Below are positions 1-64,000 of a DNA stretch of 64,000 bases, in pieces. The notes below the pieces were generated by a model. That model was given only the letters and a program-made list of their open reading frames with translations, was not told the origin of the DNA and did no database searches. A program made the position numbers and the translations under genes. The stretch comes from an uncultured Candidatus Binatia bacterium. GTDB lineage: Bacteria; Desulfobacterota; Binatia; Bin18. The stretch lies in NCBI GenBank assembly GCA_965203745.1, contig CBDBDK010000001.1, forward strand, positions 1,955,328 through 2,019,327. Reading direction: 5' to 3'. Position 1 is the first letter of the stretch. Every line of letters starts with the position of its first letter.

Positions 1-714
1 TTTTCCGATAAGAACCAGGATGGCCGGATTCAGTATTATAATGATCGTAATCCTGCCTTTGCCGAGCGCGCGACAGCGCAAGGCTGGAAGGGCAACGAGT
101 TGTACATCGACCGCGATATTATCGTGCTTGCCAACCCGGAAATTGCCCAACTACCGGCCTGGATCGTCGCCTTGGTTGCGGCGGGCGGTCTGGCGGCCGC
201 CCTGTCTACCGCGGCCGGCCTGCTGCTCGTCCTGTCGATGTCGGTTTCCCATGATCTGATGAAAAAGGTGATCCGCCCGGATATCACCGAGCAGCAAGAG
301 CTCCGCTATGCCCGTCTCGCCGCGGCCGGAGCGGTGATTATCGCCGGCTATTTCGGTATTTACCCGCCGGGGTTTGTCGCTCAGGTCGTGGCGTTTGCCT
401 TCGGCCTGGCCGCTTCGAGCTTCTTCCCGGTGATTGTCCTGGGGATTTTCTCCAAACGCCTGAACCGAGCCGGGGCGATTGCCGGCATGATCTGCGGCAT
501 GAGTTTTACCACGGCCTATATTATCTATTTCAAATTTATCAGCCCCGAAGCCAATACCGCCGAGCACTGGCTCTGGGGTATCTCGCCCGAAGGCATTGGC
601 GGGGTTGGCATGCTCATCAACTTTGGCGTCGCGCTTGTCCTGTCCTCGTTCACCAGCCCGCCACCAATCGCGGTCCAGGACATGGTTGAAAAGATTCGCG
701 TGCCGCGGAGTTAA
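1..714 (+). CDS. sodium:solute symporter (SSS) family protein, C-terminal part (5' end outside window)
   Basis: Frame 1 is open from nt 1 to the stop at 714. Multiple TM helices and G/A-rich motifs are typical of SSS/ActP-like symporters. Confidence 0.65.
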   Translation, partial: FSDKNQDGRIQYYNDRNPAFAERATAQGWKGNELYIDRDIIVLANPEIAQLPAWIVALVAAGGLAAALSTAAGLLLVLSMSVSHDLMKKVIRPDITEQQELRYARLAAAGAVIIAGYFGIYPPGFVAQVVAFAFGLAASSFFPVIVLGIFSKRLNRAGAIAGMICGMSFTTAYIIYFKFISPEANTAEHWLWGISPEGIGGVGMLINFGVALVLSSFTSPPPIAVQDMVEKIRVPRS

Positions 715-734
715 ATAACAGGAGATCGCCGAGA

Positions 735-1100
735 TCATGGCAGCGGGAGGGAACGGACGCGAATACGGTTTTTTTCCACAACAACAATCGCTCCGGTTTG
801 GAGATCATCCTCAATCGCTGGCAGTATTTCCAGCAGGATGGCTGCCAAGCGCTCCGGACGATTGTCTTGGAGACGGAGAGATACCACGCTAGGCTGGGTG
901 TAGTGGGTACTCGCAAGAAGGGCCGAGTAATCAAGGTCTTGGGTGATTACGGTCTGTCTATCGAGGCGGGCACGTTCAAGAATAAGAGAATCCGGGGCAT
1001 CTTGGGGGAGGATATCGCTGACGCGGATAATATCGTGCCCACTCGTTTTAAGAATAGTGACGGTACGAGGGGAGATGTGATGATCGGCCAAGTAACGCAC
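735..1100 (-). CDS. DUF5615 (PIN-like) putative toxin
   Basis: 121 aa ORF. Sequence character of DUF5615/Mut7-C-like PIN proteins. Lies 3 nt downstream of the DUF433 partner in the same orientation. Confidence 0.55.
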   Translation of the reverse strand: MRYLADHHISPRTVTILKTSGHDIIRVSDILPQDAPDSLILERARLDRQTVITQDLDYSALLASTHYTQPSVVSLRLQDNRPERLAAILLEILPAIEDDLQTGAIVVVEKNRIRVRSLPLP

Positions 1101-1103
1101 GAT

Positions 1104-1364
1104 CTAAGAAGGGTAGGCCCGCGACTGCTCAGAGGCTAACCACGCACCGTAGGCAGCCGCCTGTTGAACATCTTCTTCGCTCAGTTCTGGATACTCGTGC
1201 GCGATTTCCTGGCACGACATGCCTGAGGCGATCATGCGGAGAATGAGTGAGACTGTAATCCGGGTGCTTGTCACAGTCGGCTGTCCTAGACAAATATTAG
1301 GGTCTACACTGATTCGGTTAAACGTCATGGCTGACAGCCTACCCGGTTCTATTGTGACCGACAA
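1104..1364 (-). CDS. DUF433 putative antitoxin
   Basis: 86 aa ORF. DUF433-like motif (ICLGQPTV...ILRMIASGMSCQEIAHEYPELSEEDVQQAAAY). Tight pairing with the DUF5615 ORF. Confidence 0.6.
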   Translation of the reverse strand: MSVTIEPGRLSAMTFNRISVDPNICLGQPTVTSTRITVSLILRMIASGMSCQEIAHEYPELSEEDVQQAAAYGAWLASEQSRAYPS

Positions 1365-1402
1365 GCGTTTAGAGGTGGCGGATTGAAGGTTGAAAAAAGA
1401 TG

Positions 1403-1475
<73 letters not shown>

Positions 1476-1675
1476 ACACAGTGGGGCATCCTCTTAGCAG
1501 TTAATCCAGTTTCTTGGCAAGCCCTATTACGGGGTTTACAAGAGACGAGGCTCAAACCGTTGACGTTGATGAGTCGGTGATGATAGCGCCTGGAGGAGAG
1601 ACGGACGATTTGACCAATGGCGGACAGCGCATCAACATTTAGTGATAGTGACGTTGGGCGGGGAGGGACGCAGCA

Positions 1676-2347
1676 ATGTCGGGGAAACAAGGCGCCGGAC
1701 ACAACACGCCACTGATATCGGTGATCCTACCGACTTTTGATCGAGCGGATTTATTGCCACGGAGTATTGCATCGGTGCTGGCCCAGACGTTCACGGACTG
1801 GGAGCTGATCGTCATCGACGATGGGAGCACCGATAATACGGCCGAAGTTGTCGCGACGTGGCAGAAACAGTCGGCCCAGATTCGCTATGTCCGCCAGGTA
1901 AATCAGGGGGTTGGGGCCGCGCGCAACCGTGGCGTTGCGGAAGCCCGTGGGGAATATATCGCCTGTCTCGACAGTGATGACGAATACCGGCCTGCCCATT
2001 TGGAGACGCGGCTCGAACTGTTGCGTCGGCATGACCTTGATTTGATTCAAGGCGGCGTCCAGGTCGCTGGCAAGCAGTGGGTCGTCGATTTCTTTGATCC
2101 GACCAAGCTTATCCGTATATCCGAATGTGTGATCGGCGGGACGCTGTTCGGAAAGCGCACGGTCTTTACCGAGTTGGGTGGATTTTGTGACCTGAACTAT
2201 GGGGAAGACCTTGACCTGTGGGAACGGGCTCAAAAAGCGTTTAAGGCCAAGACCTTTCGCGAGCCAGTGACTTATATCCTCCACGAAACGCCCAATAGTC
2301 TGCGCATGGTTCGGTTTGAGGAGTGGGCGGCCCGGCAATCTGAATAG
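1676..2347 (+). CDS. glycosyltransferase family 2
   Basis: ISVILPTFDRADLL...LIVIDDGS...DSDD motifs typical of GT-A family 2. Confidence 0.75.
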   Translation: MSGKQGAGHNTPLISVILPTFDRADLLPRSIASVLAQTFTDWELIVIDDGSTDNTAEVVATWQKQSAQIRYVRQVNQGVGAARNRGVAEARGEYIACLDSDDEYRPAHLETRLELLRRHDLDLIQGGVQVAGKQWVVDFFDPTKLIRISECVIGGTLFGKRTVFTELGGFCDLNYGEDLDLWERAQKAFKAKTFREPVTYILHETPNSLRMVRFEEWAARQSE

Positions 2348-2386
2348 TCGGCTGACACGGCCACAGCGTACGCCTGAGCGTGTTGG

Positions 2387-3103
2387 TTATGCTGTAGGGC
2401 GACTCTCGTCTGCGGCTGGGACGCGGTCTCTCAGGCAATACACCCCCAGATAGAACAGGGGCGTGTCGAGCAGGGCAAAGACGAGCTTAAACGCATACGA
2501 GGACAGCGCCAGCGGAACAAGTTTGTCAATTGAATCCACGGCTGAGCCCAGTGCCCCGGAAGCATACAGAATTGACGAGATGAGAAACGTATCAACGATC
2601 TGGCTGAGCATGGTCGAGCCGTTATTGCGCAGCCACAAATGTCGCCCCTTGGTGAGCTGTTGCCAGAAATGGAAGAGGTGCACGTCAACGGACTGAGCGA
2701 CCAGATAGGCAATCATAGAGGCGACAACGCCCGGCTTCATAAAGGCGTACACCGCGTCAAACGTCGCGGTTGCCCCCGATACGCCCGAGGCATCCGGCAA
2801 CACGTGACCGAACCACATCAGGAAAAGCATGAAGAAATTCATGCAAAAACCAACCCAGACGATGGACTGCGCTCGCCGCCGGCCGTAGAGTTCGCTGATC
2901 AGGTCGGTGGCCAAAAAGGTAAAGGGATAAGCCAACAGCCCGGCCGGAATGACAAACCAGCCCAGATCGACGAACTTCGTAATCCCGACAACATTCCCCA
3001 AGGTGAGCGAGGTGAGGAAAATGCCAGCCAGAAAGGAGTAGAGAACCTCGCGGGTATGCGCCGACCAAGCCCGACCAGTCGGAGTGCGCGTGTCGTGCGG
3101 CAT
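2387..3103 (-). CDS. yhhQ: queuosine precursor transporter (YhhQ/DUF165 family)
   Basis: 238 aa polytopic membrane protein with YhhQ/VUT-family sequence character. Sits 10 nt downstream of gshB. Confidence 0.7.
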   Translation of the reverse strand: MPHDTRTPTGRAWSAHTREVLYSFLAGIFLTSLTLGNVVGITKFVDLGWFVIPAGLLAYPFTFLATDLISELYGRRRAQSIVWVGFCMNFFMLFLMWFGHVLPDASGVSGATATFDAVYAFMKPGVVASMIAYLVAQSVDVHLFHFWQQLTKGRHLWLRNNGSTMLSQIVDTFLISSILYASGALGSAVDSIDKLVPLALSSYAFKLVFALLDTPLFYLGVYCLRDRVPAADESRPTA

Positions 3104-3113
3104 TGGATGTCAG

Positions 3114-4076
3114 TTACGCACGGGGACGCGACCGCTCTGCCACCTGCCGCTCGGCAAAATCAATGACTTGGGCTTCCAGGCAGGTCTGGTTGAGCCGATC
3201 AATTTCCTGCACCCCGGTGGGGCTGGTGACATTGACCTCGGTCAGGTAGTCACCAATGATGTCGAGCCCGACAAAATACAACCCGTCCCTTTGGAGAAAC
3301 GGGGCGACGGCTCGACATATCTCTTGATCGCGATCGGTGATATCCGCCTTGACGCAGGTTCCACCCACGTGGATATTGCCCCGATTTTCATCGGCCCGAG
3401 GCACCCGCAGGGTACAACCGATAGGTTCGCCGTTCAGGGCGATAAGACGCTTGTCACCCTGACGGACTTCCGGGATATACTGCTGGGCAATGATGGCCTC
3501 GCGGCCGTCCTGAGTCAGGGTTTCGAGGATAGAGTTCAGATTCCGGTCATCCTTACGGACATAAAAAATACCGGCCCCGCCATGGCCGTCTATGGGTTTG
3601 ATAATCATCTCTCCGCCCAGCTCATCCAGAAAAGCCTTGAGACGTTTTGCGTCGTGGGTGATCAAGGTAGCGGGGATGACGCTGGGAAAGTTGAGAGCGT
3701 ACAGTTTCTCGTTTGCCGCGCGCAGGCCGGCGGGCCGATTGAGGACAACCGCGCCTTCATTCTGGGCAAGGTCGAGCAGTTGGGTCGCGTGCAGATAGGC
3801 AATATCAAAGGGGGGGTCTTTGCGCATAAAAATCGCGTCAAACTCACCCAACGGGCCCGTGTGTTCTGCGCCAAAGGTAAAATGGTTGTTCAGCTCTCGG
3901 CGCAGTTCGATCCGGCGGGCTCGACCCATGGCGCGCGCACGTTCAATAAACAGGTCGGACATTTCCAGATACCAGACCTCGTGGCCACGGGCCTGCGCCT
4001 CAAGCATGAAAACAAAGGTGGTGTCTTTGTCTATCAGGACGTGGTGAATCGGGTCCATAATAAAGGCGAAACGCAT
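3114..4076 (-). CDS. gshB: glutathione synthetase
   Basis: The N-terminus MRFAFIMDPI... and the ATP-grasp region (IIKPIDGHGGAGIF, EVNVTSPTG) match prokaryotic GshB. The start was chosen at the internal Met (MRFAF) and the ORF extends to 4112. Confidence 0.85.
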   Translation of the reverse strand: MRFAFIMDPIHHVLIDKDTTFVFMLEAQARGHEVWYLEMSDLFIERARAMGRARRIELRRELNNHFTFGAEHTGPLGEFDAIFMRKDPPFDIAYLHATQLLDLAQNEGAVVLNRPAGLRAANEKLYALNFPSVIPATLITHDAKRLKAFLDELGGEMIIKPIDGHGGAGIFYVRKDDRNLNSILETLTQDGREAIIAQQYIPEVRQGDKRLIALNGEPIGCTLRVPRADENRGNIHVGGTCVKADITDRDQEICRAVAPFLQRDGLYFVGLDIIGDYLTEVNVTSPTGVQEIDRLNQTCLEAQVIDFAERQVAERSRPRA

Positions 4077-4167
4077 CATGCTGCCTCCTCTTAGCCGGCG
4101 CGCTCCCATCAAACCGAAGAAGGATTTACTCTGTCCACAGGTGCGGCATGCTAGGCAGTCGTCGGGT

Positions 4168-4914
4168 TTAAGGCAAGGGGGAATGGATATCGCGCCACAG
4201 AAACTGACACAGGGCGACAGCCGTTATACTCGCCGTCTCCGCCCGCAGCACCGAAGTGCCCAGACTGACCGACACAAACCCGGCGGCCTGGGCCTGCTCG
4301 ACTTCTTCAGGAGCAAAGCCGCCTTCTGGACCGACCAGAATATGGAGGGCATCGAACTGAGTAGAGTTTTGCGCAAACTCCTTGAGGTGCAGAGTCCGCT
4401 CTCGTTCTGAGAAAATCAGCTTCCCTGAAGGAGCCGGAACAGAGTGCATGAGCTCAGGAAAAGGCTGCGGCGGACGAATCTCGGGCGGCGAGCTGCCTGA
4501 CTGTTTTGCTGCGGCGCGAGCGATGTGCTGCCAGCGCGCTAGACGTTCAGCCCGTTTGCCGTCAGGAATACGGGCAACCGTAAAGGCCGAGACAAAAGGG
4601 GCAATGGCGTGAACGCCGAGTTCGGTGGCTTTTTCAATCACGAGATCCATTCTGCGTCCCTTGAGCGTTCCCTGAGCCAGTGTGAGATGAAAGGCCTGGG
4701 TTGCGGGAGGGGCGTGTTTTGTAATACCGACCTCGGCATGGGTCGGTGCGATATGGAGAATCTCACCGTGATAGGTTACTCCTCTTTCATCGTACAGGGT
4801 GATGCGTGCACCACGCCCGAGCCGCAGGACGTGTCGCAGATGGTGAAACTCTGCTCCGCTGAGCTGAGCCCGATCTTGAGTGATGGCCTGGGATGAAATG
4901 AAGAAGCGTCGCAT
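4168..4914 (-). CDS. rsmE: 16S rRNA (uracil1498-N3)-methyltransferase
   Basis: 248 aa. RsmE-like PUA N-terminus plus a SPOUT C-terminus (ILVGPEGGFAPEE). Confidence 0.8.
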   Translation of the reverse strand: MRRFFISSQAITQDRAQLSGAEFHHLRHVLRLGRGARITLYDERGVTYHGEILHIAPTHAEVGITKHAPPATQAFHLTLAQGTLKGRRMDLVIEKATELGVHAIAPFVSAFTVARIPDGKRAERLARWQHIARAAAKQSGSSPPEIRPPQPFPELMHSVPAPSGKLIFSERERTLHLKEFAQNSTQFDALHILVGPEGGFAPEEVEQAQAAGFVSVSLGTSVLRAETASITAVALCQFLWRDIHSPLP

Positions 4915-4915
4915 A

Positions 4916-5851
4916 TCATCTACTGTCCGGTCGGTCGGAGCCCCGACGTAAGACCAGGGTTGCCCAGTCGTCTTTGGCGCGGTGTTCTACCAGCGTCCAG
5001 TCTGGTGCGCAGAATGCCTCAAGCACGGCCTCGGACTGGTCGCTCTGGATACCGGATAAGATGGCGTGGCCGGAATGTGTCAATATTTGGGTGAGCGTCG
5101 GACAGAATACGATCAGTGTTGCGGCAAAAAGATTGGCGACGACCAATTGAAAAGGTGACGGAAGTTCGTTGAGGCTGGCAGCGCTGATATGGACGGCTGG
5201 CGCGACGCCGTTCACCAGTGCGTTTTTCTGCGCTTCTTCGCGCGCGATCGGGTCGATATCCGTTGCCCAAATTGACGGAGTTCCCAGCTTGGCTAAGGCA
5301 ATAGCAAGAATTCCAGAGCCGGTTCCCAGATCGAGGGCTCGCGCCGGAGGACCATACGTGTCACACAACGCTTCGAGCGCTTCCAGACAGGTGTGTGTGG
5401 TCGCGTGATGACCCGTGCCGAAGGCCATGCTGGGGTTCATCTCAATGACCTCTCGCTTCGATTGCGCAGGTCGGACCTCCCAGGGTGGGAGGATAAGCAG
5501 GCGTTGTCCAACCGGGAGGGGCGGGAAGTGGGTTTTCCAGCGCTCTTGCCAAGTGTCACTGGCAATGACCTCACACGCAGGAATGCAAGTGACTAGGGCG
5601 GGGTACTCGGTGGCGATACGCCGGAGATGTTTCGTGAGGCTTGTCAACAACGCCCCGGAGTCCCGGTCTGCGGGGAAAAAACCTTGGACGAGCGTCCAGG
5701 CTGGCGGTGGCGTGTCCGGCTTCCACTCCCCCTCAGCAATACCAATTGAGCCGAGTTCGACCAGAAAATAGGAGACGGCCTCAACCGCCTCAGTGGGGAC
5801 GGACACCGCAACACGCAGCCATTGCTCTGCGCCCATAACGTATGCACTCAA
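4916..5851 (-). CDS. prmA: ribosomal protein L11 methyltransferase
   Basis: 311 aa. PrmA motifs (ALDLGTGSGILAIALAKLG; FGTGHHATT). Confidence 0.85.
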   Translation of the reverse strand: MSAYVMGAEQWLRVAVSVPTEAVEAVSYFLVELGSIGIAEGEWKPDTPPPAWTLVQGFFPADRDSGALLTSLTKHLRRIATEYPALVTCIPACEVIASDTWQERWKTHFPPLPVGQRLLILPPWEVRPAQSKREVIEMNPSMAFGTGHHATTHTCLEALEALCDTYGPPARALDLGTGSGILAIALAKLGTPSIWATDIDPIAREEAQKNALVNGVAPAVHISAASLNELPSPFQLVVANLFAATLIVFCPTLTQILTHSGHAILSGIQSDQSEAVLEAFCAPDWTLVEHRAKDDWATLVLRRGSDRPDSR

Positions 5852-5883
5852 ACATCTGCATGGCTACTGGAGGATGTGTTCAC

Positions 5884-8508
5884 TCATTGGCCCACAATAA
5901 CCAGTGTCTGCTCGGCTGGATTGAGATAGGTATTGGCAACCCGTTGTACGTCCGTCTGCGTCACCTGCTGGATATGGTCGAGGTAGAGACGCCCATGCGT
6001 ATGCCCGAGGCCGTACAGTTCGTTGAAGGCCAATTCTTCAGATTGCGCGGCATTTGATTGGAGGGAAATCTCATAGCTGCCGGTCATATATTTCTTGGCC
6101 CGCTCAAGCTCGTCCGCCGTGACTTTCTCCTGGCGGAGGCGTTCCAACTCTGTTTGTGTGGCGATCACCGCTTCGTCCACGCTGCCTGGGTCTGTGCCCA
6201 AGTACACGCCAAACGTCCCTGGGGCGAGTCCTTCAACACTGAACGCGGTCACAGAATAGGCCAGGGCGCGCTGTTCCCGCACCTCATAGAACAGCCGCCC
6301 CCCTTGGCGAGACAGGATGGTATCGAGGACCTTCAGCGCATAGCGGTCAGGATTGTCGAGGGTGACGCCTTGGAATCCCAGGACCACGTGGGCTTGTCGT
6401 TTCTCCACTCTTTTGGTTGCGTTCCGCGCACCGCTTGGGCGAGCCTCTGGCGCTGGGGCAGAGGGTGGCGTGACTGCGGGGAGGCTCGATAATCCGGCAC
6501 TCAGGCGGTCAATCAGGTACGTCGTCTCAACGTCGCCAACAACACTCAGCACCAGGCGTTTAGGGTCGAGGAGGGTTTTGTAGTAAGTGGCAACCTGCTC
6601 TTGGGTCATGGCACCGATACTGACTTCGCTGCCGAGGGTCAGCAGGCGATAGGGATGCGTCTCGTACAAGGTCTGGTAAAAGAGATCAAACGCAATCTGA
6701 GCGAGATCATCTTCGCGATTTTTGAGTGCCAGTAAAATTTCACGACGACGTTTTTCTATTTCACCGGCTGGAAAAGTCGGGTGGAGTAGGGTCTCAAGGA
6801 AAATATCAATGCCTTCATCAACGTGGGTCGTGAGAAACGAGCCCGATAAGCCTAAGCTATTCCGTCCGGAAAAACCGTTTAAGCCGCCCGCCAACGATTC
6901 AACCGCTTCCGCCAGACTGAGGCGTGAGAACTGTTGGCTGCCACGAGTCAGCATGCCGGCAATAAAATTGCTGATGCCAGCGTTGTGTTCGCTTTCAAAC
7001 AAGAGGCCACCGAGCGTTGCCGCTTGAACTGCCATGACCGGAACGCCGTGGTGTTCCTTCACTAGCAGACGAACGCCGTTATCGAGGCGAATGGCTGTCA
7101 CCGCGCTGCCGCTCGCCCCGTTCGTTCCCGCTGAAGCGGCAGCCTTGCTGACCGGCTGGTCGAGGCGACGGCACAATTGTGTGATGTCCTCGGCGGTCGG
7201 GAGACTGGCGCCCTGCGTTTTCCCCAGGATGACGGCGTTGAGCCCGGTCGGAGAGAGGTATTGGCGTGCGACGCGCTGAATGTCCTGAGGTGTGACCGAG
7301 GCCAAGCCGTTGAGATAGCGCTGCTCATAGTCGGGGTCAGAGAAGACCGTGAGAAAATACCCCAGTTGGCGGGCCTGGCCTTGGACGGTTTCCCGTCGGT
7401 AAACAAAATCACTGGCTAAATTCGTTCGAGCCCGGTCGAGTTCTGCCTGGGTTACAGGCGTGTGTTTGTACTGGAAGAGCAGGGCCAAACTCTGTTCGAA
7501 CGCTGGCCGAATCTGCTCGTGTTCCAGGGCTGCCGCCAGGATGAACAGACCCGAATCGGCCGGCGTATAGGCACTGGCCGTAATCCAGTTGACCAATTCC
7601 TGTTCGGCCTGGAGCTTTTGGACCAGGGTCGAGCTTTCTCCGCCGCCCACGATAAAGCTGAGGAGGTCAAGGGCAAAAATATCTGCATGTTCAGCCGGCG
7701 GGAGAGGAAAGCCCATATACAGGTAGAACTCCTCGACGTTCATATCCACGATGGAGAGGCGCAGTTCGGTCTGGGCCGGTTCGGTCGGACGAGGACGGAC
7801 GGGAAGTTGCACGGAGGGGCTCTGGTCAAAGAGTCGTTGGACTTCTTGTCGAGCTTTTTCCCGATCAATATCTCCAACGATTACCACCGTCATATTATTG
7901 GGATGGTACCAGCGCTGGTAGAAGTGCACGACGCGCTCGCGATTGAGCGCTTCAATGGTTGCGCGATAGCCAATAATCGGACGACCGTACGGGTGCTGTG
8001 TATAGGCAACCTCAAACAGCTCGGTTGCCGCTCGCGTGGTGGGTGAATCCTCGCCACGCTTCCATTCTTCCATCACGACCTGGAGTTCTTTGTCCAGTTC
8101 GCGTGGATCAAAAGTCGAGTTTTGGATGGCATCGGTCAGAATATCGAGACCGTCTGAAAAATGTCGGGAGGCAAGGACGATGTGGTAGACGGTATGATCC
8201 GCAGTGGTAAACGCGTTGATGCTGCCACCGGATGATTCAATTTCAGAAGCGATGGCTCCGACCGGACGCCGCCGGGTACCCTTAAAGAGCATGTGTTCAT
8301 GGACGTGGGCGGCGCCGGCAACATCGGGAGTCTCATCCGCACTACCGGCCTTGACCCATATCTGGATGGCGACGACGGGCGCAAAATGGTCTTCTTGAAC
8401 GGCGACGCGAAGGCCGTTTTCGAGCGTAAAAAGAAGACGATCTGGATTCTGTTGCAGGTCGGTTGTGGGGTTCGAAGCGACGTTCGACATGGCCCCTCTG
8501 TGTTTCAC
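5884..8508 (-). CDS. M16 family zinc peptidase (pitrilysin-like, tandem M16 units)
   Basis: 874 aa. Inverted zinc motif HEHMLFKGT (HxxEH). The second half repeats the M16 fold. Confidence 0.8.
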   Translation of the reverse strand: MKHRGAMSNVASNPTTDLQQNPDRLLFTLENGLRVAVQEDHFAPVVAIQIWVKAGSADETPDVAGAAHVHEHMLFKGTRRRPVGAIASEIESSGGSINAFTTADHTVYHIVLASRHFSDGLDILTDAIQNSTFDPRELDKELQVVMEEWKRGEDSPTTRAATELFEVAYTQHPYGRPIIGYRATIEALNRERVVHFYQRWYHPNNMTVVIVGDIDREKARQEVQRLFDQSPSVQLPVRPRPTEPAQTELRLSIVDMNVEEFYLYMGFPLPPAEHADIFALDLLSFIVGGGESSTLVQKLQAEQELVNWITASAYTPADSGLFILAAALEHEQIRPAFEQSLALLFQYKHTPVTQAELDRARTNLASDFVYRRETVQGQARQLGYFLTVFSDPDYEQRYLNGLASVTPQDIQRVARQYLSPTGLNAVILGKTQGASLPTAEDITQLCRRLDQPVSKAAASAGTNGASGSAVTAIRLDNGVRLLVKEHHGVPVMAVQAATLGGLLFESEHNAGISNFIAGMLTRGSQQFSRLSLAEAVESLAGGLNGFSGRNSLGLSGSFLTTHVDEGIDIFLETLLHPTFPAGEIEKRRREILLALKNREDDLAQIAFDLFYQTLYETHPYRLLTLGSEVSIGAMTQEQVATYYKTLLDPKRLVLSVVGDVETTYLIDRLSAGLSSLPAVTPPSAPAPEARPSGARNATKRVEKRQAHVVLGFQGVTLDNPDRYALKVLDTILSRQGGRLFYEVREQRALAYSVTAFSVEGLAPGTFGVYLGTDPGSVDEAVIATQTELERLRQEKVTADELERAKKYMTGSYEISLQSNAAQSEELAFNELYGLGHTHGRLYLDHIQQVTQTDVQRVANTYLNPAEQTLVIVGQ

Positions 8509-8580
8509 ACCCCCGGAGGGGAGTCAAGGAATATATGGGCAGGAGGAGTGCAGATAAAAGAGCAGGCGGGGAGTCCTGCC

Positions 8581-8664
8581 TGCGAGGAGGGGGACTTGAA
8601 CCCCCACGGGTGTTACCCCACTAGTCCCTCAAACTAGCGCGTCTACCAGTTCCGCCATCCTCGC
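8581..8664 (-). tRNA. tRNA-Leu (anticodon GAG)
   Basis: The reverse complement reads GCGAGGATGGCGGAACTGGTAGACGCGCTAGTTTGAGGGACTAGTGGGGTAACACCCGTGGGGGTTCAAGTCCCCCTCCTCGCA. It has a long variable arm and anticodon loop TTGAGGG. Confidence 0.85.
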
Positions 8665-8762
8665 GAAAATAGGACACTTTCACCATAAAGATAAATGTGG
8701 ACGGAGGATAATACCGCGCTCTTTTGAGCTGGTCTAGGGGGGCAAGGGGACGCGGTTATCCC

Positions 8763-10169
8763 CTAGACCACAGGCATTGGTGTTGGTGGCATGGCCGAAG
8801 GAGCGGGCTGCTCGGATTGATGCCGCCACCACCGCCGGAACGTGCCTTTGGCAACCCGTCCCATAACCGCCGGCGTAAAGAAGCTGGAGGGTGGCTTGAG
8901 CATCTGAAGGACTTCCCCGACGTGACGTCGGAGGGTCATGTCTTCGATAGCGGCCATGAAGAGGGCATTCATATAGGGGCCAACAAGACGTGCGCCTTTT
9001 GGACGCTCGCCTTCCGTTGTCGGCAAGCTAAAGTCGGCCCCGGTTGCGAGACCCCATGGGGCGGCCTGAACTCCGGCCTGGGCTTTAAAGAAATGCCGCG
9101 ACAGATCCGGATGCGTCGGACCGTATTTTGTGAGACACTCGTCTAGCGCGCCGGCCGAGAGGGTGCCAGTTGTCATGCCTTGTCCATACACCGGATTAAA
9201 CGCGCAGGTGGAATCTCCTACGGCAATAAAGCCGTCCACACGTGTTTTCCATTTTTCATACCGACGGAATCGGTTCGCCATTTTCCGGTAGGCATAGACC
9301 GAAGAGATAGGCTCGGCGAGACGTACCGCGTCGGCCACGACCGGAGAGCGCAGTTGCGAGAGCGCCGCTGTAAATTCCTTCTCGTCCTTGGGCGGATAGT
9401 GTTTGGAGACTCCTGCCAGGGTGACAATCCAGCGGTTGCGTTCGACGGGGAAGAGCACGCCGGCCAGGGGATGTTCCGGCAGTTTCAGGTCGAGCCAAAC
9501 GCCCTTCCACCACCAGTCCTTGGGGAGGTGGTCTGGCGCTTGATACCAACGCGAACTATAGCCTGTATGCGCATCCACAATAGTCTCAGGCGGAGGCGCA
9601 ATGCCGAGCTCCTGGAGCCAGTTCGGCGCTTTTGACGCCCGCCCACTGGCGTCAACGACCAAGTCGGCCCGAATCGAAGTGGGTTCATCTGCGTCGCGTG
9701 GTACGAGATGCACGGTATCAATGCGCGGCTGGCCATCGGCAGCCATGCTCAGGCCGGTCACCCTCGTTTGAGCGCAGATCTCAACATTGGGCAGCTTGCA
9801 GAACAACTCACGGACGGTTGATTCAATCAGATGACGACTGGCGAACAGCGTCAGCATGCCGGTGGGACGACGGGGTTCCCAGCCCCAGTTCCGGAGCGTG
9901 GCAAAGTCGTTGCCAAAGTCAATCTCATGCGCCCCGCGCTCAAGCATCAGAGTGTCAAAGCCTGGGAAGAGACGGTTGAGTTCTCGCCGTCCGCGTACGA
10001 GTAAGGCATGAACGTGGCGACTCTGCGGAACCCCGGCACGTTCCCGTGCGCCGTCCGGGCAGGCATCCCGGTCCAGGACGGTCACTCTGTCGAAATGAGA
10101 GCTGAGTATGCGCGCGGTGCACAAGCCGGCCATGCTGCCACCAATGACGACCGCGTGAGTATGAGACAT
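8763..10169 (-). CDS. FAD-dependent oxidoreductase/monooxygenase family protein
   Basis: 468 aa. N-terminal dinucleotide-binding motif VVIGGSMAGL. Typical length for flavin monooxygenase/reductase-like proteins. Confidence 0.6.
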   Translation of the reverse strand: MSHTHAVVIGGSMAGLCTARILSSHFDRVTVLDRDACPDGARERAGVPQSRHVHALLVRGRRELNRLFPGFDTLMLERGAHEIDFGNDFATLRNWGWEPRRPTGMLTLFASRHLIESTVRELFCKLPNVEICAQTRVTGLSMAADGQPRIDTVHLVPRDADEPTSIRADLVVDASGRASKAPNWLQELGIAPPPETIVDAHTGYSSRWYQAPDHLPKDWWWKGVWLDLKLPEHPLAGVLFPVERNRWIVTLAGVSKHYPPKDEKEFTAALSQLRSPVVADAVRLAEPISSVYAYRKMANRFRRYEKWKTRVDGFIAVGDSTCAFNPVYGQGMTTGTLSAGALDECLTKYGPTHPDLSRHFFKAQAGVQAAPWGLATGADFSLPTTEGERPKGARLVGPYMNALFMAAIEDMTLRRHVGEVLQMLKPPSSFFTPAVMGRVAKGTFRRWWRHQSEQPAPSAMPPTPMPVV

Positions 10170-10300
10170 GCGTTGCTCCTGTGTGCCTATTGCTGCAAGA
10201 TCATGTAAGGTCGAGTCGGTGTCGGACGGCTTGGGCCAACTTGCGCTCGTCTAAGGCCCTGCGCACGCGACACGCGAGTTCCACCCGGCGCGCTCAAGGA

Positions 10301-10786
10301 TTAATTGCTCGGTGTTGCCGCTGGTGCTTCGGCCTGCGGCTCTTCGCTTTCGGATACCGCTGGCGCTGCCGATTCTGAGGTGGCTTCCGCTCCGCGTTCC
10401 GTGTCCGCTCCTGCCTCGGTCTCGGTCAGCGGAGGGGCGACAGATTGAGCGTCTGAGACTTGGCCTTCCACTGTGTCAGCCGGGGGCATCCCGTCGGTTG
10501 CCTCTTGGGGGATCGTTGGGGCAGGAACGTCGTCGAACAAACTCTGCGAGGTTTGACGTGCGAGCCCATAGGTCATGACCAGCGAGGTCAACATAAAGAG
10601 GATGGCGATGCCGGTGGTCAGCTTTGTTAGAAAATTACCTGCTCCGGAACTGCCAAAGACGGTTTCACTCGATCCGCCGCCGAACACGGCTCCCATGTCA
10701 GCCCCTTTGCCGGTTTGTAAAAGCACGACCGCGATCAGAAAAATACAGGCGAAAACATGCAGACCAATCAGGGCTGTATACATCAT
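10301..10786 (-). CDS. secG: preprotein translocase subunit SecG (with acidic/Ala-rich C-terminal extension)
   Basis: N-terminal 75 aa match SecG (LLQTGKGADMGAVFGGGSSETVFGSSGAGNFLTK). The C-terminal ~85 aa are low-complexity E/A/T/S-rich. Confidence 0.8.
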   Translation of the reverse strand: MMYTALIGLHVFACIFLIAVVLLQTGKGADMGAVFGGGSSETVFGSSGAGNFLTKLTTGIAILFMLTSLVMTYGLARQTSQSLFDDVPAPTIPQEATDGMPPADTVEGQVSDAQSVAPPLTETEAGADTERGAEATSESAAPAVSESEEPQAEAPAATPSN

Positions 10787-10797
10787 GAGAGCACACC

Positions 10798-11559
10798 CTA
10801 CTCAAAATGAACGATACGGGCAAATGAGTCCGCTTGCAAGCTGGCCCCACCGACCAACGCGCCATCAATATCGGGCTGGGCCAACAGTCTATCGACGTTG
10901 TCCGGCTTGACGCTGCCGCCGTATACAATGCGGACCGTCGCAGCACTGGACTGACCGGCGAGTTCGACGAGCGTCTGCCGAATGGTCGCATGCACCTCCT
11001 GGGCCTGTTCCGGCGAAGCGGTCTTCCCTGTACCAATGGCCCAGATTGGCTCATAGGCCAGGACGAGGGTCGCAATGGCTTGAGCGGTCTGACCCGCCAG
11101 ACCGGCCCGAATCTGATGCGAGATCACGGTGAACATATCGCCGCGCTCGCGCTCGGCTAAGGTTTCTCCCACACACATGATGGGTGTCAGGCCGTCACGC
11201 TGGGCGGCTGTAACTTTTTGGGCGACCTGTTCGTCGGTTTCTCCATAATACTGGCGACGTTCCGAATGCCCGATAATAACGTACCGGCAGCCAACCGCCT
11301 TCAGCATCGGCCCGGACACCTCGCCGGTGAACGCGCCGTGCGTCTCTGCGTGGAGATTCTGGGCCGAGAGACGGATCGGGCTGCCGCGTAGCGCTCTAGC
11401 CGCGGTTTCCAAGGCGGTAAAGGGGGGAGCGACCACAACCTCCCGATCCGAGAGCGTTGCGGGCAGCTGCACGACTAGGGCTGAGAGCAGCTCAGCCGTC
11501 TCAGCCGGCGTTTTATGCATCTTCCAGTTGCCGGCAATAAGGGGTAGCCGCGTGGCCAT
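10798..11559 (-). CDS. tpiA: triosephosphate isomerase
   Basis: Motifs IAGNWKMHKT, AYEPIWAIGTGKTA, YGGSVKP. The start is set at MATRLP. The longer ORF to 11625 would overlap gap. Confidence 0.9.
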   Translation of the reverse strand: MATRLPLIAGNWKMHKTPAETAELLSALVVQLPATLSDREVVVAPPFTALETAARALRGSPIRLSAQNLHAETHGAFTGEVSGPMLKAVGCRYVIIGHSERRQYYGETDEQVAQKVTAAQRDGLTPIMCVGETLAERERGDMFTVISHQIRAGLAGQTAQAIATLVLAYEPIWAIGTGKTASPEQAQEVHATIRQTLVELAGQSSAATVRIVYGGSVKPDNVDRLLAQPDIDGALVGGASLQADSFARIVHFE

Positions 11560-11567
11560 GAGGTTGC

Positions 11568-12572
11568 CTAGAGTTGGTTCCCAATGAACAGGGTCATATC
11601 GCGCATACGATTGGAGAATCCCCACTCATTATCGTACCAGGAAAGGACTTTCACAAAATTGTCGTCCATCACCTTGGTGAGGGCCGCGTCAAAAATCGAC
11701 GAATGTGGATTTCCGTTGAAATCAACGGAGACCAACTCTTCCTCGCAATATTGTAATACACCCTTGAGCGGCCCTTCGGCTGCGGTGCGCATGGCAGCGT
11801 TGACTGCGTCTGCCGAGGCGGTTCTGCCGAGTTCAGCGACCAGATCGACGACCGAGACGTTCGCGGTTGGGACACGGACGGCCATACCATCGAGTTTCCC
11901 CTTGAGTTCCGGGAGCACCTCGCCCACGGCGCGGGCAGCACCGGTTGAGGTCGGAATCATCGACTGTGCCGCAGCTCGTGCTCTGCGAATGTCCGAGTGG
12001 GGCAGGTCCAGGATGCGCTGGTCGTTGGTATAGGCGTGGACGGTCGTCATCAGGCCATGCGTGATACCAAAAGATTCGTGCAGGACTTTGGCCACGGGGG
12101 AGAGACAATTGGTCGTACACGATGCATTCGAGATAATATGATGTGAGGTGGGGTCGTAATTCGTATGGTTGACACCATAGCAGACCGTAATGTCAGGATT
12201 TTTAGCGGGTGCAGAAATAATGACCTTTTTGGCGCCGGCCGATAGATGCAATGAAGCCTGCTCACGTGCGGTGAACAGGCCGGTTGATTCAAGAGCAATG
12301 TCGACACCAAGATTCCCCCAGGGCAGCTTACCTGGGTCACGCTCCTGAATGATCTCAATCCTTTTGCCATTGACCATCAAGGCGTTGTCTTCGGCAATAA
12401 TATCAGCGTCAAGCTGACCGTGGACAGAGTCATAGCGCAACAAATGTGCCAGGGTTTTGGCATCTGTGATGTCATTAATGGCAACAAACTCAAGTTTGGG
12501 TTCGTTGAGACTGGCACGAAAAACGTTGCGCCCAATACGGCCAAATCCATTGATTCCTACACGTATCGCCAT
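11568..12572 (-). CDS. gap: glyceraldehyde-3-phosphate dehydrogenase (type I)
   Basis: INGFGRIGR N-terminus. Active site SNASCTTNCL and other canonical GAPDH motifs. Confidence 0.92.
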   Translation of the reverse strand: MAIRVGINGFGRIGRNVFRASLNEPKLEFVAINDITDAKTLAHLLRYDSVHGQLDADIIAEDNALMVNGKRIEIIQERDPGKLPWGNLGVDIALESTGLFTAREQASLHLSAGAKKVIISAPAKNPDITVCYGVNHTNYDPTSHHIISNASCTTNCLSPVAKVLHESFGITHGLMTTVHAYTNDQRILDLPHSDIRRARAAAQSMIPTSTGAARAVGEVLPELKGKLDGMAVRVPTANVSVVDLVAELGRTASADAVNAAMRTAAEGPLKGVLQYCEEELVSVDFNGNPHSSIFDAALTKVMDDNFVKVLSWYDNEWGFSNRMRDMTLFIGNQL

Positions 12573-12875
12573 GGTCGCCTCTTTTGTATGGTAGTGACTT
12601 CGCCAAGTCTTCTTTCATACTTTCGCGCCCGGTGAAAGCCCATCATGTCAAAGTGGCTAACCCCAGGAAAACGATTGACTCGATTCCCCTCATATATTAG
12701 TCCTACCAATTAATGAGTATGATTTGAGGCTTCCCCGATCACGAGAGGAACCGAAGCCCCCAATATGTGCCAACCGATATGTGTGGAGGGTGGGTAGCGG
12801 ATTATGGATGGTTTTCTTGGGCGTTTTGCGATTCAAGCCGACGTTCCGCTTCGGCAGTCCTACAGCATTATCGAT

Positions 12876-13550
12876 ATGGTTATCGGCTCAGGGCCGGTGG
12901 TCCTGGCCGTCCTCTATATCCTCTTGGGTTTCTCCATCGTAAGCTGGGGCATCATGCTCTATAAATTCCGCCAACTGCGTCAAGCCAGGCGGGAGTCTGA
13001 GCGCTTTACTACGATATTTTGGGAGACCAAGAATCTCCCCGCTATCCACACTGCGGCCCTCGAAATGAAGGAGAGTCCACTCGCCCAGGTCTTTCGAGCG
13101 GGCTATCAAGAACTCATGCGGCTCACCCGGACGAGGAAGCCGCCCGAAGCGCCCGCCGAGCCCGTTCCGCTGACCATTCCGGAAGAAGGCGGGATTGATA
13201 ATATCGAGCGAGCTATGCGCCGGGCCGTGCGCGAGCAGGTGACCCGTTTGGAGCGCGCCCTGACTTTCCTGGCCACAACGGCTAGCACCGCGCCATTTAT
13301 TGGTCTCTTTGGAACAGTCTGGGGTATTATGAATGCCTTCCGGGGCTTGAGCCTGACTCGGACCTCGACCATTCAAGCCGTCGCGCCCGGCATTGCTGAG
13401 GCCCTGATTGCAACCGCGATCGGCCTTGCCGCTGCGATTCCATCGGTGATGGCGTATAATCACTTCAGTCGAAAGGTCCGCGTCCTTGCAACGGACATGG
13501 AGAATTTCTCGGCTGAATTCCTCAATATTGCCGAACGTCACTTTCTCTAA
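12876..13550 (+). CDS. tolQ: Tol-Pal system protein TolQ (MotA/TolQ/ExbB proton channel)
   Basis: Aligns with E. coli TolQ from MVIGSGPVVLAVLYILLGFSIVSW through FIGLFGTVWGIMNAF and VAPGIAEALIATAIGL. The upstream in-frame start at 12804 is possible. Confidence 0.8.
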   Translation: MVIGSGPVVLAVLYILLGFSIVSWGIMLYKFRQLRQARRESERFTTIFWETKNLPAIHTAALEMKESPLAQVFRAGYQELMRLTRTRKPPEAPAEPVPLTIPEEGGIDNIERAMRRAVREQVTRLERALTFLATTASTAPFIGLFGTVWGIMNAFRGLSLTRTSTIQAVAPGIAEALIATAIGLAAAIPSVMAYNHFSRKVRVLATDMENFSAEFLNIAERHFL

Positions 13551-13568
13551 ACGAAGGGATGCCAGACC

Positions 13569-14006
13569 ATGGCTTTTGAGCAGTACAATGAAGGCAGCAT
13601 CTCGCATATCAATGTGACTCCTTTCGTTGATGTGATGTTGGTCCTGTTGGTCATCTTTATGGTGACCGCGCCTATCCTGCAGCAAGGCGTCAACGTCGAG
13701 TTGCCCGCTGTAGAAGCCGGCCCTCTTGTCTCCGATACAGAGGAGCAGTTGGTTGTGGCGATAGATGGTGAGGGGCGTATCCACTTGAACGATGCTCCCC
13801 TCGATCTTGGCGCTTTAGGTGAAAAACTAACCGCAATTGTGAAGCTGCGGGCAGATCGGACCGTCTATCTCCGAGCAGATAAAGACGTGGCGTATGGCAG
13901 GGTTGTTGCGGTCATGGCGGCAATACGGGGCGCAGGTATAACCAAGCTGGGCATGGTGACCGAGCCACTGCCGGACTCGGACTCCACACAGCAAAACCAA
14001 GCCTGA
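13569..14006 (+). CDS. tolR: Tol-Pal system protein TolR (ExbD/TolR family)
   Basis: INVTPFVDVMLVLLVIFMVTAPI is a TolR/ExbD hallmark. 145 aa. Confidence 0.8.
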   Translation: MAFEQYNEGSISHINVTPFVDVMLVLLVIFMVTAPILQQGVNVELPAVEAGPLVSDTEEQLVVAIDGEGRIHLNDAPLDLGALGEKLTAIVKLRADRTVYLRADKDVAYGRVVAVMAAIRGAGITKLGMVTEPLPDSDSTQQNQA

Positions 14007-14009
14007 ACC

Positions 14010-14948
14010 GTGAGCGAAAAAAACCAAAAAAGGCCAAGCCCGCGTAAGGCATCGCCCAGCGTACCGCCCAAGGATAAGCGGCTCGGTCGGATGGTAATGC
14101 TTTCCGGGCTGCTCCACGCAGTGCTCCTCCTGGCCCTGGTCTCTGCGGCCGATCCTTCCCGCTCAAAGTCCCGGACGCCCCAGAGCTATACCGTCTCTCT
14201 GGTTGCTCCGGCTGCCTTGGAGCCCGCCCCCGCGCCTCCGCCCGTCCCCAAGCCGCAGCCGCCGAAGGTGGAGGCCGAGAAGCCAAAAGTCGGGACCAAG
14301 AAGCCGAAGGTCGAATCCAAGAAGCCAAAAGTCGAGACCAAGAAACCAAAAAGAGAAAAAGTAGAAAAGAAACCCAAGGTAGCCAAGCCTGAAGAGAAAA
14401 AGCCGGTGAACATAGCTGCGAAGAAGAAACCGCGGCCAAAAAAAGCGCCGGCTCAAAAACCCGAGCGAGCCAAAGAACCGCAGCCGCCCAAAGAGCCCGA
14501 GGAGCGAGGCCCGAGCGCCGAGGAGCGCGAGCAGCAGATCGTGGCGGCCCTGGAACGGGTCCGGCAGCGGCTGCAGGCCGAGACCCCTCCAAGTACGGCG
14601 TCCGTGGGGCAGGGCGGCGGTGATACGCTGCGCGGACTCCCCTTTATCCTCTACACCCAGGAGGTGAAGCAGCGGGTGAAGCAAAGTTGGATCGTCGCTG
14701 AGCCCAAGCCTGGTCTCACGGCAGTGGTGCGGTTTGGTATCCTGGCCAATGGCGAGGTTGTCGAGGTGGAGCTGGCCGAACGATCCGGTGATATTGTTTT
14801 CGATGAATCCGCAATGCGCGCAGTGAGAAAGGCCAGTCCGCTTTCTCCCCCACCAGAGGCCTACCGGAACGAATTTACCCGGCAAAAGGTTGAGGTAGTT
14901 TTTGGCGAGACGCAGCGCGTTCGGTCGCAGCAGGTTCGGGGCGAGTGA
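14010..14948 (+). CDS. TolA-like/TonB-family protein with Lys/Pro-rich repeat linker and TonB-C domain
   Basis: N-terminal TM helix, a KKPKVE-type repeat linker, and a C-terminal TonB_C-like domain (VRFGILANGEVVEVELAERSGDIVFDESAMRAVRKAS). Its position between tolR and tolB also fits. Confidence 0.65.
   Translation: MSEKNQKRPSPRKASPSVPPKDKRLGRMVMLSGLLHAVLLLALVSAADPSRSKSRTPQSYTVSLVAPAALEPAPAPPPVPKPQPPKVEAEKPKVGTKKPKVESKKPKVETKKPKREKVEKKPKVAKPEEKKPVNIAAKKKPRPKKAPAQKPERAKEPQPPKEPEERGPSAEEREQQIVAALERVRQRLQAETPPSTASVGQGGGDTLRGLPFILYTQEVKQRVKQSWIVAEPKPGLTAVVRFGILANGEVVEVELAERSGDIVFDESAMRAVRKASPLSPPPEAYRNEFTRQKVEVVFGETQRVRSQQVRGE
14278..14361 (+). repeat. four tandem 21-nt repeats (AAGAAGCCRAARGTCGARWCC) inside tolA-like linker
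   Basis: gagaagccaaaagtcgggacc / aagaagccgaaggtcgaatcc / aagaagccaaaagtcgagacc / aagaaaccaaaaagagaaaaa, encoding a KKPKVE(S/T) periodicity. Confidence 0.6.
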
Positions 14949-14949
14949 A

Positions 14950-16251
14950 ATGAGCCGGGGAAGACCGCCGCTGCGGATGACTCGACTGGGGGTGCTGCTG
15001 ACGGTCATTGCGGCACTTGTTGTCTTTGCTCCGCCGGCTCCTGCACAAATACGTATTGAAGTGCCAAAACCCGGCGGGGCGGGAGTTCCGATCGCCCTTT
15101 CGCCCCTGTCGAACCCGGACTCCCACGCCGAGCAGCAAATCGGGGAAACCTTTGCCCGTACTGTTGCCAGGGATCTCACCCTCTCCGGTCTTTTCCGTGT
15201 GCTCGACCGGCGCGCGTATATCGAGGGGCCGGAGGGGTTTGTGCTCGACCGTATTAATTTTCAAAACTGGTCTGTCCTGGACGCCTTGGCCCTGGTCAAA
15301 GGCGGTTTTTGGCTGAACGGGGAACGGTTGACGATCGAGGCGCGCCTGTTCGATGTGACCCAGCAAAAACAGCTTGGCGGTAAACGGTATCTCGGACACA
15401 AAAGGGACGTACGCCGTATGGCGCACCGCTTTGCCGACCAGATCATGCTCTTCCTGACCGGCGAAGAAGGGCCTTTTAATTCAAAGATCGCTTTCATCTC
15501 GAATCGTGTTGATGGACGGGTCAAGGAAGTCTATGTGACTGACCTGAGTGGAAGCGAAGTGCGCCGGGTCACGCAGGACAGGACGCTGAGCCTCGGACCG
15601 AGTTGGAGTCCAACCGGGGCAGAACTCTTGTTTATTTCGTACAAGCAGGGTGGCCCCCATTCGTTTAAGCTCGATTTGGCGACGGGACGGTCGGTGCGGC
15701 TCGACGCCCGTGTTGCCTATGGAGTAAGCTGGTCGCCGGACGGTACCCGTATCGCTGTCAGTCTCGATCAGAACGGCAATGCCGATATCTTCTTGCTCTC
15801 GTCCCAAGGTCGGTTAATTCGTCGTTTAACCCACCACAGTGGTATCGACATCTCGCCCGCCTGGTCGCCAGACGGGCGCCAACTGGCGTTTTGCTCGAGC
15901 CGGAGTGGCAGCCCCCAGATTTATGTGATGGACATCGAAGCCGGACAGCCCGAGCGCATTACGTTTCAGAGCGCCTATAATACTGATCCCGCCTGGTCGC
16001 CAAAAGGCGACCGGATCGCCTATACGTCCCGCTCAGGCGGATTTCGGGTGATGGCGATCGACCCGAACGGTGGAGAAGCCACGCATATCGTCCGTGGTGA
16101 GCACCCCTCGTGGTCGCCGGACGGGCGCTATCTTGCTGTGACGCGGCGAGGGCGACTCTATCTGGTGAGTCGAGACGGTCAGAGTATACAGCAATTGACC
16201 GGGGGAAGTGGAAATGATACTAGTCCAGCGTGGTCACCACGCCTTCCATAA
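14950..16251 (+). CDS. tolB: Tol-Pal system beta-propeller protein TolB
   Basis: Repeated SPDG/WSPDG beta-propeller blades. ATG lies 1 nt after the tolA-like stop. The signal peptide begins MSRGRPPLRMTRLGVLLTVIAAL. Confidence 0.85.
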   Translation: MSRGRPPLRMTRLGVLLTVIAALVVFAPPAPAQIRIEVPKPGGAGVPIALSPLSNPDSHAEQQIGETFARTVARDLTLSGLFRVLDRRAYIEGPEGFVLDRINFQNWSVLDALALVKGGFWLNGERLTIEARLFDVTQQKQLGGKRYLGHKRDVRRMAHRFADQIMLFLTGEEGPFNSKIAFISNRVDGRVKEVYVTDLSGSEVRRVTQDRTLSLGPSWSPTGAELLFISYKQGGPHSFKLDLATGRSVRLDARVAYGVSWSPDGTRIAVSLDQNGNADIFLLSSQGRLIRRLTHHSGIDISPAWSPDGRQLAFCSSRSGSPQIYVMDIEAGQPERITFQSAYNTDPAWSPKGDRIAYTSRSGGFRVMAIDPNGGEATHIVRGEHPSWSPDGRYLAVTRRGRLYLVSRDGQSIQQLTGGSGNDTSPAWSPRLP

Positions 16252-16282
16252 GCACGCGTGGGACGAGGAAAAATGGTGAAGA

Positions 16283-16813
16283 ATGCGTGACAATAAATTC
16301 TGTGGTGGGTGGCTGATCAGTGTCCTCCTGCTCTCTCTGGGCTTGATCGGATGTCCGAAACAATCTCCCCAGCCGATGACCTATGGTCCGAGTACGGGCT
16401 CTGGTGCGCCAAGGGTGGATGAAACTGGGATCGGAGAGGACGAACGCACCCGAGAGCGTGTCCAGCAGGACGGGAAGGGCGGCCCCTTACAAGACGTCTT
16501 CTTTAGCTATGACTCGTTTGAGTTGTCCGAAGAGGCGCGGCAAACCCTGCAAGCCAATACCGACTGGCTGCAAAACAATACCGAGGTCAAGGTAGAAATC
16601 GAGGGGCATTGTGATGAGCGGGGAACGGCAGAATATAATCTCGCCCTTGGCGCAAAACGGGCTCGTGCAGCGCAGGATTATCTCATTACGTTAGGAGTCC
16701 CTGCTGAGCGGCTCTCCGTCATTAGTTACGGGGAAGAACTGCCCCAGTGTACTGACGCGAATGAATCATGTTGGCAGCGAAATCGACGCGGCCATTTCTC
16801 AGTCCTACGCTAG
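16283..16813 (+). CDS. pal: peptidoglycan-associated lipoprotein Pal (OmpA family)
   Basis: Lipobox LIGC. OmpA-C domain (FFSYDSFELSEEARQTLQANTDWL...IEGHCDERGTAEYNLALGAKRA). Confidence 0.85.
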   Translation: MRDNKFCGGWLISVLLLSLGLIGCPKQSPQPMTYGPSTGSGAPRVDETGIGEDERTRERVQQDGKGGPLQDVFFSYDSFELSEEARQTLQANTDWLQNNTEVKVEIEGHCDERGTAEYNLALGAKRARAAQDYLITLGVPAERLSVISYGEELPQCTDANESCWQRNRRGHFSVLR

Positions 16814-16848
16814 GCAACGGGCGTCAGCTCTGGCTCTACACACGTGCT

Positions 16849-17682
16849 GTGAGAGCTAGCCGTTGGCTGCTATGCCCTGTGCTGTTGCTAGGCTTCTGGC
16901 TTGCTGGATGCGCAACCCAAGCGGACCTGCAACAGGTGCAGAGCGAACGCCGGGCAATACGCACCCAGGTCGCCAATACGGACGCCTCAATCGACAGCCT
17001 GGGCCGCAAGGTCCAGCAACTGCAAGGCAAGCTTGAAGAGTTCGAGCATAATCTGACCCGCCTCTCTAAACGGGAGGGTGAAACCGTCCCATCCCTGCGT
17101 AAAATCGAGCAGCGCTTAGGCGCTCTTGAGGAACGGTTAGTCGTTGCTGAAGGACAACTGCGCTTTGCCAGACGCAGCCCCGAGCCTGGATTGGATGAAC
17201 CTGTCGGACCAAGCACTCAGACGACGACTACCTCCTCTCTCCCTTTCCCTATTGGGCCGCCGGGAATTCCTCCTGCCTCCATCAGCCCCCCTTCGACGAC
17301 TGATACTCCAGAGTGTCAAGACCTCTATCGAGAAGCAGTCCGGCTCTTTCAAGACCAAAGGTATCATCCTGCGATTCAGGAATTCCGCACCTTTCAACGT
17401 CGTTGCCCTGAATCACAAATGGCGGATGATGCACAGTATTGGATTGGCGAGAGCCACTACGTCCAGAATGATTATAATCGAGCCATCCTTGAGTTTAATG
17501 ATGTGCTCTCATACCGACGAGGTGATCGCGTCGCCGCAGCCCTCCTGCGACAAGCCCAGGCATTTCTTGCGATTGGAGATAAGACTGACGCACGCCTGAT
17601 CCTTCAGAAGCTCGTCAGCGACCATCCGTCAGCCGCCCAAACGGTGGAAGCACAAGCCATGCTCCAGACGCTTGGACGTTAG
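16849..17682 (+). CDS. ybgF: Tol-Pal system protein YbgF/CpoB (coiled coil + TPR)
   Basis: Signal peptide, a coiled-coil stretch (LQQVQSERRAIRTQVANTDASIDSLGRKVQQLQGKLEE), then C-terminal TPRs (AQYWIGESHYVQNDYNRAILEF). The start is ambiguous: ATG 16768 (overlapping pal), TTG 16771, or GTG 16849. Confidence 0.65.
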   Translation: MRASRWLLCPVLLLGFWLAGCATQADLQQVQSERRAIRTQVANTDASIDSLGRKVQQLQGKLEEFEHNLTRLSKREGETVPSLRKIEQRLGALEERLVVAEGQLRFARRSPEPGLDEPVGPSTQTTTTSSLPFPIGPPGIPPASISPPSTTDTPECQDLYREAVRLFQDQRYHPAIQEFRTFQRRCPESQMADDAQYWIGESHYVQNDYNRAILEFNDVLSYRRGDRVAAALLRQAQAFLAIGDKTDARLILQKLVSDHPSAAQTVEAQAMLQTLGR

Positions 17683-17717
17683 CATACCCGCCCCTGGACT
17701 TCTTCGGGGCACTGAGT

Positions 17718-18656
17718 ATGAAAATTATCCGACACGCCTCGCGCCACTCGCCATTCTCCCATCCGGTCATCGGTCTCGGCAATTTCGATGGGGTACACCT
17801 AGGCCACCGGATGATTCTCTCTCGGCTTGTTGAGGAAGCCAGAGCGCGCCAGGGGACCGCTCTGGCGATGACATTCTACCCTCACCCCCTTTCCGTGTTG
17901 CGGCCCGGAAGTCCACTGCCGCTGATTCTCGGTTTACGTGAGAAGCTCCAGAGGATTGCTGAGTTGGGTGTCGATGGGATCGTGTTACAGCGCTTCGGGC
18001 TCGACTTTTCCCGGCTCGCCCCCGAAGCGTTTGTGCGTCAATATCTGCTCGACTCAATTGGTGTCGAAAAGATTTTGGTCGGGCATAATTTCAGTTTTGG
18101 TCGAAACCGGTCCGGTAATGCACGTCTGCTCAGCTCTCTGGGAAAACAGTGGGGATTTGAGGTGGAGGTCATAGGGTCGGTAACTGTGGGGCGGCAAGAG
18201 GTTAGCAGTACCGCGGTGCGCTCACTGCTCCAAGCTGGCAAACTGCACGAGGCAACCGAGCTGCTGGAGCAACCGTATGTGGTCAGCGGCCGGGTTGTTA
18301 AGGGATTTCAGCGCGGTCGGCAGATCGGATTCCCGACTGCGAATATCCGTCCGCGGACACCAGTCCTGTTGCCGAATGGAGTGTACGCGGTCCGGGCCCG
18401 TGTGGACGACGGGGAGTATAATGCCGTAGCAAATGTTGGGGTGAATCCCACTTTTGGCGAAAATCAGAGAACGGTTGAAACGAACCTTTTTGACTTCTCT
18501 GCCGACCTGTACGGAAAACGTCTCCGGGTAAGCTTTGTCAGGCATCTTCGAGCAGAGCGGAAGTTCTCGTCGGTCGAAGAACTCGTGCAGCAGATACGAG
18601 AGGATGCTGACCAGGCTCGGAGCGTCCTCTCCTCAACGGGAAATACTCCCTCGTGA
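17718..18656 (+). CDS. ribF: bifunctional riboflavin kinase/FMN adenylyltransferase
   Basis: N-terminal FAD synthetase motif IGLGNFDGVHLGH. C-terminal riboflavin-kinase region (GFPTANI, NLFDFSADLYG). Confidence 0.9.
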   Translation: MKIIRHASRHSPFSHPVIGLGNFDGVHLGHRMILSRLVEEARARQGTALAMTFYPHPLSVLRPGSPLPLILGLREKLQRIAELGVDGIVLQRFGLDFSRLAPEAFVRQYLLDSIGVEKILVGHNFSFGRNRSGNARLLSSLGKQWGFEVEVIGSVTVGRQEVSSTAVRSLLQAGKLHEATELLEQPYVVSGRVVKGFQRGRQIGFPTANIRPRTPVLLPNGVYAVRARVDDGEYNAVANVGVNPTFGENQRTVETNLFDFSADLYGKRLRVSFVRHLRAERKFSSVEELVQQIREDADQARSVLSSTGNTPS

Positions 18657-19588
18657 CAGTTCAACATCTTCAGATTCCGCTCACCCAGGTCGGTCAGCGT
18701 TTAGACTTGGTGGTTGCCTCTCTGGCGGAAATCAGTCGGTCCCAGGCAAAGCTGTTCATTAGACGTGGCCATGTTTTGGTAGACGGAACTCCCCAAAAGG
18801 CGAGCTATCCCGTCCGCAGCGGTGAAGTCATAGAAATCGCTCCCCCTCTTTCTCAACCAACGACCGCCACACCGGAAGATATTCCGCTCGATATCTTATA
18901 TGAAGATGACAGTCTGGCCGCGATTAACAAACCGCCCGGTATGGTTGTGCATCCTGCCCCCGGTCAGTGGCACGGGACGGTGGTGAACGCCTTGCTGGCA
19001 TACTGGGGATGGAATGTTGAAGAAGCATCGCTCCGTCCGGGGATCGTCCATAGACTTGATAAGGATACGTCCGGCGTCTTGCTCGTCGCCAAGAATCAGA
19101 CGGCGTTGGAAGCCCTCGCTGAACAGTTTAAATCGAGACAGGTGCGCAAAACCTATCGAGCTGTCGTGGTCGGATGCCTGCCACAGCGTAAAGGGGAGAT
19201 TGCTTTCCCTATAGGTCGGCATCCACAGGACCGGAAGAAAATGTCCATCCACGCACGGAAGAGCCGTACGGCGGTCAGTCGGTATGAAGTTCTGGAGTCG
19301 TGTCGGAGTGTTTCCCTTGTCCAACTCTTTCCCACGACTGGCCGGACCCACCAACTGCGGGTTCATCTCGCTGCGCTCAACCACCCCATTATTGGGGATG
19401 GTTTGTATGGGTCACGGCGTATGGAGAAAACACTACCCTCTGAGATTCGGCACTTTCCTCGTCAAGCATTGCACGCTCAGGCGATTGAGTTCCTGCACCC
19501 CGAAGACCATACAGTGGTAACAATTCAGGCGCCTTATCCTGCTGACTTTGCCGGACTCCTGCTGGAACTGTCCTCTGTCTGGGAGTGA
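18653..19588 (+). CDS. rluD: 23S rRNA pseudouridine synthase, RluA family (RluD-like, S4 domain)
   Basis: S4 N-terminus (RLDLVVASLAEISRSQAKLFIRRGHVLVDG). Catalytic HRLDKDTSGVLLVAKN motif. Confidence 0.8.
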   Translation: MTVQHLQIPLTQVGQRLDLVVASLAEISRSQAKLFIRRGHVLVDGTPQKASYPVRSGEVIEIAPPLSQPTTATPEDIPLDILYEDDSLAAINKPPGMVVHPAPGQWHGTVVNALLAYWGWNVEEASLRPGIVHRLDKDTSGVLLVAKNQTALEALAEQFKSRQVRKTYRAVVVGCLPQRKGEIAFPIGRHPQDRKKMSIHARKSRTAVSRYEVLESCRSVSLVQLFPTTGRTHQLRVHLAALNHPIIGDGLYGSRRMEKTLPSEIRHFPRQALHAQAIEFLHPEDHTVVTIQAPYPADFAGLLLELSSVWE

Positions 19589-19597
19589 GTCTTTTCG

Positions 19598-19626
19598 TTG
19601 ACAGGTTGGTGATGGTGTATTATATG
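19598..19626 (+). promoter_or_regulatory. candidate sigma70 promoter for rho (TTGACA -35; weak -10 TATATG/TATTAT) followed by ~195-nt C-rich/G-poor leader
   Basis: Perfect TTGACA at 19598-19603. The downstream leader 19627-19821 is C-rich, as expected for rut-dependent rho autoregulation. Confidence 0.3.
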
Positions 19627-19821
19627 GAAATGTCGCTCAGAGGATAAATCGTCCTCTGTAGATCACTCTGAAAAAGAATTTCTCACCGGTCATACCGCTA
19701 TTTCTTGATGGTTTTTCCCCTAACACGGGCAATAGGCGTCCGAGGCGGATATGCCTTGGCAATGCGTAATACCAAGGATACGTCCCTCCAGTTTACTACT
19801 GCAGACAAGTAGGAGGAAGAT

Positions 19822-21150
19822 ATGGGTCGAACGACCGCAAAGAGTAATAATGCAAATGGACTCCAGGAGGTTCGCATTAATGGGGACGGCGAAGATGTCG
19901 GTCTGAACCTGAAGTCTCTGAAATCAAAAAAAATTGGCGAACTGGCGGAGATTGCACGAAATTTTGACGTTGAGGGAGCGTCCAGTCTTCGTAAACAAGA
20001 CTTGATCTTTTCTATTCTCCAGGCCCAGGCCGAGCAGAGTGGCTTTATCTACGGCGAGGGAGTGTTAGAGATTCTCTCTGACGGGTTCGGCTTTCTCCGT
20101 TCCCCTGACTACAATTATCTGCCAGGGCCGGATGACATTTATGTGTCACCGAGCCAGATTCGGCGGTTTAATCTCCGGACCGGAGACGTCGTGGCCGGGC
20201 AAATCCGGCCACCCAAGGAAGGCGAGCGTTATTTTGCGTTGCTGAAAGTCGAAGCGACGAACTATGAGGAGCCTGAACGCGCCCGAGATAAAATCCTTTT
20301 TGACAATTTGACGCCGCTCTACCCCGAGGAACAACTCCGGCTCGAACACAATCTTGAGGAGTATACAACGCGAACCATTGATCTTTTCACTCCCATAGGA
20401 AAAGGGCAGCGTGGCTTAATTGTTGCCGCTCCTCGTACGGGCAAGACCATGATGCTGCAAAGTTTGGCGCATGGCATTGTTCACAATCATAAAGAAGTCA
20501 TTTTGATTGTCTTACTGATTGACGAGCGACCGGAGGAAGTCACCGATATGCAGCGCTCAGTCCGGGCCGAGGTTGTGAGTTCGACGTTTGACGAACCGGC
20601 GAATCGGCACGTACAGGTGGCGGAGATGGTCTTAGAAAAAGCAAAACGTCTGGTCGAGCATGGAAAAGACGTTGTCGTCTTACTCGACAGCATTACCCGC
20701 TTAGCGCGCGCGAATAACGCTGTGGTTCCGCCGAGTGGGAAATTGCTGTCCGGTGGTGTGGATGCCAATGCCTTGCGGATGCCGAAAAAATTCTTTGGAG
20801 CGGCACGCAACATTGAAGATGGGGGAAGCTTAACTATTATTGGGACGGCCCTGGTCGATACCGGCAGTCGTATGGATGAAGTTATCTTTGAAGAATTCAA
20901 AGGGACTGGTAATATGGAAATCCACTTGGACCGCCGCCTGATGGATAAGCGGATTTTCCCTGCTATGGATATTGGCCGCTCCGGTACCCGCAAGGAAGAG
21001 ATGTTGCTGACGAAGAAGACCTTGGACCGAGTGCGGCTTCTCAGACAATTGTTAACCCAAATGAACGCGGTCGAAGCAATGGAATTTTTTATGGATAAAA
21101 TCCAGGGGACAAAGGATAATCAAGAATTTCTTGAATCCATGAATCAATAG
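19822..21150 (+). CDS. rho: transcription termination factor Rho
   Basis: 442 aa. N-terminal CSD-like RNA-binding domain and Walker A (AAPRTGKT). C-terminal motifs ([39 protein letters not shown]). A GGAGG RBS precedes the start. Confidence 0.95.
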
Positions 21151-21164
21151 CGCTCTCTGGCGCG

Positions 21165-21193
21165 TTGCAAAGATTTTTCGCCTTTGATATAAA
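21165..21193 (+). promoter_or_regulatory. candidate sigma70 promoter for rpsB-tsf (TTGCAA-N17-TATAAA)
   Basis: TTGCAA at 21165-21170, a 17-nt spacer, then TATAAA at 21188-21193, ~60 nt upstream of rpsB. Confidence 0.35.
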
Positions 21194-21252
21194 GCCCCTC
21201 CCCGAAATTAAGCATATTCCACGCATAGTTAAGAAAGAAAGGTGTCCGCTAC

Positions 21253-22107
21253 ATGGTTGAAATTACGATCAAGCAATTGCTTGAGGCTGGGGTTCACTTT
21301 GGCCACCAGACGAGTCGCTGGAACCCAAAGATGAAGCCCTATATTTTTGGTGCCCGTAACGGCATCCACATCATCGACTTGCAGCAGACCGTGGGTATGT
21401 TACGCGACGCGTGCGGCTTTATTCGCGATCTGGTCGCAGATGGTGGTCAGATTCTCTTTGTCGGGACCAAGAAGCAGGCGCAGGAGGTCGTGCGCGAAGC
21501 AGCCGAGCGGTGTGAAATGTTTTATGTCAATAACCGCTGGCTGGGTGGGATGTTAACGAACTTTCAAACCATTCGGAGGTCTATCGATCGACTGAAGCGC
21601 GTCGAAGAGATGCTCGAAACGGCCGCGATTGCTGACGCGCTGACGAAGAAAGAACTCTTAGGGATTAGCCGGGAGCGAGATAAGCTGATGAATGTGTTAG
21701 GTGGCATCAAAACGATGCGGAAGCTGCCTGATGCGATGTTTGTCGTTGACACCAAGAAGGAAGAAATCGCTGTGCGGGAGGCAAATAAGCTCGGTCTACC
21801 AGTTGTCGCGGCGATTGATTCAAACTGCGATCCGGATCTTATCACGCATAAAATCCCAGGGAATGATGACGCCATTCGGGCGATTCGTCTTTTTGTGGAC
21901 GCTATCGCTGACGCCTCCATAGAAGGGCGGACGCTGTATCAAGAGCAGCAACAAGGCGAAGGTGAAGCCCTTGACCAGGCGGACCAAGAAGAAACAGAAA
22001 CGCACGCTGGACCGGATATGACAGAAGCTCCCGTGCCATCTCCTGAGGCGCAAGCCGAAAACACTCCGGCAGAGGCGGCGTCTATTGAGGAAGGGGGCGA
22101 GGCGTGA
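21253..22107 (+). CDS. rpsB: 30S ribosomal protein S2
   Basis: Canonical S2 N-terminus ([19 protein letters not shown]). Acidic C-terminal tail. Confidence 0.95.
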
Positions 22108-22727
22108 GCGCTATTTCGATGGCCCAGGTAAAAGAACTGCGCGAACGGACAGGTGCGGGTATTGTCAACTGTAAAAAAGCGCTCGCCGAAAATAACGGCA
22201 ATATTGAAAAAGCCATTGACTTCCTTCGCGAAAAAGGATTGGCCGCTGCCGCAAAGCGGGCCGGACGCGCGGCAGAGCAGGGCGTGGTTGGCTCCTATAT
22301 TCACGGGGGCGGCAAGATCGGCGTCCTGGTTGAAGTGAATTGCGAGACTGACTTTGTCGCTCGGACTGAGGAGTTCCAGCAGCTTGTCAAAGATCTTGCG
22401 ATGCAGGTGGCTGCTGCAAACCCACGCTGCGTGCGTCGGGAAGACATTACTGAGGTAGAACTTGAGCGGGAACGGGCGGTCTACCAGACACAGGCCGAAG
22501 CGTCCGGAAAGCCGGTTCAGGTTATTGAGAAGATCGTTTCCGGAAAAGTCGAGAAGTTTTACAGCGAAGTGTGTTTGCTCGAACAAGCCTATATTCGGGA
22601 GCCGAGCAAAACTGTACAAGAAATTGTCAATGATGCGGTGAGTAAGACGGGCGAAAATATTGTTGTCCACCGATTTGCGCGTTTCCAGATCGGAGAGGCA
22701 AGCGCCACTGACGGGGGGACTGAGTAG
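22104..22727 (+). CDS. tsf: translation elongation factor Ts
   Basis: N-terminal UBA-like motif ([19 protein letters not shown]). Overlaps the rpsB stop by 4 nt. Confidence 0.9.
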
Positions 22728-22732
22728 GCCGC

Positions 22733-23464
22733 ATGGCGACAAAGTCTGCACCATACCAGCGCGTTCTCCTCAAGTTGGGAGGAGAGGCGCTCGCTGGCGA
22801 CCGAGGCTATGGGATTGACGATGTGGTCTTAGCGCGCATTGCCGGAGAGATCCAGGAGATTCATGCGCTAGGGTGTGAGATCGCTTTGGTCCTCGGTGGA
22901 GGAAATATACTGCGTGGAGTAGATGCGAGCTCAAGAGGGATTGCGCGAGCGACCGGCGATTACATGGGGATGCTGGCCACGGTGATCAATAGCCTAGCCA
23001 TGCAGGAAGCTTTGGAGAAGGTGGAGGTCCCCACGCGCGTGATGTCAGCTCTAACCGTATCGCAGGTGGCGGAACCGTATATTCGACGGCGTGCAACGCG
23101 CCATCTTGAGAAAGGACGTGTCGTTATTTTTGCCTCCGGTACCGGCAATCCGTATTTTACCACGGATACCGCTGCCAGCTTACGGGCGATGGAAATTGGA
23201 GCCCAGGCTATTTTCAAAGCAACCAAGGTTGATGGGATTTATAGCGCTGATCCGGTGAAAGATTCGACGGCCGAGCGGTATCAGAACCTGACCTATCTTG
23301 AAGTCTTACAGCAAAACCTCAAGGTCATGGACTCCACCGCGATATCATTGTGCATGGACAATCACCTCCCCATCATTGTGTTCAGTATGCTTGAGCCTGG
23401 GAATATCCAGCGCGTGGTACGTGGAGAGCCTATTGGAACGGTGGTCAATGGAGGGGAGCTATGA
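22733..23464 (+). CDS. pyrH: UMP kinase
   Basis: Motifs [40 protein letters not shown]. Confidence 0.95.
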
Positions 23465-24018
23465 GCGCCGAAGTTTTAGAACAGATGAAGCAAGAAATGG
23501 AGCAAACACTGGGGTCGCTCCGTGTCGAGTTTTCGAAAGTGCGCACCGGTCGGGCCTCCACGTCATTAATCGAAGGCGTGATGGTCGAGTATTACGGGTC
23601 CCCAACTCCACTCAATCAACTCGCCTCTTTGTCTGCACCAGAAGCTCGCCTCCTTGTTGTCCAGCCATACGAAAAAAATATCATCGGTGACGTGGAAAAG
23701 GCGATCTATCAGGCCGACTTAGGCCTGACTCCAGTCAACGATGGGAAAATCATTCGTGTCCCCATACCCGAACTCACCGAAGAACGGCGGAAAGATTTTG
23801 TCCGAAAGATTCGGAAAAGTGCAGAGGAGTACCGGATTTCTATGCGGAACCATCGACGCGATGCCAATGACTATCTCAAGGAAATGCAAAAGGATAAAGA
23901 AATTACCGAAGATGAATTGCACACCGCACAGGACCGTGTACAAAAGATGACGAATGAGTATATCGAAAAACTTGACCATATCCTCAAGCTGAAAGAGGAA
24001 GAGTTGATGGCGGTATAA
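23461..24018 (+). CDS. frr: ribosome recycling factor
   Basis: 185 aa. RRF motifs ([19 protein letters not shown]). Confidence 0.95.
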
Positions 24019-24081
24019 GGGGATAGTGTCTTCCCGCGACTGGTCATGTGAACAATCTATTCTAACCTGCTGTTTATACGC

Positions 24082-24843
24082 GTGAGCGTTATCCTTGAGA
24101 AAGACCAATTGCCCCGTCATGTTGCCATTATTATGGATGGTAATGGGCGGTGGGCACAGCGACGCGGACTGAGCCGTATCGAGGGCCACAAGCGTGGGAA
24201 AGAGGCGGTCCGCAATATTGTCGAGACGAGTCGTGGTATCGGACTCTCGTATCTCACCCTGTACGCGTTTTCTTCGGAGAACTGGCAGCGGCCGCCCCGT
24301 GAGGTTCGTGCGCTCATGGGGCTCCTCAATCGCTACCTTCGGACGGAACTGCGCCGTATGATGCGGTATAATATCCGCCTGCGGGCCATTGGTGATCTGG
24401 GCCGCCTGCCAGCGACGGTTCGGAAATCTCTGCTTGACGTTATTGCCGCAACACGAGACAACACCGGACTGACTGTTGTACTCGCCGTGAGCTACAGTGC
24501 TCGGGAAGAAATCGTTGCCGCCGTACAGACCCTGGCGACGGCCGTACAGGCGGGACAACTGCGGCCATTCGAGATTGATCAGCAGGCGATCGAACAATCT
24601 TTGTGGACGGCAGATATCCCCGCTCCAGACCTCCTTATTCGGACGAGTGGAGAGTTCCGGATCAGTAACTTCATGCTCTGGCAGTTGGCCTACACGGAAC
24701 TCTATGTGACCGATACCCTGTGGCCAGACTTCGACCGCGACGCCTTCTTGCAGGCATTGGCAGATTATCAGCAGCGGGATCGGCGTTTCGGTCGGACGGC
24801 CGAGCAACTGATTGAGACTGAGCTCAAACGTGCTGCGCACTAG
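24082..24843 (+). CDS. uppS: isoprenyl transferase (undecaprenyl-diphosphate synthase)
   Basis: HVAIIMDGNGRWA; LTLYAFSSENWQRP; RTSGEFRISNFMLWQLAYTELY. Confidence 0.9.
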   Translation: MSVILEKDQLPRHVAIIMDGNGRWAQRRGLSRIEGHKRGKEAVRNIVETSRGIGLSYLTLYAFSSENWQRPPREVRALMGLLNRYLRTELRRMMRYNIRLRAIGDLGRLPATVRKSLLDVIAATRDNTGLTVVLAVSYSAREEIVAAVQTLATAVQAGQLRPFEIDQQAIEQSLWTADIPAPDLLIRTSGEFRISNFMLWQLAYTELYVTDTLWPDFDRDAFLQALADYQQRDRRFGRTAEQLIETELKRAAH

Positions 24844-25621
24844 GCTCCTGACCGCCGCGGTCGCGCTTCCCCTTCTCATCTTCCTGATACACTCGGCGCC
24901 GGAATGGGGCTTTTCGAGTGCCATTCTGGTGCTGACTGGTGTCGGCCTATATGAATATTTCTCACTCACGCGAGCCCAATACTCACTCTCTCCGGTCATC
25001 GGCGGACTGTGGGGCATGCTTGTCGCACTCAGCATGCTATCGGGCGATGCTCGGCTCATCGGCGCTGCACTGACCCTTGGTTTTATGCTGGTTTTTATCC
25101 TGAATCTTCGAGATCGTCAGCCAGCACGAGGACTCCAGACAACGAGCCTCTGCGTACTTGGTGTGGTGTATATTGGGTTTCTTTTTCCACACTTACTGTG
25201 GATACACCGCGGCCCGGAAGGCGCGGGATGGATTTTTTTCATACTGCTTGTAGCCATGCTTGGAGACACCGGAGGATATGCCGTTGGACGAATATGGGGA
25301 AAACGGAAACTGCTGCCGCATATCAGCCCCAGCAAAACCATAGAGGGGAGTGTCGGATCAATAGGCGGGAACTGCGTCGCTGCCCTCGTTGCCTGGCAGT
25401 ATCTCCTGCCCAATCGCTCTGCGCTCGAATTAGTACTACTTGCGCTTCTGATGGGAGTGCTCGCCCAGTTGGGCGACCTGTGTGAGTCTGCCTTGAAGCG
25501 GGCCTGCGGCGCAAAAGACTCAGGCCGTCTCTTTCCCGGCCACGGCGGAGTGCTCGATCGTATCGATAGTTTACTTTTCCCCGGTGCCTTTATCTATTAC
25601 TATAATACGCTGTGGCACTAA
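24812..25621 (+). CDS. cdsA: phosphatidate cytidylyltransferase
   Basis: Polytopic protein with C-terminal CdsA motif (KRACGAKDSGRLFPGHGGVLDRIDS). TTG start at 24812 overlaps the uppS end. The exact start is uncertain. Confidence 0.8.
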   Translation: MRLSSNVLRTRLLTAAVALPLLIFLIHSAPEWGFSSAILVLTGVGLYEYFSLTRAQYSLSPVIGGLWGMLVALSMLSGDARLIGAALTLGFMLVFILNLRDRQPARGLQTTSLCVLGVVYIGFLFPHLLWIHRGPEGAGWIFFILLVAMLGDTGGYAVGRIWGKRKLLPHISPSKTIEGSVGSIGGNCVAALVAWQYLLPNRSALELVLLALLMGVLAQLGDLCESALKRACGAKDSGRLFPGHGGVLDRIDSLLFPGAFIYYYNTLWH

Positions 25622-25652
25622 ATATGGCCCGAAAACTGAGGAGTACGTGGGC

Positions 25653-26723
25653 ATGGATCTTTCGACTTTTGATGTTGCGCTACGAGTGGTTATTGTCTTT
25701 GGGTTAATCATTTTTGTGCACGAATTGGGACACTTCCTGACCGCCAAATGGGCCGGCGTTGGAGTTGAGCGATTCTCGCTCGGCTTTGGGCCGAAACTCA
25801 TCGGTCGTAAGATCGGCGAAACGGAGTATTTACTCAGCGCCATTCCTCTGGGCGGCTATGTGAAGATGATAGGAGAGGAAATCGGTGAGGAGGTGGATGA
25901 AGATGATCTGTCCCGTTCCTTTACCCATAAATCCTTGCCAAAACGCTTTCTGATTGTCTCTGCCGGGCCATTGGCCAACTTTCTGATGGCTTTTGTCGTC
26001 TTTAGTCTGGCCTTTGCCCAATTTGGCGTCAATGTCCCGATCGATCAACCCACGGTTGGCGGAGTTGTGCCGAACATGCCCGCGGAAACGGCCGGCCTAG
26101 AACCGGAAGACGAAATCCTCAAAGTCGATGGGGTTACCGTCCACACCTGGGAGGAACTAGCTGAGCAGATTCAGCACAGTAATGGGAATGAGATTGACCT
26201 TGTCATTAAAAAGGCGAACCGTGGCCAGATTATCGCCGCAACGGTCACCCCCCAACTGCGTGACAACCCCGTCGGCGGGCAAGTCTACGTGATTGGTATT
26301 GAGCGAGCCTTTACGAATGAAGCTGTCACCATAGGACGAGCGATAACGCTTGGAGCTGAGCAAACCTGGCTGTGGACGCACCTCATTCTGGACAGCGTTG
26401 TCAAGCTCATAAGTGGAGAGGTTTCGACCAAGGAGCTGGGCGGCCCTATTCTCATTGCACAGGTGGCTGGACAGCAGGCGCGTTTGGGATTGGATTATTT
26501 GCTACGCTTCACGGCCATCGTGAACGTCAACTTAGCCATCTTTAATCTTCTGCCTATCCCCATCCTTGACGGTGGCCATCTGTTGCTGATGCTCATCGAA
26601 CTCCTCATCGGCCGCCCGTTGAGTAATCGTTCCAAAGAGATGGCCTTACGCGTCGGTTTCCTGGTCATCGTCTCGCTCATCGTCCTGGTCTTCTACAACG
26701 ATATTTCACGACTGGTCAGCTGA
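25653..26723 (+). CDS. rseP: RIP site-2 zinc metalloprotease RseP
   Basis: HELGHF HExxH in TM1, a PDZ segment, and a C-terminal LDGG-type motif (NLLPIPILDGGHLL). The start is set at the MDLSTF Met after the cdsA stop. Confidence 0.85.
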   Translation: MDLSTFDVALRVVIVFGLIIFVHELGHFLTAKWAGVGVERFSLGFGPKLIGRKIGETEYLLSAIPLGGYVKMIGEEIGEEVDEDDLSRSFTHKSLPKRFLIVSAGPLANFLMAFVVFSLAFAQFGVNVPIDQPTVGGVVPNMPAETAGLEPEDEILKVDGVTVHTWEELAEQIQHSNGNEIDLVIKKANRGQIIAATVTPQLRDNPVGGQVYVIGIERAFTNEAVTIGRAITLGAEQTWLWTHLILDSVVKLISGEVSTKELGGPILIAQVAGQQARLGLDYLLRFTAIVNVNLAIFNLLPIPILDGGHLLLMLIELLIGRPLSNRSKEMALRVGFLVIVSLIVLVFYNDISRLVS

Positions 26724-26732
26724 TCTCTTGAC

Positions 26733-27443
26733 ATGCTCGTTCTCGGCATAGACGCGGCTACCCCGATCGCGAGCGTTGGCCTGATACAGGACGGCAGTAT
26801 TCTGGCGGAACAGTCAGGTGGCGCTGCGACGAGTCACGCGGAAAATCTTTTAGCGTTGACCCATCGCGTCCTTGACCGGGCACACGTCAGCCTGTCGGAG
26901 GTCGCAGGTATAGGGGTGACGATTGGCCCTGGAGCCTTCTCCGGTCTGCGCATCGCGCTCGGCACGACAAAAGGTTTTGCCTATGCCCTGTCTCAACGAG
27001 TTGCCGGCGTCTCGACGCTCCTCACGCTTGCCTATGCAGTGACCCATTGGACAGACCGCCTGTGCGTTGTGCTGGACGCTCGCAAACGTGAAGTGTATGC
27101 CGCCTGCTTCGCCCGTGACGCGGACGGGCACATTACCCGTCTGACTGACGATATGGTCCTTGCGCCCGAAGAGTTGGCCAACCAAATCAGTGGGCCATGC
27201 CTCTTTGTTGGGGATGGCGTTGAGCGTTACGGTGAAATAATTCGGGAACACTGCGGGCACCATATGGAGGTTCTGCCGCTTGCTGCTGTCCCGCCACGCG
27301 GCAGCACTGTCGCCCGCTTAGCTTGGATGCGCTTCAAACAGGGAGATCACGACGACGTATCACAACTCGTCCCGCAGTATATCCGTCGTTCTGACGCGGA
27401 ACGCAACCGGATGAAACAGCGTTCTGGGAAGTCAGGTTTATGA
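26733..27443 (+). CDS. tsaB: tRNA threonylcarbamoyladenosine biosynthesis protein TsaB
   Basis: MLVLGIDAATPIASVGL..., an inactive Kae1/YeaZ-like fold, 236 aa. Confidence 0.8.
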   Translation: MLVLGIDAATPIASVGLIQDGSILAEQSGGAATSHAENLLALTHRVLDRAHVSLSEVAGIGVTIGPGAFSGLRIALGTTKGFAYALSQRVAGVSTLLTLAYAVTHWTDRLCVVLDARKREVYAACFARDADGHITRLTDDMVLAPEELANQISGPCLFVGDGVERYGEIIREHCGHHMEVLPLAAVPPRGSTVARLAWMRFKQGDHDDVSQLVPQYIRRSDAERNRMKQRSGKSGL

Positions 27444-27628
27444 AGAAGAATTGTCCCTGGCGCTCTCCCGATAAGTGAAGAGGGGTCGAGACTCCTCCAA
27501 GACGACAAGAGCGGGCCTTTCCGCACCCTTCTGGCCTAGACAGGCTGTAGGAATTTTGGCATCCTGCCCCAAAATCTTGCCGAATAAGGCGATATCTCAA
27601 CGGATTGAGATGGGGACAGCCGTCCTGA

Positions 27629-28627
<999 letters not shown>

Positions 28628-28670
28628 CTCTCCACCATCAGGGAAGAGGGCCACAGTAAGGTAAGAGGGT

Positions 28671-29834
28671 ATGAATATCCACGAATACCAAGCAAAAGAG
28701 ATATTACGGAAAAATGGGGTGGCTGTGTTAGAAGGCCGAGTCGCCACCACCCCGGACGAAGCCGAAGCCGCTGCCAAGGAACTGGGCGGCGGGCTGTGTG
28801 TCGTCAAGGCCCAGATTCACGCCGGTGGGCGAGGCAAAGCCGGTGGAGTCAAGCTCGCCAAGACGCCACCGGAAGCCCGGGCACACGCGACGGCTCTGCT
28901 GGGTTCAACTCTGGTTACCCACCAAACCGGACCCGAAGGGAAAGAAGTCCAAAAGATCTTTGTTGAGCAGGGCTGCGATATTGATCAAGAGTTCTATCTC
29001 GGTATGGTCATTGACCGCGCGACCGCACGGGTCACGGTGATGGCCAGCTCTGAGGGAGGCGTGGAAATTGAAGAGGTGGCCGAGCGCTCGCCCGAGAAGA
29101 TTCTCCGCGCCACCATCGATCCCGCCGTCGGCTTCGGGGATTTCCAGGGCCGCCAACTCGCCTATGGTCTGGGCTTGCCCAAGGACTCGGTCAACAAAGC
29201 CGTGGCTTTCATGCGCGGCTTATACCGGGCATTTTCCGAGAGCGACGCCTCTATGGCTGAGATTAATCCGCTGGTGCTGACGAAGTCCGGCGATCTTGTC
29301 GCTCTGGACGCCAAGATGGGCTTTGATGACAACGCGCTGTTCCGTCACGCCGATATCCGTGAGATGCGGGATGTGACTGAGGAAAACGAGAAAGAGGTCG
29401 CGGCGTCCAAGTTTGACCTCAACTATATTGCGCTCGACGGCAACATCGGCTGCATGGTCAATGGGGCTGGGCTGGCGATGGCGACCATGGATATCATCAA
29501 ACACTACGGGGCTGAGCCGGCGAATTTTCTGGATGTAGGCGGGGGGGCGACCACGGAAAAAGTCACCGAGGCGTTCAAGATCATTCTGTCGGACGAGAAT
29601 GTCAAAGGCGTTTTGGTCAATATTTTCGGTGGGATTATGCGTTGCGATGTGGTGGCTAACGGAGTGGTTGAAGCCGCCAGGCAAGTCAATCTGTCGGTCC
29701 CCTTGGTCGTTCGCTTGGAAGGCACGAATGTTGAACTGGGGAAAACGATTCTGGCCGAGTCGGGGCTCGATATTATTCCTGCCGACGATCTGGCCGACGG
29801 CGCGGAGAAGATCGTCGAGGCGATTGGCGCGTAG
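28671..29834 (+). CDS. sucC: succinate--CoA ligase [ADP-forming] subunit beta
   Basis: [18 protein letters not shown]-terminus. ATP-grasp and CoA-ligase motifs ([18 protein letters not shown]). Confidence 0.95.
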
Positions 29835-29895
29835 TCGAGGCACCCGCTCAACCGTTCGTATCAATCTGTAGGGTGAGAAATCGAGGAGCACGCTC

Positions 29896-30765
29896 GTGAG
29901 CATTCTTGTTGATAAAAACACCAAGGTCCTGACGCAGGGAATTACCGGCTCAACCGGCCAACTGCACACCCGGGGCTGTCGAGACTACGGCACCCAGATG
30001 GTGGCGGGGGTCACGCCTGGTCGAGGCGGTACGGATTTCGAAGGTATTCCTATTTTTAATACGGTTGTGGAGGCGGTTGCGGAAACGGGGGCAAACGCTT
30101 CCGTGATCTATGTGCCGCCGCCGTTTGCTGCTGACGCCATTCTGGAAGCGGTCGATGCCGAAGTGGAGTTGGTGATCTGCATTACCGAGGGGATCCCGGT
30201 GCTCGATATGGTCCGGGTCAAGCGCTACTTGGCCGGCAAAAAATCCCGCTTGATTGGTCCGAACTGTCCCGGAGTGATTACCCCGGGTGAATGCAAGATT
30301 GGGATCATGCCGGGGTATATTCACACCCCCGGATCAATCGGTGTGGTGTCGCGCAGTGGAACCTTAACCTATGAAGCTGTCCATCAACTCACCCAGTTGG
30401 GGATCGGTCAGTCGTCGTGCGTCGGGATAGGCGGCGACCCGGTAAACGGAACCGGCTTTATCGACGTCTTACAGCTCTTTCAAGATGATCCCCAAACCGA
30501 AGGCGTGGTCCTGATTGGTGAAATTGGTGGTTCGGCAGAAGAGGAAGCCGCTGCGTTCATTAAAGAGCGTATGACCAAGCCGGTCGCGGCGTTTATTGCC
30601 GGTCAAACGGCCCCCAAAGGCAAGCGTATGGGACATGCTGGGGCGATTATTGCCGGTGGGAAGGGAACCGCGGCCGAGAAGGTCCAAGCCTTCAGGGACG
30701 CCGGTGTGGCTATTATTTCGAGTCCGGCTGAGATGGGCAAAACTATGGCGGCCGCCATGGGATAA
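29896..30765 (+). CDS. sucD: succinate--CoA ligase subunit alpha
   Basis: [11 protein letters not shown]...[11 protein letters not shown]. Phosphohistidine loop MGHAGAII. Confidence 0.95.
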
Positions 30766-30806
30766 GGGATTCGGATGAGCCCTGACAGCGCAGTTTACAA
30801 AATAGG

Positions 30807-30834
30807 GTAGGGGCGGTTCACAAACCGCCCCTAC
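30807..30834 (+). terminator. GC-rich hairpin downstream of sucD (candidate terminator, no U-tract)
   Basis: gtaggggcggtt-caca-aaccgcccctac forms a perfect 12-bp stem with a 4-nt loop, 42 nt after the sucD stop. Confidence 0.4.
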
Positions 30835-30840
30835 AGCTTC

Positions 30841-31941
30841 ATGTCAACGGACCAGACACCTCGCGCCTTGTTTCAGCAGGGCGAACGCGCCCGTCTGAAA
30901 AGTCGCTTTGCCGAGGCGCTGGAGTTCTACCGACAGGCACGTCAGGCTGCAAAAGCCGCAAACCTGGGGGAATGCGAACTTGATGCCCACCTCGGTATTG
31001 GCGATTGCTTGCGCATGCAAGGACAATTTGGGTTCGCCAAACGCGCCTATGAACGGGCTAGTCGCTTGGCTGGTCGCTTGACTGATATAGAAGGAGAGGC
31101 GGAGGGTCTGGCTGGTATCGGCCTGAGTGTCCGCGCCCAGGGAAATCCTCAGCGGGCCTTACCATATCTGGCCGAGGCGCGGACCCTCTACCGTCAAGCA
31201 CGGGTGTACGACCGTGAAGGCTTTATTGTCTGGGCCATGGGGGGGACGTATCGCTTCTGTGGTGACCTCAAAAAAGCGCTGAGCCATTTCAAACAAGCCC
31301 TCAGACTCGCCGAGCGGGAGGGCGACCCGCTCGGAGCCGGATATGCGCTGTGCGGTCTGGGGGGCGCGTCGCGTCTCATGGGTCGATTTGCGGATACCCA
31401 GAACTATTACGCCGAAGCAAACGAGGTGTTTGAGGTTGAAGACGATGTGTACGGCCGGGCCTATTCATACTGCGGCCTTGGCAATGCGGCCCGTATGCGT
31501 CAAGAATTTACGACTGCCTTGCGGCTCTTTGCAAAAGCCGAGCGCTTATACCGGCGGATTGGCGATAAGGCGAGCTTTGCCTATACGGTCTGGGCGATGG
31601 CCACGGTCTTCAAAATGCAGGGCGACTATGAACGTAGCCGAGCGACATTCGGCCAGGCACAACGACTCTTCCGCGAAACGCGCGACATGCGCGGGACGGT
31701 CTACTGTCGTCTGGGAACCGGGGAATTAGCGTTTTTACAGGGAAAACACAAACGCGCGAAGGCTGCATTTGCTCGCTGTTATGACGAGGCCCAGCGCTGT
31801 GGTTACCGGGCAGAAGCCTGCCATGCGCTTACCGGTCTTGCCCTGGTAGCGGAGAGCCCCGACTGGCGGGCGGTGAAACACGCCTATCGAGGCTGTGGCT
31901 TGTACTTCACTCCGCTCCCCCCTCCGCTCAATCTGCCCTGA
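30841..31941 (+). CDS. tetratricopeptide repeat protein
   Basis: 366 aa with reiterated 34-aa units (A..Y.....L..........A.GLG). Confidence 0.6.
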   Translation: MSTDQTPRALFQQGERARLKSRFAEALEFYRQARQAAKAANLGECELDAHLGIGDCLRMQGQFGFAKRAYERASRLAGRLTDIEGEAEGLAGIGLSVRAQGNPQRALPYLAEARTLYRQARVYDREGFIVWAMGGTYRFCGDLKKALSHFKQALRLAEREGDPLGAGYALCGLGGASRLMGRFADTQNYYAEANEVFEVEDDVYGRAYSYCGLGNAARMRQEFTTALRLFAKAERLYRRIGDKASFAYTVWAMATVFKMQGDYERSRATFGQAQRLFRETRDMRGTVYCRLGTGELAFLQGKHKRAKAAFARCYDEAQRCGYRAEACHALTGLALVAESPDWRAVKHAYRGCGLYFTPLPPPLNLP

Positions 31942-32008
31942 GAGTGCGAACATTGACCCCTGTAGTGGGCATGGATAGACTTCTCATGCAGTACAAGAAA
32001 GGACGCGT

Positions 32009-32425
32009 ATGACGGAACGAACCCTCTCTATTGTGAAGCCTGACGCGGTCAAGAAGAATGTCATTGGTGAGATTCTCCGCCGCTTTGAAGCAGCCGGGCT
32101 CAAAATCGTTGCCACCAAAATGGTTTCCCTGACGAAAGCCGAAGCCGAGGGCTTTTATGCGGTCCATAAAGAACGCCCATTTTTTGGGAGCCTGACAGAC
32201 TTCATGTCCTCAGGTCCGATTCTCGTCTCCGTTCTTGAGGGCGAGGGGGCCATTCAAGCTCACCGGGAAATTATGGGTACGACCAACCCGGCTGAGGCGG
32301 ATGAGGGTACGATTCGGAAGGATTTTGCCACAAACATCGAACAGAACGCCGTGCATGGCTCCGATGCGCCCGAAACGGCCCAATGGGAGGTCGGTTATTT
32401 TTTTAGTGGGCTGGACTTGGCTTAA
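32009..32425 (+). CDS. ndk: nucleoside-diphosphate kinase
   Basis: [12 protein letters not shown]...NAVHGSD active-site His motif. Confidence 0.95.
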
Positions 32426-32466
32426 GGAGCCTTTTCGGGCCTGGTGGCTGCGTACTCTATGCCTGT

Positions 32467-33504
32467 TTGATCGGTATGGACCTTAAAGATTGCACCCAAG
32501 ACGAACTCGCCCGCTGGCTGACTGCGCGCGGACACAAATCCTTCCGGGCACAGCAAGTTTTGAAATGGGTGCATCAACACCGGCTCACAGACGTGGGGCA
32601 GATGAGCAATATACCCCTGGCCCTGCGCGAGGAGTTGGCCCAGCATTTTCAGCTTGCCCGTCTGGACTGTAGCCGGCACACTGCGGCGGCTGATGGGACG
32701 GAGAAATATCTCTTTACCCTTACCGATGGACGCCGGATTGAGAGCGTTTTTATTCCGAGTGAGAACCGCCGGACGCTCTGCATCTCTTCCCAGGTCGGCT
32801 GTGCCATGGGCTGTCAATTTTGTGCGACCGCCCAAGTACGGCCTGTACGTGACCTAACTGTTGGGGAAATCGTCAGCCAAATCTGGGAGGTCCAGTACCG
32901 ACGGCCCCAACACGAAGCGGTGACCAACGTCGTCTTTATGGGTATGGGCGAACCGTTGGCGAACTACGATCAGGTCGTGAAGGCCATCACGATTCTGACG
33001 GCAGCCTGGGGGTATCAGCTCTCCCCTCGCCGCATCACCGTATCGACGGTTGGATTAGTACCGCAAATGCAGCGCCTGTTGCACGACACCCAGGTCAACC
33101 TCACCATCTCCTTAAGCGCAACAACCGATGCCGTGCGGAACGCCCTTATGCCGATTAATCGGCGCTACCCTCTGGCGACGGTGTTGGAGGCCTGTCGGTC
33201 CCTGCCCGTAGCCCCGCGCAACCGTATGACCTTTGCGTATACCCTGTTGGACGGGCTGAACGATAGTCCAGCTGACGCAAAACGCCTAGTGTCCCTCCTG
33301 CATGGCATCCGGGCCAAGGTCAACCTGATTCCGTTTAATTCTTTCCCTGGGGCGTCATTTGCCCCCTCGTCGCGCGAGCGGCTCGTACGGTTCCGTCAAA
33401 TCTTGCTCGACCGGGGCATCTATGCCAGCATTCGCGAAAACCGCGGCCAGGATGTACAGGCCGCCTGTGGGCAACTGGCCGCCCCCCTGGAGCAAGTGGC
33501 CTAG
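32467..33504 (+). CDS. rlmN: 23S rRNA (adenine2503-C2)/tRNA methyltransferase, radical SAM
   Basis: CISSQVGCAMGCQFCAT (CxxxCxxC). RlmN C-terminal motifs. Confidence 0.9.
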   Translation: MIGMDLKDCTQDELARWLTARGHKSFRAQQVLKWVHQHRLTDVGQMSNIPLALREELAQHFQLARLDCSRHTAAADGTEKYLFTLTDGRRIESVFIPSENRRTLCISSQVGCAMGCQFCATAQVRPVRDLTVGEIVSQIWEVQYRRPQHEAVTNVVFMGMGEPLANYDQVVKAITILTAAWGYQLSPRRITVSTVGLVPQMQRLLHDTQVNLTISLSATTDAVRNALMPINRRYPLATVLEACRSLPVAPRNRMTFAYTLLDGLNDSPADAKRLVSLLHGIRAKVNLIPFNSFPGASFAPSSRERLVRFRQILLDRGIYASIRENRGQDVQAACGQLAAPLEQVA

Positions 33505-33518
33505 GGAAAGGGACAGTC

Positions 33519-34379
33519 ATGATCACGCTGGGTGTTATTGGTGGCAGCGGTCTGTATCAGATGGACGGCGTCGAGCATGGCGAATGGGTGAGCGTTGAGA
33601 CGCCGTTTGGTGCGCCGTCGGACGAATATTTTGTCGGCGAATTAGACGGTGTCCGCGTGGTTTTCCTGCCTCGCCACGGCCGTGGCCACCGGATCCTGCC
33701 CTCCGAGCTGAATTTCCGCGCCAATATCTATGGGATGAAAACGCTGGGCGTGCGGCGCTTGATTGCCGTGGGTGCGGTGGGCAGTTTGAAACAGGAGATT
33801 GCGCCCGGCCATATTGTCATCCCCGACCAGTTCATCGACCGGACCCGTGGGCGCATCAGTACCTTCTTTGGCCGGGGCATTGTCGCCCACGTCGCCTTCG
33901 CCGACCCGGTGTGTCCGCTCTTATCTCAGTCTTTGGTTGAGGTCAGTGACAGCCTGGACATAGCTGTTCACCACGGGGGGACGTATATCTGCATGGAAGG
34001 CCCGCAATTTTCCACACGGGCCGAATCTTTTCTGTATCGGAGCTGGGGCGCTGACATCATCGGGATGACGAATCTCCAAGAAGCTAAGCTCGCGCGTGAA
34101 GCCGAAATCTGTTTTGCCACCCTGGCTATGGCAACCGATTACGACTGCTGGAATACCGAGGCCGGCGATGTGGTGATAGAAGAGGTGCTGGCAATTCTGA
34201 ACAAAAACGTTGTCACCGCTCAACGCATTGTCCGGGACACTGCCCAGCGGCTGTCTCCCGAGCAGGTGTGCGGCTGTGAGGCGGCGCTCGCAGATGCGAT
34301 CATCACCGACCGGGCGATGATTCCAGAAACGGTCAAAAACGACCTTGAGCCGATTATTGGGAAATATATCAATGGATAA
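33519..34379 (+). CDS. mtnP: S-methyl-5'-thioadenosine phosphorylase
   Basis: ITLGVIGGSGLY...FLPRHGRGH...IIGMTNLQEAKLAREAEICFATLAMATDYD. Confidence 0.85.
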   Translation: MITLGVIGGSGLYQMDGVEHGEWVSVETPFGAPSDEYFVGELDGVRVVFLPRHGRGHRILPSELNFRANIYGMKTLGVRRLIAVGAVGSLKQEIAPGHIVIPDQFIDRTRGRISTFFGRGIVAHVAFADPVCPLLSQSLVEVSDSLDIAVHHGGTYICMEGPQFSTRAESFLYRSWGADIIGMTNLQEAKLAREAEICFATLAMATDYDCWNTEAGDVVIEEVLAILNKNVVTAQRIVRDTAQRLSPEQVCGCEAALADAIITDRAMIPETVKNDLEPIIGKYING

Positions 34380-34395
34380 ACGCCAAGAGGACGTC

Positions 34396-35295
34396 ATGAG
34401 TATTGTGGTTGTCGGTTCGGTCGGATTGGATTCTATTGAAACGCCGTCCGGTAGGGCTGACGAAGTCCTAGGGGGCTCGGCAGCCTATTTCGCGGTTGCG
34501 GCGAGTTATTTTACGACAGTGAACGTTGTTGCCGTTATTGGTGAAGACTTTCCCTCAGATGCGCAGGCAACCCTGACCGCACCGAATATCAACCTGGACG
34601 GATTGGAAGTAGGGGCAGGGCGGACGTTTCGGTGGACTGGCCGCTATCACGAAAATCTCAACATCCGAGACACATTAGATCTCCAGATGAATGTGGTCGC
34701 GGACTTCGCTCCAAAGCTGCCCGAACAGTATCGCCATACGCCTTTTGTGTTTCTGGGGAATATCGACCCTGGCTTGCAGAGCCAGGTGTTAGACCAAACC
34801 GACGGCGCACGCCTGATCGGCTGCGACACGATCAGTCACTGGATTGAGCATGAACGTGCGGCGCTCGAAGCCGTGCTGAAACGTGTCGATGTGCTGGTCA
34901 TCAACGATGAAGAGGCGGGTATGCTCAGCGGCGAGTCCAATGTCGTGAAAGCCGCACGCCGGATTTTGGACATGGGGCCAAAGACACTGCTCGTCAAGCG
35001 GGGTGAGTATGGGGTGTTGCTGTTTTCTCCCCAGTCGGTTTTCGCCGTCCCCGCCTACCCCTTGGAAGACGTGGTTGATCCGACCGGGGCCGGTGACTCC
35101 TTTGCCGGCGGATTTCTCGGCTATTTGGCCGAGTCGAACGACACGTCTGAGGCCGGACTGCGCAAAGCTATTGTCTACGGCAGTGTGGTGGCTTCGTTCA
35201 CGGTCGAAGATTTCAGCCTGCGGCGTCTGCACGCCCTGAGCCGGGATGACATTGAACAGCGTCATCGCCAGTTCGTGAGTCTGACCCAATTCTAG
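34396..35295 (+). CDS. PfkB-family carbohydrate/nucleoside kinase
   Basis: Ribokinase-like fold. C-terminal DPTGAGDSFAGGFL motif. The start is set at the MSIVVVGS Met, clear of the mtnP end. Confidence 0.7.
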   Translation: MSIVVVGSVGLDSIETPSGRADEVLGGSAAYFAVAASYFTTVNVVAVIGEDFPSDAQATLTAPNINLDGLEVGAGRTFRWTGRYHENLNIRDTLDLQMNVVADFAPKLPEQYRHTPFVFLGNIDPGLQSQVLDQTDGARLIGCDTISHWIEHERAALEAVLKRVDVLVINDEEAGMLSGESNVVKAARRILDMGPKTLLVKRGEYGVLLFSPQSVFAVPAYPLEDVVDPTGAGDSFAGGFLGYLAESNDTSEAGLRKAIVYGSVVASFTVEDFSLRRLHALSRDDIEQRHRQFVSLTQF

Positions 35296-35315
35296 CTCGC
35301 TGGCACCGAATCGCT

Positions 35316-36254
35316 ATGGACCTTTCCATCGTCGTCCCGATCTATAATGAGGTCGATAATCTGCGTCCGTTGTGTGAGCGGGTCCATGCCGTCCTGGCAC
35401 CGACGGACTGGAGTTACGAACTCATCCTCATTGACGACGGCAGTCAGGACGGGAGTAGTGAGCTGCTCGCTGAGCTGCATGCCGAGGACGATAGGCTCAA
35501 AGTTCTTCGCTTTCGACGCAACTTCGGCCAGACTGCTGCGCTGGCTGCGGGGTTTGAATACGCCCATGGTGACGTCATTGTTTCGCTGGACGGCGACCTC
35601 CAGAATGATCCCATCGATATCCCGCGTTTGCTGGCAAAGCTGGACGAGGGGTATGACCTGGTGAACGGCTGGCGTGTCAATCGGCAAGATCCGTTTTTGC
35701 ACCGGCGTCTCCCGTCCCAGATCGCCAATCATATGATCTCGCTCACAACGCGGGTCAAACTGCACGATTATGGCTGTACGCTCAAGGCGTTCCGACGTGA
35801 GGTGGCAAAGGGCCTCAAGCTGTACGGAGAAATGCACCGGTTTATCCCAGCGCTGGCCGGGGACATGGGAGCGAGGATTGCCGAGCTTCCGGTCACCCAT
35901 CATGCGCGCACGCACGGCACCTCAAAATACGGCTTAACCCGAACGTTATGGGTCGTGCTGGATTTACTGACCGTTAAATTCATGTCGAGCTATGCGACCC
36001 GCCCGAGTCATTTATTTGGCTTTCTGGGTTTGATTGCCGTCCTCGTTGGCGGGGGGATCACAGCCGTCCTGGGGATACAACGCCTCCTGTTTGACGTGCA
36101 ATTAGCAAACCGTCCCATTTTACTCCTGGGGATTCTCCTGCTTGTCACCGGTATCCAGCTTGTGACCACCGGCTTAATTGCTGAGATGCTGTCCCGCACC
36201 TACCACGAGAGTCAGGAAAAGCCCGTCTACTGGATTAAGGACGTGTTAGAATAA
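35316..36254 (+). CDS. polyprenol-phosphate glycosyltransferase, GT2 (Dpm1/ArnC/GtrB-like)
   Basis: [10 protein letters not shown]...[12 protein letters not shown]...[10 protein letters not shown], then two C-terminal TM helices. Confidence 0.8.
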
Positions 36255-36318
36255 GAAAAGACGGATTTTACTGCTGCCGAGCGTTGAGGCCCAAGCGCAA
36301 ATTGAAAGGAGAAGAGTC

Positions 36319-37260
36319 ATCGCACGCATCTTAATCACCGGAGGGGCCGGGTTTATCGGTTCGCATCTGTGTGAGCGTTTCTTGGCCGACGGGGATGAAG
36401 TGGTATGTCTGGACAACCTCATTACTGGCGATATGGACAATGTGGCGCACCTGTTTGTCAACCCGCGCTTTTCCTTTGTCCATCAGGATGTGACGAACTA
36501 TATTTACGTCAGTGGCCATATTGATGCAATTCTCCACTTTGCCTCACCGGCGAGCCCGATCGATTACCTTGAACTGCCGATTCAGACCCTGAAAGTAGGC
36601 TCGCTCGGCACGCATAAAGGACTCGGCCTGGCCCGGGTGAAAGCCGCCCGTTTTCTGCTCGCTTCGACCTCCGAGGTCTATGGCGACCCGCTCGTCCATC
36701 CTCAGCCGGAAGATTATTGGGGCAATGTGAATCCGATCGGCCCGCGGGGCGTGTATGACGAGGCAAAGCGGTTTGCCGAAGCCCTGACCATGGCCTACCA
36801 TCGCAGTCATGGCGTGGCGACCCGTATTGTCCGTATTTTTAATACCTATGGCCCCCGTATGCGTCTCGGGGACGGCCGCGTTGTGCCCAATTTCATCACT
36901 CAAGCGCTACGGGGAGAAGCGTTAACGGTGTATGGCGACGGGAGTCAAACCCGGAGTTTTTGTTTTGTGGACGATTTAGTCGAGGGTATCGTCCGCCTCC
37001 TTCGCTCAGAGTGTGCCCAACCCGTGAATCTGGGGAATCCGTACGAATTATCCGTCCGGGAATTTGCCGAGACGATTATTCGGCTGACCGGGAGTTCCAG
37101 CCCCATTGCGTTTGAGCCTTTGCCGGTGGATGACCCGAAAGTCCGCCAACCCGATGTGAGTACTGCCCGTCGGCTATTGGATTGGGAGCCCCGTGTCTCC
37201 CTCGAAGACGGCCTCAGCAAAACAATCGCCTACTTCCAGGAAAAGCTAGGGGTCCGTTAG
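36319..37260 (+). CDS. UDP-glucuronate decarboxylase-like NAD-dependent epimerase/dehydratase (UXS/ArnA-C-like); non-canonical start
   Basis: [15 protein letters not shown] Rossmann loop, YDEAKR catalytic motif, ~45-50% UXS-like character. The Rossmann motif lies upstream of the first ATG/GTG/TTG (TTG 36382). A perfect AAGGAG SD sits 7 nt before in-frame ATC 36319, and an in-frame stop is at 36247. Confidence 0.65.
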
Positions 37261-37326
37261 ATTCTAGCTTCTGAGAGAAGGGGAACGGGAGAGGTAACGT
37301 TAGGACTCAGGAGAGGACGTAGGGCA

Positions 37327-38247
37327 ATGAGGATAATGGTAACCGGGGGAGCGGGCTTTATTGGCTCTCATGTCGCGGAAATCTATCTCGGGGCGGGCCA
37401 CGAAGTCTGGATTGTCGACGACCTGTCAAGCGGTAAGCCGACCAATGTTCCATCTGACGCGTACCTCGTCCAAGCGAATATCACAGATGCCGCAGTGCGG
37501 CGGCTCCTGGTTGACGAACGGATTGAGGTGGTCAACCACCATGCGGCGCAAATGGACGTCCGTCGCTCGGTTGCCGACCCGCTGTTTGATGCCCGGGTGA
37601 ATATTCTCGGACTGCTCAATATTCTTGAAGGTGCGCGGCAGGCCCAGTGCCAGCGTATTATCTTTGCGTCTTCTGGCGGGACGGTATACGGGGAACAAGA
37701 CACCTTTCCGGCAACCGAAGACCATGCCACCCATCCAATTAGTCCGTATGGAGTCAGTAAGTTAGCTGGAGAACGGTATCTGTATTTTTACCACAGAGAG
37801 TATGGCCTTCCGTCGCTGAGCCTGCGCTATGCGAACGTATATGGGCCGCGGCAGGACCCTCATGGCGAAGCCGGTGTAGTGGCTATTTTCACTCAGCGCC
37901 TGCTGACGGGAGAGACGATTACGATTAACGGTGACGGCCAGCAGACGCGCGACTATGTGTTTGTCGCCGACGTGGCCCAGGCGAACTTGGCGGCACTGAC
38001 TGCCGACTACTCAGGTGCGATCAATATCGGTACGGGCCTTGAGACGACGGTAAATACCTTGGCCGAGCATTTACAGCGGATAACCAACTCACGTGATCGG
38101 GCACGCCACGGCGCCGCCAAGCCAGGCGAACAACGCCGCAGTGTCTTGTCTTGGAGCCGAGCCTCGGACACGCTGAACTGGAAGCCACTGGTGCCGCTTG
38201 CCGACGGACTTGAGCAAACAGTCGCCTCCCTACGGACAGCAGTATGA
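37327..38247 (+). CDS. NAD-dependent epimerase/dehydratase (GalE-like UDP-sugar 4-epimerase family)
   Basis: [33 protein letters not shown] (YxxxK) motifs. Confidence 0.8.
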
Positions 38248-40076
38248 ATATTGGACAGATTCGAAACTTTAGCATTATTGCCCATATCGATCATGGCAAA
38301 TCGACACTGGCCGACCAGCTCCTCTCCCAGACGGGCTCGATTAGTGAGCGTGAAAGCGGGGCACAGTTTCTGGACACCATGGAGCTTGAGCAGGAGCGGG
38401 GCATCACGATTAAAGCCCGGACCGTCCGCCTGCGCTATCAGGCTCAGGACGGTGCCGAGTATCATCTGAACCTGATTGATACCCCCGGTCATGTTGATTT
38501 CGCCTATGAGGTTTCGCGCAGTTTGTCCGCCTGCGAAGGTGCCATCCTGGTCGTTGACGCGACCCAGGGGGTCGAGGCGCAAACGCTGGCCAACACCTAT
38601 CTTGCGCTGGATCATCAGCTTGAAATTTTCCCCGTTATTAACAAAATCGATCTGCCCAGCGCCGAACCTGAACGCGTTCGGCAAGAGCTCGAAGACATCA
38701 TCGGACTGGATGGTAGTGATGCGGTTTTAACCAGCGCAAAAGAGGGCAGAGGGATTGCCGATGTGCTGGAAGGTATCCTGCGGTTTATGCCTCCTCCTCA
38801 AGGGGACCCCAGTGCGCCGGTCAAAGCGCTGCTTTTTGACAGCTGGTTTGATCCCTACCAGGGAGCCGTTGTGCTCGTCCGGGTCTTCGACGGAGTACTG
38901 AGGCCCGGTATGTCCATTCGGCTCATGTCGAGCGGCAAGGAATATGAAGTCGGACAGGTTGGGGTCTTCGCTCCGCACGCTCAAGCCGTCAAAGCGCTCG
39001 GGCCAGGCGAAGTGGGTTTTCTCACGGCCGGTATTAAAGAGGTCCGTGAAGCCCGTGTCGGTGACACGATTACAGGAGCCCAGCGTCCTACTACGGTCAT
39101 GTTGCCGGGCTTTAAGGCCGCGAAACCTATGGTTTTTAGTGGTTTGTATCCGGTTGAATCGAAACACTATGAAGCGCTGCGCGACGCGGTCGAAAAACTC
39201 CGTTTGAACGATGCCGCTTTTTCGTACGAGAAAGAAACCTCGCTGGCCCTTGGCTTTGGTTTTCGCTGTGGTTTCCTGGGCCTGCTCCATATGGAAATCG
39301 TCCAGGAGCGTTTGGAACGAGAGTTCGGCCTCGATTTAATTACCACCACACCAACAGTTGAGTATCAAGTCCTGACGCTTGATGGGGAAATCTTACTTGT
39401 AGAGAACCCGTCCTCCCTCCCGCCGGTACAGGAAATCGAGTCCGTCCAAGAGCCTTTTATCCTGGCGAGTATTCATGTGCCCGAAGAATACGTCGGCAAT
39501 GTCATGCGGCTCTGTCAGGAGCGGCGTGGAGAACAACGTGCCATGAAATACTTGGGGGCTTCGCGTGTCGCCTTGGAGTATGAGCTGCCGCTCAACGAGA
39601 TTGTGGTTGATTTCTATGACCGGATCAAATCGATCAGCCGTGGCTATGCCTCGTTTGATTATGAATTTCTGGACATGCGTCCGGCCAACTTAGTGAAGAT
39701 TGATATCCGCATTAATGGCGATATGGTCGATGCCTTGTCCCTAATCGTCCATGCCGATTACGCCTATAGTCGTGGACGCGAGCTCGTGCAAAAAATGCGT
39801 GCCCTGATCCCGCGCCAAATGTTCGAGGTGGCTGTCCAGGCCGCTATCGGGACTCGGGTAATCGCCCGAGAAACTGTGAAGGCCTTGCGCAAAAATGTCA
39901 CCTCCAAATGCTATGGTGGGGATATAACCCGTAAACGAAAGCTGCTAGAGAAACAGAAAGAAGGAAAACGCCGGATGAAACAGGTTGGACGGGTGGAAAT
40001 TCCCCAAGAGGCCTTCCTGGCGTTGCTTCAGGTGGGCGAGAGCGAGACAAAGAGTAAACGTGTCTCTTCAAAATAG
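38244..40076 (+). CDS. lepA: translation elongation factor 4
   Basis: [27 protein letters not shown], and the LepA-specific C-terminal domain. 610 aa. Confidence 0.95.
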
Positions 40077-40135
40077 ATAGGAAGTGTTGGACACGTTTAC
40101 TCTATTTGCAACGGCGAGGGTAGAGAGTAGCGGAT

Positions 40136-40867
40136 ATGGCCAGAGGAAAAACATCAGTCCCAGGGTCGGCAGGCTCTGTCGGCCTGGCGAACCAGCAGAC
40201 AGGCAGCAGACTGCTACCCACGTCGACAACCCCCAAAAAACAGAAATCGGCCGTTCGTGAATACGCCGAAGCACTGCTCTTCGCCCTTGTGCTGGCGCTC
40301 CTTATCCGGAGCTTTATCGTGCAGGCGTTCAAAATTCCGTCTGGCTCCATGCTGCCGACGCTCCAGATTGGAGATCATATTCTGGTCAGCAAGTTTGCCT
40401 ATGGGCTGCGCTTACCGTATCCCTTTGAAACCCTGGTGTTCGAGTGGACTCGACCAGAGCCTGGAGACATCGTCGTTTTTGTTTATCCAAAAGATGGAAC
40501 CAAAGACTTTATTAAGCGGGTCGTCGCCGTCGCTGGTGACGAGGTGCGAATTCGCAATAAGAAGCTTTTTGTCAACGGCGTAGCGGATGAGAGTCCGTAT
40601 GCCCATTTTGCCAATCCTGACCGTATTATTCCCGGTCCTCGTGATAATTATCCGCCTCTACTTCCTGACAGGTCCAATGAATCTGTTGTCGTGCCACCCG
40701 GTAAATTATTTGTCATGGGGGATAACCGGGACCACAGCCACGATAGCCGCTTCTGGGGCTTTGTTGATGCGCAGGACGTGAAAGGTAAGGCCTTTCTGAT
40801 ATATTGGTCGTGGGACGGCCAGGACCGCTGGGTACGGTGGGAGCGACTCGGAGCACTTATTTACTAG
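40136..40867 (+). CDS. lepB: signal peptidase I
   Basis: SGSMLPTL (Ser box), VKRVVAVAGD (Lys box), GDNRDHSHDSRFWG. Confidence 0.85.
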   Translation: MARGKTSVPGSAGSVGLANQQTGSRLLPTSTTPKKQKSAVREYAEALLFALVLALLIRSFIVQAFKIPSGSMLPTLQIGDHILVSKFAYGLRLPYPFETLVFEWTRPEPGDIVVFVYPKDGTKDFIKRVVAVAGDEVRIRNKKLFVNGVADESPYAHFANPDRIIPGPRDNYPPLLPDRSNESVVVPPGKLFVMGDNRDHSHDSRFWGFVDAQDVKGKAFLIYWSWDGQDRWVRWERLGALIY

Positions 40868-40964
40868 TATAAAAAGTAAACACGCCCAGCCTTTCCACGG
40901 ATTTTGTAGGGTGCCTTTGCTTTTTCGTCCATCTGGGGAAGTCAGAGTGCCAAGGCTCGAAAAC

Positions 40965-42677
40965 ATGTTGCTTGAGAGTGGCAAAGTCTCTCAGGATGAC
41001 TTGCGCCGCATCCAGCTCGTGCAGCAGGAGCGCGGAGAAACGCTTGAGCGTTTACTGGTCGAACTCGGCTTCATGTCTGAGGACGACCTTCTCCCAGTCC
41101 TGGCTGAATACTACCATGCCCCCCTCATGAGTGCGCGGGACTTTCCGCAGCAGCCGCCTCCCTTGTCCGAGATGAATACCGATTTTCTGCGCCAAGCGCG
41201 GGTCTGTCCCCTGGCGGTTCAGGATGGTGGACTGACTATTGCCATGGCTGACCCTGGCGATTTCTACGTTATTGAGGCCCTAGAGAAGGCAACGAAGCTG
41301 CGTCTTGCACCCCGCTTGGCGCGCGAGCGCGATATTCTTGAGACCTTGAATATCTATTATGCTGACGGGGTCCCGGACGGTCAGTCCGACGGTCAGGAGG
41401 TCGGCTCGGTCGAGTACCTGGAAGATGATCAAGAAGATGAAGCCCATCTGCGGGATCTCGCGAGTGAGGCTCCAGTCATTCGGCTCGTGAATATGCTCAT
41501 CGCCCGGGCGATGGAGCAGCGTGCGTCGGATATTCATATCGAGCCGTTTGAAAAGGAACTCCGTGTGCGCTACCGCATTGACGGGATTCTGCACGATGTC
41601 GAAGCACCGCCTCGTAAGCTGCAAGCTGCTCTTATTTCACGGGTCAAGCTTATGGCCAAGCTCAATATTGCGGAACGGCGCCTGCCGCAAGACGGGCGTA
41701 TCAAGCTACGGATGTTGGGGCGGGAGGTAGATCTGCGGGTTTCAACCCTGCCGACTCTGTATGGCGAAAGCGTTGTGCTGCGTATCCTCGACCGCTCGAG
41801 TATTGATGTCAGCCTCGAATCGCTGGGTTTTCCCGAAGATACCTTGTCCGCATTCGAAAACCTCATTTTTCAGCCGTACGGGATGATTCTGGTCACCGGT
41901 CCCACGGGAAGTGGCAAAACAACCACCCTGTATGGAGCCCTGGACAAAATTAACTCGCCCGAGAAAAAAATTATTACGATTGAAGATCCGGTTGAATACC
42001 AGCTCAACGGCGTCAACCAGATTCATGTCAAGTCACAAATCGGGCTGACCTTTTCCGCCGGGCTGCGTTCCATTGTTCGTCAGGACCCGGATGTGATCAT
42101 GATCGGTGAGATTCGCGATTACGAAACGGCGGAAATCGCAATCCAGTCTGCCCTGACTGGTCACCTGGTCTTCTCGACCTTGCATACCAATGATGCCGCC
42201 GGCGCGATATCACGTCTCCTGGAAATGGGAGTGGAAGATTATTTACTGGCTTCGTCCCTGCTCGGCGTAATGGCCCAGCGGCTGGTGAGACAGCTTTGTC
42301 CGGCGTGTCGCCAGCCGGTCGACGAACGAGTCTCGGGCCCTCACCTGGAGTTGCCAACGAACGGGTACGCGCCTGAGCCCGCGCTCTCGTATGAGGCCGG
42401 GGAGTGTGAAGCATGTGCCATGACCGGCTACCGAGGCCGGAAGGGAATTTTCGAACTCATGCTCGTTGATGAAGGCTTACGCCAACTCATTTTGAAGCGC
42501 TCATCAGCCGATATGCTGAAGGAGTACGCAGTTGGGAATGACATGCGTACGCTCCGAGATGATGGCTGGCACAAAGTCCGCGCCGGCATTACCACAGTGT
42601 CGGAAGTGATGCGTGTCACACAAGACGAACTGTCTTCTCCTGAAGAATATGACGCCGGTGTCGAAGAGCCGGCCTGA
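40965..42677 (+). CDS. GspE/PilB-family secretion ATPase with N-terminal T2SSE_N/MshEN-like domain and C-terminal tetra-Cys motif
   Basis: Walker A VTGPTGSGKTTTLY, Asp box, His box. CPACRQ...CEAC zinc-binding motif. N-terminal MshEN-like helix pair (ERLLVELGFMSEDDLLPVLAEYY). The start is set at MLLESGK. Confidence 0.85.
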   Translation: MLLESGKVSQDDLRRIQLVQQERGETLERLLVELGFMSEDDLLPVLAEYYHAPLMSARDFPQQPPPLSEMNTDFLRQARVCPLAVQDGGLTIAMADPGDFYVIEALEKATKLRLAPRLARERDILETLNIYYADGVPDGQSDGQEVGSVEYLEDDQEDEAHLRDLASEAPVIRLVNMLIARAMEQRASDIHIEPFEKELRVRYRIDGILHDVEAPPRKLQAALISRVKLMAKLNIAERRLPQDGRIKLRMLGREVDLRVSTLPTLYGESVVLRILDRSSIDVSLESLGFPEDTLSAFENLIFQPYGMILVTGPTGSGKTTTLYGALDKINSPEKKIITIEDPVEYQLNGVNQIHVKSQIGLTFSAGLRSIVRQDPDVIMIGEIRDYETAEIAIQSALTGHLVFSTLHTNDAAGAISRLLEMGVEDYLLASSLLGVMAQRLVRQLCPACRQPVDERVSGPHLELPTNGYAPEPALSYEAGECEACAMTGYRGRKGIFELMLVDEGLRQLILKRSSADMLKEYAVGNDMRTLRDDGWHKVRAGITTVSEVMRVTQDELSSPEEYDAGVEEPA

Positions 42678-42737
42678 TTCGTCTAAACCTTTTTATTCGT
42701 CCGCGTCCGGTTTTCCGAGGCGCTTGGGCCGGTGCGC

Positions 42738-43679
42738 TTATGCTTTCCTACTCCTCTTCAGATGCTTTCGGGATCGCTGCCCCTTGGCCAAGTTCACCTC
42801 AGCGACTTCATTCGGACCAGCGGTCCACGTCCGATGATGTCGCCAGACGAGGGGGTCATGGCCGGGAATGAGGCGCTCGAGTTCGCGGCTCAAGGTCTTA
42901 CGAATATGCTCATAGGTAAAGAGTTGGTTAAACGGATTGCCCTGATTATAGCCGGGCGGCCACATCTTCTCGATATTTGAGTACCAATACACCGCATCAC
43001 CGGCGATGGCAAAAAGACCGTTGCGGGTTTGGACTTCAAACCACTGCGTGCCAAAGGTATGGGAATCCTTGGCCAAGTGAGCGGTAATGCCCGGCAAGAC
43101 TTCAACATCCCCCTCAATCAACGTGGCCCTGTCCTGACTGATCGCTATTGCCACGTTATGAATATCCTGCGGGTCAAGCGAGGACAGAATCCAGCTTCTC
43201 TCTCCCCCACCAAAATCTTTTGGCAAGGACAGGGTACGCAGCCAGCCCATGTACTCGTCCAGTTGAATATACAGGTGCGCGTTTGGAAAGGCTGAGAAAT
43301 TGCCAATATGATCAAAATGCAAATGCGTCACCAGAAGAGTATCCACATCTGTTGGGGTGAGTCCGATTTTTGCCAGTACGGTTGAGGGGTCTTCCCACCC
43401 AAAGAAGCGATAGCGCGACAGCCAGTCTTGGTTGCCGAACCCGGCATCAACCAGCACCACGTGTTTTTTCTGACCTTGCGCCCCCCCGACGAGCACGGTG
43501 TAGAGCATGGGAATCTGGATCGTGCCCTGGTTGCTCATGAGTCCTGAGCCACCAAAGAAGTCGTACGGCATGTCAGCCTGGCAATAGGCCAAGGTCCAGA
43601 TGGAATAATCCGTTGGCGGCTTTTCGCCTACCAGGTTTTGCGATTGAACCGCCCGCTTTCTTTTTTTGACCGCTGGCAT
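42738..43679 (-). CDS. MBL-fold metallo-hydrolase (lactonase-like)
   Basis: THLHFDHIGN (HxHxDH) and downstream His/Asp ligands. 313 aa. Confidence 0.7.
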   Translation of the reverse strand: MPAVKKRKRAVQSQNLVGEKPPTDYSIWTLAYCQADMPYDFFGGSGLMSNQGTIQIPMLYTVLVGGAQGQKKHVVLVDAGFGNQDWLSRYRFFGWEDPSTVLAKIGLTPTDVDTLLVTHLHFDHIGNFSAFPNAHLYIQLDEYMGWLRTLSLPKDFGGGERSWILSSLDPQDIHNVAIAISQDRATLIEGDVEVLPGITAHLAKDSHTFGTQWFEVQTRNGLFAIAGDAVYWYSNIEKMWPPGYNQGNPFNQLFTYEHIRKTLSRELERLIPGHDPLVWRHHRTWTAGPNEVAEVNLAKGQRSRKHLKRSRKA

Positions 43680-43984
43680 GGAGGCTTCCCTTCCTTGACT
43701 GCTCCATACTCATCATGAAGTGTCCCAGCGGACAAGCTACGATCAAAACTTCTGGTGTCCCACCGAACGACAGGTGAAAGCGTGGGGTTGCCGTGATAAT
43801 TTTTCTGAGGGCTCGTCTTGTCGCTCGTCGGATATTTCGATAGTGTCATCAAAACTTTGCGGCTTCGCGCACGAAGAGCGACGGTAAGCGGAACGTTCCT
43901 GAGATGCAAAATAAGGACAGGGGGCGCTCTATCGGCTCACCGCATGGATGCAATGCGCGGAAGTCAGACCAGAAAGGAGTTGGT

Positions 43985-45106
43985 ATGCGCATTGGTATTC
44001 AGATGGTGCTTCAAAACCATAAGGAGCACGATGATCGGGTGATGTACAAGAACGAGACCCGCCTCGCGATTGAATCCGAGGAGATGGGGTTCGATATCGT
44101 GTGGCCGGTGGAGCATCACTTTTTTGACTACTCCATTTGCCCGGATAATATGCAGTATCTGAGCTATATCGCCGCCAGGACGGAAAAACTGGAATTGGCC
44201 ACTGGCGCTATCATCGTGCCGTGGAATAACCCCATGCGGGCGGTGGAAAAAATGGTCCTGCTCGACCACCTGTCGGACGGACGGGCGGTCCTCGGCCTCG
44301 GACGCGGCCTTGCCCGGCGTGAGTATGCGGGTTTTGGCGTGGACATGGGCGAAGCGCGTGACCGTTTTAACGAGGCCGCAGAAATTATCGTGAAGGGCCT
44401 GGAAGACGGCTTTGTTGAAGCCGACACCAAATACTACAAGCAGCATCGCATCGAGGTGCGCCCCCGACCGATTAGGAGCTTCAAAGATAGACGCTACATG
44501 GTGTGCATGTCGCCCGAGTCTTTTGAGGTCGCGGCTCGGCTCGGTCTGGGAGCCATGATGTTCTCTCAGATGACCTGGGATAAAGTTGCCGACGGCATCA
44601 ACAATTACCGTGAGCTGTATCGCCAGTATAATAACGGCGAAGAGGCGCCTCCGGTGAACTGCGCCGACTTTGTCGTCTGCTCGCACGATGCCAAGAAGGC
44701 GGAAGCAATCGCGCGGGAAAAAATCGTGGGCTACTACTTCAGCGTGATGGAGCACTACGAGATGCTGGGCGACCACTTCGCGCAGACGGGCAAATCCTAC
44801 GCCCACTATGCCGAGGCGGCCAAGATGATGCGGGAAGCCGGCAATGAAGCCATTCTGGAAGACTTTCTGGCTGCCAATCTATGGGGCACGCCAGACATGA
44901 TCATCGAGAAGCTGGAAACACGGCGTGGCCAGATCGGTGAATTTGAGGTCAACGGCTGCTTCAGCTTCCAGAGCCAGCCGTTTGATCAGGTCGAAGACAG
45001 CATGCGTCTCTTTGCCAAAGAAGTTGGTCCGATGATGCATGCCTGGACTCCGCAAGCCAAAGCACCGGTCGATGTGGCCGCTGCTGAAGCTCGCGTTGGC
45101 AAGTAA
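43985..45106 (+). CDS. LLM-class (luciferase-like) flavin-dependent oxidoreductase
   Basis: MRIGIQM...TIM-barrel LLM signature (FDIVWPVEHHF, LGLGRG). AAAGGAG RBS sits 6 nt before the ATG at 43985. Confidence 0.75.
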   Translation: MRIGIQMVLQNHKEHDDRVMYKNETRLAIESEEMGFDIVWPVEHHFFDYSICPDNMQYLSYIAARTEKLELATGAIIVPWNNPMRAVEKMVLLDHLSDGRAVLGLGRGLARREYAGFGVDMGEARDRFNEAAEIIVKGLEDGFVEADTKYYKQHRIEVRPRPIRSFKDRRYMVCMSPESFEVAARLGLGAMMFSQMTWDKVADGINNYRELYRQYNNGEEAPPVNCADFVVCSHDAKKAEAIAREKIVGYYFSVMEHYEMLGDHFAQTGKSYAHYAEAAKMMREAGNEAILEDFLAANLWGTPDMIIEKLETRRGQIGEFEVNGCFSFQSQPFDQVEDSMRLFAKEVGPMMHAWTPQAKAPVDVAAAEARVGK

Positions 45107-45121
45107 ATCTTCTCTTTAACC

Positions 45122-45150
45122 AGACGGGCGGAGTCATCCTCCGTCCGTCT
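45122..45150. terminator. strong hairpin between convergent LLM and YdjM-like genes (candidate bidirectional terminator)
   Basis: agacgggcggag-tcatc-ctccgtccgtct forms a 12-bp stem with one G.U pair. No clear U-tract on either side. Confidence 0.35.
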
Positions 45151-45171
45151 GTCGTCTACAATCCTACGCCC

Positions 45172-45690
45172 TCATTCCGGTCCATTCCCACGTAGCGAGC
45201 GACTGACTGGCGTCATGAGGCAGAGCAGCCCATGGATGCCGAGCCACAGCCGGTCAAGAGTACCACCCGGCAGCCAGCGGACATTGCCATAGTCGATGAT
45301 GTCCCACCACAGATGACTTGCTAGGCCGACTCCATACCCGGCCACCAGGATATGCAGGAAGCGCGCCTGTCGTCTGACCAGCAGGACCAGGACAAAGAAA
45401 GATATACTGCTGTGGAAGAGGGGGTTGCGATGGCCGCCGATACCCAGCAGCCGGATATCCAGGTCAGGGAAGACCGTTCCCAGGTAGCACGGCACAAGGG
45501 CTGCGAGAGAAACGCCGACTGCCTGACCGATATTGGCCCGGTTGCCGCCGTTTGCCGCCATATAGCCCAGGAGCAGCAGGATACCGACCAGGCTGTGCTC
45601 AAGCCCGGTCAGCGCTCTTTTGCCCGAAGAAGCCGAGTATACCCCAGTTGGGCACCAAGGCCATGCCGAAGGCCACGGCAAGCGTGACAA
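45172..45690 (-). CDS. membrane-bound metal-dependent hydrolase, YdjM-like (PF04307)
   Basis: Aligns with E. coli YdjM from VFPDLDIRLLGIGGHRNPLFHS to LASHLWWDIIDYGNVRWLPG. Confidence 0.55.
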   Translation of the reverse strand: MSRLPWPSAWPWCPTGVYSASSGKRALTGLEHSLVGILLLLGYMAANGGNRANIGQAVGVSLAALVPCYLGTVFPDLDIRLLGIGGHRNPLFHSSISFFVLVLLVRRQARFLHILVAGYGVGLASHLWWDIIDYGNVRWLPGGTLDRLWLGIHGLLCLMTPVSRSLRGNGPE

Positions 45691-45758
45691 GGACCCTGAT
45701 GACCTGCTTCCCTTGAGCCATCTCCATCTCGTCTATGGAGCTATTGCCCCAATCTCGA

Positions 45759-46379
45759 TTAGCCATTTTTTCGTTGTATCCAATACTGTGGAGGTTCGGC
45801 CGAGAGGAGGCTATGGCCGGTGAGGCGACACCAGGCGGGAATATCCGCTGGCGCGCCGGGGTCTTGGGCAATGAGGACCAGGACTTGGCCTGGGTGCATG
45901 GACTTGAGACGTAGGCGGAGTTTCAAAACCAGCTCGCCGCAGGCCATGTCTCCAGCATCCCAGGTGCCGTTTGGGGCGGCTGGGATGTCCGCTGCCGGCG
46001 TTGCCATGTGAGTCTGGGGTTGTGAGGGAGTGGCGGGCCAGATACAGGCGGGCTGTTCAATGGATTGGTCTTCTTGTTGGCTTGCCCAGTTCCAACCGCT
46101 GCGGTAGCAGGTCTGGCGGCGGATATAACTGTAAGCGTCTCTCAAGAAATCTGCTGGTGAACGTCCTAAGCCACTGGCAAGGCAGGCGGTACAGTGCGGG
46201 GTTGTTTTGAATCCGGTTACGACGCTCAGGACGTATTCGTGGAAGCAAATAGACCGTGAGCAGCGAAAGCAGGTTGGATTGCTGAGCTGGGTGAGTTCTT
46301 TGAGGATTTCGACCGTGCGCTGTTCCTCGGCGTCCAGGTCGTCATCGATAGCAGGGAAGGGGGGCTGGTCGGGTTTCAT
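45759..46379 (-). CDS. hypothetical protein with C-terminal TusA-like domain (CPxP replaced by CGEL) and Cys-rich N-terminal region
   Basis: The C-terminal 70 aa align with E. coli TusA (DAGDMACGELVL...VLVLIAQDPGAPADIPAWCRLTGHSLL...YWIQRKNG). The N-terminus carries CxxC....H....HCxxC. Confidence 0.5.
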   Translation of the reverse strand: MKPDQPPFPAIDDDLDAEEQRTVEILKELTQLSNPTCFRCSRSICFHEYVLSVVTGFKTTPHCTACLASGLGRSPADFLRDAYSYIRRQTCYRSGWNWASQQEDQSIEQPACIWPATPSQPQTHMATPAADIPAAPNGTWDAGDMACGELVLKLRLRLKSMHPGQVLVLIAQDPGAPADIPAWCRLTGHSLLSAEPPQYWIQRKNG

Positions 46380-46870
46380 TGTGTCTGGTCGGCTTTCCTG
46401 AATTCGTTCTCTAAAAAGTCGGAAAAACTCGCGCTAAACCGTCGTGGTGTCGAGGCAAACCACTCCCGAATTCCCTTTTGGGTAAAATATTGGCGTAAGG
46501 TTTCACACCAGCGCTCCCACTGTCCCTGGTCTAAGGCTCCCTGGGTGTATTGATAGAAGAAGTTTTCACCAGCGGAGAAGGAATAATACATGATCAGATC
46601 AAAACGGTGTCGCTCGTCTTCGGCCAGCGCGGTGTAGTCTTCCGATCCAACGCGTAAAATCCGAGAAAGATCAGGATTCTCGGCCACCAGAGCAATATAG
46701 TCGAGTCGGGTGGTTGTCAGGGCGTGATGGGTGGAGTTGCGGACCGCGCGCGTATTCTGCCGTACCTGGATGGCGAGATAGACCAGCGAGACGATGACGC
46801 CAACCGCACTTACGATCTCGGCAACTGCCCCAATAGCTTTGAAATCCATACTCCTGCGCATACTGACCAT
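46376..46870 (-). CDS. hypothetical membrane-anchored protein
   Basis: 164 aa with one N-terminal TM helix (AIGAVAEIVSAVGVIVSLVYLAI). Its stop overlaps the start of the TusA-like ORF (ATGA), suggesting translational coupling. No family recognised. Confidence 0.35.
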   Translation of the reverse strand: MVSMRRSMDFKAIGAVAEIVSAVGVIVSLVYLAIQVRQNTRAVRNSTHHALTTTRLDYIALVAENPDLSRILRVGSEDYTALAEDERHRFDLIMYYSFSAGENFFYQYTQGALDQGQWERWCETLRQYFTQKGIREWFASTPRRFSASFSDFLENEFRKADQTQ

Positions 46871-47021
46871 TTTTGACAGCTTGGTGCAAGTTCGTTATGG
46901 CAGCAACGATCTTGACCCTGGCACCCAGAGGGCTTATCGTGCCCGCGAAACAGTACGTGCGCTGATATGAAGAGTAAACGTATCCTCCAATAGACAGGTA
47001 GATGCTGGACACGTTCACTCT

Positions 47022-48251
47022 TTGCGGAACGATATGGGAACACAGGACAGTCAACCTGGTGGGCCACTGGCCGGTATCCGGGTCATTGAATGTGGCGTTC
47101 TTCTGGCCGGCCCGTTTTGTGCCCGTCTGCTCGCCGACTTCGGGGCTGAAGTCATTAAAGTCGAAGCCCCCCACAAGGGCGACCCCATGCGCACGGTCGG
47201 CCAGTCTCTGGTGGACGGCAAAAGTCTGTGGTGGCCGAGCGTGGCCCGCAATAAGAAATGTATTTCCCTCAACCTGCGTGACCCCGAAGGACAGGAGCTG
47301 CTGCGCCGCCTGGTCTGTCAATCCGATGTTCTGGTGGAAAATTTTCGTCCCGGAGTGTTTGAAGAATGGGGCCTCGGCTATGAGGTCCTGCGTGAGTTGA
47401 ACCCGGGTCTCGTCTTTGCCCGCGTCTCCGGGTACGGCCAAACCGGCCCGTATCGGGAAAAACCCGGCTTTGCCGCGGTAGCCGAGGCCTTTGGCGGGCT
47501 GCGCCATCTGGTCGGCTTTCCGGACCGGCCTCCCTGTCGGGTGGGTATCAGCATTGGTGACTCCCTGGCTGGTATGTTTGCCGCGCTGGGCACGCTGATG
47601 GCGCTCTACAATCGTGATGTCAACGGCGGAACCGGCCAGGTGATCGATACGGCTTTATATGAAGCCGTGTTTGCCGTGCTGGAGGCGACCCTGACGGAAT
47701 ACGAAAAAACCGGCTACCAGCGGACACGGACCGGGACCCTCCTGCCTGGGTTTGCGCCGTCCAACCTCTATCCGTGTAAAAACGAGCAGTGGATTGTGAT
47801 TGCCGCCAACACCGATGGTCTGTTCAGGCGGCTGTGTACCCTCATGGGTCGAGAAGAATTGCTCACTGACCCCCGTTTCGAGAACCAGGTCGTGCGGGCT
47901 GAAAACCGTGAGGCCATCGATGCTATTGTCTCAGACTGGACGGCGACCTATGAGCTGTCAGCATTGCTGCCGCGGGTCGAGGGCGCAACCATTCCCGCCG
48001 GTCCGGTCTACAGCATAGCAGATATCGTTCACGACCCGCATTTTGCGGCGCGCGACATGCTGGTTTCCCTGCACGACCGGGTCCTGGGTGAACTCAAAAT
48101 GCCCGGCATCGTCCCCAAACTCAGCGAGACTCCCGGCGAGGCCCGTTGGTCGGGACCGGCAATCGGAGAACATAACCAAGAGGTCTATTCTGGTTTATTA
48201 CATTTTAGCTCAGATGAACTGGCCGCCCTGACCGCACGCGGCGTCATTTGA
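47022..48251 (+). CDS. family III CoA-transferase (CaiB/BaiF), paralog 1
   Basis: GIRVIECGVLLAGPFCARLLADFGAEVIKVE N-terminal signature. ~400 aa. Confidence 0.8.
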   Translation: MRNDMGTQDSQPGGPLAGIRVIECGVLLAGPFCARLLADFGAEVIKVEAPHKGDPMRTVGQSLVDGKSLWWPSVARNKKCISLNLRDPEGQELLRRLVCQSDVLVENFRPGVFEEWGLGYEVLRELNPGLVFARVSGYGQTGPYREKPGFAAVAEAFGGLRHLVGFPDRPPCRVGISIGDSLAGMFAALGTLMALYNRDVNGGTGQVIDTALYEAVFAVLEATLTEYEKTGYQRTRTGTLLPGFAPSNLYPCKNEQWIVIAANTDGLFRRLCTLMGREELLTDPRFENQVVRAENREAIDAIVSDWTATYELSALLPRVEGATIPAGPVYSIADIVHDPHFAARDMLVSLHDRVLGELKMPGIVPKLSETPGEARWSGPAIGEHNQEVYSGLLHFSSDELAALTARGVI

Positions 48252-48282
48252 ACAATCAAAGCCTCAACAAAGGAGGACTGTT

Positions 48283-49488
48283 ATGGCTGAACAACTCCTG
48301 TCAGGGATTAACGTCGTTGAGTGCGGCAATCTGGTTTCTGCCGCTTATACCGGCAAGCTGCTCGCCGACTTTGGTGCGGATGTGGTCAAAGTCGAAGAGT
48401 TGGGCGGTGACGTCTCCCGACAACGCGGCCCCTTTCCCGGCGATACCCCGCATGCCGAGAAGAGCGGTCTGTTCCTATACCTGAACGCCAATAAACAAGG
48501 CGTCACGCTGAATCTGCACGAACCCAAAGGGCAGGCGGTCTTGCAGAATTTATGTGCCCGGGCCGATATTCTGCTGCATAATTACAGCCCGCGCGAGATG
48601 CCCGAGGTCGGCCTGGATTACGAAAAACTGCGTCAGATCAATCCGGGCCTGATTATGACCTCGATTTCTTACTTTGGTCAGACCGGCCCGCACCGTGACT
48701 ATCACGGCTATGACCTGACGGCGAGTAACGCCGGAGGATGGGCGTTCATCAGCCCGGGTGCCTCCGATTACCCGGACCTGCCACCCCTCAAAGCGTTTGG
48801 CCATCAGACCGACTTTCAGGGCGGGGTGCACGCTGGCGTCGCAACGCTTGGCGCATATTACCATAAATGCCTGACGGGCGAAGGCCAGCACCTCGATGTC
48901 TCCGTCCAAGAGTGTATTGCTGCCATCCTGGAAATGAATTTTATGCACTACACCTATAGCGGTCTGGAAACATCGCGGCTGGGACGACGGTCCATCTATC
49001 CCTGGTGCATGCTCGACTGTAAAGACGGAAAACTCTTTGTGGTTTGTGTGGAAGAAGACCAGTGGCAGCGCTTTGTCGAGCTGATGGGCAACCCTGAATG
49101 GGCGACCCTGGAGATTTTTGCCGACCGCGTCGTCCGAGGGCAGAACTATGACGCCCTGATGCCCTTTCTTCAAGAGTTCGCCGCAGAGTGGACGGTTGCC
49201 GACCTGTATAAAGTCGGTCAAGAGCGCCGTATCTGTATGGCCCCGGTAAACACCATGTCAGACTTGATGGCCTCGGAGCATCTCAAGGCGCGTGAATTCT
49301 TTACGGAAATCAGTCATCAGGTCGCGGGCACGCTGCAATATCCGGGTGCCCCTTTTAAGGTGGAGGAGGTTGGCTATGCCGTGCGTCGTCCGGCGCCGCA
49401 GCTTGGCGAGCATAATAATGAGGTCTACGCCCGGATTGGATTCTCTCAGGCCGAGATCGATGAGCTGAAGCAGGGCGGGATTGTTTAA
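48283..49488 (+). CDS. family III CoA-transferase (CaiB/BaiF), paralog 2
   Basis: GINVVECGNLVSAAYTGKLLADFGADVVKVE. 401 aa. Confidence 0.8.
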   Translation: MAEQLLSGINVVECGNLVSAAYTGKLLADFGADVVKVEELGGDVSRQRGPFPGDTPHAEKSGLFLYLNANKQGVTLNLHEPKGQAVLQNLCARADILLHNYSPREMPEVGLDYEKLRQINPGLIMTSISYFGQTGPHRDYHGYDLTASNAGGWAFISPGASDYPDLPPLKAFGHQTDFQGGVHAGVATLGAYYHKCLTGEGQHLDVSVQECIAAILEMNFMHYTYSGLETSRLGRRSIYPWCMLDCKDGKLFVVCVEEDQWQRFVELMGNPEWATLEIFADRVVRGQNYDALMPFLQEFAAEWTVADLYKVGQERRICMAPVNTMSDLMASEHLKAREFFTEISHQVAGTLQYPGAPFKVEEVGYAVRRPAPQLGEHNNEVYARIGFSQAEIDELKQGGIV

Positions 49489-49514
49489 GGGAGCCGACCG
49501 CAAAGGAGAACGTC

Positions 49515-50732
49515 ATGGCACGACGACCGTTAGAAGGCATTCGCGTAACCGATTTTACCTGGGCCTGGGCAGGACCGTACTGTACGCTCCAAATGGCGCA
49601 TATGGGCGCGGAAGTGATTCGGATTGAGAGTGAAAAGCGTCCGTGCGTCACCCGTTTGATCCCGCCGTTTGCGGACAACGAACCTGGGCCGAACCGGGCC
49701 GGCTATTTCAACCAATACAGCCAGGGTAAGAAAAGCCTCCAGCTTGATCTGGCCCGGCCCGAGGCGTCTGAGATTGTCAAAAAACTCATTGCCAAGAGCG
49801 ATATTGTCGTGCAGAACTTCTCAACCGGGGCGATTAACCGCATGGGTTTTGGCTATGACACGCTCAAGGAACTCAAACCCGATATCATTATGATTTCAAT
49901 CTGCGGCTACGGGCAAACCGGTCCCGAACGCCACTATATGGGCTATGGGCCGGCTTCCGTTCCGTTGGCAGGAATCTCATCCTTGACCGGTTATCCAGGG
50001 GTTGGGCCGGCGGAGATCGGTATGTCGTATGGCGACCCGAACGCCGGCATCTTTGGTTCGTTTGCCGCCATGGCCGCGCTGGCCTATCGCCACCGCACCG
50101 GCAAGGGGATTCACGTTGACCTGGCATTATGGGAAGCCCTGCTCGTCCTGATGCCCGAAGGCATCATGGATTATATGATGAATCAGACCCAGCCTGAGCG
50201 CGACGGCAACCGGGATCGCTGGATGGCACCCCACGGCTGTTTTAAGTGTAAGGGCGACGCCGAGAAGTGGGTGACGATCGTGTGCGGTAGCGACGCGGAA
50301 TGGCAGGCCCTGTGTCAGGCCATCGGTCAACCGGAACTGGCCACGGATAAACGTTTTACCGATGCGGCAGCTCGGAAGGCGAACGAGGATGCGCTCGAAG
50401 AAATTATCACAGCCTGGACGAGCGAACGCGACCGCTGGGAGGTGACGGAGGTGCTGCAGAAAGCCGGCGTGGCTGCTTACCCGTCTCAGAGCAATAAAGA
50501 CTTGGCAACCAATCCGCATCTCGAAGAACGTGGCTATCTCGTGCAAAAAGAACATCCCGAATTCGGCAGACGCATCCACGCCGGCATCCCGTGGCAGATG
50601 AGCGGCTCTCCGTGCGAAGTGCAGGCCGCCGCCCCACAGCGTGGGCAACATACGGACTATGTGTTGCAGGAGCTTCTTGGCTATTCCGGCGACGAGGTGC
50701 AAAAGCTGCGAGACGAGCAGGTGTTGACCTAA
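49515..50732 (+). CDS. family III CoA-transferase (CaiB/BaiF), paralog 3
   Basis: GIRVTDFTWAWAGPYCTLQMAHMGAEVIRIE. 405 aa. Confidence 0.8.
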   Translation: MARRPLEGIRVTDFTWAWAGPYCTLQMAHMGAEVIRIESEKRPCVTRLIPPFADNEPGPNRAGYFNQYSQGKKSLQLDLARPEASEIVKKLIAKSDIVVQNFSTGAINRMGFGYDTLKELKPDIIMISICGYGQTGPERHYMGYGPASVPLAGISSLTGYPGVGPAEIGMSYGDPNAGIFGSFAAMAALAYRHRTGKGIHVDLALWEALLVLMPEGIMDYMMNQTQPERDGNRDRWMAPHGCFKCKGDAEKWVTIVCGSDAEWQALCQAIGQPELATDKRFTDAAARKANEDALEEIITAWTSERDRWEVTEVLQKAGVAAYPSQSNKDLATNPHLEERGYLVQKEHPEFGRRIHAGIPWQMSGSPCEVQAAAPQRGQHTDYVLQELLGYSGDEVQKLRDEQVLT

Positions 50733-50941
50733 CTCCGAGAGGGGAGGGTAGCCTGATTGCTGAACTGTGGGTGTAGGGCGGGTTGCGCTCGGGCCGACCT
50801 TCGCTCCATGAGAGCATGAGAAGAGTACCACCTTGCATCGGTGGTGGCTTGTGGCTAGGATCGCGGCAGTTCATATAACTGAACCTTCATTCAGCCATTC
50901 GGCCAAACTACTCTATAATTATTGAGAGAAGGGGACTCAGT

Positions 50942-52186
50942 ATGGCAGGCGCGTCACGTCAGGGTATGTTAGCTGGCTATAAAGTGCTGGACTTTACGCA
51001 GATTGTCGCCGGACCGACGACGACGCGCCTCCTGGCTGAAATGGGGGCTGAGGTCATTAAGGTTGAACAGGCTCCGAAAGGAGACCCGGCCCGCCTCAAC
51101 GGGATTCTGAAAAAAGGCCGGAGCGGCTATTTCATTCAGCACAATGTCTGCAAACAAAGCCTGTGTGTGAATCTCAAAACGGAGGAAGGGCGGGACATCG
51201 TACGCGGGCTCATTCCGCATATGGATGTGGTGGTCGAGAACTATAGTCCGGGTGCGATCAAACGGCTCGGTTTTGCCTATGAAGAACTGCAAGAGCTGAA
51301 CCCGCGTATCATCATGTGCTCGATCTCGGCCCTTGGTCAGACCGGCCCGCTGTCCCATGTGCCCGGCTATGATTTCATCGCCCAAGCGTATTCCGGCTTT
51401 AATGAAGTCACTGGCGAACGCGGCCGGGCGCCGGCCATGCCCCAGGCTGCGATTGGCGATGTGAGTACAGGAGTACATGCCTTCGGCGCGATTGCGTGTG
51501 CGCTGTTGCACCGTGAGCGGACAGGCGAAGGCCAGTATATCGACGTGTCGCTGCTCGATGCCTACATCCATTCGCACGACTTTACGATCCAGTCGCATAG
51601 CGCCTCGGGTGGCAAATTCGTCCCGACACGGAGTGGCGCTCACCATATGGGGCTGGCCCCGTGCGGTATTTTCCAGGCAAAAGATGGGTTCGTCGTCATC
51701 GTGGGTGCCCTGGACCATCAGTGGCAGGGCGTGGCGCGAACCATTGGACATCCGGAATTTGTGGAAGACCCGCGCTTCCGTACCAATCGGGATCGGGTCC
51801 ATCATAAAAAAGAACTCATCCAGGCTATTGAGGCCTGGCTCGACACCATGCCGAATCGGGAAGAGGCGGTCGCGGCTCTGCACCGTGAACGCGTGCCGGC
51901 CGCACCGGTTTTGACCATTCCGGAAGTGGTCAACCACCCCCATTTGCTTGAGCGGGAAGCCATCCGGCCGATACAGGATAAGGTGTTGGGTGATTTTGTT
52001 CTGCCTGGGTTTCCATTCCGATTTTCGAGCTCAGCTAGAACCGATGCCCCGTTTGAAGCGCCGGATTTGGGCGAACATAATGAGTCTGTCCTCCGCAATT
52101 ATCTGGCCTATACCGCTGACCAACTGGAGCGGTTAGCGCAGGACGGCATCCTTGTCAGCCGCCCAACTCCTGTAGAATACGAGTAA
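50942..52186 (+). CDS. family III CoA-transferase (CaiB/BaiF), paralog 4
   Basis: GYKVLDFTQIVAGPTTTRLLAEMGAEVIKVE. 414 aa. Preceded by a 209-nt spacer with a TATAAT-like element. Confidence 0.8.
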   Translation: MAGASRQGMLAGYKVLDFTQIVAGPTTTRLLAEMGAEVIKVEQAPKGDPARLNGILKKGRSGYFIQHNVCKQSLCVNLKTEEGRDIVRGLIPHMDVVVENYSPGAIKRLGFAYEELQELNPRIIMCSISALGQTGPLSHVPGYDFIAQAYSGFNEVTGERGRAPAMPQAAIGDVSTGVHAFGAIACALLHRERTGEGQYIDVSLLDAYIHSHDFTIQSHSASGGKFVPTRSGAHHMGLAPCGIFQAKDGFVVIVGALDHQWQGVARTIGHPEFVEDPRFRTNRDRVHHKKELIQAIEAWLDTMPNREEAVAALHRERVPAAPVLTIPEVVNHPHLLEREAIRPIQDKVLGDFVLPGFPFRFSSSARTDAPFEAPDLGEHNESVLRNYLAYTADQLERLAQDGILVSRPTPVEYE

Positions 52187-52199
52187 GGAAAGATATTTC

Positions 52200-53828
52200 A
52201 TGCACGGTAAACGCGGGTTCCGACCTGTAGTCAGTAGCGTCTTGGGTGGACTGTTACTCCTGGCGGTCTCGGCCAATATTTCTCCCTGTTACGGCTATTT
52301 CATGGACAAGCAGGTTGATAAGATCGTGAATGCCTGGTCACGCTTCGATCGTTTTCTGTCCACCTTTGATCCGGCCGGCCGCTACGTCCGCCAGCCCGTT
52401 GAACGGCAGGTCCCGGCCCTGACGTTCCGGGGCTTTCTCCGCCAGTGGTCCGATATCCAACTCTCGGGCGACCGCCGCGTCGGTAATCGACAGAAAGATT
52501 TCCGTTTTTCCCAGATGCAGAATCTGTTGGAATTGGAACTCCACTACCAAGTCTCACCCAATATCGAAATCACCAATATCAATAACTTCGTGTACGACAG
52601 CGTGTACAACTGGCAGGATTCTGCCGGTCTGTTTGCCCCCCGGACGAGCGAAAGCTTCCGCGCCTATCATAACTTCGAGCGTATCGTGCGCGAGTTATAT
52701 ATCAGCTATCGCACCCATAACCTCGACGTAGTCCTGGGCAAGCAGCAAATCGCCTGGGGCAAAATGGACGGCCAGTTTATTGACGTCATCAACGGCATGG
52801 ATAGACGCGAGTCCGTCCAGCTTGAGGCGAGCGACTACGAGTGGCGCCGGCTGCCGGCCTGGATGGCAAACGTGACCTATTTCTTTGGGGCAAATTCTCT
52901 CAACTTCCTGTGGATTCCGAACTTTGAGCAGGACCGCAATCCGGTTCCCGGCTCGCCGTGGTACTCGCCTCTGATTCCGCCTAGGGATACGGACACGAAA
53001 GCGATCCTGGACGGCCGGCAAGACGCGACCGGGGATCAGTTCAGAGAGACGAAGCGGCCGTCTACGGGCGACTTCGGGGACCATCAATACGGCCTGCGGC
53101 TTGATGTGTCCATGGAACCCCTCACCTGGGGTCTCATCTATTATTACGCCTGGAATAAAAACCCAACGTCCTTCATTGTTGACCGCGATATTGATGCTGC
53201 CGGAGACCCCTATCTGATCTTTCAGCCGCGTTTTACCCGCTTGCACCATCTGGGTATCACCGCCGACTATGCTTCCGCCCTCTCGAACATGCCGCTTGTC
53301 GGCGAACTGCCGATTGTGCTGCGGGTTGAGGGTTTGTGGACCAAAGACGTTCCCTTCGCCGACTTTGACCATCAGGATCGCGCACGGGACGGATATCTCA
53401 ACTCTGGGATCATTCGGCGTGACACCTTGCGGGCCGCGATTGCGCTGGAGTTCGCCTTTCCCGGTAATACCTCCGCGATTATACAGCCTTCCCTGTTGTA
53501 TACCTTTGACTGGCGTCGCAATCTCGGCGGTGGCTTTGGCGGAGGAATCGGAGATGAAATGAGCCTCCTTCCGGTTATGTTTATTGGACGTCCGTTTCGC
53601 TTCACCCGTGACCGTTTGCGCTTGGAGTTGACCGTCGTTCCAGTGATCAGTCTGCCGCAGAAGAAGTGGCAGGGCATAAAAACGAAATTTGTTTCGAGCT
53701 ATCGCTTTTCCCAATTTGTTACCGGTCGCCTCATTTATACGGCGTTCAGTAGCGGTGACCGGACTGACCTGTACGGTCAATATAATAAATGGGACAATAT
53801 CGGCTGGGAACTGAGCTACGAGTTCTGA
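52200..53828 (+). CDS. putative outer-membrane protein, DUF1302-like (signal peptide, C-terminal aromatic residue)
   Basis: 542 aa, signal peptide, a beta-rich low-hydrophobicity body, and the C-terminus ...WELSYEF (terminal Phe, an OMP signature). The family assignment is from memory of DUF1302/DUF1329 pairing. Confidence 0.5.
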   Translation: MHGKRGFRPVVSSVLGGLLLLAVSANISPCYGYFMDKQVDKIVNAWSRFDRFLSTFDPAGRYVRQPVERQVPALTFRGFLRQWSDIQLSGDRRVGNRQKDFRFSQMQNLLELELHYQVSPNIEITNINNFVYDSVYNWQDSAGLFAPRTSESFRAYHNFERIVRELYISYRTHNLDVVLGKQQIAWGKMDGQFIDVINGMDRRESVQLEASDYEWRRLPAWMANVTYFFGANSLNFLWIPNFEQDRNPVPGSPWYSPLIPPRDTDTKAILDGRQDATGDQFRETKRPSTGDFGDHQYGLRLDVSMEPLTWGLIYYYAWNKNPTSFIVDRDIDAAGDPYLIFQPRFTRLHHLGITADYASALSNMPLVGELPIVLRVEGLWTKDVPFADFDHQDRARDGYLNSGIIRRDTLRAAIALEFAFPGNTSAIIQPSLLYTFDWRRNLGGGFGGGIGDEMSLLPVMFIGRPFRFTRDRLRLELTVVPVISLPQKKWQGIKTKFVSSYRFSQFVTGRLIYTAFSSGDRTDLYGQYNKWDNIGWELSYEF

Positions 53829-53834
53829 CCGATT

Positions 53835-55187
53835 ATGAACGGGCGCTTTTTTTTCCTGACGATCTGGGCCTTGCTGTCCAGTCTGGCGTTCCCGGTCGCC
53901 GGGGCTGCCGAGCAGAACGGCGGTCCGCGCAAGACCTGGAAGACAGTAGAAGAACTGTCCGAGGCGGAAAAATCGCGCATTGATTTCCGGGTCGATACTC
54001 CCCGAGATGCCACGCTTCCGTATCTCCCGGCAGAGGCCTATCCCTTTCAGCCGCCCTATACCGCGGAAGAGATGGGCTATCGGGCCATGGAATTCCCCCA
54101 CATCGCCCGCTGGTCGCACGCCATGGCCGATGTGTTCGGTGCCATTACCAGCAACGGCTTCCTCGATGAAGGCATCACGTTGGCCTATAGCCACTATATG
54201 CCGGACGAGTATGGGGTGGCCGGCCAGCTCAGCGTGAGGCCGGGGGACGCCTATTTTCGAATGGTCTTCTTCTATACCTATCCGCCCGAGAACCAGGGTC
54301 TTCAGGACCTGTGGATCTTGAGACGGACGGACCAGGAGGAAACGACCAAACTGGACAATTTCATCTACAGTCCAAACCTGCGCCGCGTGCGCCGCCAGCC
54401 TCAGCCCCGCCGGGACGCGCGCTTCCCCAATAATGTCCAGACCTTTGACGATGTGGTAGGCCGCGACGCCTGGGAATTCTCGTGGCGCCTGCTGGGCACG
54501 GATGTGCTGTACGAGACGGTGCGTTTTCCCACCACCCGCCCAACGGTCACCCTGGCCAAGCCCGACGGGAGTTTTTATACGGTCCCGTCGGACCAGATTA
54601 AAATGCTGGGCGACACCTATTCGCACTATACGGCGGACGGCGGCGTGGCCTGTTATGTGGTTGAGGCGACTCGGCGGGAAGACTGGCTGCCCCATTACCG
54701 TATGAGCCGGTTGATATACTGGTTCGATCAGCACGGCTTCTATCCGCTGCGTATCGAGCAGTACGACAATGATAATCAACTGCGGATGATTGAGGTCCGA
54801 AACGCCTCTCTGGCCAACCCGGCCCTGGAAGAACGCGGCTATGCCGGCTTATTCACGCTCTATTACGATCTCGCCCTCGACCTGATGAGCTATAGCGCCC
54901 ACGACGCCCACTGGGTGAAGGAGTGGGCTCCAGAAGACCGAGAGACGATGTTTGAGCCCGACTTCATGCGTCGCAGTTGGCTCAAGTATCCACTCAAATC
55001 CCAGTCCCTGGTGTATTCTCCGGAGAAATTCTTCCTCCGCCCACACCTGTATCCAGATAAGTTTCCGCAAGACCGAAACGTTACTATCCCCACAGAGCTA
55101 GCCCAGCGCTACCGTTTGCAAGAAGAAGCCGGACATCTCGTCTTCGACAGTTCCTCTCCGCTCATTGAGGTCAAGGCGCCAGAGTAA
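53835..55187 (+). CDS. DUF1329-like periplasmic/OM-associated protein, paralog 1
   Basis: 450 aa with a signal peptide. Strongly similar to the next ORF (RKTWKTVEELSEAEKSRIDFRVDTPRDATLPYLPAEAYPFQPPYTAEEMGYRAMEFPH). Confidence 0.5.
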   Translation: MNGRFFFLTIWALLSSLAFPVAGAAEQNGGPRKTWKTVEELSEAEKSRIDFRVDTPRDATLPYLPAEAYPFQPPYTAEEMGYRAMEFPHIARWSHAMADVFGAITSNGFLDEGITLAYSHYMPDEYGVAGQLSVRPGDAYFRMVFFYTYPPENQGLQDLWILRRTDQEETTKLDNFIYSPNLRRVRRQPQPRRDARFPNNVQTFDDVVGRDAWEFSWRLLGTDVLYETVRFPTTRPTVTLAKPDGSFYTVPSDQIKMLGDTYSHYTADGGVACYVVEATRREDWLPHYRMSRLIYWFDQHGFYPLRIEQYDNDNQLRMIEVRNASLANPALEERGYAGLFTLYYDLALDLMSYSAHDAHWVKEWAPEDRETMFEPDFMRRSWLKYPLKSQSLVYSPEKFFLRPHLYPDKFPQDRNVTIPTELAQRYRLQEEAGHLVFDSSSPLIEVKAPE

Positions 55188-55195
55188 GGACCTCT

Positions 55196-56542
55196 ATGGC
55201 TCTCCGCGCGCAACAGTTCTTGTGGCTCGTTGTTTTCTGCCTGCTGTCTTCCGGTAGCATAGGGGTCGCGATTGTGGCGGCAGACCAAAGCAGTCTGATC
55301 TCACGGAAAACCTGGAAAACGGTTGCCGAGCTCACGGCCGAAGAAAAGAATGCGCTGGACCTCCGTAGTGATACGCCGCGGGATGCAAACGTCCCCTATC
55401 TGCCGGCCGAGTCCTTTCCGTTTCAACTCCCTTATACGGCTGAAGAAATGGCACTGCGAGCCATGGAGTTCCCACACTCGCCATTCTGGGACTGTGTCCT
55501 GATCGATATGGCTTTCTCGGTGACGAACTCGGGATTTATGGATCAGCGTGTGACGCTTATTCCCATCCTGTATTTTCCCGAGAATGGGTTCGGAGAACAT
55601 CTGTATGCCGCCCAGCCCGGCCAGGAAATCTATCGCTGGCTCTCCCAAAGCGTCTCTCCACCCGAACGGTATGGGAATCAGACCTTATGGATAGGCTATC
55701 GGACGGATCAAACGTTCCGGACGAAAATAGACATGTTTGCCTATTCCCCATCGCTCCGGCGAATCCGTCGTCAGCCCCAACCGCGCCGGGAAGACCGCTT
55801 ACCCAATAGCGCGGCAACGTTCGATAATTTGATCGGACGGGACGCCTGGGAATTCTCGTGGCGCATTCTCGGGACGGATATTTTGTATCAGACGGTGCGT
55901 TTTCCCAAGACGCGCCAAACCGCCGTGCTGACCGACGAAAACGGGCGGTATGTTGAGGTTGCCGCCAAAGACCTCTCCCTCATGGGTAAAGAATATCCGC
56001 TCTATACCGCAGACGGTGGAGTCAAATGCTTTGTGCTTGAAGCCATACCAAAGGCCGAATGGCTACGTGACTACTACGCCCATAAGCTGATTTACTGGGT
56101 TGACCAATATGCATTCTTTCCCTTGCGGATGGAAGAATATGACCGACAGGGGCAGTTGAGTTTTGTGAATACCCGGATTGCGACCCTGGCCAATCCAGAA
56201 CTTCAGGAACATGGCTATGCGGTCCAGTTTGACCTGTGGTGGGACGTGTCTATTGATTTCCTGTCCGCTTCGATCCACGGTTTTGTCCCGCAAACTTGGT
56301 CAGAGGAAGACAAAAAGATCTTCTTCAGCTCTGGATTTATGCGCCGCGAATGGTTCCTGGTGCCGCCCAAGGGTTTGATGAGTCTCAACTCGCCGGACGA
56401 ATTCTATCTGCGACCTCCACTCGAAGAGGAAAAATTCCCGGCCTCGCGCTCTATCGATTTGCCACCTGAAGTGCGGGCCTTGATTGAGGCCCAGGAGCGC
56501 GAGGGCAAGCTGGTATTCGAGGAAGGGCGGGGAGACGGCTAA
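55196..56542 (+). CDS. DUF1329-like periplasmic/OM-associated protein, paralog 2
   Basis: 448 aa with a signal peptide. Co-linear paralog of the previous ORF (RKTWKTVAELTAEEKNALDLRSDTPRDANVPYLPAESFPFQLPYTAEEMALRAMEFPH). Confidence 0.5.
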   Translation: MALRAQQFLWLVVFCLLSSGSIGVAIVAADQSSLISRKTWKTVAELTAEEKNALDLRSDTPRDANVPYLPAESFPFQLPYTAEEMALRAMEFPHSPFWDCVLIDMAFSVTNSGFMDQRVTLIPILYFPENGFGEHLYAAQPGQEIYRWLSQSVSPPERYGNQTLWIGYRTDQTFRTKIDMFAYSPSLRRIRRQPQPRREDRLPNSAATFDNLIGRDAWEFSWRILGTDILYQTVRFPKTRQTAVLTDENGRYVEVAAKDLSLMGKEYPLYTADGGVKCFVLEAIPKAEWLRDYYAHKLIYWVDQYAFFPLRMEEYDRQGQLSFVNTRIATLANPELQEHGYAVQFDLWWDVSIDFLSASIHGFVPQTWSEEDKKIFFSSGFMRREWFLVPPKGLMSLNSPDEFYLRPPLEEEKFPASRSIDLPPEVRALIEAQEREGKLVFEEGRGDG

Positions 56543-56563
56543 TGCCGACCTCCGCCGTGCGCC

Positions 56564-57679
56564 TTACTGCGTCTCGTGCGTGGCCTGCCAGGCGCGGCCC
56601 ATCGAGTCCGCGGCCAGAATGGCGTCGGCAACCATGTCGGGCTGCACGTCAAACGGCTCGTTATGGATGGTTTCGCCTTCGGCGGTCGCCCGCGTTGCTA
56701 CTTGTTCAAGCACGTCCTCAGGGAGCTCGGTGAGCCCGATCTCGGTCAGGGTGATAGGCAGGCCGACCGCGGATGAAAACTCCAGCACCGGATCGATAAC
56801 CGAGCGTGGCTGCCCTTCGAGCACCAACTGGGCCATCAGGCCGTAGGCGACTTTTTCCCCGTGATAATACGGGTGGGTGAGCGGGGCTGCGGTGAGGCCA
56901 TTGTGAATGGCATGGGCTGCGGCAAGACCCGAGGACTCGAAGCCTAAACCCGACAGCAGGGTGTTGGCTTCGACCACCCGCTCCAGGGCAGGATTGACAA
57001 CATTTCGTTCCACGGCCCGTTTGGCATCCGGGCCGTCTTCAACCAGGATATTGCAGCACAGCTCTGCCAGCTTTTCGGCGCTGCGCGTTGAGGCTCCACC
57101 ACGCATATTCTGGACGTGGCCGGCAACACAGGTTTTAGCCTCGAACCACGTAGCCAGCGCATCTCCCATCCCTGCCACAAGCAGTCTGGCCGGAGCTTGG
57201 GCGACGACATAGGTGTCCACAACAACCAAATCAGGGTTTTTTCGATAAAAGCGATATTCCTGGAACACTCCCTCGGGGGTATAGATCACCGACAGCGCGC
57301 TGCACGGTGCGTCGCTTGAAGCAATGCTTGGACAGTTAACGACGGGAAGGTCGAGGTCGTCCGCCGCTGCACGGGCCGCATCCAATACCTTACCGCCGCC
57401 CGCTCCAATAATAACCTGAGCCTTATTCTCCCGTGCTGTTTCTTTGATACGTTGGATTTCGGGATAGGAGCATTCCCCTCCGAACTGGTGGACGACGTGG
57501 GTGATGCCGGCATCGTTCAAATGTTTCTGCCAGACTTCTGAGAGCAGCCGAATGGCACTTTTCCCGGCAACGATACAGGCAGGCCCCTGTAGACCGATGC
57601 GCTGCATTTCCGTTCCTAGGGCTGCGGTGGCGTGTTTCCCCTGTACATAGTGGCTTGGGGCTGAAAAAACTGAGAGCAT
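56564..57679 (-). CDS. iron-containing alcohol dehydrogenase family (glycerol dehydrogenase GldA-like)
   Basis: GGGKVLD (GGGS-type) NAD motif and the metal-ligand region of group III ADH/GldA. 371 aa. Confidence 0.8.
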   Translation of the reverse strand: MLSVFSAPSHYVQGKHATAALGTEMQRIGLQGPACIVAGKSAIRLLSEVWQKHLNDAGITHVVHQFGGECSYPEIQRIKETARENKAQVIIGAGGGKVLDAARAAADDLDLPVVNCPSIASSDAPCSALSVIYTPEGVFQEYRFYRKNPDLVVVDTYVVAQAPARLLVAGMGDALATWFEAKTCVAGHVQNMRGGASTRSAEKLAELCCNILVEDGPDAKRAVERNVVNPALERVVEANTLLSGLGFESSGLAAAHAIHNGLTAAPLTHPYYHGEKVAYGLMAQLVLEGQPRSVIDPVLEFSSAVGLPITLTEIGLTELPEDVLEQVATRATAEGETIHNEPFDVQPDMVADAILAADSMGRAWQATHETQ

Positions 57680-57839
57680 ACATCCCTCCTTACCAAGTGC
57701 TGTTCCCGCAGATAGAGCAGGGTGAGAGCTTTTGCAGTATAAACTGAGACGTGTTGACGCGGCAAGCAGGAGAGGGCCAGTGGGACAAGCGGAAGACGCT
57801 ACGGTTCGGCAGAGAACGCTGCTTCTCTCAATCTCATCC

Positions 57840-57862
57840 GATATATCAGGTTCGGATATATC
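57840..57862. repeat. two copies of the palindrome GATATATC 15 bp apart, upstream of an extended -10 (TGCTATAAT 57882-57890)
   Basis: GATATATC at 57840-57847 and 57855-57862. TATAAT at 57885-57890 lies 7 nt before the ATG at 57898. Confidence 0.5.
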
Positions 57863-57897
57863 TTCCCGCTTTTGGTTCGAGTGCTATAATTGCCGCC

Positions 57898-59847
57898 ATG
57901 GCACGTACCCCTAGCGACCTTCCCGAAAATAAGGACGAAAGGGAAATTTTCTATCTACTGAAAGGGCGCTTGGACGACGAGTGGGTCTTCTGGCATGAAC
58001 CGGACCTGAAACGCTCCTACGACGACTCCAATCCCTATCGCCCGGACTTCATCCTGCTGCATCCCAGACGCGGGCTGTTTGTGCTGGAGGTCAAAGGATG
58101 GAATGCCTCCAGTATCCTGGACGTCAAGAAGAAGCAGCCTGATGACTTCGATAAAGGCAAGCAGATCGACAAGGTGCTGTACAAATTCGGCACCGGCGAC
58201 GAATGGGTTACCGCCCCTTTTGACCAGTTGAGGAATTACACCAGTTGGGTCAGGAATAGGTTGAAAGAACTGCCCCAGGTTAGCGGCAAGAAGGCCAACA
58301 AGCTGTTCAAGGGGGCGGTGTGTTTCGTACGGATTGCCAAAGACGATATCAGCGCAGGCGACCTTCTCAACTCCCATCTGGGTGAGTTACGCAAGGGCGT
58401 CCTGACCGGTAAGAGGAAGAGCGAGCAGGGATACTACGAGGGGGATTACCGACGCTGGAGAGCGCATCCCAACGAACTGCAACAAAGTCTTGCTGCCTCG
58501 CCGGATGAAGACCTACAACTCGATAAAATCTACGTCCAGATTCGGCAGATCATCCATCCAGAGTCCGTCATATCGATATTCTCTCCATCAGAGGCCGACA
58601 AGACAGACTCCAGCGAGCAGCGCCCGGAACCGGCAAGCTGTGTAGAGACGGATACCGAACCCCTCCCATGCATTCTTGACCTAGACCAGGAAGAAGTAGC
58701 CAAGGGGCACATCGGTCGAGGGCATCGTATTCTTTTCGGCGTCGCCGGTTCCGGTAAGACCGTAATCCTGATCGCCCGCGCCCGTTATCAGGCAATGCGT
58801 CACCCGGAACAGCAAATCCTTGTGCTGTGCTATAACAGGACGCTTTTCTGCTACATTGACGATGTCCTGAAGGCTCACCCGAACATTGACGTAAACACTT
58901 TTCATTCTTGGGCTCAGTCCGAATTCTCGAACTATTGGGACTTCACCGAAGACGAACGCGACAAGAATCTGCTGATACATCTGGAGCGGAAAGGGGTCAA
59001 GAAACAGTACGACTGTATCCTGATCGATGAATCCCAGGACTGGGATATCGCTTGGTTCAAGGCGATTCTGCATGCGGCCAAAGATGCGGAGGAGGGGGAT
59101 ATGCTGATCGTCGGCGATGGCAGCCAGTCCATCTACGCCAGGCAGCAGGGCTTTACCTGGAAGGCTTGTGGCATCAAGGCCAGGGGGCGGGTGATCAATC
59201 GTCGAGGCGGCAAAGTCGATACCTTCAGGAACTATCGTAACACGCCCGAAATCGTCGCACTGGCCACTTCCTTCGCCCAAGGTCTCATCTCGCAAAAGAA
59301 CACTACCTCCGAGGACGGTATGATGTCCCTATTGCCCGAGGCGAAGGACTGCGGCAAGCGGCCGAGCCACATTCTGCCGGTTATCTGCCGAGCCAAGAGC
59401 GAAGGGACCGAACTGGCCCTCGTCCATAAAGAAATACGGCACCTCCTAGAAAAGAAGCTGGTGACCCGACGCAGTGACATCGCCGTCATTTACCCTCGTG
59501 GTGACCGTGGGAAACGGCAGGACACACTGCGTAAGTTGACCAACGACCTGAACCGGCTTTACCGGACGGACTGGATCAGAGGAGGCCGGGTGAGGAATCA
59601 AGATAAAATACTAGTTGACACCATCAAAATATCCAATGTCTATCAAATCAAGGGACTGGAGTTTAAGGTGTGCTTCGTGGTCTTGGCAAACGATTTCTAC
59701 GACGAAGAGGGAGAACTTCTGTATGTGGCCTTGACCCGAGCCCAGGAGCGTCTCTACGTGACCCATCATAGGGACACGTTCCTGACTGGGAAACTGACTT
59801 CCGATATGACCCTCTATACGGATCAATTTCTTTTCTCTATGGCTTGA
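57898..59847 (+). CDS. NERD-domain (PD-(D/E)xK nuclease) / UvrD-like SF1 helicase fusion protein (Nhi-like candidate defence protein)
   Basis: NERD motif RPDFILLHPRRGLFVLEVKGW at the N-terminus. SF1 motifs follow: I GVAGSGKT, II IDESQD, III VGDGSQSIY, V KGLEFKVCFVV, VI VALTRAQERLYV. Confidence 0.75.
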   Translation: MARTPSDLPENKDEREIFYLLKGRLDDEWVFWHEPDLKRSYDDSNPYRPDFILLHPRRGLFVLEVKGWNASSILDVKKKQPDDFDKGKQIDKVLYKFGTGDEWVTAPFDQLRNYTSWVRNRLKELPQVSGKKANKLFKGAVCFVRIAKDDISAGDLLNSHLGELRKGVLTGKRKSEQGYYEGDYRRWRAHPNELQQSLAASPDEDLQLDKIYVQIRQIIHPESVISIFSPSEADKTDSSEQRPEPASCVETDTEPLPCILDLDQEEVAKGHIGRGHRILFGVAGSGKTVILIARARYQAMRHPEQQILVLCYNRTLFCYIDDVLKAHPNIDVNTFHSWAQSEFSNYWDFTEDERDKNLLIHLERKGVKKQYDCILIDESQDWDIAWFKAILHAAKDAEEGDMLIVGDGSQSIYARQQGFTWKACGIKARGRVINRRGGKVDTFRNYRNTPEIVALATSFAQGLISQKNTTSEDGMMSLLPEAKDCGKRPSHILPVICRAKSEGTELALVHKEIRHLLEKKLVTRRSDIAVIYPRGDRGKRQDTLRKLTNDLNRLYRTDWIRGGRVRNQDKILVDTIKISNVYQIKGLEFKVCFVVLANDFYDEEGELLYVALTRAQERLYVTHHRDTFLTGKLTSDMTLYTDQFLFSMA

Positions 59848-59974
59848 GATTGAATAGCAGCCCGCACTCGCTTCAGTGTGGACTCCCGATCTCCGTCCTC
59901 AATGGTCGGAAGCCGCGAGAGAAAGAGGGGGCAGGGGTCAGGGTGGAGAGACCCTAGCTTGCGTGCACTATACT

Positions 59975-60826
59975 ATGCGTCGGTTCCAAGGCTATGTGCT
60001 TTGTGGTGTTGTCCTGACTCTCTGGGCCGCAGGGTGTTCTGAATGGCCGGGTGAACCACCGAAGTTGAGCCAGCACGAATATAGCCATGTCCTCAGCACT
60101 GGGCCGTGCCCGCTCGGTGAGCGGAGCGGTCCGGGAGGTATGAGCGACGACGAGCAGACTGAACACGGGATTAAATATACGGTTCGGACGCCCGCCAACT
60201 ACAATCTAGGCATTCTTCACCCGCTCCTCATGGTCTATGCCCCTGCCGGCTCCAGTCGTTTTCGATCCGAGCATCTGACCGACCTGACTTTTGCGGCAAC
60301 GACGGCTGGCTTTGTCGTTGCCTATGCTGACTCACGCCGCCTTTCGCTCGAAGTCATTCTCGAACTCGGGACGATCCCGCGGCTTATTGCCAAAAAATGG
60401 TGCGTTGATGAGCGGCGGGTCTACCTGACCGGCCATTCTGACGGCGGAACAGTGGCCCTCGCTCTGGCCCTGTTGGACGAGACCCGCCACATCCCGGCTG
60501 CGGTGGCGCCAAGTGCCGCCGGGTTCAGGCGGGCCGACCTCGAAACCTTCTCGTGTCCCGAAACATTGTCTGCTCTGATTATGCACAGTGCCAACGACCA
60601 TCTTTTCCCCGGCTACGGGGCCGAGACGGCTTCTTGGTTGGCTGCGTGTAATCAGTGTCAGGCCGGTTTGATTGAGAAAGATAAAAATGGCTGTGGGGCC
60701 TACTCGGGATGCACAGCGCAAGGCAAAACTCTATACTGCGAAGGAACTGGTACCCATCGGCAGTGGCCTCCGCTCAATACGGCCCTCCTGTCGTTTTTTA
60801 TCGATATTGACCGCTCCCTTCACTAA
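59975..60826 (+). CDS. putative esterase, PHB-depolymerase (LpqC-like) alpha/beta-hydrolase family, lipoprotein-type signal
   Basis: The signal ends LWAAGC. Nucleophile elbow LTGHSDGG. ~280 aa. Confidence 0.5.
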   Translation: MRRFQGYVLCGVVLTLWAAGCSEWPGEPPKLSQHEYSHVLSTGPCPLGERSGPGGMSDDEQTEHGIKYTVRTPANYNLGILHPLLMVYAPAGSSRFRSEHLTDLTFAATTAGFVVAYADSRRLSLEVILELGTIPRLIAKKWCVDERRVYLTGHSDGGTVALALALLDETRHIPAAVAPSAAGFRRADLETFSCPETLSALIMHSANDHLFPGYGAETASWLAACNQCQAGLIEKDKNGCGAYSGCTAQGKTLYCEGTGTHRQWPPLNTALLSFFIDIDRSLH

Positions 60827-60916
60827 GTCGAGTTCCCACCCTGGAGTTGTCCCCACTCCCTCATCCTGCTATCTCAGGGCCTTTGGTCAATACTGAAATT
60901 CTGTAAGAACTGACCG

Positions 60917-61489
60917 ATGAGACGAGCCCGCCGAATCTCCTCTCTTCTCGCTGTTGTAGCGACGCTTTGCCTAGTGCTTCCCGTGTCATCCTGGGCACAT
61001 CGGGACAGAGGTCCCGGAGACCCATGCCGACGGGAGGTCGGGGCTTCGCTCTTGCATATTACGTTTTATCAAACGCAATTTGACCCGGTCACGGAGTATT
61101 GTGAAGAAATCCCGCGTGTGGGGAACGCCTTCCTGGTCGTGGACGTGACGCCCGATCTGTGGGAAATGCCGTTCGGTGTTGAACTCGTTGCTGCAGATGA
61201 ATCCGGACAGTCGAGTACGATCCTGTCCCTGCCTTTCCAAGTATATGAACGTGGCGTGGCCAACACTGAGGTTGTCGTGAAAGCGGGACTGCGCTACGAA
61301 GTGCGTGTCCTACTCGGGCTTGCGGAGGAACGCGAACCGCGCAAATTTTCATTTCCCTTTCAGGTTGCCGCATGGTATAAGGCCTTAGTCGGACCGGCGC
61401 TGATTGCCCTCGGGGTGGTTATCGTTCTTGCAGTCTCGGTGATTCGTTATAGGCTCACTGATCAGAGTAGAGAAGAACTGGCGAAATAA
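60917..61489 (+). CDS. hypothetical secreted protein with C-terminal TM anchor, immediately upstream of CuMMO operon (PmoD/CopC-like candidate)
   Basis: Signal peptide ends SSWA|H, so mature residue 1 would be His. Cys/His/Met-containing periplasmic domain. C-terminal helix ALVGPALIALGVVIVLAVSVI. Confidence 0.4.
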   Translation: MRRARRISSLLAVVATLCLVLPVSSWAHRDRGPGDPCRREVGASLLHITFYQTQFDPVTEYCEEIPRVGNAFLVVDVTPDLWEMPFGVELVAADESGQSSTILSLPFQVYERGVANTEVVVKAGLRYEVRVLLGLAEEREPRKFSFPFQVAAWYKALVGPALIALGVVIVLAVSVIRYRLTDQSREELAK

Positions 61490-61539
61490 AGAGAGAGAGT
61501 ATACAGTAGCATCGTTATTACTATCGAGGAGGGATAAGC

Positions 61540-62388
61540 ATGGCTCAGGCGCAAGCAGTACAAAATGCACCAAAAGGTTCCGGCGATGGTTCCATGACAA
61601 CTGGCAATCCCGCCAATCCGACTGATTGGTCAGTCGGCTGGCATCCTCTCTTCTGGGGGTGCGGGCTGATCATGCTGGCGAATGTCTTTTTCTGGTACTG
61701 GAACTACGCCTTTATGTTCACTGCCGGACTGAACTCAGCAAGCGCTGAATTCACGATGTATTACTGGACGCTGTTCTGGGGTGAATTGATTGTCTTAGGC
61801 GTATTCAGCGGAGTATGGTTGGGCTGGCTCATCCGGAATGGCCGGGCCATTCAAGGACAGGAATGCTCACCCGCCGAAGAAACGCGCCGGATTGCGATTT
61901 TGTGGAGCCTCGTTGGCGCGACGAGTCTGGCTATCTATCTGATGGCCAGCTTCTGGCCGAACTGGGATGGGTCGTGGCACCAAACCATGGTTCGTGACAC
62001 GGCATTCACCCCGACCCACATCCCGATGTTTTATTTTTTCTTCCCCCTCTCGGTTGTGTTGGCCGTCGGGACCTATATCTACGGGCGGTTCCATATCCCC
62101 GCGCTGTACGGAAAAGACAAGGGATTTCCCTGGTCGTTCTTTCTGCTGATCAGCGCCTGTGTACTCGAATGCATGGCAGTCGCTGCCAATGAGTGGGGCC
62201 ATAGCCTGTGGATATCTGAAGAAATCTTCTCTGTTCCGTTTCACTGGCCGTTTGTGATTTACGGCTGGCTTGCGGCGGGTATGTTTGCGGTGTGGGGCGA
62301 GACGCTAGTGCGCATGTTCGAGATAGAGAAGATCGAAGAGGATACCAACCCGGAAGCCTCGCTTGAGTCGCCGATCGCCGCCGATTAA
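61540..62388 (+). CDS. xmoC: copper membrane monooxygenase subunit C (PmoC/AmoC family)
   Basis: Matches PmoC/AmoC conserved blocks: SWHQTMVRDTAFTPTHI (cf. GTWHQTIVRDTDFTPSHI), NEWGHSLWISEEIF (cf. NEWGHTFWFMEELF), VPFHWPFVIYGW. GAGGAGG RBS. Confidence 0.85.
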   Translation: MAQAQAVQNAPKGSGDGSMTTGNPANPTDWSVGWHPLFWGCGLIMLANVFFWYWNYAFMFTAGLNSASAEFTMYYWTLFWGELIVLGVFSGVWLGWLIRNGRAIQGQECSPAEETRRIAILWSLVGATSLAIYLMASFWPNWDGSWHQTMVRDTAFTPTHIPMFYFFFPLSVVLAVGTYIYGRFHIPALYGKDKGFPWSFFLLISACVLECMAVAANEWGHSLWISEEIFSVPFHWPFVIYGWLAAGMFAVWGETLVRMFEIEKIEEDTNPEASLESPIAAD

Positions 62389-62451
62389 TGCAGCGGCGTG
62401 GGCGTGGATCGCTAAACATATCGAAAATCCTCGTGCAGAGAGGAAGGACGC

Positions 62452-63255
62452 ATGGCGACGGAAACCACCACCGTAACCGACATCGCAGATGCGGCGGAAC
62501 GGCAGAGGCGGCTTGAACTCAAAGAACTGCTCAACAAGAAATATAAGTGGGTTGATTGGAAGTGGGATCTTGTTTTCTGGACCACGGCAGTTTTCGTGGT
62601 AGCCGGTGCCGCTGACATCACCAAGCAGTTGTTTGCCGGTGACTGGGATTTCTGGACGGATTGGAAAGACCCACAGTGGTGGCCAGTAGTCACGGCCTTT
62701 GCCACCATCATCATCCCCTCGACGCTGCAATACATTCAGTGGACGGCTTGGCGCTTTCCGACTGGTGCGACCTACACCGCGTGTTGTTTGTTTTTTGCGG
62801 CCTGGGTTGGGCGGTATTTCCAGTGGGACCTCGCGGCGACCTACCCTATGAACTTCGTGTGGCCTGCCTCCGTCGTTTGCGCCGGGATTTTGATGGACTG
62901 GACCTTAATGAAAACCAAGAGCTTCATCCTCACCTCGTTGATCGGGGCTCATGTGTGGGCGATTGCGGTGTGGGCCTATAATTACGTTCCCTTGGCTGCC
63001 TTTCTCCAGCCGGCCCATTTTATGGATCATGTGGTGACGGTTGCTGATGTTCAGGGCATTGCCTATATCCGCTCTCAAACCCCGGAATACCTTCGGCTGA
63101 TTGAACGCGGCGCGTTGCGGAGTTTCCTGGGTGAGACGCAATACGTTTCGCTGGCCTTTGGCGGAACGGCGGCTTTTGCTGGCTACTGGATCGGTCAATT
63201 TATTGGCCGGTATCTGGCAGTGTGGCCGATTCGGCGCTATCTGAAAACTGTATGA
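62452..63255 (+). CDS. xmoA: copper membrane monooxygenase subunit A (PmoA/AmoA family)
   Basis: AGDWDFWTDWKDPQWWPVVT (cf. AmoA [20 protein letters not shown]). Also FPTGAT, YPMNFVWP, LMDWTL, QTPEYLRLIERGALRSF. Confidence 0.9.
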   Translation: MATETTTVTDIADAAERQRRLELKELLNKKYKWVDWKWDLVFWTTAVFVVAGAADITKQLFAGDWDFWTDWKDPQWWPVVTAFATIIIPSTLQYIQWTAWRFPTGATYTACCLFFAAWVGRYFQWDLAATYPMNFVWPASVVCAGILMDWTLMKTKSFILTSLIGAHVWAIAVWAYNYVPLAAFLQPAHFMDHVVTVADVQGIAYIRSQTPEYLRLIERGALRSFLGETQYVSLAFGGTAAFAGYWIGQFIGRYLAVWPIRRYLKTV

Positions 63256-63274
63256 GACGAATATGAGGTGCGGT

Positions 63275-63616
63275 ATGTCTTTCGAACCTCAGCAGCTCGC
63301 CGGATACGGAAGAGTCTGCTCTGTGCTCATGGCTCTTCTTGCCGGCCTGTCTCTGTTTCCTTCCCCCGTGTATGCGCACGGTATGAATATCTCTGAAATA
63401 GCCCCGCCCGTCATGACCGCAGGCGTTTTGGCGTTTGTGTGTTACTGGCTGGTGGTTTTGTGGCCGGCGTCGAAGGGTGTGGAGACGGACGGACGCGGAT
63501 CGCCGGAAACGGACCGGATTATTCGCATCAAGCGCAAGCCCCGCCTGCGCGTCATAGAAACCAAGTCTCAGCTCCCGGACGAACAGCCCGAACCCAGGAG
63601 AGCGGCGGATGGCTAA
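63275..63616 (+). CDS. small membrane protein encoded between CuMMO A and B subunit genes
   Basis: Signal peptide ends VYA|HG. One TM helix (VMTAGVLAFVCYWLVVLWPA). Basic/Pro-rich C-terminal tail. An alternative start is at 63263. Confidence 0.4.
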   Translation: MSFEPQQLAGYGRVCSVLMALLAGLSLFPSPVYAHGMNISEIAPPVMTAGVLAFVCYWLVVLWPASKGVETDGRGSPETDRIIRIKRKPRLRVIETKSQLPDEQPEPRRAADG

Positions 63617-63626
63617 GCGATTCGTG

Positions 63627-64000
63627 ACTGGCAGTGAAAGAGTAAGCGTGTCCTCCAATAGATATAAGATGCTGGGCACGTTTACTCTTTTTGGCGTGCT
63701 ATTCGTACTGGCCGTTGTTGCTGCCAATACGCCGCACGCCTTTGCTCACGGTGAGGCTGCCGACGAACCGTTTTTGAAAAACATGACCACGGCTTTCTTC
63801 AATGTCAGCGTGTCGCCGACTGAAATTGAGGTTGGAGAGCCGGTCAAGGTTACGGGGTCGGTCAAGATTCTCGAAACCTGGCCGCATACGCTGGAAACAC
63901 CGGAAATCGCTTCTATTATGCCGGTCGTTCCCGGACCAGTCTTTGTGCTCAAAGAGCGTTTTGTCAATGGAACGGCTGCGATCGGATCGTTCTTTGCCCA
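63627..64000 (+). CDS. xmoB: copper membrane monooxygenase subunit B (PmoB/AmoB family), 5' part (runs off window)
   Basis: Signal peptide ends AFA|HGEAADEPFL (cf. PmoB mature N-terminus HGEKSQAAF). WPHTLETPE and PGPVFVLKERFVNG (cf. PGPVFIRKESYIGG). Open to the window end. Confidence 0.75.

Follow-up and report, generated by a model that had tools for sequence, protein, structure and literature searches.

The window, by which the whole 64 kb stretch of DNA analysed is meant, ends within a CuMMO operon whose host is a Candidatus Binatia (Binatota) bacterium. Inside the window the gene order is esterase, PmoD1 (ORF190), pmoC, pmoA, a small gene and pmoB, and near-identical contigs continue it past the window end with PmoD2, a multicopper oxidase, a cupredoxin-like protein and a PQQ alcohol dehydrogenase. 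The genes and features that bear on the argument are as follows.

60917..61489, + strand: ORF190, a PmoD-family protein ('PmoD1') of the Cx9HxnC class, with signal peptide, beta-sandwich periplasmic domain and C-terminal TM anchor
60917..60997, + strand: predicted Sec signal peptide of ORF190 (MRRARRISSLLAVVATLCLVLPVSSWA), residues 1-27, with n-, h- and c-regions and S-W-A at -3 to -1
60998..61000, + strand: His28 codon, predicted mature N-terminus of ORF190 (HRDRGPxDxC motif), invariant in 49/49 genome loci
61382..61450, + strand: C-terminal TM anchor of ORF190, residues 156-178, hydrophobic stretch ALVGPALIALGVVIVLAVSVIRY
61540..62388, + strand: pmoC-like CuMMO subunit C (Pfam AmoC, 1.2e-42)
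62452..63255, + strand: pmoA-like CuMMO subunit A (Pfam AMO, 1.2e-52)
63263 (or 63275)..63616, + strand: small gene, 113-117 aa precursor and mature protein of ~79 aa, with predicted signal peptide, His-Gly N-terminus, one TM helix and basic cytoplasmic tail
63377..63379, + strand: His39 codon, predicted mature N-terminus of the small protein (HG(G)M…E..PP), the Ala-His junction being invariant in 90/90 orthologs, down to ~35% identity
63404..63466, + strand: predicted TM helix of the small protein (PPVMTAGVLAFVCYWLVVLWP), best 19-residue window with a median hydropathy of 1.98
63609..64000, + strand: pmoB-like CuMMO subunit B, first 130 codons, running off the window end (Pfam Monooxygenase_B, 2e-16)
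63747..63749, + strand: His47 codon of PmoB, predicted mature N-terminus and CuB brace residue, aligning with His33 of M. capsulatus PmoB

The core genes carry the AmoC, AMO and Monooxygenase_B domains of the CuMMO superfamily together with the CuB, CuC and CuD ligands, the CuC (D..H..H) and CuD (N..H..H) motifs of PmoC being intact and aligning with solved PmoC. Scores against the NCBIfam models AmoA, AmoB and AmoC all fall under the equivalog cut-offs (193 bits for the pmoA product against AmoA_BACT, where the cut-off is 290 bits), and the locus therefore belongs to a divergent CuMMO clade, to which these scores assign no substrate. Orthologs were taken from 47 species-level Binatia genomes and 45 metagenome contigs, amounting to ~90 related loci. 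ORF190 lies directly upstream of pmoC in 47/47 genome loci, and the small gene sits between A and B in every clade locus that reaches that far (45 genome and 45 metagenome), starting 7 nt past the pmoA stop and overlapping the pmoB ATG with its own stop by 8 nt in 43 of 46 loci; from its sequence it is predicted to be translationally coupled to pmoB. Both accessory ORFs are supported as real, conserved genes of the CuMMO operon. The operon scheme published for Binatota by Murphy et al. 2021 reads 'CAxB' with an unnamed 'x', and the small gene corresponds to this uncharacterised position.

Histidine at the signal peptide junctions

Signal peptides that end in an AxA motif directly before histidine had been claimed by the first-pass annotation for ORF190, the small ORF and PmoB, and all three junctions are present in the sequence as described, each after a Sec-type signal peptide with its -3/-1 site immediately ahead of the histidine. 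The junctions, with an arrow at the predicted cut, are …PVSSWA↓HRDRGP in ORF190, …PSPVYA↓HGMNIS in the small ORF and …PHAFA↓HGEAAD in PmoB. With a crude home-made signal-peptide scorer, whose background ORFs include false positives, the best cleavage site falls directly before the histidine in each of them, at scores of 8.0, 8.4 and 9.4, which are among the highest of the window. By the same crude scoring, histidine at +1 was found in 0/18 of the other signal-peptide-like ORFs of the 64 kb, and in 0/34 non-operon signal-peptide-like protein families across all Binatia DNA examined.

Comparison of the 47 genomes and 45 metagenome contigs indicates that the signal peptides drift while the histidine stays invariant. 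The ORF190-type junction, [A/G]↓HR(D/F/N)xGP, is kept in 49/49 genome loci, that of the small protein, A↓H(G), in 45/45 genome loci and its A↓H in 45/45 further metagenome loci, and that of PmoB, A↓HGEA, in 44/44 genome loci; among the genome orthologs, only A, G or S occur at -1, and the residues at -3 are small or aliphatic ones. The share of the commonest residue rises at the histidine, from a mean of 0.41 over the weakly conserved signal peptide of ORF190 to 0.92 over the first 10 residues from His28, and from 0.42 to 0.97 in PmoB. Conservation of histidine at +1, which the first-pass annotation had offered as a check, was thus found to be invariant, and homologs lacking it, named there as evidence to the contrary, were therefore not encountered. 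A fourth case lies just past the window end in the PmoD2 paralog (…AWG↓HGGV, 30/30 loci).

The histidine brace attributed earlier to PmoB is borne out, given that the complete CuB ligand set of N-terminal histidine plus HxH is present. His47 aligns with residue 1 of the deposited mature chains in five pMMO/AMO structures. Because the window stops at PmoB residue 130, the HxH was read from a second locus (L001), whose full 436-aa PmoB ortholog is 98% identical and matches solved PmoB at 1e-55; its GDWHVH aligns with His137 and His139. At the level of sequence, PmoB has a textbook CuB histidine brace.

The two accessory proteins

The guess that ORF190 is PmoD-like proved right, and its assignment is a routine family placement that rests on architecture, the C1…C2 pair, similarity in sequence and fold to the solved PmoD domain, and linkage to a CuMMO. 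The protein has the N-terminal signal peptide, periplasmic domain and single C-terminal TM helix of PmoD/AmoD, and its AF2 model has beta-strands over residues 38-150 and a helix over 153-189, with a less confident N-terminal segment (residues 21-30 average pLDDT 56). Its only histidines are H28 and H47 and its only mature cysteines C37 and C62; both cysteines are kept throughout the 32 homologs compared and correspond to Cys41 and Cys65 in 6CPD. A CuA-forming PmoD (Cx7MxHxnC) is ruled out, since Leu45 stands at the Met49 position, where relatives have F, I or V, while His47 is present; lacking the methionine of that class, ORF190 should be kept apart from the characterised CuA PmoD. No family was found for ORF190, the small ORF or the downstream paralog in Pfam and NCBIfam, where PmoD appears to be without a model, and the CopC (PF04234), PCuAC and YcnI family profiles gave no match.

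A signal peptide followed by histidine 9-11 residues before Cys1 recurs in 110-115 of 119 full-length PmoD-family cluster representatives, with glycine at +2 in 87 of the 110 that were strictly scored. Fisher et al. 2018 (PMC6189053) give the name 'H1' to a histidine in N. europaea AmoD and AmoE, MCA2130 and MettrDRAFT_0370, and His28 of ORF190 is most likely the 'H1' of that dataset; the N-terminal histidine of ORF190 is a family-wide PmoD feature that was already tabulated and is nothing special to this locus. The same study (PMC6189053) reports binding of ~1.4 Cu and no CuA spectra for a Cx9HxnC PmoD, as well as proteomics that found PmoD domains and not signal peptides, and its phrase 'N-terminal histidine' denotes the canonical CuA motif and not the mature N-terminus; no paper was found that links the term 'histidine brace' with PmoD. 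The crystallised in-operon PmoD of Methylocystis has glutamate, not histidine, at its mature N-terminus, and His1 is therefore not universally needed for PmoD function; the chain in 6CPD begins nine residues past the predicted mature N-terminus. In ORF190 a mature His1 is supported by the sequence rules, the onset of conservation and the family pattern, and the sole other histidine, His47, is the candidate second ligand for the T-shaped N3 coordination of a brace. This protein, whose invariant candidate donors besides His28 are His47, Cys37 and Cys62 only, may bind copper with brace geometry.

The suggestion that both accessory ORFs are copper partners and not random ORFs stood as far as their being real conserved genes, but the small ORF is neither PmoD- nor CopC-like. 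Past its signal peptide it has ~10 periplasmic residues, one TM helix and a basic cytoplasmic tail, and an N-out/C-in topology is predicted because the median net charge is +4 for the C-terminal tail and -1 for the N-terminal one. In the mature protein H1, G2, one acidic position close to +7 and the residues PP, T, YW, L and WP are conserved to at least 90%, as is R.K..PR..L on the cytoplasmic side; the periplasmic tip is variable besides His1-Gly2 and one acidic residue, and some orthologs have V, A, I or F in place of Met at +3/+4. The AF2 model, of low confidence (pLDDT 58), has helices at 9-31 and 43-74, a short loop between them and a disordered tail. Searches with the small protein against Pfam, NCBIfam and the PDB gave no match, nor did a profile built from 21 homologs when all PDB chains were searched with E values up to 10. 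It is best described, from its predicted features, as a clade-specific N-out single-pass membrane protein without known family, and its features suit a supernumerary membrane subunit better than a soluble chaperone. Given that no second conserved histidine occurs in the mature protein among the orthologs compared, it would be unable to form a complete brace alone and would need ligands from another subunit. The protein may nevertheless bind copper and, given that its predicted His-first N-terminus is conserved in ~90 related gene clusters, it can be put forward as a candidate for a fourth component of the enzyme, with a copper-related role.

Proposed roles and rival explanations

The account that is favoured, and held to be rather probable, is that PmoB, both PmoDs and the small protein are exported through Sec and cut before the invariant histidine, with CuB in PmoB, a copper site in the PmoDs and the small protein as a membrane partner. 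Signal peptidase I would cut PmoB, PmoD1, PmoD2 and the small protein directly before histidine after export, and residue 1 would therefore offer a free alpha-amine together with an imidazole, which is the chemical prerequisite of a histidine-brace copper site. By homology, PmoB would then form the canonical CuB from its N-terminal histidine and the HxH. In PmoD1 and PmoD2, 'H1' would most likely form a mononuclear Cu site with His47 ('H2') and possibly with Cys37 and Cys62, and a dinuclear CuA as in Methylocystis PmoD is not expected because the required methionine is leucine. The small protein would most likely be a stoichiometric N-out single-pass partner of the enzyme, with its synthesis translationally coupled to that of PmoB, and its His1-Gly2 tip at the periplasmic membrane surface might hand copper to membrane-embedded sites or complete a copper site with ligands of another subunit.

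Whether and where the signal peptides are cut bears directly on this account. The first hydrophobic segment of the small protein may stay uncleaved, resulting in a two-helix hairpin with Ala-His-Gly in a short periplasmic loop, where the histidine might yet act as a ligand or have a structural part, with neither a free amine nor a brace. The two helices and short loop of the AF2 precursor model, and the ~10 residues from cleavage site to next helix, would suit such a hairpin. However, this is quite improbable: the model is of low confidence, alanine is at -1 in 90/90 sequences, the crude scorer ranks the site among the best of the window, and the first segment is signal-peptide-like (positive n-region, h-region of 12-15 residues, Pro/Ser in the c-region) and drifts freely, whereas the second helix is strongly conserved. 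For the PmoD-type proteins, the possibility of cleavage elsewhere, raised by the first-pass annotation, was not borne out by the crude scorer for the trio in the window, but their orthologs are sometimes scored two residues upstream (…SS↓WAH…, …GA↓WGH…), and such a cut would leave an ATCUN-type Cu(II) site, NH2-X-X-His, in place of a His1 brace. It is legal under the -3/-1 rule, the scorer puts Trp at +1 in 9/46 PmoD1 and 9/28 PmoD2 orthologs, and Trp is found at -2 in 36/49 PmoD1 and 28/30 PmoD2. Against this, Ala/Gly at -1 before the histidine is nearly invariant (A in 47/49), 8/49 PmoD1 orthologs have V or T at -3, which would be poor as the -1 of an upstream site, the two residues before the histidine vary freely family-wide (AEA, ALA, GA, SA and others), which fits a c-region and not a metal motif, and PmoB, of the same architecture, is known to begin at histidine. 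The upstream cut is consequently regarded as very improbable.

If the cut before histidine is accepted, the residue may still be kept, in ORF190, the small protein or both, for a reason other than copper, such as a structural hydrogen bond, docking to PmoB or PmoC, another metal or recognition by an assembly factor. A functional Methylocystis PmoD with glutamate at the equivalent mature N-terminus is in keeping with this, as is a small-protein tip without further invariant N- or S-donor. It is judged improbable all the same, given that the operon is copper-centred (CuMMO, two PmoDs, multicopper oxidase and cupredoxin-like protein), that in vitro copper binding is on record for PmoD homologs with this class of motif (Fisher et al. 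2018, PMC6189053), that the copper-binding PmoB subunit likewise begins His-Gly, as do many LPMOs, and that H28, H47, C37 and C62 are the only invariant candidate donors of ORF190. Short ORFs can arise by chance, and the Ala-His junction could in principle be a coincidence or the small ORF not a gene, but this has practically no chance of being correct: invariance over ~90 loci down to 35% identity, a fixed position, translational coupling and the 0/34 background families with histidine at +1 speak against it, and by that invariance and that background a coincidence of three unrelated signal peptides is ruled out.

The favoured account, of four exported proteins cut before histidine with the small protein as membrane partner, can be taken further, to a small protein that is a genuine fourth CuMMO subunit whose His1 contributes to or loads the enzyme copper centre and, in parallel, to 'H1' as the physiological mononuclear Cu site of most PmoD/AmoD/AmoE. 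This extension is considered unlikely, albeit worth serious attention: if true, it would entail an inter-subunit histidine brace unseen in any solved pMMO or AMO, and the 'H1' site of PmoD could have been missed through N-terminal tags or truncations of recombinant domains. How CuMMOs, which act on methane, ammonia and short alkanes, obtain and arrange copper, and which extra proteins they need, is disputed. The ~90 operons provide a clean comparative set in which four exported proteins around one CuMMO keep histidine as their predicted first residue, one of them a previously uncharacterised small membrane protein with predicted translational coupling to PmoB. Should this protein be a subunit or copper-loading factor, it would partly explain why this CuMMO clade of Binatia, soil and sponge differs from pMMO/AMO, and it would lend itself readily to heterologous expression, peptide chemistry and cryo-EM. 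That an N-terminal histidine is family-wide in PmoD/AmoD/AmoE is likewise a concrete, testable reason to look again at these proteins with their native N-termini.

Relation to known copper proteins and small subunits

Cleavage of a signal peptide directly before histidine, followed by a beta-sandwich domain, is known from CopC, PCuAC, YcnI and LPMOs; YcnI, as PmoD, has a C-terminal membrane anchor, and many LPMOs start His-Gly when mature. His-Gly is also the mature start of PmoB and the predicted one of the small protein. Compared with PmoD of Methylocystis sp. Rockwell (6CPD, PMC6189053), ORF190 has the motif Cx9HxnC with leucine at the CuA ligand Met49, its predicted mature N-terminus is histidine followed by a clade-specific RDRGPxDxC, whereas the Methylocystis protein starts EGGAGPEAMSMGNMC, and its gene lies upstream of pmoC and not after pmoB. 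Binatia PmoB aligns residue for residue with the CuB of M. capsulatus PmoB (His33, His137 and His139 against AFA↓HGE and GDWHVH) with no material difference, and Murphy et al. 2021 had pointed out the match of CuB ligands in Binatota PmoB before.

The small protein finds its nearest counterparts among the small extra TM subunits for which cryo-EM structures of pMMO and AMO provide a precedent (review PMC13058606). Such supernumerary subunits of CuMMOs include archaeal AmoX/Y/Z, and an extra helix in native-membrane pMMO/AMO structures has been attributed to an ORF of 23 residues in Methylocystis and, in the Nitrosomonas-lineage AMO, to a small helical protein. The profile search, at E up to 10, detected no likeness to chains in solved pMMO/AMO entries. 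The Binatia protein resembles those supernumerary subunits in being a small single-helix protein that is genetically tied to the core subunits, and it differs from them in its predicted cleavable signal peptide and invariant His-Gly, neither of which is described for other small subunits in the passages of PMC13058606 consulted.

The operon and its surroundings

The CuMMO genes fill the last 3 kb of the window on the + strand, and L001, a near-identical contig with 98-100% protein identity, shows the operon beyond the window end, where a full-length PmoB (436 aa) is followed by a 161-aa ORF (PmoD2), a multicopper oxidase, a cupredoxin-like protein and a PQQ dehydrogenase.

Genes of the CuMMO operon, in window coordinates and on contig L001
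60917-61489, + strand: ORF190 (PmoD1), PmoD-family protein
61540-62388, + strand: pmoC-like gene (Pfam AmoC, 1e-42)
62452-63255, + strand: pmoA-like gene (Pfam AMO, 1e-52)
63263/63275-63616, + strand: small ORF between pmoA and pmoB, 117/113 aa
from 63609, + strand: pmoB-like gene, first 130 codons (Monooxygenase_B, 2e-16)
L001:11767-12252: PmoD2, directly after pmoB and just past the window 3' end, 161 aa called
L001:12310-16535, first of three genes after PmoD2: membrane-anchored multicopper oxidase, 564 aa
L001:12310-16535, second of three: cupredoxin-like protein, 242 aa
L001:12310-16535, third of three: PQQ methanol/ethanol-family dehydrogenase (TIGR03075, 596 bits)

The predicted CuMMO is a divergent one, and given that the NCBIfam AmoA, AmoC and AmoB scores all lie far below the equivalog cut-offs, its substrate is not assignable from sequence. 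A scan with one genome per species gave 47 genome loci, with titles that are nearly all those of Candidatus Binatia, Binatota or 'Deltaproteobacteria' MAGs, and the order PmoD1-C-A-small-B is retained in every locus long enough to show it. Six of the loci (L027, L029, L034, L041, L043 and L045) place a Binatia-type CuMMO operon in MAGs titled 'uncultured Enterobacteriaceae' or 'Klebsiella pneumoniae', titles that are almost certainly taxonomic mislabels in public records. Published Binatota CuMMO operons are 'CAB' or 'CAxB', where x is a hypothetical protein, and pmoD was reported in 5 of 11 Binatota genomes (Murphy et al. 2021, PMC8262859).

The 242-aa cupredoxin-like protein is His-rich over an N-terminal stretch (HESHHHHAHHGM), contains the type-1-like motif HCDVSQHMEKGM and has a TM helix at its C-terminus. 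Its occurrence with the multicopper oxidase and the PQQ dehydrogenase suggests a copper-based route by which electrons from alcohol oxidation would return to the monooxygenase. On the other side of the operon, a NERD-domain/UvrD-like helicase gene (698-aa ORF, 57751-59847, + strand) lies between an Fe-alcohol dehydrogenase (56564-57679, - strand) and the esterase; given its presence here and in locus L003 and its absence at this place in L002, it is an insertion adjoining the operon that varies between strains. The esterase, immediately upstream of ORF190, is an alpha/beta-hydrolase (59876-60826, + strand) with weak AXE1 and PHA-depolymerase-type matches and a lipoprotein-like signal (…LWAAG↓C; arrow, predicted cleavage), a position conserved in sponge-type and several other loci.

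Histidine at the predicted mature N-terminus

The first-pass annotation had placed a His directly after the predicted signal-peptide site of PmoB, the small protein and ORF190, and this is seen in the sequence: the junctions are …PVSSWA↓HRDRGP in ORF190 (His28, codon 60998-61000), …PSPVYA↓HGMNIS in the small protein (His39, codon 63377-63379) and …PHAFA↓HGEAAD in PmoB (His47, codon 63747-63749). Cleavage sites were predicted by a simple n/h/c-region plus -3/-1 scorer, not SignalP, and its top site lies immediately before the His in all three. Conservation of the His at +1 in homologs, proposed as a check, was borne out by orthologs from the 47 genomes, where the junction is invariant in ORF190 (49/49), the small protein (45/45) and PmoB (44/44), with -1 always A, G or S and -3 small or aliphatic. 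A further 45 metagenome contigs, mostly from soil, show the A-small-B order with A↓H(G) in 45/45 small proteins. From -20 to -4 the commonest residue accounts on average for 0.41 of the sequences in ORF190 and 0.42 in PmoB, whereas from +1 to +10 the values are 0.92 and 0.97 respectively, and in both proteins the onset of conservation falls exactly at the His. His at +1 was found in none of 18 other signal-peptide-like ORFs within the window and in none of 34 non-operon signal-peptide-like families from ~1 Mb of Binatia DNA; chance is excluded as the source of the shared junctions.

The gene for PmoD2, whose signal peptide is encoded ahead of the called start, occurs in 30/47 genome loci; the protein is paralogous to ORF190 (BLASTP 5e-16) and has the junction …AWG↓HGGVAMDLDPC in 30/30. 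The operon thus encodes four His-first proteins, not three. All four are shown to carry a predicted Sec-type presequence with an invariant His right after a canonical -3/-1 site, and this apparent His-first design of four proteins in one CuMMO operon is new.

For PmoB, the proposed role of the N-terminal His as a CuB histidine-brace residue is upheld: the counterpart of His47 in M. capsulatus PmoB is His33, and several pMMO and AMO structures were deposited with mature chains whose residue 1 aligns at this place. Alignment also shows the complete predicted CuB ligand set in PmoB and the CuC and CuD motifs in PmoC. This part of the finding is textbook and was noted earlier for Binatota, in which PmoB His33, His137 and His139 are conserved (Murphy et al. 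2021, PMC8262859). The PmoB presequence here has 46 residues (MAKRFVTGSERVSVSSNRYKMLGTF…; 63609-63746) as against 25-29 in most orthologs; the ATG overlapping the small-ORF stop is the conserved start, and an internal ATG would yield a normal 26-residue signal peptide.

The PmoD proteins and their predicted N-terminal histidine

ORF190, put forward as PmoD-like and not a random ORF, has every feature by which Fisher et al. 2018 (PMC6189053) define PmoD: it carries a signal peptide, two Cys that are invariant and a TM helix at the C-terminus, and its gene lies in the genomic context of a CuMMO. It is a new member of that known family. The CuA site is formed by Cx7MxHxnC PmoD proteins only; the 22% of the family with the Cx9HxnC motif do bind copper, ~1.4 equivalents in the case of MettrDRAFT_0370, and show no CuA spectra (Fisher et al. 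2018, PMC6189053). Both ORF190 and PmoD2 are Cx9HxnC proteins with Leu at the Met49 position; ORF190 is therefore not expected to form CuA, and its motif shows a predicted PmoD of the non-CuA class. The mature periplasmic domain of ORF190 has as its only His and Cys residues His 28 and 47 and Cys 37 and 62, all invariant, and has no conserved Met, which limits the candidate copper ligands to H28, H47, C37 and C62 plus the alpha-amine.

The N-terminal His of ORF190 is not special to this locus, since it recurs across PmoD relatives. When 1.84 billion cluster representatives were searched with a profile, 437 relatives emerged, and among the best 150 of these, 119 are full-length with Cys1 aligned; a signal peptide with His directly after it, 9-11 residues before Cys1, is found in 110/119 by a strict rule and 115/119 by eye, and 87 of the strict 110 have Gly at +2. 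A predicted His-first N-terminus is common to about 95% of the scored PmoD-like representatives and not to the one crystallised PmoD, and this is new. The cluster representative P0223 (…VLHA↓HGGLSMADDMCK) is identical to the tabulated N. europaea AmoD NE2060 around C1, M and H2 (MCK, YTM, MHF). A column 'H1' in Supplementary Data 2 of Fisher et al. 2018 (PMC6189053) records a His upstream of C1, which is most likely the same position as the mature N-terminal His. In the first ~35 rows of these data (860 sequences), H1 is His in N. europaea AmoD and AmoE, Nitrosococcus AmoD, MCA2130 and MettrDRAFT_0370, and Ala in alpha-proteobacterial in-operon PmoD. Consistent with H1 being Ala, a full-length Methylocystis PmoD (P0246) has the predicted maturation SRA↓EGGAGPEAMSMGNMC (SRA↓EGGAGPEAM…), without His; the crystallised Methylocystis PmoD (PDB 6CPD) begins at Ser36 (SMGNMC), nine residues past the predicted mature N-terminus. 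Recombinant PmoD domains were made with TEV-cleavable tags at the N-terminus (Fisher et al. 2018, PMC6189053), and in tagged or truncated constructs of this kind a copper site that uses the N-terminal amine of H1-containing homologs would be unlikely to form. The main text of that paper does not discuss H1 as the mature N-terminus, and a literature search found no paper pairing 'histidine brace' with PmoD; the PmoD N-terminal His is a family-wide feature, tabulated earlier but uninterpreted.

The small protein and a possible copper role

The suggestion that both accessory ORFs are PmoD/CopC-like stands for ORF190 and fails for the small ORF, which has only ~10 periplasmic residues, starting His-Gly, before a TM helix and a cytoplasmic tail, in a mature protein of median length 79 aa.

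63404-63466, + strand: hydrophobic helix of the small protein, PPVMTAGVLAFVCYWLVVLWP

Given the His-Gly tip, the single helix and the tail, which has a median net charge of +4 and a conserved R.K..PR..L motif, an N-out/C-in topology is predicted. Across 45 orthologs, down to ~35% identity, H1, G2, an acidic residue at ~+7, PP, T, YW, L and WP are at least 90% conserved, and Met at +3/+4 is frequent, not invariant. No relative was found in Pfam, NCBIfam or PDB, and the AlphaFold model is of low confidence with two helices only. In most loci the ORF begins 7 nt beyond the end of pmoA, and in 43/46 there is an 8-nt overlap of its stop codon with the pmoB ATG (here 63607-63616, ATGGCTAA), a predicted signature of translational coupling and matched stoichiometry that is conserved across the clade. 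The published 'x' is, as read from sequence, a conserved His-first protein with a signal peptide and a single membrane pass, translationally coupled to PmoB, a description that is new. Divergent small proteins (e.g. in loci L033 and L042) have the mature N-termini HGGMGPDEIGPP, and PmoD2 types have HGGVAMDLDPC (L001:11740-11800), or HGGLSMDKD in the wider family; they share an H-G-G-hydrophobic-x-x-acidic pattern, with HGEAADEP in PmoB here, which might be a shared motif for binding or loading copper or might reflect convergence.

In the proposed mechanism, cleavage would leave His as residue 1, and in PmoD1 and PmoD2 its amine and imidazole would form a mononuclear copper site together with His47 and perhaps both Cys. 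It is possible that the PmoDs are instead cut two residues earlier to give an X-X-His (ATCUN-type) site, given that in PmoD-type proteins the upstream position (…SS↓WAH) also fits the -3/-1 rule and, for a minority of orthologs, is the scorer's choice. For the small protein an uncleaved hairpin is an alternative, against which stand a presequence that drifts like a signal peptide and a short h-region. The N-terminal His may also serve a non-copper role, at least in the small protein; a copper role is the most economical reading, not proof, given a neighbourhood of two PmoDs, a multicopper oxidase and a cupredoxin-like protein beside the PQQ dehydrogenase.

The small protein would be a subunit or copper-loading partner with its His1-Gly2 tip at the periplasmic membrane face. 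Since no second conserved His is found in it, the protein alone would offer only a bidentate half-site, and a complete copper site would require ligands from PmoB, PmoC, PmoA or a PmoD. That a fourth subunit supplies an inter-subunit histidine brace, and that H1 is in addition an overlooked physiological copper site of AmoD/PmoD, is an unlikely combination which would be of high interest if true. Extra transmembrane subunits of small size have precedent among CuMMOs, in archaeal AmoX/Y/Z and in the extra helix of native-membrane pMMO/AMO structures, assigned to very small ORFs (PMC13058606). Whereas the portion of that source drawn on here describes neither feature for AmoX/Y/Z or the extra helix, the small protein has a predicted cleavable signal peptide and an N-terminal His.

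Follow-up and report, generated by a model that had tools for sequence, protein, structure and literature searches.

A conserved small membrane protein encoded between xmoA and xmoB in Binatia is a candidate additional CuMMO subunit

The CuMMO operons of Candidatus Binatia carry, between xmoA and xmoB, a small gene that we term xmoX. It is a real and conserved gene under purifying selection, and it is linked almost exclusively to the xmoA-xmoB junction. From its sequence and its placement, the product X is a strong candidate for a partner of a hydrocarbon- or methane-oxidising enzyme, either as an extra subunit or in the handling of copper. The reading that we prefer, and to which we would give about one chance in two, is that X is an operon-encoded fourth (supernumerary) CuMMO subunit that possibly binds copper via its N-terminal His. 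The gene was first noticed in a window of 64,000 nucleotides from an uncultured Candidatus Binatia bacterium (contig CBDBDK010000001.1), in an earlier note that suggested that the ORF could be an unrecognised fourth CuMMO component or assembly factor and that named lack of conservation in related loci as what would speak against it. That hedged suggestion is supported here, since the ORF is clearly conserved in related CuMMO loci.

The final 2.5 kb of the window carry a divergent CuMMO operon on the + strand. Its xmoC-A-X-B unit opens with xmoC (61540-62388, +, 282 aa; Pfam AmoC, E 1e-42), which is followed by xmoA (62452-63255, +, 267 aa; Pfam AMO, E 1e-52), the upstream neighbour of xmoX; the downstream neighbour is the 5' part of xmoB (63609-64000, +; Pfam Monooxygenase_B, E 2e-16), which leaves the window at its end. 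We take ATG 63609 as the xmoB start, with ATG 63669 as an alternative, and the gap between A and B is accordingly 353 nt or 413 nt, not the 370 nt given in the earlier note. XmoA scores 193 bits against NCBIfam AmoA_BACT, for which the cutoff is 290, and the scores of XmoC, XmoA and XmoB are all far under the NCBIfam equivalog cut-offs for bacterial Amo/Pmo subunits; this is therefore not a canonical pMMO or AMO. The canonical copper ligands are present in XmoC (D…H…H and N…H…H, in the window translation) and in XmoB (HGE plus the HxH pair, read in loci L081 and L086), and the XmoB signal peptide ends AFA|HGE. The surroundings of the operon are rich in membrane-anchored periplasmic copper proteins. 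Two paralogues flank xmoC and xmoB (one at 60917-61489, the second copy after xmoB); each has a signal peptide, followed by an N-terminal His and a domain of ~130 aa, and ends in a C-terminal helix, and this PmoD architecture makes them a better PmoD fit than X. Downstream in the operon come a multicopper oxidase with a membrane anchor and a protein whose motif is type-1-copper-like.

The xmoX gene (63275-63616, +) is present in a single copy within the window and encodes a small membrane protein of 113 aa, plus the stop codon. Starting from an alternative ATG at 63263, the frame would span 63263-63616 and encode 117 aa, but GAGG precedes ATG 63275 at a spacing of 6 nt, making 63275 the likelier start. 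The end of xmoX, stop codon included, overlaps the first ATG of xmoB by 8 nt (63609-63616, +; ATGGCTAA), a possible site of translational coupling. This −8 overlap was found in 30 of the 75 loci scored for it. Among the window-clade loci (L001-L022), where its pattern is ATGGnTAA, a single one lacks it; at many other loci X and xmoB overlap by 4 nt or lie within ~50 nt of each other. We found no terminator-like or promoter-like sites on the + strand between A, X and B, which together with the overlap fits co-transcription and coupled translation of these genes.

To place the gene among its relatives, we took XmoA relatives from GTDB contigs, one genome per species, yielding 80 loci with XmoA 73-99% identical to that of the window; their labels are, with few exceptions, Candidatus Binatia, Binataceae or older Deltaproteobacteria names. 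In 76 of the 80, the space between xmoA and xmoB contains an intact same-strand ORF of 70-146 aa with a common core motif; of the other four, three look frameshifted and one is cut off by a contig end. The sequence of X changes much faster than that of its neighbour, its identity dropping from 92% to ~25% while XmoA remains above 73%. The dN/dS ratio of xmoX is 0.18-0.35 as against 0.01-0.06 for xmoA, a roughly ten-fold difference: xmoX is under purifying selection, yet is much less constrained than xmoA. This ten-fold ratio and the poor conservation of the tail of the protein count against reading X as a subunit.

Could the gap instead be a non-coding spacer or a regulatory region that happens to be open by chance, with xmoX not a functional gene at all? 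Long chance ORFs are indeed common in GC-rich DNA such as this (ORF length alone is not significant at ~57% GC, where spurious ORFs of more than 100 aa are many), and no database family matches X. Yet the reading frame and the core peptide are kept across loci whose synonymous sites are saturated (dS >1.5), and substitutions among close relatives show a marked third-position excess (108/81/262 at codon positions 1/2/3). The GC content of xmoX by codon position agrees with that of the neighbouring genes. The antisense ORF, 175 aa long in the window, is open in 17 of 77 loci and is not conserved, while 90 protein clusters of X have one motif in common. On the conserved frame, the dN/dS values and the codon-position pattern we rejected both the non-coding and the antisense readings, which are effectively refuted, and a chance ORF is to our minds scarcely credible. 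We call xmoX a real gene because it is conserved, not because its ORF is long.

Searches with X itself led back to the same place. Among 1.84 billion representative proteins, an X profile matched no more than 90 clusters (E ≤ 1e-3), every one with the same core. A metagenome scan with X motifs alone, seeded with the Binataceae subset alignment of X, gave 60 loci, in all of which xmoA and/or xmoB adjoins X wherever the contig leaves room; both genes are beside X in 53 of the 60. X members from the profile search that are too divergent for indexed search are still in the A-B slot. The gene order is C-A-X-B at L081, A-X at L082, A-X-B at L083 and C-A-X-X'-B at L086 and L087, X' being a paralogue of X that arose as a tandem duplicate. 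One subtype, P0088, stands alone on two contigs (L084 and L085), away from CuMMO genes; these stand-alone copies are a further observation that counts against a subunit.

The gene has been seen before. Murphy et al. 2021 (PMC8262859) recorded the orders CAxB and CAxxB in 8 genomes of Binatota, with x a 'hypothetical protein', and xmoX is the same gene as their x. Their paper neither analyses the sequence of x nor defines a family, a topology or a proposed function for it (PMC8262859), so that the word 'unrecognised' in the earlier note is right insofar as x was never analysed, but wrong insofar as its existence had been put on record. Beyond that record, we find that xx is a tandem duplication of x, the duplicates at L086 and L087 explaining the published 'CAxxB' order, and that the X family can be traced outside Binatota.

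Two lineages carry it there. The cultured Bacillota species Caldinitratiruptor microaerophilus, whose XmoA is 71% identical to that of the window, fills its A-B slot with an 87-aa homologue (…LALA|HGG…helix; hmmsearch E 1e-9), and a further metagenome lineage, L094 (XmoA 65%), has an 81-aa homologue in that slot (hmmsearch E 1e-11). The search for homologues encoded between the A and B genes, which the earlier note had proposed as a check, thus finds the slot filled in 76 of 80 Binatia loci, in Caldinitratiruptor and in L094.

Direct adjacency of xmoA and xmoB, which the earlier note took to be the usual arrangement, is what we see in the operons L089-L093, where the gap is 1-48 nt. A and B are adjacent with no X at L092 (XmoA 71%). 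They are 1-23 nt apart, with a small gene after B, in Carbonactinospora (XmoA 66%), Lentzea (65%), a Dormibacteraeota contig (68%) and L093 (59%). In three of these four the product of the post-B gene begins M-x-x-[IV]-x-L-A-H-G-G…, and the Dormibacteraeota version reads …FLHSGGG; these proteins have one helix and a basic tail and are without a real signal peptide. Aligning the X alignment with the post-B alignment in hhalign gave a probability of 33% and an E-value of 4.6e-4 over 37 columns (AHGG…helix), and an indexed search started from the actinobacterial post-B protein yielded just 6 sequences. The post-B 'LAHGG' proteins are similar to X in architecture, apart from the missing signal peptide, and may share an ancestor with it, the profile comparison being suggestive but not conclusive. 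That related operons do without an A-B insert (L092, Actinobacteria, Dormibacteraeota) also counts against the subunit reading.

All parts of the protein that the earlier note had described (a signal peptide, a single transmembrane helix and a basic, Pro-rich tail) were recovered. The core of X is a Sec signal peptide ending in A-x-A, a His-Gly, a short stub, a helix and a basic, variable cytoplasmic tail. The predicted Sec signal peptide comprises residues 1-34 (63275-63376, +; MSFEPQQLAGYGRVCSVLMALLAGLSLFPSPVYA), with a predicted signal peptidase I cut after VYA; in the window X, a basic residue in the n-region and a hydrophobic core lead up to the VYA|HG cleavage site. Of 188 distinct members of the family, all have Ala at −1 and 184 have A, V, G or T at −3; position −2 is variable (H, Y, L, F, Q and others), and K or R is found in the n-region of 98%. 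This is the classic signal peptidase I pattern of the von Heijne −3/−1 rule. Small residues at −1 and −3 around a free −2 are the signature of a cleaved signal peptide, and X would thus appear to be cleaved. The features expected of a Sec-exported substrate of signal peptidase I (n-region charge, h-region, A-x-A) are all found in X. Where −2 is a His, it is variable and would be lost on cleavage.

The predicted mature protein begins with a periplasmic stub (63377-63409, +; HGMNISEIAPP), which starts with the invariant His-Gly. The His at +1 has a place in the pattern by which the family was defined, but it is invariant in unbiased alignments too. Gly at +2 is present in 179 of 188 members (95%), the Glu of the stub in 80% and the two residues of its Pro-Pro in 85% and 97%; the Met near the N-terminus is not invariant, and the stub is 11-13 residues long across the family. 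The consensus of the mature protein is H-G-(G)-M-x-G-P-D-E-L-G-P-P, a 19-residue helix, S-x-K/R and the basic tail. Invariant columns in the alignment are limited to A, H, P and W; no other His is conserved.

The transmembrane helix (63410-63466, +; VMTAGVLAFVCYWLVVLWP) is 19 residues long, with P-P before it and W-P at its end, and it is the only hydrophobic helix after the signal peptide. Its family consensus, T-S…L…F-x-C-Y-W…L-W-P, to be compared with PPVMTAGVLAFVCYWLVVLWP in the window, is kept at T in 74%, S or A combined in 95%, L in 82%, F in 70%, C in 71%, Y in 97%, W in 95%, L in 91% and the terminal W and P in 99% each. At these polar and aromatic positions (70-99%) the helix is as conserved as the stub, which argues for specific packing on another membrane protein rather than for a simple anchor.

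The cytoplasmic tail (63467-63613, +) has 49 aa in the window, with 12 K/R, 9 D/E and 5 Pro and a net charge of +3, and it contains a clade-specific motif, IRIKRKPRLRVIE; K86, R87, K88, P89, R90, L91 and I94 are invariant in the window-clade alignment (KRKPRL-x-x-I). The median net charge of tails over the family is +7. Elsewhere the tail is variable or short, and in many Binataceae versions it is unrelated and only ~15 residues long. By the positive-inside rule X would be a type I single-pass protein with N-out/C-in topology. An AlphaFold2 monomer, of low confidence (pLDDT 58), folds residues 6-27 and 39-70 into helices and leaves the tail disordered; this model is silent on partners, and it too is an observation that counts against the subunit reading.

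How might X serve as a fourth subunit? We propose that xmoX would be co-transcribed with xmoCAB and, in the window clade, coupled to xmoB through the overlapping stop and start. The precursor would leave the cytoplasm through Sec, and signal peptidase I would cut it after A-x-A, leaving a free His-Gly N-terminus; the same processing creates the copper-binding N-terminal His in PmoB/XmoB (…AFA|HGE). The conserved helix would pack on the membrane domain of XmoC/XmoA, and the 11-13-residue stub (HGGMAGPDELGPP) would bring the N-terminal His, along with the nearly invariant Glu, to the membrane surface on the periplasmic side. In that position the His could ligate copper, either to cap or complete an enzyme copper site or to hand copper over, while the basic tail would be a lineage-specific element. 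In pMMO structures CuB lies ~10 Å above the membrane, which would be within reach of a stub of this length. The cleavage and topology of X, its association with the complex and its binding of copper are all inferred. In favour of a subunit we count the fixed place of the gene and its linkage to xmoA and xmoB, its purifying selection and overlap with xmoB, the conserved cleavage signature, His-Gly and helix of the protein, and the copper-rich operon around it. XmoC and XmoB keep all of their canonical ligands, so X is not substituting a missing one. We had considered X as a stand-in for a lost copper ligand and rejected it, as the ligand residues of both subunits are all present. With only one invariant His, X alone cannot make a histidine brace. 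The intact ligands, the single His and the variable Met near the N-terminus likewise count against the subunit reading. There is precedent for the proposal in the supernumerary single-helix subunits known in pMMO, bacterial AMO and archaeal AMO (PMC11725843, PMC12804982, PMC10030591), and in M. capsulatus pMMO in native membranes a density of unidentified origin reaches CuB (PMC11725843).

A broader generalization would be that hydrocarbon-monooxygenase-like CuMMOs of Binatia, Caldinitratiruptor and relatives, and perhaps those of Actinobacteria via the post-B 'LAHGG' proteins, are four-subunit enzymes with the His of X in or next to a copper centre. We regard this as unlikely, but it would have consequences: a catalytic or copper-delivery site would be built in part from a peptide of 75-130 aa that annotation ignores, and X would offer a model, defined at the level of the gene, for the unassigned densities that native pMMO/AMO shows at CuB and next to PmoC.

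Much of the same evidence can be turned toward a transient role, in which X is an assembly or copper-loading factor: a membrane-tethered periplasmic carrier whose N-terminal His, with Glu or Met, takes up copper and hands it to XmoB or XmoC in biogenesis, before dissociating. The invariant His-Gly N-terminus, with its predicted processing, and the conserved Glu would suit such a carrier, as would the copper-rich operon context. A core enzyme that already owns all of its ligands, a partner with just one invariant His, and a constraint on X looser than on the core subunits all fit as well, and the stand-alone copies and the related operons without an A-B insert speak for dispensability and for action in trans. 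The position of xmoX amid structural genes, stop/start-coupled to xmoB, suggests instead a near-stoichiometric synthesis. Nor would a simple tether need a helix conserved at polar and aromatic positions, and the known CuMMO-linked copper proteins PmoD, CopC/CopD and SCO1 have folded domains of at least 100 aa, where X has its stub of 11-13 residues. We regard the transient role as possible but somewhat doubtful. A role without metal strikes us as quite improbable: X would be a membrane-organising or regulatory partner, its helix docking on the enzyme or on lipids, its basic tail helping to form arrays, to curve the membrane or to touch a partner in the cytoplasm (an electron donor, for instance), and its His-Gly kept for reasons of docking or processing. 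The strongly basic tails, with their median net charge of +7, and the invariant KRKPRL-x-x-I of the window clade would be accounted for in this way, and a role in array formation was proposed by the authors who described supernumerary helices of pMMO/AMO (PMC11725843). The tail, however, is the least conserved part of X, cut down to ~15 residues in many Binataceae versions, and the most conserved part is the periplasmic His-Gly…E…PP stub, whose +1 His is unnecessary for signal peptidase cleavage. We retain the fourth subunit as our preferred explanation of X.

The composition and the active site of CuMMOs have been argued over for decades, and the extra single-helix subunits of pMMO and AMO were seen only in 2023-2025. 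In the present case the CuMMO operon itself encodes an additional small membrane protein, with an invariant predicted N-terminal His of the kind by which subunit B binds copper. The gene is conserved across a large uncultured clade whose members are presumed to live on methane or short alkanes in soils and sponges. It raises a testable question, namely whether CuMMOs of this class depend on a fourth subunit to assemble, to load copper or to be active. Heterologous expression of CuMMOs is notoriously difficult, and the question bears on that as well. The cultured Caldinitratiruptor microaerophilus, with its X homologue, is usable for such a test. For annotation, we note that xmoX is currently unnamed everywhere, and that short or frameshifted copies are easily missed.

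We compared X with families, structures and literature. Pfam and NCBIfam scans of the xmoX ORF gave no match at E ≤ 0.1, and hmmsearch of the X profile against all PDB chains gave 0 matches at E ≤ 10. The structures found among XmoA relatives are only of pMMO and AMO, with none from the CuMMO clade of the window. Literature searches on hmoD/emoD-type gene names found nothing relevant, and those on Caldinitratiruptor and Khadka et al. 2018 found nothing on intervening ORFs.

The closest likenesses are with the extra helices of known enzymes. A 23-residue extra peptide is present in the pMMO of Methylocystis sp. Rockwell and a 46-residue extra ORF product in the AMO of N. europaea (PMC11725843), the latter also called 'AmoD' in the AMO of N. 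halophila, which has both 'AmoD' and 'AmoE' (PMC12804982); archaea have AmoX, AmoY and AmoZ (PMC10030591). The extra helices of bacterial pMMO/AMO are small single-pass proteins, proposed or shown to lie beside the core trimer next to subunit C, and X is likewise small and single-pass, having the one transmembrane helix expected of a supernumerary subunit. The Rockwell peptide is, by inference, oriented N-out/C-in, as is predicted for X. On the other hand, these helices have no detectable sequence similarity to X (PDB chains including these structures, E ≤ 10), and according to their papers they are products of unannotated ORFs found from the cryo-EM map, whereas X is encoded inside the operon; moreover X differs in its predicted cleavable signal peptide, its invariant N-terminal His-Gly and its long basic tail. 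Archaeal AmoX was proposed as a subunit from its synteny with amoA and amoC and later gained support from BN-PAGE and cross-linking (PMC10030591). X is like AmoX in being a small membrane protein in a CuMMO gene cluster with a subunit role argued from synteny, but AmoX belongs to another domain of life and another CuMMO clade and has biochemical support, where X is known from sequence alone.

Among operon-linked copper proteins, those of the PmoD type place a cupredoxin-like domain of ~120 aa in the periplasm, ahead of a C-terminal helix. PmoD, AmoD(orf5) and AmoE(orf4) are copper proteins encoded beside pmo/amo operons (Fisher et al. 2018, as referred to in PMC8262859). X resembles them in being operon-linked, exported and anchored by one helix, and PmoD types have been implicated in copper handling or assembly; X differs in having a stub of 11-13 residues in place of the domain, and no Pfam or NCBIfam match. 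Copper is bound through an N-terminal His at CuB of PmoB/AmoB and in the histidine brace of LPMOs and CopC. As at these sites, the predicted cut in X falls right before an invariant His, which would free its amino group and imidazole, and XmoB of the same operons has the identical A-x-A|H-G pattern. That the N-terminal His of PmoB is a CuB ligand is seen in pMMO structures (PMC11725843). N-terminal-His copper sites of these kinds draw one or more additional His ligands from a folded beta-sandwich domain, and X has neither a second invariant His nor a domain: given the predicted processing its first mature residue would be His, and the second His of a histidine brace is missing, so any brace would need completing by another subunit. 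We conclude that X resembles the known extra subunits in outline but belongs to none of them.

Two divergent members of the X family (the family of the window's 113-aa small membrane protein, encoded in the gap between xmoA and xmoB) lie side by side between xmoA and xmoB at L086:6001-6288 and L086:6305-6619, and a like pair of paralogues occupies the same gap in the locus L087. These tandem X paralogues are the source of the gene order CAxxB reported for some Binatota. Family members also occur outside the operon: a 74-aa copy (…VADA, predicted cleavage, then HRGFGPAELGLP…CYWIVMLWP; L084:6001-6225 and L085:5975-6199) is isolated, flanked by an M18 peptidase gene and a fatty-acid oxidation gene, and no CuMMO gene is found within 6 kb of it. 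At three other loci (L045, L079 and L080) the X frame is disrupted, and motif remnants can be read in another frame. These broken copies may be pseudogenes, but the genomes are long-read MAGs and sequencing frameshifts are therefore the likely explanation.

The xmoB gene of the window, if started at ATG 63609, carries a 20-aa N-terminal insertion, ERVSVSSNRYKMLGTFTLFG, relative to most relatives (63609-63700), an insertion it has in common with the loci L002 and L010. The true start in all three may be the internal ATG (63669 in the window), in which case the stop/start overlap of X and xmoB would be lost.

A small gene just 3' of xmoB (L089:7145-7372, L091:7048-7338, L090:6230-6550 and L093:6235-6558) is found in CAB operons of Actinobacteria, Dormibacteraeota and others. 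Each of the four encoded proteins combines a single helix with a basic tail, and three of them have LAHGG close to the N-terminus, the Dormibacteraeota version being FLHSGGG; the actinobacterial proteins have the conserved motif RQMFDGxYxW in common. The post-xmoB protein could be the counterpart of X, either displaced or analogous.

On its upstream side the operon is preceded by three plus-strand genes encoding outer-membrane-associated proteins of DUF1302 and DUF1329/LolA-like type (52200-56542), an iron-containing alcohol dehydrogenase (56564-57679, minus strand), whose substrate could be the monooxygenase product, and a NERD-UvrD helicase (57751-59847, plus strand). Past the window end, the downstream neighbours of xmoB in the window's clade, exemplified by L003, include genes for a multicopper oxidase of 564 aa (L003:9079-10773; found in 32 loci) and a 241-aa protein (L003:10784-11509; 31 loci), both with a C-terminal helix; the 241-aa protein also has a His-rich N-terminus (HETHHHTHH) and the type-1-copper-like motif HCDVPQHMEKGM. 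The operon of this clade is unusually rich in membrane-anchored copper proteins.

Directly 5' of xmoC is a 190-aa ORF (60917-61489, plus strand), conserved in 57 of the 80 XmoA-related loci, that encodes a signal peptide (predicted cleavage between …SSWA and HRDRGPGDPC), a domain of ~130 aa and a C-terminal helix. Its paralogue lies directly 3' of xmoB (L003:8466-9020; cleavage between …GAWG and HGGVAMDLDPC). Although Pfam and NCBIfam scans returned no matching family, the architecture is reminiscent of PmoD, AmoD and AmoE.
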